Source: Candidatus Nitrosopumilus koreensis AR1 (GTDB lineage: Archaea; Thermoproteota; Nitrososphaeria; Nitrososphaerales; Nitrosopumilaceae). Taken from it: a DNA stretch of 32,000 nucleotides. Each line of letters begins with the position of its first letter. Position 1 is the first letter of the stretch. The DNA is taken from contig NC_018655.1 of assembly GCF_000299365.1 (NCBI RefSeq), positions 420,001 to 452,000 on the forward strand, read 5' to 3'. Both the position numbers and the translations under genes were made by a program. This document shows positions 1-32,000 of this stretch, piece by piece. A model generated the notes under the pieces. The model worked only from the letters and a program-made list of their open reading frames with translations, was not told where the DNA came from and did no database searches.

Positions 1-76
1 GGCTCAGGAACAGGCTCAGGAACAGGCTCAGGAACAGGCTCAGGAACAGGCTCAGGAACAGGCTCAGGAACAGGCT
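1..76 (+). repeat. Perfect 12-bp tandem repeat GGCTCAGGAACA x6 plus 4 nt, in frame, encoding (GSGT)n. The array runs off the 5' edge of the window.
   Basis: Read directly: units at 1-12, 13-24, 25-36, 37-48, 49-60 and 61-72 are identical, then GGCT. Frame 1 is open and continuous with ORF 91..459. Confidence 0.95.
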
Positions 77-459
77 ATGATGATGACCTTTTGAGTATAT
101 TATCTGAAAAAAGTGGATTGGACAAAGAATCTTTATTGAATGTTTTAACATTTGAAAAAAATCAATTAATTTTACTTAGAGTAAAAGGTGATTCTATAGC
201 TGACCAATACTTCTATTGTTCATTAATGATTCTTGCATTTTGGAAAATTTGTAAAAATATGGACTATGTTTCAAATGTGAAACTTGGCTTTCCAATGTCT
301 AGATATGGAATCAATACAAGGAATTTGTCTACTACATTACAAAAAAAGAAGTATCATGAGTTCATTATTTCAAAAGGAAAAGGAAAATCAAAAGAGTATC
401 GTATTACGACTAAAGGAATCCAAAAAGCTTTTGAAACTCTTTCTGAACTTTCACAATAG
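1..459 (+). CDS. 5'-truncated hypothetical protein: (GSGT)n linker followed by a ~125-aa C-terminal domain with a winged-helix-like tail (KGKGKSKEYRITTKGIQKAFETL)
   Basis: Position 1 is in frame with track ORF 91..459 and there is no stop in 1-90, so the real gene starts upstream of the window. The function call rests only on a weak wHTH-like pattern. Confidence 0.6.
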   Translation, partial: GSGTGSGTGSGTGSGTGSGTGSGTGYDDDLLSILSEKSGLDKESLLNVLTFEKNQLILLRVKGDSIADQYFYCSLMILAFWKICKNMDYVSNVKLGFPMSRYGINTRNLSTTLQKKKYHEFIISKGKGKSKEYRITTKGIQKAFETLSELSQ

Positions 460-461
460 AA

Positions 462-965
462 ATGACTCTCGATTCAAAAATAATTGTATCACAATTAAAT
501 AAATTAGGCGTAAGTAAAAGTCTTCTCAACAATTGGTTGGATGAATACAAAAAAATTAAAAATGAATTTCTAAAACAACAATGGAATACTTGTATTTCAA
601 ACTGTGGTCTTTTCTCTGAGTATACTGTCGCAATATTGAAAGAACTATATGAACAATCTCCGATAAATCAAAATAATATTCATTTTGATAATTTTTATAA
701 AGATTGTATACAAAAATCTAAACCTAATCCTGAAGATGAAATATTGTTATTAGCTGTTCCACATGCGGCAAAAACAATTTACACAATTCGTAATAAAAAA
801 AAAGGTGCACACGTGAAAGCTATTGATCCTGATTATGTTGATAGTTTATTTGTAACTTCTCTTTCAGATTATATTCTTTCCCAATTTGTCTTGTTAAAAT
901 GTAAAGGTACTCAAAATGATGTTGCAAATTTAATTCAAAATATTATAGAAAAAAAATTCCTTTAG
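462..965 (+). CDS. Hypothetical protein, candidate HEPN-like (IRNKKKGAH = R-x6-H). It ends in an A8 run.
   Basis: 167-aa ORF starting 2 nt after the previous stop, which suggests an operon. The R-x(4-6)-H style motif sits in a helical-looking context (HAAKTIYTIRNKKKGAHVKAIDPDYVDSLF). Coding confidence is moderate and function confidence is low. Confidence 0.6.
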   Translation: MTLDSKIIVSQLNKLGVSKSLLNNWLDEYKKIKNEFLKQQWNTCISNCGLFSEYTVAILKELYEQSPINQNNIHFDNFYKDCIQKSKPNPEDEILLLAVPHAAKTIYTIRNKKKGAHVKAIDPDYVDSLFVTSLSDYILSQFVLLKCKGTQNDVANLIQNIIEKKFL

Positions 966-1027
966 TTGAAGAATTTGAAGATGGAACAATAATCATTCAT
1001 AGAAAATTAAAAAATCCTGATCAAATT

Positions 1028-1225
1028 TTGATAACTCTCTATGTAAAAGGTAAACGTATGACTAAAAATGAATTAATTTCTACACTTCAAATGAGTTATG
1101 AGCAATTAGCCACTTCTGCCTTGAGAAGTTTAAAACAAAAAAATTTTGTACATGAAAGTGATTCAGGTTATGTAATAACACGTTCAGGAATAGATAAAGT
1201 TGAAAAAATTGTTCAAAACATATGA
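1028..1225 (+). CDS. Small winged-helix-like protein (GYVITRSGIDKVEKIV), probably the C-terminal part of the 462..965 product
   Basis: The track ORF starts at TTG 1028, but its frame stays open upstream to 920 with no ATG/GTG/TTG and overlaps the end of ORF 462..965 at the A8 run 949-956. An internal ATG lies at 1058. Confidence 0.5.
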   Translation: MITLYVKGKRMTKNELISTLQMSYEQLATSALRSLKQKNFVHESDSGYVITRSGIDKVEKIVQNI

Positions 1226-1399
1226 TCTGCTTTAAACAACATCTTTCTATAATCCACGTTTTTGTATATCACTATACTGAACTTTAACCTGGGATCTTCT
1301 TTTTCAACCGTTATAAGCACTCAGACGGTCGGATTAGTTTTGATAATAGTCTGAATCTCTCATATAGATTACAATGTTAATTCAAATTTCTTCAAAAAA

Positions 1400-1873
1400 G
1401 AGTCATCGATATCCATCTTTTATCATCTAGATGGTATCATCGATGGTATTTTCATCATCTTTGATAGAATTAGCCTTGATTTTACCGATGGTATTTTCTT
1501 AATCAATGATAACAAAAGATACTATCTTCTTACATTTTTTTATCATCTTTTTTGCATCTATAGGTACGATGAAAAAAATTCACGCCTAACAATTTTTCCA
1601 TCCTTCTAAAAGATGGCAAAAGATAGAAAAATTATTTATAAAAAATTCAAAATAATTTATAAATTATTTTTTTGATTCAAAACATGAAATTTTGTTTATA
1701 TTCATCATTTCATAGGTGGTCTAATCTTGATTCATCTTTTGCTTATCTATGCCCAAAAGATACTATTTTCATCTCATCGATACCATCCCATCGATGAAAT
1801 CCGTCTTTTTTGTATCTTTTTTTATCGATACCATTGATGAAAAAGATGTCCATCGATAACGTATCGATGGAAT
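1400..1873. repeat. Non-coding iteron field: 7 copies of the palindrome ATCGAT plus GATGGTAT/ATACCATC units, in two oppositely oriented clusters around an AT-rich core
   Basis: ATCGAT starts at 1405, 1439, 1776, 1790, 1824, 1852 and 1863. GATGGTAT is at 1430, 1442 and 1487. Its reverse complement ATACCATC is at 1780, with ATACCATT at 1828. AAAAGATACTAT occurs at 1514 and 1755. The core at about 1621-1710 is almost pure A/T. Confidence 0.8.
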
Positions 1874-1887
1874 AATGCCTTGATTTT

Positions 1888-3228
1888 TTATAAATTAATT
1901 TTTGCGAGTTTCTTTGAAAATACTTTTCTAAAGAAATCTTCTCCAAGATCTTCAAAGTATTGTATGACCATTTTATCCAAGTCTGGCTTGATTGCTTCAT
2001 ACTCTTTTTGACTATTCTCTAGTTTCACCTGTTTTTCCTCTAGAATCTTGATCTTTTCTTCAAGTTGCTTTTTCTCAATTTGTTCTTGTTCTTCTTTCTC
2101 TATTGCAGTCTTCAAACTTAGAGGCTTTCCACATTTAGAACAAAGTTTGGCATCATAGGAGTTTGGCACATCACAAATTTTGCAGATTCTTGGCTTGTTG
2201 ACCAAATCCACTCCTTTGGAACTTGACATGCCATAGTGCTTGAACATGGCCTCTTCTACATCTGAATTCATCATGTGCTCGTATCTTCCAGGCATTTTTG
2301 AGCCTGATGACCATCCGTATCTCTTCTTTTGAAGTGATTCTGTGAGAAACATTCCAGTTCTAGTAGCTCCTGTATGACGAAATAGATTTGGCCAAACTCT
2401 TTTGTGGATTTGCGCAACATCGCAAATTCTCTGTAATCTTTTTCTCATTGCAGCATACGACCATGCCTCTCCATACTTTTTGTCATCCATTGCAATCCAT
2501 AATGGTGCTTCAGGATCAGAGTTGTTTGGATGTTTGTCAAAATATGATGCCAAGTCTGGCACACACTCTATCACTCTTACTGGTCTTGGACCTGTCTTTC
2601 CATCAACTACAATGATTGCACCTCTATCATCAAACTTTACGTGTTTTATTTGGCGACTCAAGATTTCCCCTGGTCTGCAAGCCAAGTCTGAAAACGTATG
2701 AACAAACGCTCTGTCTCTAAGATTCTCTCCACATGCTTTCAGTAACGAATTCTTTTCAGATTCTGTGATTAGCATATCTGCAGTCAGGTTCTCTCTTGGT
2801 TTTCTGACACGAATCCATGAAGTCTCTGTAGGATCTCCAACTTGTTTTTGGTCTCTTGAACCACGTTTTATCCATCTGTAGAAATTCTTTAGAATTTTTT
2901 TGTGGTCTGCAGTTGTGTTTGTCTCTTGTCCGCCTTTGCTGAATTTTTTGTTAAAATTGTAAACAAGCTCTTCCATGTCTTCTTTGCTTGCATCAATCCA
3001 ATCTTTGTTTAGCATTCTTGAGAGACTAAGTATTGTTCCAAGAACCTTTGAGCGTCTTGCATCTGATAGTGATTCGTTTACCAAGACCCGGTCAAATTTC
3101 TTGATTAATTCTACGTTGTTTTGACTCAGGTCTTTTTCCATCAATGCAAAGGTTCTGGTGATAATCTTGTCATAATTGTATAATCTGATCGAGCAATGCT
3201 TTGGGCTTGAAATGTGCTGTTTTGACAT
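1888..3228 (-). CDS. Tyrosine recombinase / integrase with C-terminal zinc ribbon and coiled-coil extension
   Basis: Catalytic pattern: LACRPGEI (Arg I), DGKTGPRPV (Lys), LFRHTGAT (Arg II-His), YGWSS and PGRYEH (Tyr nucleophile). The tail has CKICDVPNSYDAKLCSKCGKP followed by an EEQEQIEKKQLEEKIKILEEKQ heptad-like stretch. The start codon lies 44 nt from the 3' end of the tRNA. Confidence 0.85.
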   Translation of the reverse strand: MSKQHISSPKHCSIRLYNYDKIITRTFALMEKDLSQNNVELIKKFDRVLVNESLSDARRSKVLGTILSLSRMLNKDWIDASKEDMEELVYNFNKKFSKGGQETNTTADHKKILKNFYRWIKRGSRDQKQVGDPTETSWIRVRKPRENLTADMLITESEKNSLLKACGENLRDRAFVHTFSDLACRPGEILSRQIKHVKFDDRGAIIVVDGKTGPRPVRVIECVPDLASYFDKHPNNSDPEAPLWIAMDDKKYGEAWSYAAMRKRLQRICDVAQIHKRVWPNLFRHTGATRTGMFLTESLQKKRYGWSSGSKMPGRYEHMMNSDVEEAMFKHYGMSSSKGVDLVNKPRICKICDVPNSYDAKLCSKCGKPLSLKTAIEKEEQEQIEKKQLEEKIKILEEKQVKLENSQKEYEAIKPDLDKMVIQYFEDLGEDFFRKVFSKKLAKINL

Positions 3229-3272
3229 TCTAGTATATGATATACTGGCAGAGTATTAAACCAGAATGACAA

Positions 3273-3347
3273 TGCTCCCACCGGGATTTGAACCCGGGTC
3301 ACAGCCTTGAGAGGGCTGTATGCTTAACCGGACTACACTATAGGAGC
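3273..3347 (-). tRNA. tRNA-Glu (anticodon CUC), 75 nt, no encoded CCA
   Basis: Manual fold of the reverse complement: acceptor GCTCCTA/TGGGAGC, anticodon stem CAGCC/GGCTG with loop CT-CTC-AA, T arm CCGGG-TTCAAAT-CCCGG, discriminator A. Confidence 0.9.
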
Positions 3348-3371
3348 TTAATCGGAAACAACTCTCATCTC

Positions 3372-3379
3372 AATTTAAA
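3372..3379 (-). promoter_or_regulatory. Archaeal TATA-like box (TTTAAATT on the minus strand) 25-32 nt upstream of tRNA-Glu position +1
   Basis: Sequence and spacing only. Confidence 0.45.
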
Positions 3380-3460
3380 GGAAAGGTTTTGACTTTACAT
3401 GAATTTGTTAAACTTTGTAAGTTTGGCCATTTATAGAAAATCTCGTAATATCATTTTAAC

Positions 3461-3976
3461 ATGGATTTGAAAAAACTTGCTGAAAGACTAGAGTTATCTG
3501 ATTTTCCTGCAGGTTTAGGGGGGTGTAGAATTTCTGAGAACTTTTTTGATTCATGTGGATACGATGTTATAGTTTTTGATGAACAATCGATTCCTGATCA
3601 AATCGTGCAAATTGATGATGACTATATTGTACTTCATCATGGGACATTTTCTGAAACAAATTCAAAAAAACTCTTGCAATATGATGATCTGAAAATCATT
3701 CAAGATGACTCTTGGGAACTTCGTATGTTTTTATCAAAAATTAAAGAAAAACGATCCTCTTTGTTTGCTGACTTCGCTAAAAACTCCTTGATAGAATCGA
3801 TGTTTTGTTGCCAAAAGACCAAAGAAGCAATTGATAATTCCAATGAATTTTCTCCATGCTGGCAAAAATGTGCGTCATTTTATTTGGCTGATGCAATTGC
3901 ATCATTGAATAATCAACGACTAGGACCTACACACATGCTTAACTCTCTGAGAAGACTTAAAAAAAACTCCTGTTAA
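3461..3976 (+). CDS. Hypothetical protein, probably the N-terminal part of a ~300-aa protein interrupted at an A8 run
   Basis: 171-aa ORF. Its stop follows the A8 run 3959-3966. The frame of the next ORF is already open from 3951. Confidence 0.6.
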   Translation: MDLKKLAERLELSDFPAGLGGCRISENFFDSCGYDVIVFDEQSIPDQIVQIDDDYIVLHHGTFSETNSKKLLQYDDLKIIQDDSWELRMFLSKIKEKRSSLFADFAKNSLIESMFCCQKTKEAIDNSNEFSPCWQKCASFYLADAIASLNNQRLGPTHMLNSLRRLKKNSC

Positions 3977-4043
3977 TGAGCACATCTCTGTTGTAACTCA
4001 GACAGTTGGTATAGAAAGGGCCACGCTTGTTCTGCTGGAACGT

Positions 4044-4346
4044 ATGGTAAAATCCACTATTGGATTTAATGATATGGTTAATCAAAACGACTCTTCCCAA
4101 ATTATTCAAAGAAAGTATGACTATTTTGTAAAAAATTCAATGATCTCTGATTGCTATTTTTACCTAGGTTACATCAACAAGGATAACTTCATAAAAATCA
4201 AAGATACGCTAACCCGGAACCCTGATCTAATCCATGTATTAAAAACTGCATTTGATATTGAGGCTGACTCTAATGTCTTGCTACAACAGGCTGATCTTAT
4301 TCAAAATTCTTGTAATGTCTTGCTTGCCGCAGGCTTGAAACAATAA
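4044..4346 (+). CDS. Hypothetical protein, probably the C-terminal part of the 3461..3976 gene
   Basis: 100-aa ORF. The same frame is stop-free for 31 codons upstream (3951-4043) and reads plausibly (TPVNEHISVVTQTVGIERATLVLLER). Confidence 0.5.
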   Translation: MVKSTIGFNDMVNQNDSSQIIQRKYDYFVKNSMISDCYFYLGYINKDNFIKIKDTLTRNPDLIHVLKTAFDIEADSNVLLQQADLIQNSCNVLLAAGLKQ

Positions 4347-4397
4347 CTTCTATCCTTTTGTACTAACCTTTTAAAATAAGTAAGATTATGATTTGTC

Positions 4398-4541
4398 ATG
4401 ACAGATCAAGCATGTGGATGCGAAGCTGATAGCGGCGATCCTGATTATGCATGTGATTGTGCAATGCAAGGTCATTGCATCTGTAGTGCAGATTGCAAAT
4501 GTAACACTGACGTTTGTAAAGAAGCTACTAAAGACATGTAA
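4398..4541 (+). CDS. 47-aa Cys-rich small protein, metallothionein-like (9 Cys, four CxC motifs, 1 His)
   Basis: Hand translation: MTDQACGCEADSGDPDYACDCAMQGHCICSADCKCNTDVCKEATKDM. It has an ATG start and a TAA stop. TTTTAAAATA lies 20-29 nt upstream. It is below the size cut-off of the ORF track. Confidence 0.55.
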   Translation: MTDQACGCEADSGDPDYACDCAMQGHCICSADCKCNTDVCKEATKDM

Positions 4542-4576
4542 TTGGATTTTTCCAATTTTTTCTTTTATTTTTAAAA

Positions 4577-4744
4577 TTATTCTTCGTCTTCCTCAAAACC
4601 CCACGATTTCACCAATTCTTTTTGGAACTTGTCGTTTTGTTTTGAATCTAGTGCAAATCCGCAATTTTTGTGGGTTGGGACAACAGTCATTCCATCTAAC
4701 TTGAATTCAACTTCATACAAGTGAACTTTTGGGCATTCACACAT
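4577..4744 (-). CDS. 55-aa small protein with N-terminal CxC and an internal H-x-x-C, ending in an acidic tail
   Basis: Hand translation codon by codon: MCECPKVHLYEVEFKLDGMTVVPTHKNCGFALDSKQNDKFQKELVKSWGFEEDEE. It is convergent with 4398..4541. A/T-rich TATA-like sequence lies upstream (4760-4775). Confidence 0.45.
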   Translation of the reverse strand: MCECPKVHLYEVEFKLDGMTVVPTHKNCGFALDSKQNDKFQKELVKSWGFEEDEE

Positions 4745-4837
4745 GTCTAGTCACCCTCTAAATTTTCCTCTATATTTGCTTATTTGAACTAGGCTGAATA
4801 ACGTTTAACTATCCGTTTTGCCCATTTTTTTTCAGAT

Positions 4838-6307
4838 TTGAAAACAATATTTCTAATATTTCCAATAATTATGGGACTTCTTTTAGGTACTGCATTGTTG
4901 CCATCTGCATCTGCACAATTCAATTCTGCAGGTGGTGTTGACAAAGAAGGAACATGGTACGTTGGTGAAGGTCTCAAAAAAGGAGATTATTTTTCATATA
5001 AAATGTGTCATGTAGATTACAAGGAATGTGCCCAATTTGAATTGGATATGTGGATCAAAGGAGACAGACAAGTTGGCAGTGAAACAAAATGGCTAGCTGA
5101 AGTTGTTGTTTATGATGGCAACAAGGTAATTGTTGGTGAAATGGAATTGGGAAAAATTGCCCCTGAACCAACTGGTGGCAGTGAGTCATTAGGAGTCTAT
5201 CGTGGTGCATTCAAGTCTTCAATAGCATGGCTATCTGCGTTTGCCACTGCTGATGGAAGTGCCGGTGGCAAAGGTCCAAAAGCATTCAGTGCTGCCTCTT
5301 GGGGAAAAATTGGAAACATTGGTGGTGAACAAGTACTTCCACTTGCACTTGAAACAGTCACTGTTCCATCTGGAACTTGGGATACTGTTTTAATTGGATG
5401 GAAGACTGGTGGTTATTCTAGTAAAGTTTGGATTGTAGATGAATTTCCATTTCCTGTAAAGGCTCTTACTTTGACTCATGTTTCAGAAGGAATTCCTCCA
5501 ACTGAATATAAATTTGAATTATTGGACTATAAAGAAAACGTGACCAGCAGTCCTTTTGAAGGAATAGTTTCAACTGCTGATATTTTTCAAGCACAAGGAT
5601 GTGAAACTGATTTTGAAAGAACGTCTAGTGTGAAAAAACCCACAAAGAACTTCTCTTACCAAGTACGTGCATTTTACGGTCCTGAAGATCCTGTTCAAGG
5701 ATGTGAAATGCAATGGCTGATAGAATTCATCAGCAAATATGATGACACTGAATATCTCAATCAGGTTCAGTTTGATGTCTTAGTTGTAGATGATAATTTG
5801 ACTCCTTTGAGATCTCTTGCACAAGAAGAAGGTCGGCAGTACCTCTACTCCCCATCTGGTCAACATCTTATTGATATGATAGTTGAAGAAGAGCCTGGAA
5901 CTGTAAATTATGTTATTTGGATTTATGGTCTCGCACCTGAAGGAATTGCCCCCTCGACCGCTACTGATTATTTGAAAATCCCACTAACTGTGTATCCTGC
6001 TGATGGGAGTGTTATTCCGGACGTACAACCCACAACAGCAATTCCTGCATGGATAAAGAACAATGCTGGTTGGTGGGCAGATGGTGCAATTGACGATAAC
6101 TCGTTTGTTCAAGGAATCCAATTCTTAATTAAAGAAGGAATTATGAAGATTCCACCAACTGCACAAGGAACTGGCTCTTCTAATGAAATCCCTTCTTGGA
6201 TTAAACAAAACGCTGCATGGTGGGCAGATGGTGCAATTGACGATAACTCGTTTGTTCAAGGAATCCAATTCTTAATTAAAGAAGGAATTATGAAAATTTC
6301 TTCTTAA
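4838..6307 (+). CDS. Secreted protein of unknown function with a duplicated Trp-rich C-terminal module
   Basis: Signal-peptide-like N-terminus MKTIFLIFPIIMGLLLGTALLPSASA/QF, using a TTG start (the first ATG, at 4871, would truncate it). The C-terminus has two copies of IP(A/S)WIK(N/Q)NA(G/A)WWADGAIDDNSFVQGIQFLIKEGIMKI. Confidence 0.85.
   Translation: MKTIFLIFPIIMGLLLGTALLPSASAQFNSAGGVDKEGTWYVGEGLKKGDYFSYKMCHVDYKECAQFELDMWIKGDRQVGSETKWLAEVVVYDGNKVIVGEMELGKIAPEPTGGSESLGVYRGAFKSSIAWLSAFATADGSAGGKGPKAFSAASWGKIGNIGGEQVLPLALETVTVPSGTWDTVLIGWKTGGYSSKVWIVDEFPFPVKALTLTHVSEGIPPTEYKFELLDYKENVTSSPFEGIVSTADIFQAQGCETDFERTSSVKKPTKNFSYQVRAFYGPEDPVQGCEMQWLIEFISKYDDTEYLNQVQFDVLVVDDNLTPLRSLAQEEGRQYLYSPSGQHLIDMIVEEEPGTVNYVIWIYGLAPEGIAPSTATDYLKIPLTVYPADGSVIPDVQPTTAIPAWIKNNAGWWADGAIDDNSFVQGIQFLIKEGIMKIPPTAQGTGSSNEIPSWIKQNAAWWADGAIDDNSFVQGIQFLIKEGIMKISS
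6071..6294 (+). repeat. Intragenic direct repeat: two identical 77-bp copies (6071-6147 and 6218-6294), period 147 bp
   Basis: Direct comparison of the two stretches TGGTGGGCAGATGGTGCAATTGACGATAACTCG...GGAATTATGAA. Confidence 0.95.
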
Positions 6308-6353
6308 TTGTCTACATTCAAATTGTGATCCTCTGAAAAATCTTTGAAGAATA

Positions 6354-6713
6354 ATGGTCGGTCTTTTCAAACACCCTAAACGTCAGATAAAGAAATTACT
6401 AAAAGATGGTGAATACGGGGAAGCGATTAAACTTGGAAAAAGTTTAGAATCTCAATATTCTAATGATCATGATTTTATGTTCATTATGGGCAGTGTCTAC
6501 TTTATAGTAGATGATGCAAAAAAAGCACTGCCTTATTTTGAAAAGGCATTCCAACTAGATCCAAATGACGTTGAGACACTTACTCTCAAAACCAATGTAC
6601 ATTTGGCTTTGGAGCAAAAAAACGAAGCAATAGATTGCTGCAAGCAAATTCTAAAAGTAGACGCAAAAAATTCTGAAGCCCAAGACTTGCTTGAGGAACT
6701 AGAAAGCCTGTAG
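6354..6713 (+). CDS. TPR-repeat protein
   Basis: 119 aa with TPR-like helices (AKKALPYFEKAFQLDPNDVETL..., NEAIDCCKQILKVDAKNSEA). Confidence 0.7.
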   Translation: MVGLFKHPKRQIKKLLKDGEYGEAIKLGKSLESQYSNDHDFMFIMGSVYFIVDDAKKALPYFEKAFQLDPNDVETLTLKTNVHLALEQKNEAIDCCKQILKVDAKNSEAQDLLEELESL

Positions 6714-6714
6714 A

Positions 6715-7191
6715 TTATTTCTTTTTCATCTGATATGCGTTTTCCATCAGCCAATCACAAAACGCTGTGACCTTTTCATCAAATTCTGTCCATATGTGAA
6801 CTGAGTGCGGCAAAATATCTATCTTCCAATTTTCTCCAAAAACTCTGACCCCTTCTTTGTTCTCATACATGTATGCATCTTCGGTCTTAACATCTCCTAG
6901 AAACTCTAATGCTTTTTGCTTGATTTGTTGACGGTCTATTGGGAATCTCTTTCTCTCATAGTCTACAATCAAACTCAAATCTCTTTTCCCATACATCTCA
7001 AATTCTTCAATTCTTCCCTCTTTTGGAAAATTTACCACAAGTTTGATGTTGTATTTTTTGCCTACCTCTTTTCCAATATCTACAATTCTAGTATATCCCA
7101 TTGCCGGATTTTTTTTTAAGAGGAATCTTATCTGTGCCAAGTCTTTTTTCAATGCATCTTGAAGATCTGAAATCAATTCTGAAAATATCAT
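6715..7191 (-). CDS. Hypothetical protein (158 aa)
   Basis: Long ORF with protein-like composition. No recognisable motif. Confidence 0.6.
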   Translation of the reverse strand: MIFSELISDLQDALKKDLAQIRFLLKKNPAMGYTRIVDIGKEVGKKYNIKLVVNFPKEGRIEEFEMYGKRDLSLIVDYERKRFPIDRQQIKQKALEFLGDVKTEDAYMYENKEGVRVFGENWKIDILPHSVHIWTEFDEKVTAFCDWLMENAYQMKKK

Positions 7192-7272
7192 GGTTATTTT
7201 AAAAAGAAATTCCTATTATAACCATTAATTTTTCCCAGATTGGTTTTTTTATGACTTTGAATGGCTTAGATC

Positions 7273-7914
7273 ATGGCAATGCCCACTGGTGATTCTATGA
7301 GAACTGGCGATGAGTCTGAGAGAACAACTGATGTGAATTCCTACCAGAGAACCTGTATGGACTTTATCGAAGACATCTCCCACGACTACGAGGCTTGGGT
7401 TGATTATTACAAACTGCCTGAGGATGAGGACAAAATACGAAGAAGTGGAATTCGTGCAACTATCACTAAAACAAATACTTGGATTGCCAAGGTTGCACAA
7501 TCAATCCCTGCAGTTGATGTTGTGATGAATGACGGCATTCAAAAGATGGCCGAATCCACTGCTGGAAAACCACTCCAAATTGGAGTGTTTGTAAACAAAA
7601 CTGCAAGCTATACTGAAGCAAAACCTGGCATAATTGATGTCAATGTAAAGGCTAGTGGAAGAGAGGGACGAAAGGTAAAACTTGGCTATCATTTCAAAGA
7701 TGACCGATTCCGTGTAGAGTCTACCTGTGGGGCATACATTGATGAATCCAATCTACCTACTGAAGAGTTTGACTTGATGGATATTCATCTAAAACTACGT
7801 GCAGAAAATGCAAAACAACGAGACGTTATTTCCTTTACAGTTACAGTTTATGAGATGGAGAACGGCGTTGAAACTGAAAAAAGAGGCCTAAGCACAATAG
7901 TACACATTGTTTGA
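7273..7914 (+). CDS. Hypothetical protein (213 aa)
   Basis: Long ORF with non-repetitive composition. No recognisable motif. Confidence 0.6.
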   Translation: MAMPTGDSMRTGDESERTTDVNSYQRTCMDFIEDISHDYEAWVDYYKLPEDEDKIRRSGIRATITKTNTWIAKVAQSIPAVDVVMNDGIQKMAESTAGKPLQIGVFVNKTASYTEAKPGIIDVNVKASGREGRKVKLGYHFKDDRFRVESTCGAYIDESNLPTEEFDLMDIHLKLRAENAKQRDVISFTVTVYEMENGVETEKRGLSTIVHIV

Positions 7915-7924
7915 TTTGGAAATT

Positions 7925-10188
7925 TTATCTAACAGGCTGCATCTCTGATTCCATTGCTGGCTCTTCTAGATAATCAATAAACTTGCCAGTGTTTTCTAGT
8001 TTTATTGAATTGATTTCATTCAAATCCTCAAAGGAATTCATCTTCAAAAATCCTTGTGATGCTGTATACAACACATCATCGATGTAAAACGTCCTTGCAT
8101 CATTCATTCCATAGTATCTCCAGTCATTGTCTGAATGGGTGATTGTTCCTTTTGCATCGAATCCGTTTGTCTTATCCAAATCAAAACGTAAAATCCACTC
8201 CATCTGTTATAGTCTGGTGCAAACATTTTGGAGCTTGTAATGTCGTCTAGGCTTTTAACATCTGCACTTATTGGAATGGATAAAACATTTCTTGTTTTAT
8301 CAAAAAAGAATGCCTTGTGGTTGTGCAATGCTTCTGATTGAGTGGAACTGTCTCCAATTATGTAGTCATCTACAACTTTGGGGTTACTTACATCTGCCAC
8401 GTTGAATAATGCGATTTTGACACCCAATTGCTGAACTCTTCCATTGTCTGTTTCTTTAGTATCTCTTCCTATTCCTATGACATGTTCTTCATCATATGGG
8501 TGAAGATAGTTTGAAAATCCTGGAATCTTTAATTCTCCTAGTATTTTTGGTGTGTCTGTTGATAAATCAATTACAAAGAATGGGTCAATTTGCTGAAATG
8601 TTACCAAATAGAGCCTGTCTCCCATGAATCTTGATGAAAATATGCTCTCATCAGGTGCAATGTCTTCAAGTTCTCCTACTATGTTTAACTGCTCATCTAA
8701 GACATATACTGCATTTGATCTGACTGTTCCTTCATGTTGAATGTAGTATTCTGTGGTGGTTGCAACTCTGAATCTATCTCCTGACTCATCCATTGAGAAT
8801 TGATTTAGCAATCTTCCTGGGACTGTTCCCTTTGCAACATACTCTATTTTGTCTTCGTCAATTGAAATCTTATGAATAATTGTCTTTCTTGTATCTTCTT
8901 GAATTTTTGCATCGTACTCGTTTAATGCCTCTCTTATTTTCTCAAACAACTCTTCTCTTTCTTGTTTGTCCATCTTGTTGTAAGAGTCCTGCATCATTTC
9001 AGAAATCTTTGCCCATTGTTCTGATGTATTCAATGAAGAATTATTTTGGATTGATTTAATCTGATCTTGAATGCTGTTTGGTAGCAATGGTACGATTACA
9101 TCGTAGAATCTATCTCGTGATGAATTTTCATAAAATCCAAATGGCATATTTTGTTGATATGTTAAATAGAAATTATTCTCTGAAACATAAAATGAGCCAG
9201 TATATCCCATCAAGAAAGTTTCAGAATTTACTGTATCTCCAAATATATCAATTGCAGTAAGTGTGTTAAAGTTTGAAAATTCTTCTACATTGTCAAAGTA
9301 AAATGCATCTGGGGTCATGATTCTTACAGAATCTTCCATTATTACTGGTAGTCTTGGATATTGGTGATTGACATAGCTGTTTGTAACAAAATATGCGTAA
9401 TCTCCAATCATTCTGGCATCACTGAAATGACCATCAATGGAGTAATCTTTGAGAATGATTGGATTTTCCTTGTCTGATACATCTACGATTAATGCATGAG
9501 TGACTGGATTGTAAGAAGGTCTTGGAATAAAGTCAAACTGTGGTATTATTTCCTCATCGCTTTGTCCATTGTAAAATATCACCAATCTGTCACCATTGAG
9601 GAACATGTTGTGAATGTATTGCGATTCGATATCTAGAGCGATTTTGAGAATTAATTTTGCGTCTTCTGCAGGATATGCATCAATTATTGAAAGTGTGTTT
9701 CTTGAAACAATGTACACGTACTTTGAGTCGTTTTTGAGATAATCTGGCTCATCAACATTTTGCACTTGGACGTTTGTAGTGGAGTAGTCGGTTCCTCCCA
9801 TTTTAGAAACTCCGTCTCCTACACTTGGTTCTGCTGTTGGAACTGGTGCCTCTGTATTTTCTGCTGATTCAAACATTACCATATCCTCATCCATTGCCAT
9901 GTTTCTAACAACTCTGGTATCGTAGAATATTTCTCCTCCAAACATTGATGATGCTTCAAGTATGGATGCCAATTCTTCTTGTGATGCTATTTTCTTTATC
10001 TCGTTTGTTCCATCAAAAAACTCTGAAATTGATTTATCTACATAGATAACTTCTGGTTCTAAGGTCTCTGTAACTATTCTAATTTGGGGTTCTTGGTCAA
10101 AAGGTATAGCATACATGACTCCTGCTGTTACTATTACCGAAACGATTACTGCAATTGGAATTATTATTTTTGAGCTCATTTTCATCAT
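7925..10188 (-). pseudogene. Membrane-anchored or secreted beta-propeller-domain protein (COG4880 / Beta_propel-like), split by a 1-nt frameshift near 8183-8190
   Basis: Track ORFs 8104..10188 and 7925..8203 overlap by 100 nt. The reading ...NRWSGFYV in one frame continues as FDLDKTNGFDAKGTITH...RTFYIDDVLYTASQGFLKMN in the other, a single recognisable family C-terminus. N-terminal TM helix: KIIIPIAVIVSVIVTAGVMYAI. Confidence 0.8.
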
Positions 10189-10249
10189 CTTTTTTCATTC
10201 ATTTGTTTTAGTGGTTACTATTCTTTGGTAGTTGAAGATAAAAGGATTA

Positions 10250-10267
10250 GTGAAATTGAAATTTCAC
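10250..10267. promoter_or_regulatory. 18-bp palindrome GTGAAATT-GA-AATTTCAC in the divergent promoter region, a candidate operator
   Basis: Perfect 8-bp arms read directly. It lies 41 nt upstream of ATG 10308 and 62 nt upstream of start 10188. Confidence 0.5.
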
Positions 10268-10307
10268 CAAACAACTTACATATTCGGGATTCTAATCATT
10301 CATCTTA

Positions 10308-11021
10308 ATGTCTGCTGAAAACCCTGATGATGGATTGACCGAAAAAATCAAAATTTTGGCTACGGATGATGAAAAAATAAAGTCATTTGGAGAGCTCTTT
10401 ACAAATGATTCTAGCCGTGAAATATTACAATTACTGTTTAATGAAGAATTAACTGCAAATCAGATTGCACAAAAAACTGACATCTCACTACAATTGGTAA
10501 AATACCATCTGAATAAACTACAAGATTTGGGTGTCGTAAAGATTACAAAGATTGAAAAAAACTCCAAATCTCAGGACATGAAAGTTTACTCTGCTACAAA
10601 ATTTAGTATTGTGATTGTTCCTCCAAAACTTTCTGAAAAAACTAAAGAAAGTAAATTACTTGTTCGCTCTTTTAGACACATCTACAAAGTAGCAGGATTT
10701 GCTATTGCAACTGGCGTTTCTGGATTGTTGTCTTTGTCTCAATTGCAAACAAAACCAATACCGGTAAGTGACACAAGACAATTTACTGCCCCTGAAGAAT
10801 TATCCAAACGATTAGAGTCTGCTGATGAATCAGCCAGTTCTATGATTGCTTCAGCGCCTGTAGCAGAATCTGAACCACAAGATTTTGCACAAGGCGGTTT
10901 AGACATTACAGAAACTACACTTGATTCTGGCATTGATCTGTTTATTCCATTTGTAATCATTACAATGATTCTTGGTGGATTGACCGCTTACTATGTGTGG
11001 AAGTACAAAAAATCTAATTAA
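10308..11021 (+). CDS. ArsR-type winged-helix transcription factor with central and C-terminal transmembrane segments
   Basis: N-terminal SREILQLLFNEELTANQIAQKTDISLQLVKYHLNKLQDLGVV is a typical ArsR/SmtB-like HTH. Hydrophobic segments: VAGFAIATGVSGLLSLSQL and LFIPFVIITMILGGLTAYYVW. Confidence 0.8.
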   Translation: MSAENPDDGLTEKIKILATDDEKIKSFGELFTNDSSREILQLLFNEELTANQIAQKTDISLQLVKYHLNKLQDLGVVKITKIEKNSKSQDMKVYSATKFSIVIVPPKLSEKTKESKLLVRSFRHIYKVAGFAIATGVSGLLSLSQLQTKPIPVSDTRQFTAPEELSKRLESADESASSMIASAPVAESEPQDFAQGGLDITETTLDSGIDLFIPFVIITMILGGLTAYYVWKYKKSN

Positions 11022-11335
11022 TCTAGAGTTACTTCTATTGTAACTCTTTTTTCTTTTGCTCTTTCCTCCCCGGGGTATTTTAATTCAGAAATTTTTTTAC
11101 TCAACTCTTCATCTGTAACTAGTTTTGCTTGTCCAAAAAACATTGAATCCTTGTATTGAATTTTGACTCGAGGGTTTGTTACTGCGTTTTGAAACCAGTC
11201 TCCGTCTGGCATGTGTCTGGAAAAATAGATTTTGCCATTATAATTCACTGCTCTTAACATTACTGCGTGCTCTTTTCCTGTTTTTCTTCCCTTTGTGATT
11301 AGAACTGGCCTGAACAGGTCTTCTGTAATCTTCAT
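11018..11335 (-). CDS. Small PNPOx-like split-barrel protein (deazaflavin-dependent nitroreductase family-like)
   Basis: The pattern LITKGRKTGKEHAVMLRAV...DWFQNAVTNPRVKIQ resembles the TTxGRKSG...WxxNxxANPxV signature of that family, recalled from memory. Confidence 0.55.
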   Translation of the reverse strand: MKITEDLFRPVLITKGRKTGKEHAVMLRAVNYNGKIYFSRHMPDGDWFQNAVTNPRVKIQYKDSMFFGQAKLVTDEELSKKISELKYPGEERAKEKRVTIEVTLD

Positions 11336-11423
11336 GCGTGATTTTCTTCTGTCAAGTAATTTAACCCCATTGCTAGAAATTTCTGATATTTGGTATGATA
11401 AGCAAATCTGAACATTTCAAGTC

Positions 11424-11876
11424 ATGTCAGTAAAACTAGAAGGAATGCCATCAAATCTGGCAACCGCAGATACTTTTACTGGAAAAAAAGTCATAGACAG
11501 AGAAGGAATAGAGTACGGCAAGGTCAAACATATTCACATCAACCAAGATACGCTTGTCGTATCCGGAGTTACAATCCATCAGGGATTTAACAAAGACTAT
11601 TTTCTCTCTGAAGATTACATTGACAAATTTGCTGAGGAGACACTACTTCTTAGCAGACCTCCTATCCGAACAGGAATTCCAGTAACTGATATTGACCGCC
11701 ATAAGATTGGCAAAGTAAAGAGATTGCATAGACATCCTGATACAAATGAATTAGAATCAATCGAAGTGTCTGATGGATTGATGCATTCTAAAATTCTGTC
11801 CAAATCGGAAATTTGGGGAATTGGCGAAAAAATCATTTTAAGAATGACTAAAGAAGAATTCAAGACTCTTGAATGA
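11424..11876 (+). CDS. PRC-barrel domain protein
   Basis: GKKVIDREGIEYGKVKHIHINQDTLVVSGVTI and a second similar half (DIDRHKIGKVKRLHRHPDTNELESIEVS). Confidence 0.7.
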   Translation: MSVKLEGMPSNLATADTFTGKKVIDREGIEYGKVKHIHINQDTLVVSGVTIHQGFNKDYFLSEDYIDKFAEETLLLSRPPIRTGIPVTDIDRHKIGKVKRLHRHPDTNELESIEVSDGLMHSKILSKSEIWGIGEKIILRMTKEEFKTLE

Positions 11877-11904
11877 TTTTTTAATTTCTTTTTTTCAAAT
11901 ACCG

Positions 11905-12003
11905 CTATTCTGTCTTCTTGGCGCAGTTTTCACAAACAGGAATTCCCTCTTGTACTGTTACCTCGACATTTGATGAGTGACATTTCTGACATAATCCTTT
12001 CAT
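11905..12003 (-). CDS. 32-aa zinc-ribbon mini-protein (CxxC-x15-CxxC)
   Basis: Hand translation: MKGLCQKCHSSNVEVTVQEGIPVCENCAKKTE. TTTAAAGA lies about 20-27 nt upstream on the minus strand. It sits in an otherwise empty 195-bp gap. Confidence 0.4.
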   Translation of the reverse strand: MKGLCQKCHSSNVEVTVQEGIPVCENCAKKTE

Positions 12004-12071
12004 AAAAAAACTCTGAAATTACTCTTTAAATTTTTTTGTTGATTGTTGGTTGAATAATTAGCAATTTATAA

Positions 12072-13091
12072 TTGAAAAATGCGATCTATGTATTGTATTC
12101 AGTTGAGACAAAATCTCTAACAAAATCATTTGGTGATGTAACTGCTGTAGATGATATCTCTTTTACTGTTGAAACTGGCGAGATCTTTGGATTTCTTGGA
12201 CCTAATGGTGCAGGAAAAAGCACTACTATGATGATTCTGACAACTCTTCTAAAACCAACGTCTGGTCAAGCTTTGATTTCTGGGTGTGATGTTGTGGCTG
12301 ATGCAAAAAAGGTTAGAGAAAACATTGGATATGTACAACAAGAAACCACTGTAGATGAATATCTTACTGGACGTGAAAATCTTTTGTTGCAAGCAAAACT
12401 TAATCACATTCCAAAAAATGAGATTAATTCAAGAATAGATGAAGTTTTAGACTTGATTGAATTGTCTGACAAACAGAATGAGTCGGTTGTAACTTATTCT
12501 GGTGGAATGAGAAAGAGATTGGATATTGCAGGTGGGTTGTTACACCGGCCAAAAGTTTTGTTTCTAGATGAGCCTACTGTGGGACTTGATATCCAAACTA
12601 GGAGAAAAATCTGGGAATACATCAAAAAAATTCATGATGAGTTTGATATGACAATATTTCTTTCAACACATTACATGGAGGAAGCTGATCAACTATGTGA
12701 TAGAATTGGAATTATTGATGATGGTAAAATTCAGGTTATTGATTCCCCTGAAAACATGAAAAATGCTATGGGCAATGAAGTCATTTCAATTATGATTGAC
12801 AACGATGAAAATCGAGATTCATTCTTGTCTGAATTGCACGAAATAGAATCTGTTAACAAAATTACTGAAGATGGGTCTAAACTTACCCTCTTTGTATCAA
12901 ATGGAACTGAAGTAATTCCTAAAATATTTTCAATTTCTTCAGAGATTGGAATTAAAATTACTTCTATCTCATTAACTCAACCAACACTTGATGATGTTTT
13001 CATATCTTATACTGGTCATGAAATAAGAGATGATGATTCTACATTTAATCGAAAACGAGAACATGCAAAAATGAAGAGGTTACGCGCATGA
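12072..13091 (+). CDS. ABC transporter ATP-binding protein (ABC-2 / DrrA-like exporter type)
   Basis: Walker A GPNGAGKST, signature YSGGMRKRL, Walker B LFLDEPT. The start codon is uncertain (TTG 12072 or TTG 12093). Confidence 0.9.
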   Translation: MKNAIYVLYSVETKSLTKSFGDVTAVDDISFTVETGEIFGFLGPNGAGKSTTMMILTTLLKPTSGQALISGCDVVADAKKVRENIGYVQQETTVDEYLTGRENLLLQAKLNHIPKNEINSRIDEVLDLIELSDKQNESVVTYSGGMRKRLDIAGGLLHRPKVLFLDEPTVGLDIQTRRKIWEYIKKIHDEFDMTIFLSTHYMEEADQLCDRIGIIDDGKIQVIDSPENMKNAMGNEVISIMIDNDENRDSFLSELHEIESVNKITEDGSKLTLFVSNGTEVIPKIFSISSEIGIKITSISLTQPTLDDVFISYTGHEIRDDDSTFNRKREHAKMKRLRA

Positions 13092-13873
13092 ATACTTTGA
13101 TGTATGATACTTATACAATTTTTTGGAGGGAACTAAAGAGATACAAAAAATCCCGTAGTGGTGTTTTGATTAGACTAATACAACCCGCAATTTGGATTAT
13201 CGTTATTGGAAACACATTCTCAGGTACTCAACCATTAATTCAATCAGTTGGATTTGAAGGTGAATATATTGAGTTTATGGCACCTGGTGTCATTATTCTT
13301 ACTGCAATTTTTACAAGCATTTTTGGTGGTGTCAATACTTTGTGGGATCGGCGTTATGGTTTTATGAACAAAGCTCTAACATCTCCGATTTCTCGTTCTG
13401 CTGTTGCACTTGGGAAGATGTCTGCAATATCTTTGATTGCAGCACTGCAGGCAAGTTTGATTTTAGGAATTGCATTGGCAATAGGTGTTACATTTCCAAA
13501 TCCAATAATGATTGCGCCAATAATGGCAATTGTAATTTTATTTTCTCTAGGATTTTCAGGAATATCTGTGATTGTTGCAGCTACAGCAAAGTCACAAGAA
13601 ACTTTCTGGGGTGTGATTAATTTTCTTGGTATGCCATTATTCATGCTGAGTCCTGCATTATTCCCATTAGAGCTCCTTCCTGACTGGCTTGCAACTATCG
13701 CAAAACTAAACCCTGTAACCTACACTGTTTTGCTTGTAAGGGAGATGATGACAGGTGTGTCTGAAGGAGGGGTGTCTGTACTACTCAGCCTTGGAATTAT
13801 AGTTGTCTTTGTATTGGTGATGGTTGGGCTTGCAAGCTATGTGTTTACACGTGAAGTCAACAAACCATTTTGA
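13088..13873 (+). CDS. ABC-2 type transporter permease
   Basis: ATGA start/stop overlap with the ATPase gene. About 6 hydrophobic segments, 261 aa. Confidence 0.85.
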   Translation: MNTLMYDTYTIFWRELKRYKKSRSGVLIRLIQPAIWIIVIGNTFSGTQPLIQSVGFEGEYIEFMAPGVIILTAIFTSIFGGVNTLWDRRYGFMNKALTSPISRSAVALGKMSAISLIAALQASLILGIALAIGVTFPNPIMIAPIMAIVILFSLGFSGISVIVAATAKSQETFWGVINFLGMPLFMLSPALFPLELLPDWLATIAKLNPVTYTVLLVREMMTGVSEGGVSVLLSLGIIVVFVLVMVGLASYVFTREVNKPF

Positions 13874-14010
13874 GATAAAGAGGTTCTGATGTAATTGATG
13901 GCAGTTCTGATAGTGCTAACTGTTATGATTCACTAGAAAACGTCATTTAGTTATAATGAATATTTTTCTCTTAATCTTTATTCTATTAATTTAGAATTTT
14001 TTTGTGATCT

Positions 14011-14024
14011 TTTCTATATAGAAC
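14011..14024. promoter_or_regulatory. TTTCTATATAGAAC box (12-bp perfect palindrome TTCTATATAGAA), copy 1, 62 nt upstream of the secreted repeat-protein gene
   Basis: Exact 14-mer shared with 15791-15804. Contains a TATA-like core. Confidence 0.45.
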
Positions 14025-14085
14025 CATGTTTTATTGGTAGAGAATGAGGATGTGATTTATAATGATTTTTTTTTTCTGAAAGTTA

Positions 14086-15717
14086 ATGACTATTAAAAAC
14101 GTACAACGCATTGCAGTGTTTAGCATTCTTGCAACGATTGCTTTTGCTACCTTTGCAAATTCTAACGTATTTGCTGAGGAAAGTGAAGGATACGATATGG
14201 TTGGAGATATCACTCCTGTACTGACTTTTACCTTCAGAGATGGAGTTGAAGTACATTCATTTCCTGTCTTTAACATGGGCGAAAATTTTGTAGATGACTC
14301 TGGGGTTTCTTTCTCTGTTGAAGGAATTGTTTCCAAATCCCCATTACTGCACAAAGCAATGGATGAGGCTTACAAATATCGATTTTCAAATAATGCATTT
14401 GATTATCAAATGAAATACTTTGATGTTGATGCTGATTTTGTTAGAGATGGCGAATCTGTAATATCATTGGACTATAACACTTGTAGAGTAGATAACTATC
14501 AGGTTGAAACACTTGATTCTAATGACTATGAAAGTTATTTCCAAGAAGTTGGATTCGCAGTTGTAGATAAGATAGATTTTGTATGTAGTGGTGTAAATTC
14601 CAATAATGACTTTGTAAAGCCAACTAACTCTCTCACTGATTTTGGTGATTCTGGATTTACTTTTGCAAAGAACACTAAAACTTCTGTAACCTTCATGTAT
14701 GATAATGGTGCAGAAAAAATAGAGTTTCCTGTGTTTAATCTAGTTTCAGCATATGAGGAATCTCAAGAGAATGTTGTTGCAGAATTTGAAGTGGAGGGTG
14801 TTTTAGAATACTATCCATTGCTGTACAAGGCAATTACTAATTCAAGAGCAATTTCTGGAACTTCTTATGCATCAAATGAGGATTTTGATGTTAAAGTAGA
14901 ATTTGTCAATGGTGAGAATATTCTTCGAGGATTTAATTTCCGAGAATGTATTGTAAGTGACGCTAAGATTGTCACAAAGGCTGACAAAGAAGAGGGCTTT
15001 ACTGGAAAGAGTGGATTTGTTATTGCTCATCAGTTAGGGTTCACATGTTCTGGACTTAAACCAGTAAACATGAACTATGATGAACTTCGAGGTGATACTC
15101 CTACTTGGAAAGTATCTCAACTTTCAAATGTCTATGTAGAATCTCTGCAAAACACTGCTCAAGGATTAGATGTGTTTACAACATTTACTTTTGCAAATGG
15201 TATTGAGACAATTGAGTTCTCAATGTTTAAGCAAAGTGAGGTGTTGACTTCAACTGAAAATGTTGATAATGAAAATGGTGACAAAGATGTTGCTGCACAA
15301 AAGTTTACAAGAAAAACTGTTGCACCTACAGTGGAATTGAGAGGAATTGTCGGTGACTATCCGATGTTGTATAAGCATGTAGATGACAACCGTAAAATCC
15401 AAAATGTAGCCGGAACTGCACTAAAAGATCTTGTAGATATTGACGTGGAAATTGTATCTGATGGTGAAGTAATTCGTGGATTCAATTATTCCAACTGTAG
15501 AGTGACTGACTATACTGTTGAAACAGATCCAAACAATGAAGAGAGTTACACCAAAAACAAGTTTGTATTAGAAAACATCTTTGACTTTGAATGCCAAGGA
15601 TACACTCCAAACAATCCAATCTATGATGCAATGTTCAAAACAGAATCTGCAAAAAATACAAGTTCTAAAGATCTCAGAAATACTCAAAACTGGGGTATAG
15701 GTTTCTACAAACAGTAG
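14086..15717 (+). CDS. Secreted protein built from three ~130-145-aa internal repeats, unknown function
   Basis: Signal-like N-terminus IAVFSILATIAFATFANSNVFA/EE. Repeats cover about aa 43-170, 199-323 and 363-508. Each has TFxFxxGxExxxF(P/S)(V/M)F, VEG(I/V), P(L/M)LYK, a D-x-DV-E-x-V-x-G stretch, C-x-V and F-x-C-x-G. Confidence 0.85.
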   Translation: MTIKNVQRIAVFSILATIAFATFANSNVFAEESEGYDMVGDITPVLTFTFRDGVEVHSFPVFNMGENFVDDSGVSFSVEGIVSKSPLLHKAMDEAYKYRFSNNAFDYQMKYFDVDADFVRDGESVISLDYNTCRVDNYQVETLDSNDYESYFQEVGFAVVDKIDFVCSGVNSNNDFVKPTNSLTDFGDSGFTFAKNTKTSVTFMYDNGAEKIEFPVFNLVSAYEESQENVVAEFEVEGVLEYYPLLYKAITNSRAISGTSYASNEDFDVKVEFVNGENILRGFNFRECIVSDAKIVTKADKEEGFTGKSGFVIAHQLGFTCSGLKPVNMNYDELRGDTPTWKVSQLSNVYVESLQNTAQGLDVFTTFTFANGIETIEFSMFKQSEVLTSTENVDNENGDKDVAAQKFTRKTVAPTVELRGIVGDYPMLYKHVDDNRKIQNVAGTALKDLVDIDVEIVSDGEVIRGFNYSNCRVTDYTVETDPNNEESYTKNKFVLENIFDFECQGYTPNNPIYDAMFKTESAKNTSSKDLRNTQNWGIGFYKQ

Positions 15718-15780
15718 ATTCTTTTTTCTTTTATTTTTCATTTTAGAATTTTTATAATTGCGATCAGCTTGTTTTCTACT

Positions 15781-15811
15781 AACTATTGTGTTTCTATATA
15801 GAACAATAGTT
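15781..15811. promoter_or_regulatory. Copy 2 of the TTTCTATATAGAAC box (15791-15804), nested in a 9-bp inverted repeat AACTATTGT...ACAATAGTT, upstream of the DUF47-PiT operon
   Basis: Read directly. It lies 52 nt upstream of ATG 15856. Confidence 0.45.
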
Positions 15812-15855
15812 TGTATGTTGACTACCCTTAACACTAATTCAATATTCCATGTATC

Positions 15856-16485
15856 ATGGGACAATGGCTGTCTTGGGTAAAATCCAATGAAAATGAAATT
15901 CTAAAAATTCTAGATGATTTGGCGTCAAAAGCAGTTGAAACTTCTGAAGCACTGGTTGAATATCTAAATGATTTAGGGAATTTAGAAAAAATGGAAAAAA
16001 TTCGTCGACTAGAAAGCGAAGGCGATGAATACACTCGTGAGATCTTTGCTGAACTAAACAAAACCTTCATCACTCCTTTAGATCGTGAAGACATGCAAAG
16101 AATAGCATCAAAAATTGATGATGTTATTGATTTTATTGATGGAATTGCTGCTAGATTATACAGCTACAAAATTGAAACTCCTCCTGCATTTACTAAAGAC
16201 ATGATTGAAGAACTCTCTAAGGCTACAAAAGAAGTTCAATACATGGTATCAAAACTAAGACGTATGAAAAACCCTCAAGACATGATCAACCACTGTAGAA
16301 ATACAAGCGATATTGAACACAAGGTTGATGATCTCTATAGAGATGCAATAAGAGAGTTGTTTGAAAGCAATGATGCAATCCATATCATAAAGCTAAAAGA
16401 TATCTATGAATCCATAGAAACTGCTTCTGATAGATGTGTTGATGTAGCAGATGTGGTTGAAGATATTGTTCTGAAATACACATAG
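15856..16485 (+). CDS. DUF47 / PhoU-like phosphate-transport regulator family protein
   Basis: The family-typical motif ITPLDREDM, two helical halves, and a position directly upstream of a PiT transporter. Confidence 0.85.
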   Translation: MGQWLSWVKSNENEILKILDDLASKAVETSEALVEYLNDLGNLEKMEKIRRLESEGDEYTREIFAELNKTFITPLDREDMQRIASKIDDVIDFIDGIAARLYSYKIETPPAFTKDMIEELSKATKEVQYMVSKLRRMKNPQDMINHCRNTSDIEHKVDDLYRDAIRELFESNDAIHIIKLKDIYESIETASDRCVDVADVVEDIVLKYT

Positions 16486-16493
16486 GTGTTGGA

Positions 16494-17486
16494 ATGTTAG
16501 AGATAGCAATAGGTGCAATAATCGTTGCCTTAATCTTTGATTTTGTTAACGGATTCAACGATTCTGCTAACTCTGTTGCAACAGTAATTGGAACTCGTGT
16601 TCTCAAACCTATTCAGGCAGTCACATTATCTGCTGTCGCAAATTTTGTTGGACCTTTTATTTTTGGTGTTGCCGTAGCATCTACTATTGCAAAAGGAATT
16701 GTCAGTATGGATGACATTACAATCTACATGATAATCGGTGGACTTGCAGGTGCAATTACTTGGAGTACACTCTGTACTTACTTTGGATTGCCAATATCAA
16801 ACAGTCACTCACTTGTTGGTGGGATAATGGGTGCAGGAATTGCAGGATTGGGTTTTGAAAAACTAGTTTATGGTGGGTTGACCAAAATTTTTGCAGGAAT
16901 TGTTATTGCACCGATAGGTGGCATTATTTTTGGTTTATTACTTACTGGATTGATAATTACAATCTTTGCAAGCAGGCGGCCTGCAATTGTTAACAAAACT
17001 TTTGGTAAATTACAAATAATTTCTTCAGGTTGGTTTGCTTTGACACATGGTGCAAATGATGGACAAAAAACCATGGGAATCATTGTCTTGATTTTAGTCT
17101 CAACAGGATATCTAGATGGATTTGAAATGCCTATTTGGGTGATTCTTGCTGCTGCCTCTGCAATGGGATTGGGAACTTTCTTTGGAGGTTACAAAGTAAT
17201 CAAGACACTTGGTGTTAAAGTTGCAAGATTAAGACCTTACCAAGGATTTTGTGCTGAAACTGGTGGTGGTCTAATGCTTGCAATATTTGCTTATTTTGGA
17301 ATTCCTGCAAGTACTACTCATGCAATTACTGGAACTATCATGGGCTCAGCAGCTGCAAGAAGAAAACGTGCTGTAAGATGGAAGGTAGGTAAACAAATCA
17401 TTTATGCATGGATTATCACAATACCTGGTGCAGCGGCATTTGGAATTGGATTCACTTACTTGATTCATCTTTTCATATCTGTCTAA
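16494..17486 (+). CDS. pit: Inorganic phosphate transporter, PiT family
   Basis: PHO4/PiT signatures GFNDSANSVAT and HGANDGQKTMG. A polytopic membrane protein. Confidence 0.9.
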   Translation: MLEIAIGAIIVALIFDFVNGFNDSANSVATVIGTRVLKPIQAVTLSAVANFVGPFIFGVAVASTIAKGIVSMDDITIYMIIGGLAGAITWSTLCTYFGLPISNSHSLVGGIMGAGIAGLGFEKLVYGGLTKIFAGIVIAPIGGIIFGLLLTGLIITIFASRRPAIVNKTFGKLQIISSGWFALTHGANDGQKTMGIIVLILVSTGYLDGFEMPIWVILAAASAMGLGTFFGGYKVIKTLGVKVARLRPYQGFCAETGGGLMLAIFAYFGIPASTTHAITGTIMGSAAARRKRAVRWKVGKQIIYAWIITIPGAAAFGIGFTYLIHLFISV

Positions 17487-17530
17487 TTCTTTTAATTTTT
17501 ATTCAAGCAAAAATTGGCTGAAATATTCAA

Positions 17531-18616
17531 ATGGATATACTGCAACTAATTCAATCTAATCTTCTTACTCCGATAATCCTCTTCTTCTTGTTTGGAATTA
17601 TTGCAGCACGAATAAAATCTGATTTGAAAATTCCTGAGGCAATTTCTGAATTCTTACCACTCTATCTTCTTGCAGCAATTGGTCTTCATGGTGGAATAGA
17701 GATGAGAAATACTGGATTTGAAAACATGTTAATTCCAATGTTTGTTGCAATTGGACTTTCATTATTGTTTACATTAAATCACTATCAAATTCTAAAAAGA
17801 CTGGGAAAATTCAACCTCTTTGATTCTTATGCACTTGCATCAACTTATGGTGCAGTTGGTGCAGTACACTTTTCTGTTGGGTTATCATTTTTGAAAAATC
17901 ATGGGGTGACTTCTGAAGGATATATTGCAGCAATTCTTGCAGTGTTGGAGCCTCTTGCATTCATTTTGGCAATATTTATGACAAATATGGCAGTATCAAA
18001 ACAGATCAAAGCAAAAAAACAATCGTTTGCAAGTGATGATTCTGTAGAAATTGATGTTGGGTTAAATCAAACAAAGACAAAACTCTCTAAAGTACTGCAT
18101 GAATCTATTACTGGAAAAGCAATTGTAATTCTTCTTGGCAGTATCGTGATTGGATACATCATAGGCGAAGAAGGATTTGAGTCAATCAAGATTGTATTTG
18201 ATGATATGTTTACTGGGGCAATAGTGATTTTCATGATTGAAATGGGAATCATAGCTGGTCAAAGACTCGATGATATTAAAAAAGTAGGCATTTTCCTTAC
18301 TGCATTTGCCATAGTCATACCGTTATTCAATGGAACAATTGGTGTTCTGGTTTCAACTGCACTGGGATTAAGTGTAGGCGGGGCAGTAATGTTTGGATTG
18401 TTGATGGCAAGTGCATCATTTATTGCGGCCCCAGCAGTTTTGCGTCATGCAATTCCGCAAGCAAAACCAAGTTTGTATATTACATCCGCATTAGGAATAA
18501 CGTTTCCATTCAATATCATTGTCACATTACCCATCCTGTTTGCCATATCTACTATGGTTCATACTGGGGAAGGGGCGATAGACTTATTCCATTATGTCTC
18601 TGAGGTATTTTCATGA
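17531..18616 (+). CDS. sbtA: SbtA-family sodium-dependent bicarbonate transporter-like permease
   Basis: The N-terminus LLTPIILFFLFGIIAARIKSDLKIPEAISEFLPLYLLAAIGLHGGIEM closely parallels cyanobacterial SbtA, recalled from memory. It is followed by a PII-like gene. Confidence 0.75.
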   Translation: MDILQLIQSNLLTPIILFFLFGIIAARIKSDLKIPEAISEFLPLYLLAAIGLHGGIEMRNTGFENMLIPMFVAIGLSLLFTLNHYQILKRLGKFNLFDSYALASTYGAVGAVHFSVGLSFLKNHGVTSEGYIAAILAVLEPLAFILAIFMTNMAVSKQIKAKKQSFASDDSVEIDVGLNQTKTKLSKVLHESITGKAIVILLGSIVIGYIIGEEGFESIKIVFDDMFTGAIVIFMIEMGIIAGQRLDDIKKVGIFLTAFAIVIPLFNGTIGVLVSTALGLSVGGAVMFGLLMASASFIAAPAVLRHAIPQAKPSLYITSALGITFPFNIIVTLPILFAISTMVHTGEGAIDLFHYVSEVFS

Positions 18617-18915
18617 AACTATACGATGTTAAACTGCTTACAATCACTTGTGAGATTTTAGCACAAGAAAATATTATTGAAATTCTCAAAAAACATGAAA
18701 TCACTGGATATACAACATATGAAGTTGATGGAAATGGCACTCGTGGTTTACGTGGACAGGGATTAAAAAATGAAAAGAATGTTAAAGTCGAAGTGATTAT
18801 GAGGGAAGAAAAACTACAAGATGTTGTAGAAGAAATATCTAGAACTCTTTTTGCAAATTTTGCTATAGTGCTTTATGTTAGTGATGTTGGCGTACTAAGA
18901 CCTGAGAAATTTTAA
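18613..18915 (+). CDS. sbtB: SbtB-like PII-superfamily signalling protein
   Basis: ATGA overlap with sbtA. 100 aa with a PII-like layout (KLLTITCEILAQENIIEILKKHEITGYT..GNGTRG..VKVEVIM..) matching the SbtB pattern. Confidence 0.7.
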   Translation: MKLYDVKLLTITCEILAQENIIEILKKHEITGYTTYEVDGNGTRGLRGQGLKNEKNVKVEVIMREEKLQDVVEEISRTLFANFAIVLYVSDVGVLRPEKF

Positions 18916-19211
18916 CAACAAGAATCATCTGAACATAAAACTGGAATCTTTTTGCTTGCACTTGTAACATTTGATATGAGTTCTGATAGTTGATTGCTTG
19001 AAATTGCATACATTGCCTTTTTTCCTTCATCTCTTGACTTTACAATTCCACACTTTTTGAGTGTCTTGAGATGGTGTGACACTAGTGGTTGATCTTTTTC
19101 TAACTTTTCAACAAAATCATTTACGCATAGTTCCTTATTTTTTTGCAATAATTCTAAAATCTCAAATCTAGTCTCGTCACAGATACATTTTAAGAGATTG
19201 ACTCCATTCAT
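18912..19211 (-). CDS. arsR: ArsR/SmtB-family metalloregulator
   Basis: HTH TRFEILELL...ELCVNDFVEKL...VSHHLKTLKKCGIV. There are Cys clusters at the N-terminus (CIC) and C-terminus (CSDDSCC). It is divergent from arsC. Confidence 0.85.
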   Translation of the reverse strand: MNGVNLLKCICDETRFEILELLQKNKELCVNDFVEKLEKDQPLVSHHLKTLKKCGIVKSRDEGKKAMYAISSNQLSELISNVTSASKKIPVLCSDDSCC

Positions 19212-19222
19212 ATCAATCTAAA

Positions 19223-19245
19223 TTTATATAAACTAATATTTATGT
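19223..19245. promoter_or_regulatory. Back-to-back TATA boxes in the 40-bp arsR/arsC intergenic region (palindromic TTTATATAAA 19223-19232 and ATATTTATG 19237-19245)
   Basis: Each box is centred about 25 nt from the ATG of the gene it faces, which implies leaderless divergent transcripts. Spacing argument only. Confidence 0.4.
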
Positions 19246-19251
19246 GATAGT

Positions 19252-19650
19252 ATGGAAAATGTACTGTTTGTCTGCGTAGAAAATGCTGGTAGGAGTCAAA
19301 TGGCTGAAGCCTTTTTTAGAAAATATGCTCCTGCAAAATTCAATGTAATTAGTGCAGGCACTGTTCCTTCCTCTCAACTGAATCCTATGGTTGTTCAAGT
19401 AATGAAAGAAGTTGGAATTGACATGACACAACAATCCCCAAAATCATTATCAAACGAAATGATTGAAAACTCTTCAAAAACAATCAACATGGGTTGTATG
19501 GATAAGGAATCATGTCCTGCGTTATTTGTAGATGATGTTCTTGATTGGAATATATCTGATCCTAAAGAAAAGTCCATTGATGATGTTAGAGAAATCCGCG
19601 ATCAAATTTTAAAAAAAGTTTTACAATTAATCCAATCCCTTGAGAAATAA
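19252..19650 (+). CDS. arsC: Arsenate reductase, LMW-PTP (thioredoxin-coupled) type
   Basis: P-loop C8-VENAG-R14-S plus a downstream Cys pair (C82, C88), as in the Staphylococcus pI258 ArsC class. Confidence 0.9.
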   Translation: MENVLFVCVENAGRSQMAEAFFRKYAPAKFNVISAGTVPSSQLNPMVVQVMKEVGIDMTQQSPKSLSNEMIENSSKTINMGCMDKESCPALFVDDVLDWNISDPKEKSIDDVREIRDQILKKVLQLIQSLEK

Positions 19651-19653
19651 ACA

Positions 19654-20337
19654 ATGTCTTATTCTAATTTACAAATTTTTATTGTGGAGTTAATTGGAAC
19701 TTTTATTCTTGTTGTGTTTGCAACAGGTTCTATTGTTTTTGATGCTGAATTCTTTGACGGGGAATTGGGAATTCCATTTGCCGCAATAGCACCATTTGTT
19801 GCATTGCTAATTGGTGTGTATTCTTTTGGTAAAATCTCTCTAGCCCATTTTAATCCTGCAGTAACAATTGGATATTATATCACAGGACACATTACAAAAG
19901 TTCAAGTTGTTTATTATTTTGCAGCAGAAATTATTGGTGCATTATTAGGTGCTCTATTTGTTTTGAACGTCATTGGAGACAAAGCAAATCTTGGTGCCAA
20001 TGCTCCAAACTACGATTTTTCATTATCATTAATTTTCCCAGTTGAGGTTTTAGCATCTGCTATGCTTATGGGTGTAATCTTCTATGTAGTGTATACCAAA
20101 GGACTAAGAGGATTTAGTGGTGTTGCAATTGGTGGCATAGTTGGATTGGATATTTTGTTTTTAGCATTTATTTCGGGCGCATCAATGAATCCTGCAAGAT
20201 CTTTGGCACCTGCTCTGCTTTCTGGTGTACTGGATGATTTATGGCTATATTGGACTGCTCCTTTTGTTGGAACCGCAATTGTGGCATTTTTGTTTCGTGG
20301 AAAATTTCACGCCCAAAGAACATCAAATTACGAATAA
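19654..20337 (+). CDS. MIP-family channel (aquaporin/aquaglyceroporin), a likely arsenite conduit in this context
   Basis: Two NPA motifs (HFNPAVT, SMNPARS) and six hydrophobic segments. It starts 4 nt after the arsC stop. Confidence 0.9.
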   Translation: MSYSNLQIFIVELIGTFILVVFATGSIVFDAEFFDGELGIPFAAIAPFVALLIGVYSFGKISLAHFNPAVTIGYYITGHITKVQVVYYFAAEIIGALLGALFVLNVIGDKANLGANAPNYDFSLSLIFPVEVLASAMLMGVIFYVVYTKGLRGFSGVAIGGIVGLDILFLAFISGASMNPARSLAPALLSGVLDDLWLYWTAPFVGTAIVAFLFRGKFHAQRTSNYE

Positions 20338-20359
20338 TAATGACCAAAATTATTGCTAA

Positions 20360-21637
20360 ATGTTGAAAAATTCTAAGTTATTCTCAGATGCAAAAAAAGT
20401 AACCCCTTCAGGTGTTAATAGTCCTGTTAGATATTTTGAACCATATCCGTTCTTCACAAAAAAAGCAAATGGTGCATACATTTGGGATGCTGATAATCGA
20501 AAATTAATTGATTTTTGTAATGGCTATGGTGCGTTGCTTTTAGGGCACAGAAGAAAAGAGATCATTGATTCTGTTTCAAAGCAACTTGCAAAAGGTACTC
20601 TTTATTGTACTCCGACAGAAGCTGAAACTGAACTAGCAAAATTAATCATTGGTAATTTTCCATCAATTGACAAAGTCAGATTAATGAATACTGGCGGTGA
20701 AGCCACAATGACTGCAATCAGATTGGCGCGTGGATTTACAAAAAAGAAAAAAATTATCAAATTTGAAGGATGTTATCATGGTGCTCATGATTCTGTTTTG
20801 GTAAAAGCTGGATCAGGATCTGCACATAACGGTATTTCAGTTTCTGATGGTGGATTAGATGAAGTATCAAAGAATACTTTGGTGGTTCAATACAATAACA
20901 TTGAAGATTTACAAAAAACAATTCAAAAAAACAAAGACGTTGCAGGTGTGATTGTTGAACCTATACTAGCTAACATGGGATTGATTCTTCCTGAAAAAAA
21001 TTTTCTGTCTGACTTAAGAAAAATCACAAAAGAAAACAACATTCCGTTAATCTTTGATGAAGTGGTTACAGGGTTCAGGGTTGCTCCTGGTGGTGCACAA
21101 GAATACTTTGGAATAAAACCTGATCTTACTACCTTAGCAAAAGCACTAAGCAATGGGTTTACTATTTCTGCAGTAGGTGGCAAAAAAGAGATAATGGACT
21201 TGCTTTCTCCTGGAGGAAAAGTCTATCAGGCAAGCACATTTGCTGGAAATCCTATCTCTGTTAACGCTGCTATTTCTTCAATTAAGACCATAAACAAACT
21301 TAAAAACAAACTCTATTCTAAACTTGAGAGATTCAATCTTCTGTTCTCTACTGCTCTAGATGATGTGGCAACTGACATGAAAATTCCACACCAAATCAAT
21401 TTTGCAGCCTCAATGTTCCAGATTTTCTTTACAAACAAACCTGTCACAAATTATGAGACCTCAAAGAAAGCAAACGCAAAAAAATTCCAAAAGTTGTTTA
21501 GAATCTTGCTTAAAAAAGGAATATTCATAGCTCCTTCCCAATTTGAAGTTGTTTTTTTGTCAGATGCTCACACTGAAAACGATCTAAACAAAACACTTGA
21601 CGCATATCATTCTGCACTAAAATCGGTGAAAAATTGA
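20360..21637 (+). CDS. hemL: Glutamate-1-semialdehyde 2,1-aminomutase
   Basis: GVNSPVR, FEGCYHGAHD, and the class-III aminotransferase layout. Confidence 0.95.
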   Translation: MLKNSKLFSDAKKVTPSGVNSPVRYFEPYPFFTKKANGAYIWDADNRKLIDFCNGYGALLLGHRRKEIIDSVSKQLAKGTLYCTPTEAETELAKLIIGNFPSIDKVRLMNTGGEATMTAIRLARGFTKKKKIIKFEGCYHGAHDSVLVKAGSGSAHNGISVSDGGLDEVSKNTLVVQYNNIEDLQKTIQKNKDVAGVIVEPILANMGLILPEKNFLSDLRKITKENNIPLIFDEVVTGFRVAPGGAQEYFGIKPDLTTLAKALSNGFTISAVGGKKEIMDLLSPGGKVYQASTFAGNPISVNAAISSIKTINKLKNKLYSKLERFNLLFSTALDDVATDMKIPHQINFAASMFQIFFTNKPVTNYETSKKANAKKFQKLFRILLKKGIFIAPSQFEVVFLSDAHTENDLNKTLDAYHSALKSVKN

Positions 21638-22569
21638 AGTATGTTGTAGGAGCTAGAGGAAGTCAACTATCAGTTGCTCAAACAAATTGGGTTATTGCTG
21701 AATTAAAAAAAACAAATCCTGATACAGAGTATGAAATTAAAACAATTACAACAAAAGGTGATACTGACAGTAGACCCTTATTTACAATAGATCAGAAAGG
21801 AATTTTTGAAAAAGAGATTGATAGAGCAGTGGCTCAAAAAGAAGTTGATTTTGCAGTTCATAGTCTAAAGGATGTTCCATCTGAATTAGATGAAAACTTG
21901 ATTCTAGCTTGTATTCCAAAACGTGAAGTGGTAAATGATGTGTTTATTTCTCCAGATGGAACTACTCTTGATTCAATAAAATCTGGTGCAGTGATTGGAA
22001 CAAGTTCACTCAGACGAGCAGTCCAAGTATCTAGAAAAAGATCTGATGTAACAGTAAAACCAATTAGAGGCAACATTGAGACTAGAATTAAAAAAATATC
22101 TGGGGAAAGTTATGATGCGATTGTTCTTGCAAAGGCAGGAATCTCTAGACTTGGAATTGATGTAAAGTACACTGAATTGTCTACTGATGAATTTTCTCCC
22201 TCTCCAGGGCAAGGTGCAATTGCAATAGTTGCAAGAGCCGATGACTCTAAAACAATTCAAATGCTCAAAACAATTGAAGATTCTGATTCTCGTTTAGAGA
22301 TTGAGGCAGAACGCGCATTATCTGACTATGTTGATTCTGGATGTAGATTCCCTGTTGGTGCATACGCAAAATCTAGTGGGGATAAGATAACTCTAATTGT
22401 TACTGCATTTTCTGTTGATGGGAAAAAAGCTCTACATGTAACCAAAACAGGTGATAAAAATAATCCAAAATCTATTGGCCATAGTGCTGGAGAAGAACTT
22501 CGCAAGAAAGGAGTAAATGATCTTGCATTAAATTGGAGGGAAAAAGTGGAGGAATGGAATAAGACATGA
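21634..22569 (+). CDS. hemC: Hydroxymethylbilane synthase (porphobilinogen deaminase)
   Basis: GARGSQLSVAQT, HSLKDVP, GTSSLRR, RGNIETR. A TTG start overlaps the hemL stop. Confidence 0.95.
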   Translation: MKYVVGARGSQLSVAQTNWVIAELKKTNPDTEYEIKTITTKGDTDSRPLFTIDQKGIFEKEIDRAVAQKEVDFAVHSLKDVPSELDENLILACIPKREVVNDVFISPDGTTLDSIKSGAVIGTSSLRRAVQVSRKRSDVTVKPIRGNIETRIKKISGESYDAIVLAKAGISRLGIDVKYTELSTDEFSPSPGQGAIAIVARADDSKTIQMLKTIEDSDSRLEIEAERALSDYVDSGCRFPVGAYAKSSGDKITLIVTAFSVDGKKALHVTKTGDKNNPKSIGHSAGEELRKKGVNDLALNWREKVEEWNKT

Positions 22570-23306
22570 CAGGAAAAGTGTATCTTGTTGGAGCTGGACC
22601 CGGAGACAGTAAATTAATTACACTCAGAGCAGTTGAATTACTCAAAAAAGCAGATGTTGTTTTGTATGATAGACTGGTTAGCAAAAAAATAATCTCAATG
22701 ATTCCAAAAAAAGTAGAAAAGGTCTACGTAGGTCGTGCAGTGGGTGATGACACAACTCATCAAAACACAACAAATGACTTGATGGTAAAATATGCAAAAT
22801 CAAAAAAGAATGTGATTAGACTAAAGGGAGGTGATCCTATAATTTTTGGACGCGGTGGGGAAGAAGCAGAATTTCTCAAAGAAAACAAAGTAAAATATGA
22901 AATTGTTCCTGGAATTACATCTGGAATTGGCTCTGCCACTTATGCTGGAATTCCTCTTACTCATCGAAAACATGCATCATCAGTAGTATTTGTGACTGGT
23001 CATGAAGATCCTGAAAAGAAACAGGAGATTGTGAAATGGAAAAGACTTGCAAAGTCTGTTGATACTATAGTTATCATGATGGGGTTATCTAGAATTGATA
23101 TTATTTGTAAGCAACTCATTGCAGGTGGAATGGATAAAAAAACACCTGTTGCAGTAATTCAAAATGGAACTACTCCTAAACAAAAAATGATCAAAGGAAC
23201 TGTTACTAATATTGCAAAAAAAGTCAAAGAAAATAAAATAACTCCTCCTTCTAACATTATTATCGGTAATGTTGTTGATTTGTCGGAAACTATTGGGTGG
23301 AAATAA
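22566..23306 (+). CDS. cobA: Uroporphyrinogen-III C-methyltransferase (SUMT)
   Basis: VYLVGAGPGD, VVLYDRLV, RLKGGDPIIFGRGGEE, VPGITS. Confidence 0.9.
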   Translation: MTGKVYLVGAGPGDSKLITLRAVELLKKADVVLYDRLVSKKIISMIPKKVEKVYVGRAVGDDTTHQNTTNDLMVKYAKSKKNVIRLKGGDPIIFGRGGEEAEFLKENKVKYEIVPGITSGIGSATYAGIPLTHRKHASSVVFVTGHEDPEKKQEIVKWKRLAKSVDTIVIMMGLSRIDIICKQLIAGGMDKKTPVAVIQNGTTPKQKMIKGTVTNIAKKVKENKITPPSNIIIGNVVDLSETIGWK

Positions 23307-24109
23307 TGCTTGATGGAAAAACTATTGCAATCACTCGTTCACGAGACGATTCTGCTGAATTCATTTCACTTGCTGAGCAAAACAATGCAACTCCCATACC
23401 ATTACCTACCATTGAACTTGTAAGCAAAGGTGAAAAAATTGTTGATGAATTTCTAGACTCTGTTAAAACTTACAATCCTGATTATTCTGTTTTTATGAGT
23501 TCTAAAGCAGTGAAATTACTATTTGATACTGCAAAAGAGTTAGGAAAACTAGAAACACTACAATTGGCAATTGCAAACACAATTGTTATTTCAGTTGGTC
23601 CAAAAACTACCATTGCTCTTGAAGCACAAGGAATTAAAGTCAATCATCATCCTTCAGAAACATTTTCCTCTGTAGGTGTTGGAGAATTATTTACACAACT
23701 CAACGCAGTTGGCAAAAAAGTCATTGTTCCAAGAAGTGGTGCATCTACTCCATTTCTAAAGGAGTTGCTCAACAAAATTGGAATTGATGTTTTTGAAATT
23801 CATTTGTACGATGTTTGTGCATTTAGAGATACTTCTCAATGGAACGAATTCAGAGAATTATTCTCCCAAAACAAGATTGATGGTGTTGTGTTTACCAGTG
23901 CCTCTTCAGTTAGAGGATTTTTTGAAATAATGACTAAAGATTATGATAAAAATACTCTATTGGATAATCTTGAAAAACTTTCTGTAGTTTCTATTGGGCC
24001 ATTCACTTCAGATGAATTAAAAAAATTCAAAGTCAAAAATACTGTGGCTGAAGTTCATACTGTTGCAGGTGCATTTGATGCAATGAAAAACACTCTAACT
24101 GTTGCATAA
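23306..24109 (+). CDS. hemD: Uroporphyrinogen-III synthase
   Basis: HemD-like size and pattern (IAITRSR...). It follows hemC and SUMT with a TAATG overlap. The track alternative start is GTG 23297. Confidence 0.8.
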   Translation: MLDGKTIAITRSRDDSAEFISLAEQNNATPIPLPTIELVSKGEKIVDEFLDSVKTYNPDYSVFMSSKAVKLLFDTAKELGKLETLQLAIANTIVISVGPKTTIALEAQGIKVNHHPSETFSSVGVGELFTQLNAVGKKVIVPRSGASTPFLKELLNKIGIDVFEIHLYDVCAFRDTSQWNEFRELFSQNKIDGVVFTSASSVRGFFEIMTKDYDKNTLLDNLEKLSVVSIGPFTSDELKKFKVKNTVAEVHTVAGAFDAMKNTLTVA

Positions 24110-24326
24110 TTAATGATCAAATTCTAATACTTTGAAATATTTTTCATAACCTGGAATATGAAATTAAAAAGAATATCCATATCACATGTCCTCATTGTGA
24201 AAAATCAACTGTGACTGAAATTGAACTTGAGCTAGAAATAGAAGAAAAGAAAAAGAATGACAAAAAGAAAGAAAAGAAAAAAGACAAAAAACAAAAGAAA
24301 CTACTAAAAAATATTAACAACAAACT

Positions 24327-24354
24327 TTAGCTCTGCCTATTTAGCTCTGCCTAT
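24327..24354. repeat. Exact 14-bp tandem direct repeat TTAGCTCTGCCTAT x2, immediately upstream of the suf promoter TATA box
   Basis: Read directly: 24327-24340 is identical to 24341-24354. Confidence 0.9.
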
Positions 24355-24367
24355 TTTTCCTCATGTA

Positions 24368-24378
24368 TTTATAATATA
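24368..24378 (+). promoter_or_regulatory. TATA box TTTATAATATA for the suf operon
   Basis: It is centred about 24 nt upstream of ATG 24396, consistent with a leaderless or near-leaderless sufB mRNA. Confidence 0.5.
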
Positions 24379-24395
24379 ACGGGGTTATTTTGCTC

Positions 24396-25796
24396 ATGGC
24401 AACTGAAAACCTTGACATGGATTATTCAAAATATGATTTTAAGGACTCTACAGAAATGTATGTCCACCTTAGCAAGAAAGGCCTGACTAAGGAAACAGTA
24501 ATTGGCATCAGCAAAATGAAAGATGAACCACAATGGATGCTTGATTTTAGATTACGTTCTTATGAAATTTTTATGAAAAAACCAATGCCAACTTGGGGTG
24601 GAGATCTCAGTGTCATTGATTTTCAAAATATCTATTATTATGCAAAAGCATCTGAGAAAACAGAAAAGAACTGGGATGATGTTCCAGCAGATGTCAAAAA
24701 CACTTTTGACAAATTAGGAATTCCAGAAGCTGAAAAGAAATTCTTGGCAGGTGTTGGGGCACAATACGAATCTGAAGTTGTATATCACAATCTAAGAGAA
24801 GACTTGCAAAAACAAGGTGTTCTCTTTTTGGATACTGATTCTGCTCTAAAAGAACATCCCGAAATTTTCAAAAAATATTTTGGAAAAATCATTCCTCCCG
24901 AGGATAACAAATTTGCAGCACTAAACAGTGCAGTTTGGAGTGGCGGTTCATTCATCTATGTGCCACCTGGTGTCAAAGTTGACATGCCCCTACAAGCATA
25001 CTTTAGAATTAATGCCGAAAACATTGGTCAATTTGAAAGAACATTGATCATTGTGGATGAAGGTGCAGATGTACACTATATTGAAGGATGTACTGCTCCT
25101 GTTTACTCTTCAGAGTCATTACACTCTGCAGTTGTTGAACTAGTTGCACACAAAGATGCACATCTAAGATATACAACAATTCAGAACTGGAGTAACGATG
25201 TTTACAATCTTGTAACAAAACGAGCTTATGCATATGAAGGTGCAACTGTTGAATGGATTGATGGAAACATTGGAAGCAAACTTACAATGAAATATCCTGG
25301 TGTCTATCTTATGGGCGAACGTGCACATGGTGAAACATTATCCATTGCATTTGCAGGCAAAGGTCAACACCAAGATACAGGTGCAAAAATGGTTCATTTG
25401 GCACCAAATACAACCTCTAAAATTACCTCCAAATCTGTAAGTAGATTGGATGGACGTTCCACTTACAGAGGATTGCTTAATGTAGCAAAAGGAGCTACTA
25501 ATGTAAAATCTACTGTAAGATGTGATGCACTACTATTAGACGATACATCAAAAACTGATACATATCCATACATGGAAATTAATCAGGAAGATGCTACAAT
25601 CACTCATGAAGCAACAGTTGGAAAAATTGGTGATGAACAAATCTTCTATCTTATGAGCAGAGGATTTTCTGAGGAAGAAGCATTGTCCTTAATCGTTAAT
25701 GGTTTCATGGAACCATTTACCAAAGAACTTCCAATGGAATATGCGGTAGAACTAAACAGACTCATCAAACTAGAGATGGACGACTCTGTGGGATAA
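24396..25796 (+). CDS. sufB: Fe-S cluster assembly scaffold SufB
   Basis: Strong SufB-like sequence throughout (e.g. [37 protein letters not shown]). ATG 24396 is preferred over track TTG 24390. Confidence 0.95.
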
Positions 25797-25821
25797 ACTC
25801 CAATTTTCATTTTGATTAAAC

Positions 25822-27219
25822 ATGTCTCAAACACTTTCCAAATTAGATACAAGTCACATTGATGAAATTTCTTCATCATATAATGAACCTGATTGGCTAA
25901 AAAATTACAGGAAAGACTCTTTGTCTGTTTATGACAGTCTTCCAATTGAACTATCTCCTCTTTACAATAAGTATACTGATGCAAAAAAAATGGATCCTGA
26001 AAAAGTTTCATTGTCTGCATCAACTGCACAAACCACACCTTCTTTTCTTCAAAAAAGATTGGGCGAACTTGAAAACGAAATTTGCATTATCCAAATTGGC
26101 ACACACATAACTAAAATCAACCTACCTGAAGATCTAAAATCAAAAGGATTGGTAATCTCTTCTATTTCTGATGCAATTGCAAACAATTCCGAACTAGTCA
26201 AAAAAGCACTAGAATCATCAAAATCTCAAGATGATAAATTCACTGCCTTAAACAATGCAGCCTTTAACTCAGGTATATTCATCCACATTCCACGTAATTT
26301 GATTCTAGAAAAACCAATTCATTTCTTATCTTGCTTGTCTGATGATGGGCTCTCAGTAATATCTAGGAACATCATTTTTGCTGATGAAAGCAGCAAAGCA
26401 ACAGTTGTCCAAGAACTATATTCTCCAAAATCTGATTCTCAACAAGCATATCTGGAATTACTCAACACCAATGTTGCAGCAAATGCGCAACTTGATGTTA
26501 CCACATTACAAATGATTGATCAACATGCAGTTAACTTTTCTACACGAAGAACTGATCTTGCACAAGATGCAAAAATAAACTGGTATTCTGGACTCTTTGG
26601 TTCAATGCTGTCCAGATACAAAATTGACTATTTCCTAAATGGAACAGGTGCATCATCAAATGATTCAGAAGTTGTATTTGGAAATAATGAACAGTCATTT
26701 GACATTCAAACAAATGTGAATCATGAGAGTCCTGCAACTGAGGGGCGTGTAGTTGAAAAATCAATCCTTAGAAACAAATCAAAATCTTTGTTCAAAGGTA
26801 TGATTCGAATTAAAGAAAAGGCTGTCAAATCAAACTCTTTTTTGTCTGGCCGTTCAATTCTGTTGGATAAAGATGCAAAATCTGATGCAATTCCTGGACT
26901 TGAAATTTTCACAAATGATGTTAAAGCAACACACTCTGCATCAGTAGCTCAAATTGATGAAGAACAAGTATTCTACTTGAAAACAAGATGTCTAAGCCAT
27001 GAAGAAGCTGAAAGAACTATTGTTGAAGGATTTTTGGAACCACTTTCAAGAAAGATGTCTTACCAAGTCAGGGCATGGATTGCTTATCTTATTGAATCTA
27101 AATGGGAAAACCGTGAACTTACTGTCAATACTGATGAAGAACTAACCAAATTTGTTGAAGTAGAAGAAACACGTTACAACGAAGATGCTGAAATAGAACA
27201 ACACTACAAGTATAGGTGA
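25822..27219 (+). CDS. sufD: Fe-S cluster assembly protein SufD
   Basis: A SufB/SufD-family C-terminal region (LSGRSILLDKDAKSDAIPGLEIFTNDVKATHSASVAQIDEEQVFYLKTR) following sufB. Confidence 0.9.
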   Translation: MSQTLSKLDTSHIDEISSSYNEPDWLKNYRKDSLSVYDSLPIELSPLYNKYTDAKKMDPEKVSLSASTAQTTPSFLQKRLGELENEICIIQIGTHITKINLPEDLKSKGLVISSISDAIANNSELVKKALESSKSQDDKFTALNNAAFNSGIFIHIPRNLILEKPIHFLSCLSDDGLSVISRNIIFADESSKATVVQELYSPKSDSQQAYLELLNTNVAANAQLDVTTLQMIDQHAVNFSTRRTDLAQDAKINWYSGLFGSMLSRYKIDYFLNGTGASSNDSEVVFGNNEQSFDIQTNVNHESPATEGRVVEKSILRNKSKSLFKGMIRIKEKAVKSNSFLSGRSILLDKDAKSDAIPGLEIFTNDVKATHSASVAQIDEEQVFYLKTRCLSHEEAERTIVEGFLEPLSRKMSYQVRAWIAYLIESKWENRELTVNTDEELTKFVEVEETRYNEDAEIEQHYKYR

Positions 27220-27533
27220 TTTTTTTGTCTGAATGGATAAAGGTCTGTAATATAGATCAAGTAAAAGAAGGACAACTTTTTGGATTTACGCATGATGAAA
27301 AAAAAATTCTTTTAGCAAATTTAAAGGGAAAAATCCATGCAACAGATCTAATTTGTACTCATGCTGATGCTGATCTTTCAACTGGATTTCTAAGTGATGA
27401 AGGTGTACGATGTCCATTACATCTCTCTGTTTTCAACTTAGAGAGTGGTGAACCTCAAAACCTTCCTGCTGAAACACCTCTAAAAGTATACAATGTTAAA
27501 ATAGACGACAGCGAAATTTACGTGGAGGTTTAA
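27216..27533 (+). CDS. Rieske [2Fe-2S] ferredoxin-like protein
   Basis: The motif pair CTH...CPLH (C-x-H ... C-x-x-H), 105 aa. A GTG start overlaps the sufD stop. Confidence 0.85.
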   Translation: MIFLSEWIKVCNIDQVKEGQLFGFTHDEKKILLANLKGKIHATDLICTHADADLSTGFLSDEGVRCPLHLSVFNLESGEPQNLPAETPLKVYNVKIDDSEIYVEV

Positions 27534-27536
27534 GAT

Positions 27537-28781
27537 ATGCAAAGTGTAGAATCAACTTTTGAAAATTTAAGAAAAGATTTCCCTATACTTACAAGAACTG
27601 TTAGAGATAACAAACACTTAGTTTATCTTGATAATGCATCTACTACACAAAAACCAAATCAAGTAATTGATGCTATTACTGATTATTATCAAAACCATAA
27701 TGCAAATATCCATAGAGCAGTTTATGCTCTAGCTGAAGAAGCAACAGAAGCTTATGAAGAAGCTAGAGATAAGATTGCAAATTTTGTTAACATTAAAGAT
27801 CGACAGGAGATAATCTTTGTTAGAGGAACAACTGAAGCAATTAATCTAGTTGCATATGCATGGGGAAGGACTCACATCAATGAAGGGGATATTATTGTCA
27901 CTACTGAATATGAACACCATAGCAATATCGTTCCATGGCAACTTCTTACACAAGAAAAACGTGCAAAATTAGAATATATTGGAATGGATGATAATGGTGA
28001 ACTGATTTTGGATGATCTTGACAAACTTTTGGCAACAGGCAAAGTAAAACTTGTAACATTTAGTTTGATGTCAAATGTACTTGGTACAATCACTGATGCT
28101 CCAAAAATTATTGAAAAATGTAAAGCAGCAGGTGTTCTTACATTAATTGATGGAGCTCAAGCAGTACCTCACATGAAAGTTGACCTTGAACAATTAGGAT
28201 GTGACTTTTTTGCATTTTCTGGCCATAAAATGTTAGGTCCGACTGGAATTGGTGTATTATGGGTTAGAAAATCTGTGCTTAATACTATGAGTCCATTTCA
28301 TGGTGGTGGTGATATGATTCGTGAGGTCCACAAATATGAAACAACTTGGAATGATTTGCCTTACAAATTTGAGGCAGGAACTCCAAACATTGCTGATGTT
28401 GTAGGTCTTGGAGCCGCAATTGACTATCTCACAAAAATTGGAATGGATAATATCCGTGAACATGAAATCGAACTAACAAAATATGCTATTGAGAAATTAT
28501 CTCAAGTTAAGGGACTTCACATCTATGGCACTAAAGATATTTCAAAACGTGGTGGTGTAATCTCATTTAATTTTGCAGATGTGCATCCACATGATGTGGC
28601 CCAAATTATTGATGAAGAGGGAATTGCAGTACGATCTGGCCATCATTGTGCGCAAGTGTTAATGGAGAGACTAAATGTTGCAGCTACATCCAGAGCAAGT
28701 TTTTACATTTACAACACTAAAGAAGATATTGATGTACTTGTTAATTCATTAAATACGGTGGCAAAGGTGTTCAAGTTATGA
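27537..28781 (+). CDS. sufS: Cysteine desulfurase SufS (class II)
   Basis: YLDNASTTQKP, SGHKMLGPTGIG (PLP Lys), RSGHHCAQ (catalytic Cys loop). Confidence 0.95.
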   Translation: MQSVESTFENLRKDFPILTRTVRDNKHLVYLDNASTTQKPNQVIDAITDYYQNHNANIHRAVYALAEEATEAYEEARDKIANFVNIKDRQEIIFVRGTTEAINLVAYAWGRTHINEGDIIVTTEYEHHSNIVPWQLLTQEKRAKLEYIGMDDNGELILDDLDKLLATGKVKLVTFSLMSNVLGTITDAPKIIEKCKAAGVLTLIDGAQAVPHMKVDLEQLGCDFFAFSGHKMLGPTGIGVLWVRKSVLNTMSPFHGGGDMIREVHKYETTWNDLPYKFEAGTPNIADVVGLGAAIDYLTKIGMDNIREHEIELTKYAIEKLSQVKGLHIYGTKDISKRGGVISFNFADVHPHDVAQIIDEEGIAVRSGHHCAQVLMERLNVAATSRASFYIYNTKEDIDVLVNSLNTVAKVFKL

Positions 28782-29221
28782 GTAGTAATGCTGACATTTA
28801 CCATGAAATGATTGTGGATTATTCAAGAAATCCAATTAACTATGGAAAAATTGAGAATCACGATGTTACTTTTCATGATTCAAACCCCTTATGCGGTGAT
28901 AGTATTGACATTGATATGAAAATTGATGACAACAAGGTTACTGATATCAAATTTCATGGTAAGGGATGTGCAATTTGCATGGCATGTTCTTCTGTTCTGA
29001 CTGAAATTACCAAAGGAAAAAGTATTGAGGATGTAAGAAAAATTGAAAAAAATGATGTCTTAAGTGAATTGGGTCTTGAACATCTTCAGGCGGTCCGAAT
29101 AAAATGTGCCTTATTGTCTCTTAAGGTGCTTAAATCTGCTCTTTATACCTACATTGGAAAACATCTTGAAAACTCAGAAGATGTGGACAAACTAAAAGAA
29201 GAGGCAGCAAATCTGTACTAG
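28778..29221 (+). CDS. sufU: SufU/IscU-like sulfur-transfer or scaffold protein
   Basis: NPLCGD, GKGCAICMACSS, and a C-terminal KCALL motif. ATGA overlap with sufS. Confidence 0.9.
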   Translation: MSSNADIYHEMIVDYSRNPINYGKIENHDVTFHDSNPLCGDSIDIDMKIDDNKVTDIKFHGKGCAICMACSSVLTEITKGKSIEDVRKIEKNDVLSELGLEHLQAVRIKCALLSLKVLKSALYTYIGKHLENSEDVDKLKEEAANLY

Positions 29222-29222
29222 T

Positions 29223-29567
29223 ATGAGTTTTACTCCTAATGTTCCAGTTGAACTTCAAATAAGAAAGATAATTTTTGAAAAATTTAATGAAGTTGACACA
29301 ATTTTTACAAACGATTCCATTTTTGAGATTCTTAAAACAAATGGTGACATTAATCCTTCTTGGATAATTGATGATATTGAATCTTTTATCAATGAACTTT
29401 GTGCGTCTGGTCTTGCAAGAAACGTTGCACAAAATTTCACAACAATTCATCTAAAACTATTTGATACTGTTGAAAAACTTCACTGCAATGCTTGTGGCCA
29501 AGATGTCTTTCTTGGAAAATCTGAAGACCGAATTTGCCCAAACTCTTCGTGTAAATCTACTATTTAG
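29223..29567 (+). CDS. Hypothetical protein with C-terminal zinc ribbon (CNACG...CPNSSC), last gene of the suf transcription unit
   Basis: It starts 1 nt after the sufU stop. 114 aa. Confidence 0.6.
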   Translation: MSFTPNVPVELQIRKIIFEKFNEVDTIFTNDSIFEILKTNGDINPSWIIDDIESFINELCASGLARNVAQNFTTIHLKLFDTVEKLHCNACGQDVFLGKSEDRICPNSSCKSTI

Positions 29568-30786
29568 ATTGGTATTTTATTCTGGCATCTTCAAGTGCTT
29601 TTATCATTGGTAATTTTTCTCCTGTAAGATAAAGTACTAATGCTCCACCTGCCGTACTGATATGATTGATTTTGTCTGCCAAGCCTTGTTGTTTTAATGC
29701 AGTTGTCAGGTGACCTCCACTAACAATTGTAGTTGCCATTGAATTTGCAACTGCAGTCAGTAGTGCCTTTGTACCATAGCTGAAATTCTCTTTCTCAAAA
29801 AATCCTGCTGGGCCGCTGATAAATACAGTTCCGGCACCTGCAATTAATTTTGAATAATATTCGACAGTTTTTGGACCTAAATCAAAAATCTTATCTCCTT
29901 TGCCCATCTCTCTTACATCCATCTCTACTCTTTCACCATCTTTGTCAATTGCAATATCTACTGGTGTTGCAAACACATCTGGATATTCACCTATCAATGT
30001 GTGAGCTTTTGCAACCACTTCTTCTTCTCTTTTTATTCCAAGCGGAGATTTTACTCTGGCTTGTGCACGCATGAACACATTTCCTATCAATCCTGTTAAC
30101 AAGACATGATCTGCACGTCCATTTTGAATGAGTAATTTGATTGCCTCAAGTCTGTCTGGTACTTTAGATCCTCCAAGAACTATCACATGAGGCGCTTTAG
30201 CTACAGTCATGATTTCATCTAGGTTTCGAACCTCTCTTTCAACAATTCTTCCTGCACATGCAGGTAATACTTGTGGAAAACCAACAATTGATGGGTGTGA
30301 TCTGTGAGCACTAGGAAATGAATCTAATACACAAAGATCAAATAGTTTGGCCAAGCGTGTCACCATTATTGTTTTTGCTGCATTCTCTGGTGTAAACTCG
30401 TAGTTTTCTTCTGCACATAATCTGAGATTATCTAAAAGTAGAATGTCTCCATTTTCTAAATTCTTAATTGCATTTTGTGCAGCTTCTCCAATTACATCTT
30501 CGACATATTTTATTTTACGATTCATCAATTTTTCAAGAACTTTTGCATGTTTGTCCATACCGGTATAATCATTATTTCCAACTCTTCCTTGGTGTGATGC
30601 AACTACTACTTTGGATTCCTTTAGTGATTGTAATGTTTCAATAGCTTCTTCAATTCTTTTAGTGCCTGAAATCTCCATTGTTTCTGGATCAATTGGACAA
30701 TTCATGTCGACCCTCAAAAAAACAGTTTTACCTTTTAAGTCAAAATCGTCTAGTGTGAGTACCTTCACGCCTTTTCTATTATCCAC
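29560..30786 (-). CDS. pgk: Phosphoglycerate kinase
   Basis: FLRVDMNCP, LGGSKVPDRL, STAGGA. Typical archaeal Pgk length. Confidence 0.95.
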   Translation of the reverse strand: MDNRKGVKVLTLDDFDLKGKTVFLRVDMNCPIDPETMEISGTKRIEEAIETLQSLKESKVVVASHQGRVGNNDYTGMDKHAKVLEKLMNRKIKYVEDVIGEAAQNAIKNLENGDILLLDNLRLCAEENYEFTPENAAKTIMVTRLAKLFDLCVLDSFPSAHRSHPSIVGFPQVLPACAGRIVEREVRNLDEIMTVAKAPHVIVLGGSKVPDRLEAIKLLIQNGRADHVLLTGLIGNVFMRAQARVKSPLGIKREEEVVAKAHTLIGEYPDVFATPVDIAIDKDGERVEMDVREMGKGDKIFDLGPKTVEYYSKLIAGAGTVFISGPAGFFEKENFSYGTKALLTAVANSMATTIVSGGHLTTALKQQGLADKINHISTAGGALVLYLTGEKLPMIKALEDARIKYQSK

Positions 30787-30903
30787 TTGGTTAAATTCTT
30801 TGAGCCGATCAGAATTATTTTATCAATTCCTTTTCAACAACAATGATTTCCAAAACTTATCTATTGACAAAAATTAAAAGATGCATACATGGAGTTTGAT
30901 TGA

Positions 30904-31572
30904 TTGCAAAACTGGCTTTTTGATATTAGGTCTCGCTCATTTGTATTACTGACAATTTTATTTTTAATTCTAACTGGATTTGTCTATTCGGGAATCACAG
31001 ACAGCTTTGATCAAAGTGTTGTTTTATTTTTCTCTCAAAATATTGGAAATCCAACTCTTGACATTGTAATGCAGTATGTTACAGAAAGTGGTGATGTCTT
31101 TAACATGCTAATGTTTGGAATTCTGATGTTAATTATTCCTAAAACTCGAAGAATTGGAATTACCTTAATGATTCTAATTGTGTTGTCTACTCTTCTAACT
31201 GGCTACATAAAATGTGGAGTTGACCGTGACAGGCCTGATTTTGATTATGAGGGTGTAGAATTTCCTGTAGAAATCAGCCGCGATACTTTTGCCCTGTTCT
31301 GTGAAGGAGGATTTGATGCATCTTATCCATCTGGACATGCTGCTAGGTCTATGATATTTGGAATAATTTTAGGCTATGCATTATCTGAGAGATTCCCACG
31401 TGGGGCATATTTGATGTTCTTGTATCCTGTAATGATCTCTGTGAGCAGAATCTATGTTTTACAACATTATCCTATGGATGTGATAGGAGGGGCTGTCATT
31501 GGAATAATGCTTGCAGGTGTAATGGCAAATAGAACTAAACTCTATAAAATTTTTGAAAAATCAAAAACCTAA
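30904..31572 (+). CDS. PAP2-family membrane phosphatase
   Basis: The three PAP2 motifs KCGVDRDRP, PSGH and SRIYVLQHYPMD. A TTG start is needed to include the first TM helix. Confidence 0.85.
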   Translation: MQNWLFDIRSRSFVLLTILFLILTGFVYSGITDSFDQSVVLFFSQNIGNPTLDIVMQYVTESGDVFNMLMFGILMLIIPKTRRIGITLMILIVLSTLLTGYIKCGVDRDRPDFDYEGVEFPVEISRDTFALFCEGGFDASYPSGHAARSMIFGIILGYALSERFPRGAYLMFLYPVMISVSRIYVLQHYPMDVIGGAVIGIMLAGVMANRTKLYKIFEKSKT

Positions 31573-31890
31573 TTCTGTCAATGCTGAATTACTGATCAAA
31601 ACTATTGCATAGTGGTCATCATCATGATGATATGTCCAATACCTGACATCTCGGATTTCATTTTTTTGTCTTAATCCATGAGTTACCCCTGTTGTAACAG
31701 TGTATCCAATTCTTTTTGCTAATTTTGATTCTTTTGGCATCAAAACTCTGAATCCTTCCTTTTTATCTTGGAATCCGATTCTCACCATGTCTTCCACAGC
31801 ATTTGATGCTTCTTTTTCATCTTTTAGATCATATGTTTTAGAAATTGGCAAGTCTTTTGGATGAAAATCCATGATTATTATCAAATTCAT
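31561..31890 (-). CDS. Hypothetical protein (109 aa)
   Basis: ORF with protein-like composition. No recognisable motif. Confidence 0.5.
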   Translation of the reverse strand: MNLIIIMDFHPKDLPISKTYDLKDEKEASNAVEDMVRIGFQDKKEGFRVLMPKESKLAKRIGYTVTTGVTHGLRQKNEIRDVRYWTYHHDDDHYAIVLISNSALTELGF

Positions 31891-32000
31891 TGACTAATAT
31901 TTTTTAAAAAAATGATTTTGGCGATCAATATTAGTTAATTTTCTTAACTGGTAAGTCAAATCCTGATTATATTAACAACTTAATCGACTCTTTTGATTTG

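Follow-up and report, generated by a model that had tools for sequence, protein, structure and literature searches.

The NitKor-E2 integrase and the adjoining gap

The window (the whole stretch of 32,000 nucleotides of DNA that was analysed, in whose coordinates all positions below are given) comes from Candidatus Nitrosopumilus koreensis AR1, a marine ammonia-oxidising archaeon, and the locus described here lies inside the published integrated element NitKor-E2. Krupovic et al. (2019, PMC6563490) give this element the coordinates 399943-423283, the target tRNA-Glu(CTC), the att sequence TGCTCCCACCG, and the integrase NKOR.02405. Adding 420,000 to the window coordinates reproduces NKOR.02400 and NKOR.02405 exactly, with the att at 3273-3283. 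The features of the locus are as follows.

1226-1887: gap of 662 bp between convergent genes
1357..1369, - strand: degenerate attR-like site 'DIST', reading ATCTATATGAGAG, which directly repeats the tRNA-Glu 3' end in decayed form
1377..1393, + strand: inner-end sequence TTAATTCAAATTTCTTC, the inverted partner of the trailer element CTGGTTTAATACTCT (3250-3264, - strand)
1391..1625, + strand: left iteron module, with units ATCGATG(R), GATGGTAT, and CATCTTTT
1467..1487, + strand: framework box GAATTAGCCTTGATTTTACCG, at the centre of the left module
1578..1588, - strand: family-wide box TAGGCGTGAAT, in the context TGTTAGGCGTGAATTTTT, the sole window copy of TAGGCRYRAAW
1621..1710, no strand: central AT-rich core, a candidate unwinding element, 89% A+T
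1676..1883, - strand: right iteron module, with ATCGAT at 1776, 1790, 1824, 1852, and 1863 and inverted GATGGTAT units
1884..1903, no strand: second AT-rich core TTTTTTATAAATTAATTTTT, which takes in the stop codon of the integrase at 1888-1890 (...KINL*)
1888..3228, - strand: tyrosine integrase of 446 aa, with a catalytic domain, a C-terminal zinc ribbon, and a coiled-coil tail
3253-3272: conserved 20-nt tRNA trailer
3273..3347, - strand: tRNA-Glu(CTC), identified by ARAGORN and Rfam
3273-3283: attL TGCTCCCACCG, the 3' end of tRNA-Glu (att sequence from Table S2 of Krupovic et al. 2019)

The gap carries no annotation in the published NitKor-E2, and a search of a phage database with its whole sequence gave no match. 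It holds no open reading frame longer than 41 aa, save for an 85-aa frame, judged spurious, that shares sequence with the integrase gene. Degraded coding sequence, which the sequence-only reading had named as an outcome that would undo its proposal, is ruled out, as orthologous modules differ by out-of-frame indels that break every reading frame and no ORF is conserved. That reading had described a 660-bp non-coding gap between cargo ORFs and the integrase; the length and the non-coding nature hold, and the cargo label is doubtful. The left ORFs may not be cargo of the integrase-proximal unit because the attR-like site at 1357-1369 separates them from the repeat field.

The integrase, NKOR.02405, is annotated as a XerC/XerD-family integrase; it matches the Pfam Phage_integrase family (weakly), a zinc ribbon, and a PHROG integrase (1e-12), and XerA 5HXY aligns to its residues 144-290. 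Its target tRNA-Glu is present without an integrase in N. maritimus SCM1 and in locus L275. The attR-like site DIST recurs across the family at 315-2400 bp past the integrase stop: in 404 kb of integrase loci, TC[TC]CTATGAGAG with at most one mismatch was found 22 times on the integrase strand and twice on the other, compared with eight times in 1.62 Mb of control DNA. The DIST consensus is identical to the tRNA end TCCCGATGGGAGCA at 11/14 positions, with near-perfect copies in L098, L135, and L144, while the window copy matches at only 7/14. Krupovic et al. (2019, PMC6563490) list the same att. Other readings of DIST (an inverted tRNA-like half, an empty-site host flank, a promoter, or the start of a small ORF) were rejected because it repeats the tRNA 3' end directly, in degenerate form, and matches the published att. 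The consensus TGGTTYAAWWCTCTG is present in every locus within the tRNA trailer and, at most loci, also beside DIST.

By its sequence, then, 1357-1369 looks like an attR. No att repeat of at least 10 nt was found within 10 kb to the left, and the perfect att repeat given by Krupovic et al. (2019, PMC6563490) lies 23 kb away, beyond the window. If 1357-1369 is an attR, the integrase-proximal unit would consist of the integrase and the field only (~1.9 kb). Units of integrase plus field only, with 315-620 bp between the integrase stop and attR, occur at nine loci. The field keeps its place beside the integrase stop, not beside attR: in L002, L011, L090, and L123, cargo separates it from attR by 0.85-1.9 kb, and it still adjoins the stop.

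Repeats, modules, and AT-rich cores

The hexamer ATCGAT occurs 11 times in the window, and seven of these copies (1405, 1439, 1776, 1790, 1824, 1852, and 1863) fall within 1405-1868. The other four are scattered at 3586, 3796, 8078, and 14378, as the sequence-only reading had judged by eye when it pointed to seven copies within 470 bp. When 11 sites were placed uniformly, none of 200,000 trials put at least seven of them in 470 bp, and 22 put at least five there. Exact GATGGTAT units stand at 1430, 1442, and 1487 (+ strand) and at 1780 (- strand), with a single extra copy in the remaining 31 kb of the window; the forward and inverted units thus lie where they had been reported, and the unit at 1828 reads AATGGTAT, as had been written. 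The reported pair of AAAAGATACTAT repeats was also found, as (C)AAAAGATACTAT at 1513/1514 and 1754/1755. Counted against the rest of the window, as a check of motif enrichment, CATCGAT (8 vs 3), AAAAGAT (9 vs 18), and exact GATGGTAT are each 20-fold to >100-fold enriched in the gap; CCATCGAT occurs there four times and nowhere else. The density of CATC/GATG is 52 per kb in the field vs 12 per kb elsewhere, making this the densest 476-bp stretch of the window; the helical phasing of these units in the window does not differ from random placement. Variants reading ATCAAT and ATTGAT resemble deaminated ATCGAT.

The gap is built of two homologous modules of ~230 bp, mutually inverted, which share a central AT-rich palindromic core. 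The left module matches our module profile with an nhmmer E-value of 1e-62 and the right one with 1.6e-34 on the - strand. Each contains about a dozen short repeats, of which ATCGATG(R) often appears as the 10-bp palindrome YCATCGATGR. Over 312 bp, the left module is ~70% identical to positions 7645-7949 of L011, with the iterons conserved, and the right module is 73% identical to positions 1105-1406 of L102 over 329 bp. The framework box GAATTAGCCTTGATTTTACCG is conserved in modules of L002 (two copies), L011 (two), L089, L102, and L119.

The opposed repeat clusters that the sequence-only reading saw across a nearly pure A/T stretch are present, and they arise because the two homologous modules lie inverted around the core. 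This core (1621-1710) is 89% A+T vs 66-71% in its flanks. It includes TTTATAAA units at 1635 and 1656 (we count two to three such units in all) and a perfect palindrome with 14-nt arms at 1649-1670, and AATTTATAAATTATTTT is invariant across six aligned modules. In close relatives, similarity ends exactly at the second core (1884-1903).

Related loci and the family-wide box

Related Nitrosopumilus loci carry the same module framework right after the same tRNA-Glu integrase, with other short repeats set into it: ATCTTACCAAG in an 11-bp tandem, CATTAATGA/CATTGATG, CCTATCGATAGG, CTAAGAT, and CCAAGCTTGG. The window's own ATCGAT-type iterons, which were to be sought in related elements, also occur in L011 and L102. 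In orthologous modules (70-79% identity), the iterons are the best-conserved blocks. The cores of the relatives are made of 2-3 repeated AT-rich units, a likeness to bacterial DUEs. L002 has tandem arrays of up to three modules, in which the boxes GGCACAAATT and AATTTGTGCC stand inverted, ~45 nt to each side of the cores. Like specificity cassettes, modules that differ in their iterons can be found stacked or exchanged. About three-quarters of the related integrase loci have no strong iteron field; N. piranensis D3C, considered as a cultured carrier, has the integrase and no obvious field.

A second element of the field reaches further than the module framework. The pattern TAGGC[AG][CT][AG]AA[AT] has 27 matches in the 29.3 kb directly past integrase stops, compared with nine in the remaining 215.7 kb of these loci and nine in 1.62 Mb of controls. 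Across the wider family, this 11-nt box, TAGGCRYRAAW, is enriched about 22-fold past the integrase stop, often as a pair with copies 55 nt apart, and it extends to loci whose integrases are only about 45% identical. Neither the window's 30 kb of host DNA nor the empty-site loci contain it. The recurrence of the framework, its non-coding nature, and the conservation of its repeats together mean that a function as a protein-binding array is well supported by sequence comparison. The field is a member of a previously undescribed family of modular repeat arrays, putatively protein-binding, that are arranged around an AT-rich core. The available part of Krupovic et al. (2019, PMC6563490) describes no non-coding iteron field, module family, family-wide box, or internal degenerate attR.

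Possible functions and known counterparts

An origin is the best-fitting architecture, and as such is partly supported. The sequence-only reading had proposed initiator-binding repeats around an unwinding element; the arrangement is real, and the initiator part of the claim is unsupported. Since no initiator gene was found, the origin is a role that we infer. Our preferred reading, held with less than even confidence, is that 1391-1887 acts in cis as the place where a small element integrated at tRNA-Glu assembles nucleoprotein, in the manner of an iteron/DUE-type replicator whose initiator would be provided in trans. On this reading, proteins that recognise specific DNA sequences, probably as dimers, would occupy the iterons of both flanks, a factor shared by all these elements would bind the family-wide box TAGGCRYRAAW, and melting of the AT-rich core would let the host replisome load on the excised circle. 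The iteron-binding initiator would need an outside source (a helper element, a virus, or the host) because the unit encodes the integrase alone, with no initiator nearby. No Rep, primase, helicase, or Orc1/Cdc6 gene was found in the integrase-proximal ~13 kb or in any related locus, nor orc1/cdc6 anywhere in the window, and none of the NitKor-E2 gene lines in the available part of the published tables names a replication initiator. Likewise, we found no circular or episomal contigs and, among viral contigs, no helper with arrays of the ATCGATG or CTTACCAAG type. In favor of a replicator, the field is retained in integrase-only units, although a plain integrase/attP pair would not need it; against it, arrays of up to three modules, as in L002, would be unusual for an origin.

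Iteron replicons combine a conserved scaffold and a common box with iterons that vary from element to element, the pattern seen here. Among these, the RK2/pPS10-type oriV and the SaPI ori are iteron-type origins, and the SaPI iterons flank an AT-rich region. Like them, the field has multiple short element-specific repeats (8 CATCGAT, 4 exact GATGGTAT, and 9 AAAAGAT in 662 bp) on both sides of AT-rich repeated units that form a putative unwinding element; the repeat sequence varies by element while the layout is conserved, with an extra common box, and the host element is integrative, as for SaPI. Iteron origins differ in lying beside or within their own initiator gene, whereas the field has no cognate Rep gene in cis, lies at the 3' end of an integrase, and has modules that are duplicated, inverted, or stacked; its replication is something we infer. 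Satellites of geminiviruses and nanoviruses that lack an initiator have iterons recognised in trans by the Rep of a helper. The intergenic regions of these viruses resemble the field in combining a conserved scaffold with lineage-specific iterons and differ from it in their rolling-circle replication, nonanucleotide stem-loop, eukaryotic hosts, and lack of an integrase. Archaeal origins have ORB or mini-ORB repeats around a DUE, beside orc1/cdc6 (PMC4010727). They share with the field an AT-rich region between opposed repeats (here, two inverted modules flanking a candidate DUE) and repeat sequences that differ between origins; the field departs from them in having no adjacent orc1/cdc6 and many repeats of 8-14 bp vs few ORBs of 20-35 bp.

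Control of integrase expression or excision is a possible, if doubtful, role for such an array. The TTTATAAA cores would then be archaeal TATA boxes, of which the one on the stop codon could drive an antisense RNA, and the iterons and box would serve as operators, bound by repressors, activators, or directionality factors from the host or from a co-resident or helper element. This agrees with the constant attachment of the field to the integrase 3' end, with the TATA-like palindrome on the stop codon, with palindromic 10-mers that are typical operators of dimeric regulators, and with a family-wide box specific to these integrase loci. There is also an archaeal precedent in SNJ2, whose small accessory DNA-binding proteins Orf2 and Orf3 stimulate the integrase (PMC8371274). 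However, no gene lies beyond the cores to be regulated, the modules sit between the integrase 3' end and attR, integrase-only units have no regulator gene, and >20 binding units over 500 bp with duplication of whole modules go far above the usual operator need. That the modules are instead non-coding RNA genes transcribed from the TATA-like cores is very improbable. TATA-like sequences and T-runs bound each module, but T-runs of 6-7 inside the modules on both strands would end archaeal transcription early, and variation between modules swaps whole repeat families with no compensatory pairs. A known RNA family was rejected, as Rfam finds only the tRNA above noise (next best, RNA-OUT at E=1); T-runs of at least 6 on both strands and the lack of an Rfam hit argue against a long RNA product.

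The sequence-only reading had also offered arm-type sites for the adjacent integrase or sites for the small wHTH proteins encoded next door. The wHTH proposal is disfavoured: L011 and L102 have ATCGAT-type iterons without those genes, and neighbouring wHTH and ORFan genes do not co-occur with such iterons. It is improbable that the repeats are arm-type or accessory integrase sites that form the P arm of attP on circularisation, since the iterons do not track the integrase and the field is tied to its stop codon rather than to attR. The left module does start ~20 bp inside the attR-like site and would abut attP in a 1.9-kb circle; the integrase is also the only protein common to all the elements, and the box is conserved wherever its family occurs. 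Yet unrelated iterons sit beside near-identical integrases (91% for the window and L011; ~97% at the 3' ends for L089, L119, and L123), L011 combines two iteron types with one integrase, and the distances of 0.85-1.9 kb from attR given above compare with sites within about 150-250 bp of the crossover core in lambda attP. Sequence searches match the integrase to the XerA catalytic domain and a C-terminal zinc ribbon, with no arm-binding domain detectable, and the term "arm-type" does not appear in a review of archaeal tyrosine recombinases. The co-variation of repeats with the integrase that marks lambda attP arms is missing for the iterons; the box does co-occur with the integrase family, so the box alone may still be read as arm-type. 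Lambda attP arms, cer, and psi resemble the field in placing a few hundred bp of repeats beside a tyrosine recombinase gene; the field differs in repeats that do not track the recombinase, in its tie to the stop codon, and in having far more sites.

We regard as similarly improbable that the field has no function and is decaying as part of a dead element, its repeats produced by replication slippage and gene conversion in an AT-rich spacer. The decayed attR copy of the window, the many related loci with little or no field, the deaminated look of ATCAAT and ATTGAT, and the lack of helical phasing would all suit decay; it is hard to square with iterons that are the most conserved blocks of orthologous modules at 70-79% identity, the same motif kept in both orientations in two modules of different lineage, framework boxes and a core invariant across genomes, and a box that extends to integrases only about 45% identical. 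Because the window attR is decayed (7/14), this particular unit may no longer excise, and its field could be a relic. Other classes fit less well. Integron cassettes pair an ORF with an attC site and enter at attI beside the integrase gene; likeness to them is limited to module exchange at conserved cores, as the modules are non-coding and the integrase uses a tRNA att site. A partition centromere (parC/parS-like) would come with genes for a partition NTPase and adaptor, and no locus has partition genes; L011 does have two clusters of 11-bp tandem repeats. CRISPR arrays alternate repeats of 25-40 nt with spacers at a regular period, whereas the repeats here measure 6-14 nt, face both ways, and have irregular spacing.

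A link to viruses is offered by the tailed-virus contig L383, in which a non-coding field with three copies of the family-wide box and its own iterons lies upstream of an operon encoding small terminase, large terminase, and portal; such fields therefore also occur on an autonomous replicon. We think it quite unlikely that the window's field is a hitch-hiking signal that mimics a helper-virus packaging site or a combined origin-and-packaging region, so that a thaumarchaeal virus replicates and encapsidates the minimal element and module-specific iterons match different helpers. Units of integrase plus field require a vehicle for horizontal spread, and the stacking and swapping of modules with differing iterons would suit such helper specificity. 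However, L383 is a single viral example and its iterons differ from the window's; no viral contig has the iterons of the window or of L011, the remaining viral box matches are chance or coding sequence, and a 1.9-kb genome is far under capsid size. An IMG/VR scan for GAATTAGCCTYGATT, CTTACCAAGATCTTACC, and paired ATCGATGG returned chance or coding matches only, such as 18-bp coding tandems in L248. Paired-box and 16-mer scans of viral contigs gave mostly conserved phage genes or chance matches; L383 is the one convincing case, with L400/L405 in doubt. L383 and L098 share a 38-nt match, which was discounted as low-complexity. Also unlikely, though a little less so, is that Nitrosopumilus harbors ~1.9-kb satellites made of an integrase and exchangeable modules that mimic helper origin or packaging regions and are swapped at the AT-rich cores. 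Such satellites would share the scaffold and the box and carry iterons specific to a virus or plasmid helper; whichever helper infects the cell could then copy and spread an element that has no replication or structural gene.

We know of no experiments on the replication, excision, or spread of the many cryptic elements integrated in ammonia-oxidising archaea, most of which, to our knowledge, have no recognisable replication protein. The sequence rules of the field (a box shared by the family, a scaffold shared by the subfamily, and iterons particular to each element) provide a concrete handle on replication and spread. They define probes for the pull-down of binding proteins, and iteron matching could link orphan elements to their helpers. 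The field is also a candidate autonomously replicating sequence for the vectors still missing in thaumarchaeal genetics. If it is only regulatory or a relic, the result is a modest refinement of the annotation of NitKor-E2. These predictions can be tested because Ca. N. koreensis AR1 is cultivated.

In the available part of their study, Krupovic et al. (2019, PMC6563490) suggest that a wHTH protein might initiate the replication of small elements in which no replication gene is recognisable, as in iteron plasmids, and describe NitUzo-E2, a thaumarchaeal cryptic integrated element of 2.6 kb. The proposed 1.9-kb unit of integrase and field would be smaller than any element in that part of the study.

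The integrase-adjacent gap and its inverted modules

The iteron field lies between convergent genes and adjoins the 3' end of a tyrosine integrase gene.

Features of the gap and its surroundings (window coordinates)
ends at 1225: wHTH-like ORF of 65 aa, left neighbour of the gap
1226-1887: gap, 662 bp, 28.5% G+C
1391-1625: forward module
1676-1883: reverse module
1888-1890, minus strand: stop codon of the tyrosine integrase (446 aa), right neighbour of the gap
3273-3347: tRNA-Glu(CTC), with the integrase start 45 bp from its 3' end

The window is CP003842.1 420,001-452,000 of Ca. Nitrosopumilus koreensis AR1: adding 420,000 to its gene coordinates reproduces the published NKOR.02400 and NKOR.02405. 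This places the locus at the integrase end of NitKor-E2, a cryptic integrated element of 23.3 kb that occupies tRNA-Glu(CTC) and has the att TGCTCCCACCG (Krupovic et al. 2019, PMC6563490). The searchable parts of that paper's text and supplements contain neither an annotation of the gap nor an iteron field. The remainder of the window is core chromosome, with heme synthesis, Suf, and PGK genes.

The sequence-only reading had described a cluster of ATCGAT here. Indeed, 7 of the 11 copies in the window fall within 1405-1868, and none of 200,000 trials with uniformly placed sites put at least 7 of 11 inside 470 bp. The GATGGTAT and AAAAGATACTAT units have the positions and orientations it reported, and the stretch it called AT-rich (about 1621-1710) measures 89% A+T, with a perfect palindrome inside (1649-1670). 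Within the window the motifs are also enriched: counts in the gap and in the rest of the window are 8 and 3 for CATCGAT, 4 and 0 for CCATCGAT, and 9 and 18 for AAAAGAT, an enrichment of 20-fold to >100-fold, and the density of CATC/GATG reaches its maximum for the whole window in the field.

The clusters that had been seen to face each other are two homologous modules in inverted orientation, since one runs forward, one runs in reverse, and both share the central core. We gathered integrase relatives from genomes (16 loci) and metagenomes (59 loci); the closest all lie 45 bp after tRNA-Glu(CTC). The left half of the field (1388-1671) is ~70% identical to positions 7645-7949 of one relative's locus, L011, and the right half is 73% identical to 1105-1406 of another, L102. 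An alignment of six stretches has a shared order of iterons, box GAATTAGCCTYGATTCTACAG, iterons again, a AATTTGTGCC-like box, and the AT-rich core, in which A(A/T)TAATTTATAAATTATTTTT is invariant. Another core, which encodes ...KINL*, overlaps the stop codon of the integrase. A module profile search of 1.05 Mb gave matches only beside the integrase (window, L002, L011, L089, and L102).

Iteron variation, module exchange, and a family-wide box

Iterons of related modules
L011 proximal and L002 first modules: ~12 ATCTTACCAAG units in strict 10.5-11-bp register
L002 second module: CATTAATGA / CATTGATG
L089 and L102 modules: (C)CTATCGATAG(G)
L119 module: CTAAGAT / CCTATC
L091 module: CCAAGCTTGG

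Many iteron units are 10-bp palindromes with a 6-bp centre, which suggests that they may be bound by dimeric proteins. Between orthologous modules, the conserved blocks are the iterons and boxes. Degraded coding sequence, a possibility raised in the sequence-only reading, does not hold, as these modules have no ORF in common and their indels are not multiples of three in length. Together with T-runs of 6-7 inside the modules on both strands and the lack of any match in an Rfam search of the modules, this pattern points to a probable function at the DNA level.

The modules are exchanged as units at the cores, by homologous or site-specific recombination, because similarity among close relatives stops abruptly there. 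L089, L119, and L123 keep ~97% identity across the 3' end of the integrase as far as the stop-codon core and are unrelated beyond it; the window and L011 have the integrase (91%) and the distal module in common, but differ in the proximal one. The integrase C-terminal tails (window 1888-2200 and relatives) are coiled-coil-like past a conserved zinc ribbon (CxxC...CxxC) and hypervariable between loci; therefore, the mosaic boundary of the elements begins inside the integrase 3' end.

In more distant relatives (L009, L006, L007, L013, L093, L096, L099, and L104), the integrase is followed by iteron fields of a different make-up. These fields share an 11-nt box, TAGGC[AG][CT][AG]AA[AT], mostly as TTTTAGGCACGAAATT.

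Matches to the family-wide box
730 bp downstream of the integrase stop (41 loci): 27 in 29.3 kb
remainder of these loci: 9 in 215.7 kb
unrelated viral DNA: 9 in 1.62 Mb

The box is frequently doubled, as direct copies 55 nt apart, and is present with integrases as low as ~45% identity; the window has a single copy (1578-1588, minus strand) and none elsewhere. A pronounced iteron field occurs in about a quarter of loci, so the field is common, not universal.

Element boundaries and candidate functions

A 12-nt motif, TC[TC]CTATGAGAG, occurs 315-2400 bp past the integrase stop, with 22 copies on the integrase strand and 2 on the other in integrase loci, and is rare in controls. It repeats the 3' end of the tRNA directly and in degenerate form (TCCCGATGGGAGCA matches TCCCTATGAGAGAA at 11/14 positions), with near-perfect copies in L098, L135, and L144. 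The motif corresponds to the att given for tRNA-Glu elements in PMC6563490, and we read it as a putative attR. The window's copy (1357-1369, minus strand) is more decayed, at 7/14 versus the tRNA end. Because N. maritimus SCM1, Nitrosopumilus sp. SW, and L275 carry the tRNA and upstream host gene without the integrase, the integrase segment is evidently an insertion. The integrase-proximal unit would be 1370-3283, the integrase plus a 520-bp field and nothing more. Eight other loci have this layout (315-620 bp to attR, no ORF of at least 80 aa). In L002, L011, L090, and L123, a cargo gene puts 0.85-1.9 kb between field and attR, and the field is still at the integrase stop codon despite it. 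Outside the window, 3.3 kb to the left of the window's copy, G+C content changes at a second, variant attR-like site (7563-7605 of L001, the locus extended leftwards). These internal degenerate copies, with the perfect att repeat published 23 kb away (PMC6563490), suggest that the 23-kb NitKor-E2 may be a tandem or accreted composite.

The field has the same parts list as an iteron/DUE replicator: many element-specific short repeats flank the core on both sides, repeated AT-rich units make up that core, and the family's common box is the third part. Its layout also fits the general archaeal origin plan (PMC4010727). To this extent the origin proposed by the sequence-only reading stands; against it, ORF searches of the window element and related loci found no initiator gene and no episomal form was seen, and we hold the replicator reading, the likeliest of those considered, only tentatively. 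With none encoded in these elements, any initiator would need to be supplied in trans. Retention of the field in units otherwise encoding only an integrase argues that it may supply a second cis function beyond attP.

One lead towards a trans-acting partner, a single case, is L383 (IMGVR_UViG_3300030419_001068), a contig from a tailed virus. Its operon for a Zn-finger protein, the small terminase, the large terminase, and the portal is preceded by ~1 kb of non-coding DNA (around 7700-8450). There, three TAGGCACGRAW boxes, of which two are spaced 56 nt apart, occur together with iterons peculiar to this contig (TATCTGGAGGGATT x3, GTGATTAAT x3) and an AT-rich CCATATAT repeat zone. The 8.9 kb of L383 analysed include no integrase homolog.

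An array that regulates excision, or the expression of the integrase, would explain why the field is tightly tied to the integrase 3' end and why its cores are TATA-like; however, it comes with neither a target gene nor a regulator gene, and we consider it somewhat unlikely. A packaging or hitch-hiking signal, with L383 as its sole support, is quite improbable. The arm-type integrase sites offered by the sequence-only reading are very improbable for the iterons, whose type does not track the integrase and whose field can lie 0.85-1.9 kb from attR; the family-wide box is a possible arm site. Relic DNA, very unlikely, and non-coding RNA genes, barely credible, both fit the conservation pattern poorly. 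The neighbouring wHTH protein, also suggested as iteron binder, gains no support, as its genes are missing from loci that have the same iterons. For small elements, PMC6563490 raises wHTH proteins as possible replication initiators, on the model of iteron plasmids, purely as speculation.

The architecture of the field is of a known kind. In the literature searched, there was no description of integrase-linked modular fields with exchangeable iterons, of the family-wide box, or of 1.9-kb integrase-plus-field units, and nothing linked Nitrosopumilus with iterons; archaeal satellites were reported only in other phyla. That the integrase-plus-field units are minimal satellites, equipped with origin or packaging modules that each suit a particular helper, seems distinctly unlikely.

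Further features around the insertion site

The two copies of a ~15-bp inverted repeat, TGGTTYAAWWCTCTG, are found immediately internal to the attR-like site (1377-1393, plus strand) and within the conserved trailer of 20 nt that follows the tRNA (3250-3264, minus strand). Both resemble the tRNA T-loop and may serve the integrase as core-type sites or act as promoter elements. Beyond the attR-like site, a conserved 38-nt stretch (window 1303-1330 / L123 1590-1627, 87% identity) holds a 5-bp hairpin, ACCGT-N13-ACGGT, in which a C-to-T change preserves the pairing as G-U. Many metagenome contigs (L089-L099 and others) start 0-65 nt upstream of tRNA-Glu, assembly breaks that are consistent with population heterogeneity (occupied versus empty sites, or different elements).

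The host gene beside the tRNA is split here into ORFs of 171 aa (3461-3976) and 100 aa (4044-4346), and forms one ORF (291-294 aa) in L011, in N. maritimus SCM1, and in some 2000 relatives; the split may reflect a pseudogene or a sequencing error. At window 1-70 (L001 9524-9631), ~7 copies of a 12-bp tandem repeat, AACAGGCTCAGG, encode the (GSGT)n linker of a 197-aa ORFan whose end is a wHTH-like segment. A secreted 489-aa protein (4838-6307) has a duplicated C-terminal domain of ~45 aa (IPxWIKNNAxWWADGAIDDNSFVQGIQFLIKEGIMKI), which is also C-terminal in a 1110-aa protein of L001 and in the plastocyanin/HYR protein that the L011 and L002 elements carry as cargo.

Follow-up and report, generated by a model that had tools for sequence, protein, structure and literature searches.

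Metallothioneins, in the definition of Kägi and of Binz and Kägi, are proteins of less than 10 kDa with about 15–30% cysteine, arranged in CxC, CxxC or CC motifs, and with few or no aromatic residues and histidines. By the same definition each chain holds several metal ions in metal-thiolate clusters of characteristic spectroscopy and lacks a stable fold when metal-free; metallothioneins also scavenge radicals and NO. In the β-domain of the vertebrate proteins nine cysteines follow the pattern CxC-x5-CxC-x3-CxC-x2-CxC-x2-C. The bacterial metallothionein SmtA likewise has nine cysteines, and holds a Zn4Cys9His2 cluster in a zinc-finger-like fold that includes aromatic residues and two essential histidines. 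The copper metallothioneins of fungi (Neurospora crassa Cu-MT and yeast Cup1) and the mycobacterial MymT are short, single-domain, CxC-dominated proteins that form Cu(I) clusters. Nine cysteines with several CxC motifs are also found in the Zn3Cys9 domains of eukaryotic nuclear proteins (pre-SET, and the CXC or TCR domains of MSL2 and LIN54), in which a triangular cluster of three zinc ions is structural and the domain mediates binding. A further class of copper store, Csp1 and Csp3 of methanotrophs, consists of four-helix bundles of ~120–140 residues lined with cysteines that take up Cu(I), in hosts that rely on a membrane-bound copper monooxygenase, a relative of the archaeal ammonia monooxygenase (AMO).

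Few cells in the ocean are as abundant as the marine ammonia-oxidizing archaea, which rely heavily on copper enzymes and for which the acquisition of copper matters. Here we describe a short gene for a cysteine-rich protein in a stretch of 32,000 nucleotides from Candidatus Nitrosopumilus koreensis AR1 (contig NC_018655.1, positions 420,001–452,000), which we call the window and number from its first letter.

A cysteine-rich reading frame under purifying selection

The gene occupies positions 4398..4541 of the forward strand, from an ATG start codon to a TAA stop codon, and its translation, MTDQACGCEADSGDPDYACDCAMQGHCICSADCKCNTDVCKEATKDM, is identical to that reported in a first-pass annotation of this DNA. 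The protein of 47 residues (4.96 kDa, computed pI 4.05) contains nine cysteines, at positions 6, 8, 19, 21, 27, 29, 33, 35 and 40 (19.1%), which form four CxC pairs and one additional Cys in the spacing CxC-x10-CxC-x5-CxC-x3-CxC-x4-C. The composition is acidic, with ten Asp or Glu against three Lys, and there is a single histidine (His26) and a single tyrosine (Tyr17). With a mass well under 10 kDa, a Cys content of 19% in four CxC motifs, and one Tyr and one His, the protein has the sequence-level hallmarks of a metallothionein as defined above. The initial description of the protein as having no aromatic or hydrophobic core residues was overstated, since Tyr17 is present and Met23, Ile28 and Val39 are conserved.

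Among the 151 ATG-initiated reading frames of at least 30 residues in the window, this one has the highest Cys fraction, and no other contains more than two CxC motifs. In 100 shuffles of the window, no reading frame of up to 60 residues reached nine cysteines, and the maximum, eight, occurred once. The GC content of 4398..4541 is visibly higher than that of its surroundings, as had been noted, at 41.7% versus 34.8% for the window and 32–34% for the flanks, which places it in the top 7% of 144-nucleotide segments.

Conservation of the frame and of the Cys pattern in related genomes had been named as a check, together with dN/dS across the Nitrosopumilales, and on both counts the gene holds. 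We compared 77 orthologous DNA sequences of type A (the two sequence types of the protein are described below) over 43 codons. All nine cysteines are invariant in 77 of the 77 sequences, each with synonymous variation between TGT and TGC, and they are invariant as well in the divergent and fused members of the family. The pooled pS is 0.51 and the pooled pN 0.051, the median pairwise dN/dS is 0.066, and variable columns number 11, 10 and 41 at the first, second and third codon positions. For the two alternative frames the ratios are 2.1 and 0.84, and stop codons break them in 75 and 77 of the 77 sequences, respectively. At the level of sequence, this comparison confirms 4398..4541 as a real gene under strong purifying selection. 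The overlapping 96-residue reading frame at 4414..4704 of the forward strand, which lies in the +1 frame and extends from the cysteine-rich gene over the following spacer into the neighboring 55-residue gene, antisense to it, had already been called implausible; its frame carries stops inside the cysteine-rich gene in 75 of 77 orthologs and has a non-coding-like pN/pS of 2.1, and we therefore regard it as spurious.

Conservation extends beyond the cysteines. Gly7, Asp20 and Gln24 are invariant across all types, Met23, Gly25 and Lys41 are kept in at least 90% of sequences, and within Nitrosopumilus the entire DQACGCEADSGDPDY stretch is conserved. The signature shared by all forms is [AS]-C-G-C-x7-10-C-D-C-x2-Q-x2-C-x-C-x3-C-x-C-x4-C. 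Tyr17 and His26 vary when all forms are compared; the histidine, which the first-pass annotation had counted with the cysteines, is replaced among relatives (H/A/S/T/E/Q) and thus lies outside the family signature.

A frame left open by chance might be argued from the short length, from its absence in the earlier list of reading frames, and from the gene seemingly missing from the older gene list of N. maritimus SCM1 used in PMC6593220. Against this stand the dN/dS of 0.07 with variation mostly at third codon positions, the failure of all 100 shuffles to reproduce 4398..4541, the presence of relatives in at least 253 species genomes, a conserved promoter, and stops that break the other frames. 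We regard the chance reading as already refuted by these sequence comparisons and give it practically no credence.

AlphaFold2, run on the 47-residue protein with 33 sequences, returns a model without secondary structure at a pLDDT of 47.9; so poor a model is weak evidence, and the missing fold would agree, weakly, with a structure that depends on bound metal. We note that the first lysine is residue 34, and the only early tryptic peptide therefore comprises 34 residues with seven cysteines. Its length and Cys load make absence of the protein from shotgun proteomes uninformative.

Distribution and database status

The gene had been described as unannotated, which does not apply to the public databases, where the identical protein is listed at NCBI as AFS80382.1, AJM93030.1 and WP_014962771.1, the last under the title "MULTISPECIES: hypothetical protein [Nitrosopumilus]". 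In UniRef it carries the name "Metallothionein" (A0A0C5C143), and JGI/IMG labels many close relatives "metallothionein 4"; a metallothionein-like reading has thus already been made by the automatic annotation of UniRef and IMG. Over 10.5 kb the window matches AJVJ01000017.1 (GCA_000328925.1) with 100% identity, and the gene is called there, so that its omission is limited to the earlier program-made list of reading frames.

Searching 5.8 billion proteins yields 67 clusters of relatives, nearly all of 47–49 residues. In a scan of one genome per species, at least 253 genomes encode a relative, a lower bound because the scan patterns detect only the sequence type of the window. An exhaustive HMM search of 1.84 billion representative proteins returns just 25 at E ≤0.001, all of them members of the cysteine-rich family. 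The named members all belong to the Nitrosopumilales (Nitrosopumilus, Nitrosopelagicus, Nitrosarchaeum, Nitrosomarinus, Nitrosotalea and sponge-associated lineages), and on these searches the family appears to occur only in this order. The assembly index contains the Nitrosopelagicus form in over 1,300 of its blocks.

In Data Set S1 of PMC6593220, OG1624 and OG1625 are two-genome ortholog groups, each given as "hypothetical protein". By gene order, rather than by sequence, they correspond to the two small genes between the 489-residue and 292-residue neighbors described below, the cysteine-rich gene being OG1625. The flanking genes of SCM1 in the same data set have consecutive identifiers (641316098 and 641316099), and the cysteine-rich gene seems to be missing from this older gene list of N. 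maritimus SCM1, which may explain why it went unnoticed. Full-text searching of literature open without subscription found no paper on archaeal or thaumarchaeal metallothioneins and nothing relevant on cysteine-rich proteins in connection with N. maritimus and copper, in agreement with the earlier statement that archaeal metallothioneins are essentially uncharacterized.

Promoter, 3′ spacer and gene neighborhood

An archaeal-type promoter precedes the gene on the forward strand (4362..4376), comprising a BRE-like ACTAACC (4362–4368) followed by the TATA box TTTTAAAA (4369–4376). The TATA box lies at −29 to −22 from the ATG, with its center ~25 nucleotides upstream, and accounts for the TATA-like box previously placed 20–29 nucleotides upstream. 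The longer motif ACTAACC-TTTTAAAA-TAAGTA spans 4362–4382. In nearly all stand-alone orthologous loci, (A)CTAACCTTTTAAAA(T/C)AAGTA is found at the same distance from the ATG, and the most divergent stand-alone loci have recognizable variants of the TATA motif at the same position. TATA-like boxes stand at a similar distance from the start in other genes of the window. The spacing between the TATA box and the ATG fits a leaderless mRNA, and transcription of the gene probably begins at the ATG itself. The conserved promoter, of predicted leaderless type, and the conserved gene block described next are new for this family.

The stop codon is followed by a spacer of 35 nucleotides (4542..4576) that separates the cysteine-rich gene from a convergent gene. 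This spacer holds an AT-rich inverted repeat, TTGGA (4542–4546) and TCCAA (4551–4555), followed by runs of T (4556–4572), and the combination of repeat and oligo-T past the stop codon is conserved in many loci. A scan of the spacer for bacterial-type terminators gave no match. The oligo-T signal is typical of archaea, and for this reason we consider 4542..4576 a probable transcription stop.

Gene neighborhoods were counted over 66 stand-alone loci. The upstream neighbor (3461..4346, forward strand), 292–294 residues long in relatives, is present in 62–63 of the 66. In the window a frameshift breaks it into reading frames of 171 residues (3461..3976) and 100 residues (4044..4346), and it is intact, with 294 residues, in the 99.97%-identical AJVI01000007.1. 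The convergent neighbor (4577..4744, reverse strand; 61 of 66 loci) encodes a protein of 55 residues with the pattern MCxCxKxH...VPTHKNCG...LVKSWG and an acidic tail. Its Cys2, Cys4, His8, His25 and Cys28 are invariant in 59 loci, and it is probably a small zinc-binding protein; the gene is missing from loci of the Nitrosopelagicus type. A gene for a secreted protein of 489 residues is conserved in 61 of the 66 loci, and a TPR gene belongs to the conserved block in 54. The 292-residue, 55-residue and 489-residue secreted proteins match no known family, the first two are also without a structure match, and family and structure searches with the neighboring proteins of 158 and 213 residues gave nothing usable. 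Among the conserved neighbors there is no metal-homeostasis gene in the 66 stand-alone loci, and no modifying enzyme, protease or exporter.

A gene for tRNA-Glu (3273..3347) and an integrase gene (1888..3228) lie just upstream of the block. We considered whether the cysteine-rich gene is cargo of a mobile element, and rejected this; an integrase accompanies the gene in 9 of 66 loci, versus 54–63 of 66 for the gene block. With integrase and tRNA-Glu in just 9 of 66 loci and the block conserved, the gene belongs to the core genome rather than to an island. The nearest regulator, an ArsR-type protein with HTH_5/HTH_20 domains, is encoded at 10308..11021. As a candidate for a dedicated metal sensor of the ArsR/SmtB type it was set aside, being 5.8 kb away with five other genes in between and with no sign of linkage.

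Comparison with known families

The sole metallothionein-type match in Pfam is PF00131, with residues 18–45 aligned on model positions 5–32, at an E-value of 0.027 and 15 bits, below the gathering threshold of 23. Across the family, 11 of 33 members match this model, with a best E-value of 0.0074. No NCBIfam model matches the 47-residue protein at E-values up to 1, and PF02069 (bacterial metallothionein family 14, SmtA/BmtA) does not match it at E-values up to 10; nor do PF05033 (pre-SET) and PF03638 (TCR/CXC) match any of the 33 members at E-values up to 10. A broader family profile, run against the whole PDB, places mammalian metallothionein β-domains on top, namely 9q7p (E 0.032) and 2mrt (E 2.7), an MT-1A β-domain fusion and the β-domain of rat MT-2, respectively. 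The UBR-box zinc domain, which a narrow profile matches in the PDB at E 0.019, is absent with the broader profile and was discarded as a candidate. BLASTP against human MT4, with a sequence entered by hand, aligns residues 14–46 with MT4 residues 2–33 (14 of 33 identities, seven aligned cysteines, pairwise E 3e-4); against SmtA, likewise entered by hand, the E-value is 0.19.

The likeness to the vertebrate β-domain is concentrated in residues 19–35, where CxC-x5-CxC-x3-CxC is identical. The first six cysteines of the β-domain pattern are thus exact and the seventh aligns, whereas the terminal CxC-x2-C is not matched; instead, the 47-residue protein has an N-terminal CGC (residues 6–8) and a last Cys at a spacing of x4. 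Both have nine cysteines in total within ~30–45 residues, and they further share a 'DP' ahead of the first aligned CxC, and a 'CKC'. Regular secondary structure is lacking in the β-domain and, as far as a poor AlphaFold model tells, in the archaeal protein. Unlike the vertebrate β-domain, the protein has an extra N-terminal arm of 13 residues that carries two cysteines. Unlike vertebrate metallothioneins as a whole, it is without an α-domain and is acidic (pI 4.05) rather than Lys-rich, its family is far more strongly conserved at non-Cys residues, is confined to the Nitrosopumilales, and also forms the tails of membrane proteins. The β-domain likeness accounts for the automatic names "Metallothionein" and "metallothionein 4". 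Since the PF00131 score is under threshold, homology is not established, and convergence is the more likely source of the resemblance.

SmtA and BmtA share with the protein a small size and the general type of a prokaryotic Cys-rich metal-cluster protein, with no sequence relation, and unlike the two essential histidines of SmtA the histidine of this family is not conserved. In N. crassa Cu-MT, Cup1 and MymT, compared here only by way of the absent Pfam and PDB matches, the number and spacing of the cysteines differ. The spacing of the Zn3Cys9 domains differs too. Csp1 and Csp3 show no resemblance in sequence or predicted structure and offer an analogy of role only. On paper the protein would work as a β-domain does, but judged by sequence it cannot be shown to belong to a described metallothionein family. 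In sum, the metallothionein-like reading with which the locus was put forward stands in part: the gene is real and conserved, has the hallmarks and bears a weak likeness to the β-domain, but it reaches the threshold of no curated family, and we regard the reading as reasonable but unproven. New to the description are the nine-Cys signature with its invariant Gly, Asp and Gln, the non-conserved His, and the restriction to the Nitrosopumilales.

The module as the tail of membrane proteins

In 14 of 80 loci, a reading frame of ~455 residues has the 47-residue module as its C-terminal domain. This frame begins with a signal or anchor sequence, followed by ~340 presumably extracellular residues and one transmembrane helix, and then by SNRSLKK, a basic stop-transfer cluster. 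From there a linker of ~45 residues that hardly varies, GIDP..L.GY.TS.S.GGYQTNRGEAQL...Y...RSVY, leads through a PPPQ-rich spacer into the Cys-rich module. In one fusion locus, Asn-Ile replaces the Met at the junction, so that the ~455-residue frame and the module form a true fusion. By the positive-inside rule, applied to the helix and the basic cluster that follows it in the fusion proteins, the module is predicted to lie on the cytoplasmic side, and this position would give it the reducing surroundings in which thiolate clusters are stable.

The fusion protein has 2,665 matches, of which the best 120 are all 445–486 residues long; the matches are "hypothetical" where the source names them, and without Pfam domains. 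Family and structure searches with the fusion protein gave nothing usable, and AlphaFold2 on a fusion protein of 461 residues reaches a pLDDT of 36. By sequence, the tails fall into two types: type A, nearly the same as the free protein, and type B, which reads EEAACGCAASAEMGSECDCEMQGSCLCDGTCRCNAEICKEQVRSMS. The nine cysteines are invariant in both. The divergent free proteins, of 44–48 residues, resemble type B. A multi-TM protein of 129 residues also ends with the Cys-rich module. The module as a cytoplasmic tail, by predicted topology, of a widespread membrane protein is new here, and a membrane-tethered copy would be an unusual architecture for a metallothionein-like domain.

Predicted function and rival explanations

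The reading that we favor, and to which we give about an even chance, is that of a cytoplasmic metal-thiolate cluster protein that buffers, stores or donates Cu(I) or Zn(II) by means of a single nine-Cys cluster. The gene, with its own promoter, would be read from a leaderless mRNA into an acidic cytoplasmic protein of 47 residues that has no fold of its own in the apo form. The nine invariant cysteines would wrap one polynuclear metal-thiolate cluster, as in the vertebrate β-domain, and by analogy could hold either three thiolate-bridged divalent ions (Zn or Cd) or as many as about six Cu(I). In ammonia-oxidizing archaea the small soluble protein might then buffer, store or donate Cu(I) or Zn(II), and a conserved membrane protein with one transmembrane pass would carry a second, tethered copy of the module at its cytoplasmic end. 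We infer metal binding, stoichiometry, the identity of the metal and the physiological role. The choice of metal and the link to copper are conjecture, the copper hypothesis being drawn from functional analogy with the fungal Cu metallothioneins and MymT. In favor of a cluster are the invariance of the cysteines, the Cys content of 19%, the β-domain spacing and the weak metallothionein matches; counting against it, no curated model is reached, the E-values of similarity are all marginal, and the non-Cys residues are tighter than a metal sponge would need.

These last residues, together with the membrane fusion, make a structural zinc cluster with an interaction role a serious alternative to metal buffering, if on balance an unlikely one. 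The module would here be a Zn3Cys9-type domain, or a similar knot, with a fixed surface to which a protein or a nucleic acid binds. On the membrane protein it would serve as a cytoplasmic docking or signaling tail, the free, soluble protein would act in the same interaction as competitor, adaptor or regulator, and the metal would be structural rather than buffered or delivered. Such a role is consistent with the unusual conservation of non-Cys residues (invariant Gly7, Asp20 and Gln24; Met23, Gly25 and Lys41 at ≥90%), with the presence of the module on two membrane architectures (the ~455-residue type-I protein and the 129-residue multi-TM protein), and with the lack of a metal-homeostasis neighborhood. 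The nearly invariant cytoplasmic linker ahead of the module points the same way, and fusion through it suggests a specific partner or a signaling role. The weak UBR-box match of the narrow profile (E 0.019) would also fit, but it is lost with the broader profile, whose top matches are metallothionein β-domains. Moreover, no Pfam match to TCR/CXC, pre-SET or any zinc-finger family is found at E-values up to 10, AlphaFold shows no fold, and four CxC motifs with zero CxxC are more typical of thiolate clusters than of classical zinc fingers.

Use of the thiols themselves is less probable. According to PMC6593220, ammonia-oxidizing archaea produce NO as an intermediate and are largely without catalase. 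A scavenger of redox or nitrosative stress (NO, H2O2, hydroxylamine-derived species), or an Fe–S carrier, would be compatible with the density of cysteines and the predicted cytoplasmic location. This improbable reading draws on inference only, and the strict invariance of nine cysteines and of their spacing speaks for a cluster of defined geometry and against sacrificial thiols; an Fe–S motif (CxxCxxC...CP and alike), a match to an Fe–S family and neighboring redox genes are all absent. Being small, Cys-rich and acidic, the protein also calls to mind the precursor of a modified and exported ribosomal peptide, such as a Cys-derived chalkophore or a lanthipeptide-like product. We consider this very improbable, given that the conserved neighbors include no modifying enzyme, protease or exporter, that conservation spans the whole sequence with no split into leader and core, and that a C-terminal cytoplasmic domain of large membrane proteins is ill-suited to a released peptide.

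Returning to the metal-thiolate cluster protein, if it does bind metal clusters it would offer a small and easily expressed handle on how ammonia-oxidizing archaea manage metals, and possibly a marker of metal status for ocean metatranscriptomes. A wider proposal, which we hold to be doubtful, is that the Nitrosopumilales have their own metallothionein family, with a convergent nine-Cys β-domain, in which the free form and the form tethered to the cytoplasmic tail of a surface-exposed membrane protein work as a pair in a Cu(I)/Zn store and relay or in signal coupling. The pair might supply the copper-rich respiratory and ammonia-oxidizing machinery or, alternatively, couple an extracellular signal to the metal status of the cytoplasm. 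Were this so, the protein would be the first characterized archaeal metallothionein, and one that is also membrane-anchored.

Origin of the type-A tails

A continuing exchange of sequence by gene conversion, with the free gene and the fused tail as partners, was considered and rejected, as pairs from the same genome (83% and 91% nucleotide identity) are not above pairs from different genomes. The type-A tails cluster together, weakly, and this clustering, taken with the unremarkable same-genome pairs, suggests that a single replacement event lies behind them.

Nine-cysteine module in membrane and other proteins

Like the free 47-aa Cys-rich protein, a membrane protein of about 455 aa that is widespread in Nitrosopumilus carries the nine-Cys module, here as the last element of a chain comprising a signal sequence, an outer domain of about 340 aa, a single transmembrane helix and a cytoplasmic linker that hardly varies. 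Its gene lies at L019:2699-4144 among the related loci, and the fused form recurs at L015, L016, L018, L022, L024, L027, L028, L032, L033, L036, L052, L068 and L069; database proteins P0129-P0248 and P0123 are further representatives. The tail exists in two sequence types, of which type A is similar to the free 47-aa protein and type B reads EEAACGCAASAEMGSECDC.MQGSCLCD..C.CNA.ICKEQVRSMS. Searches of the ~455-aa protein against Pfam, NCBIfam and the PDB gave no matches, and its AlphaFold model (pLDDT 36) is unusable. Judged by eye alone rather than by family searches, the genes beside it in L019 resemble those for F420 biosynthesis (CofC/CofD-type) and for methyltransferases.

Two metagenomic proteins present the module in further settings. 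P0122 (129 aa) is a small multi-transmembrane protein, with a weak MARVEL-like match and the module at its end. In P0112 (103 aa) the module comes first, followed by an extension of about 55 residues that, by eye, looks like part of a thioredoxin-like domain; this arrangement may be a read-through artefact.

Genes flanking the Cys-rich gene

Convergent with the Cys-rich gene is the gene for a 55-aa protein (window positions 4577-4744, minus strand), present in 61 of the 66 stand-alone loci and absent from Nitrosopelagicus-type loci. Cys2, Cys4, Lys6, His8 and the motifs VPTHKNCG and LVKSWG are invariant, and the protein has an acidic tail; no family is known for it, but like the Cys-rich protein it is small and probably binds metal, in this case zinc. 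The three-strain ortholog table of PMC6593220 (Data Set S1; relevant groups OG1117, OG1118, OG1624 and OG1625) includes the Cys-rich and 55-aa genes for just two of its genomes, those with newer IMG annotations, and its N. maritimus SCM1 gene list appears to lack both, the flanking gene identifiers being consecutive. Both genes may never have been scored by SCM1-based transcriptome and proteome studies.

The next conserved neighbour (61/66 loci) encodes a 489-aa secreted protein (4838-6307, plus strand) with a signal peptide and no known domains, whose C-terminal end holds two tandem copies of a repeat of about 40 residues (IP.WIK.NA.WWADGAIDDNSFVQGIQFLIKEGIMKI). Upstream of the Cys-rich gene lies a conserved gene whose product has 292-294 aa in relatives. 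In the window it is represented by two plus-strand ORFs in different frames, 3461-3976 (171 aa) and 4044-4346 (100 aa), whereas it is unbroken in contig AJVI01000007.1 (99.97% identical); the split reflects either a frameshift of recent origin or a mistake in the assembly.

Features near the start of the window

A minus-strand region at 1888-3347 comprises a tRNA-Glu(CTC) gene (3273-3347) and an adjoining 446-aa tyrosine-recombinase-like gene (1888-3228; Phage_integrase, E = 4.7e-5, under the cutoff). Because an integrase occupies this place in only nine of the 66 related loci, the region may mark one end of an integrated element that varies between strains and stops just short of the conserved block.

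At the window start, at least four copies of a tandem 12-nt repeat, GGAACAGGCTCA (about 31-90, plus strand), lie upstream of ORF 91-459, the first listed for the window, and the array extends into the start of that ORF. The repeat probably encodes a Gly-Thr-Gly-Ser repeat in a gene that the window edge truncates.
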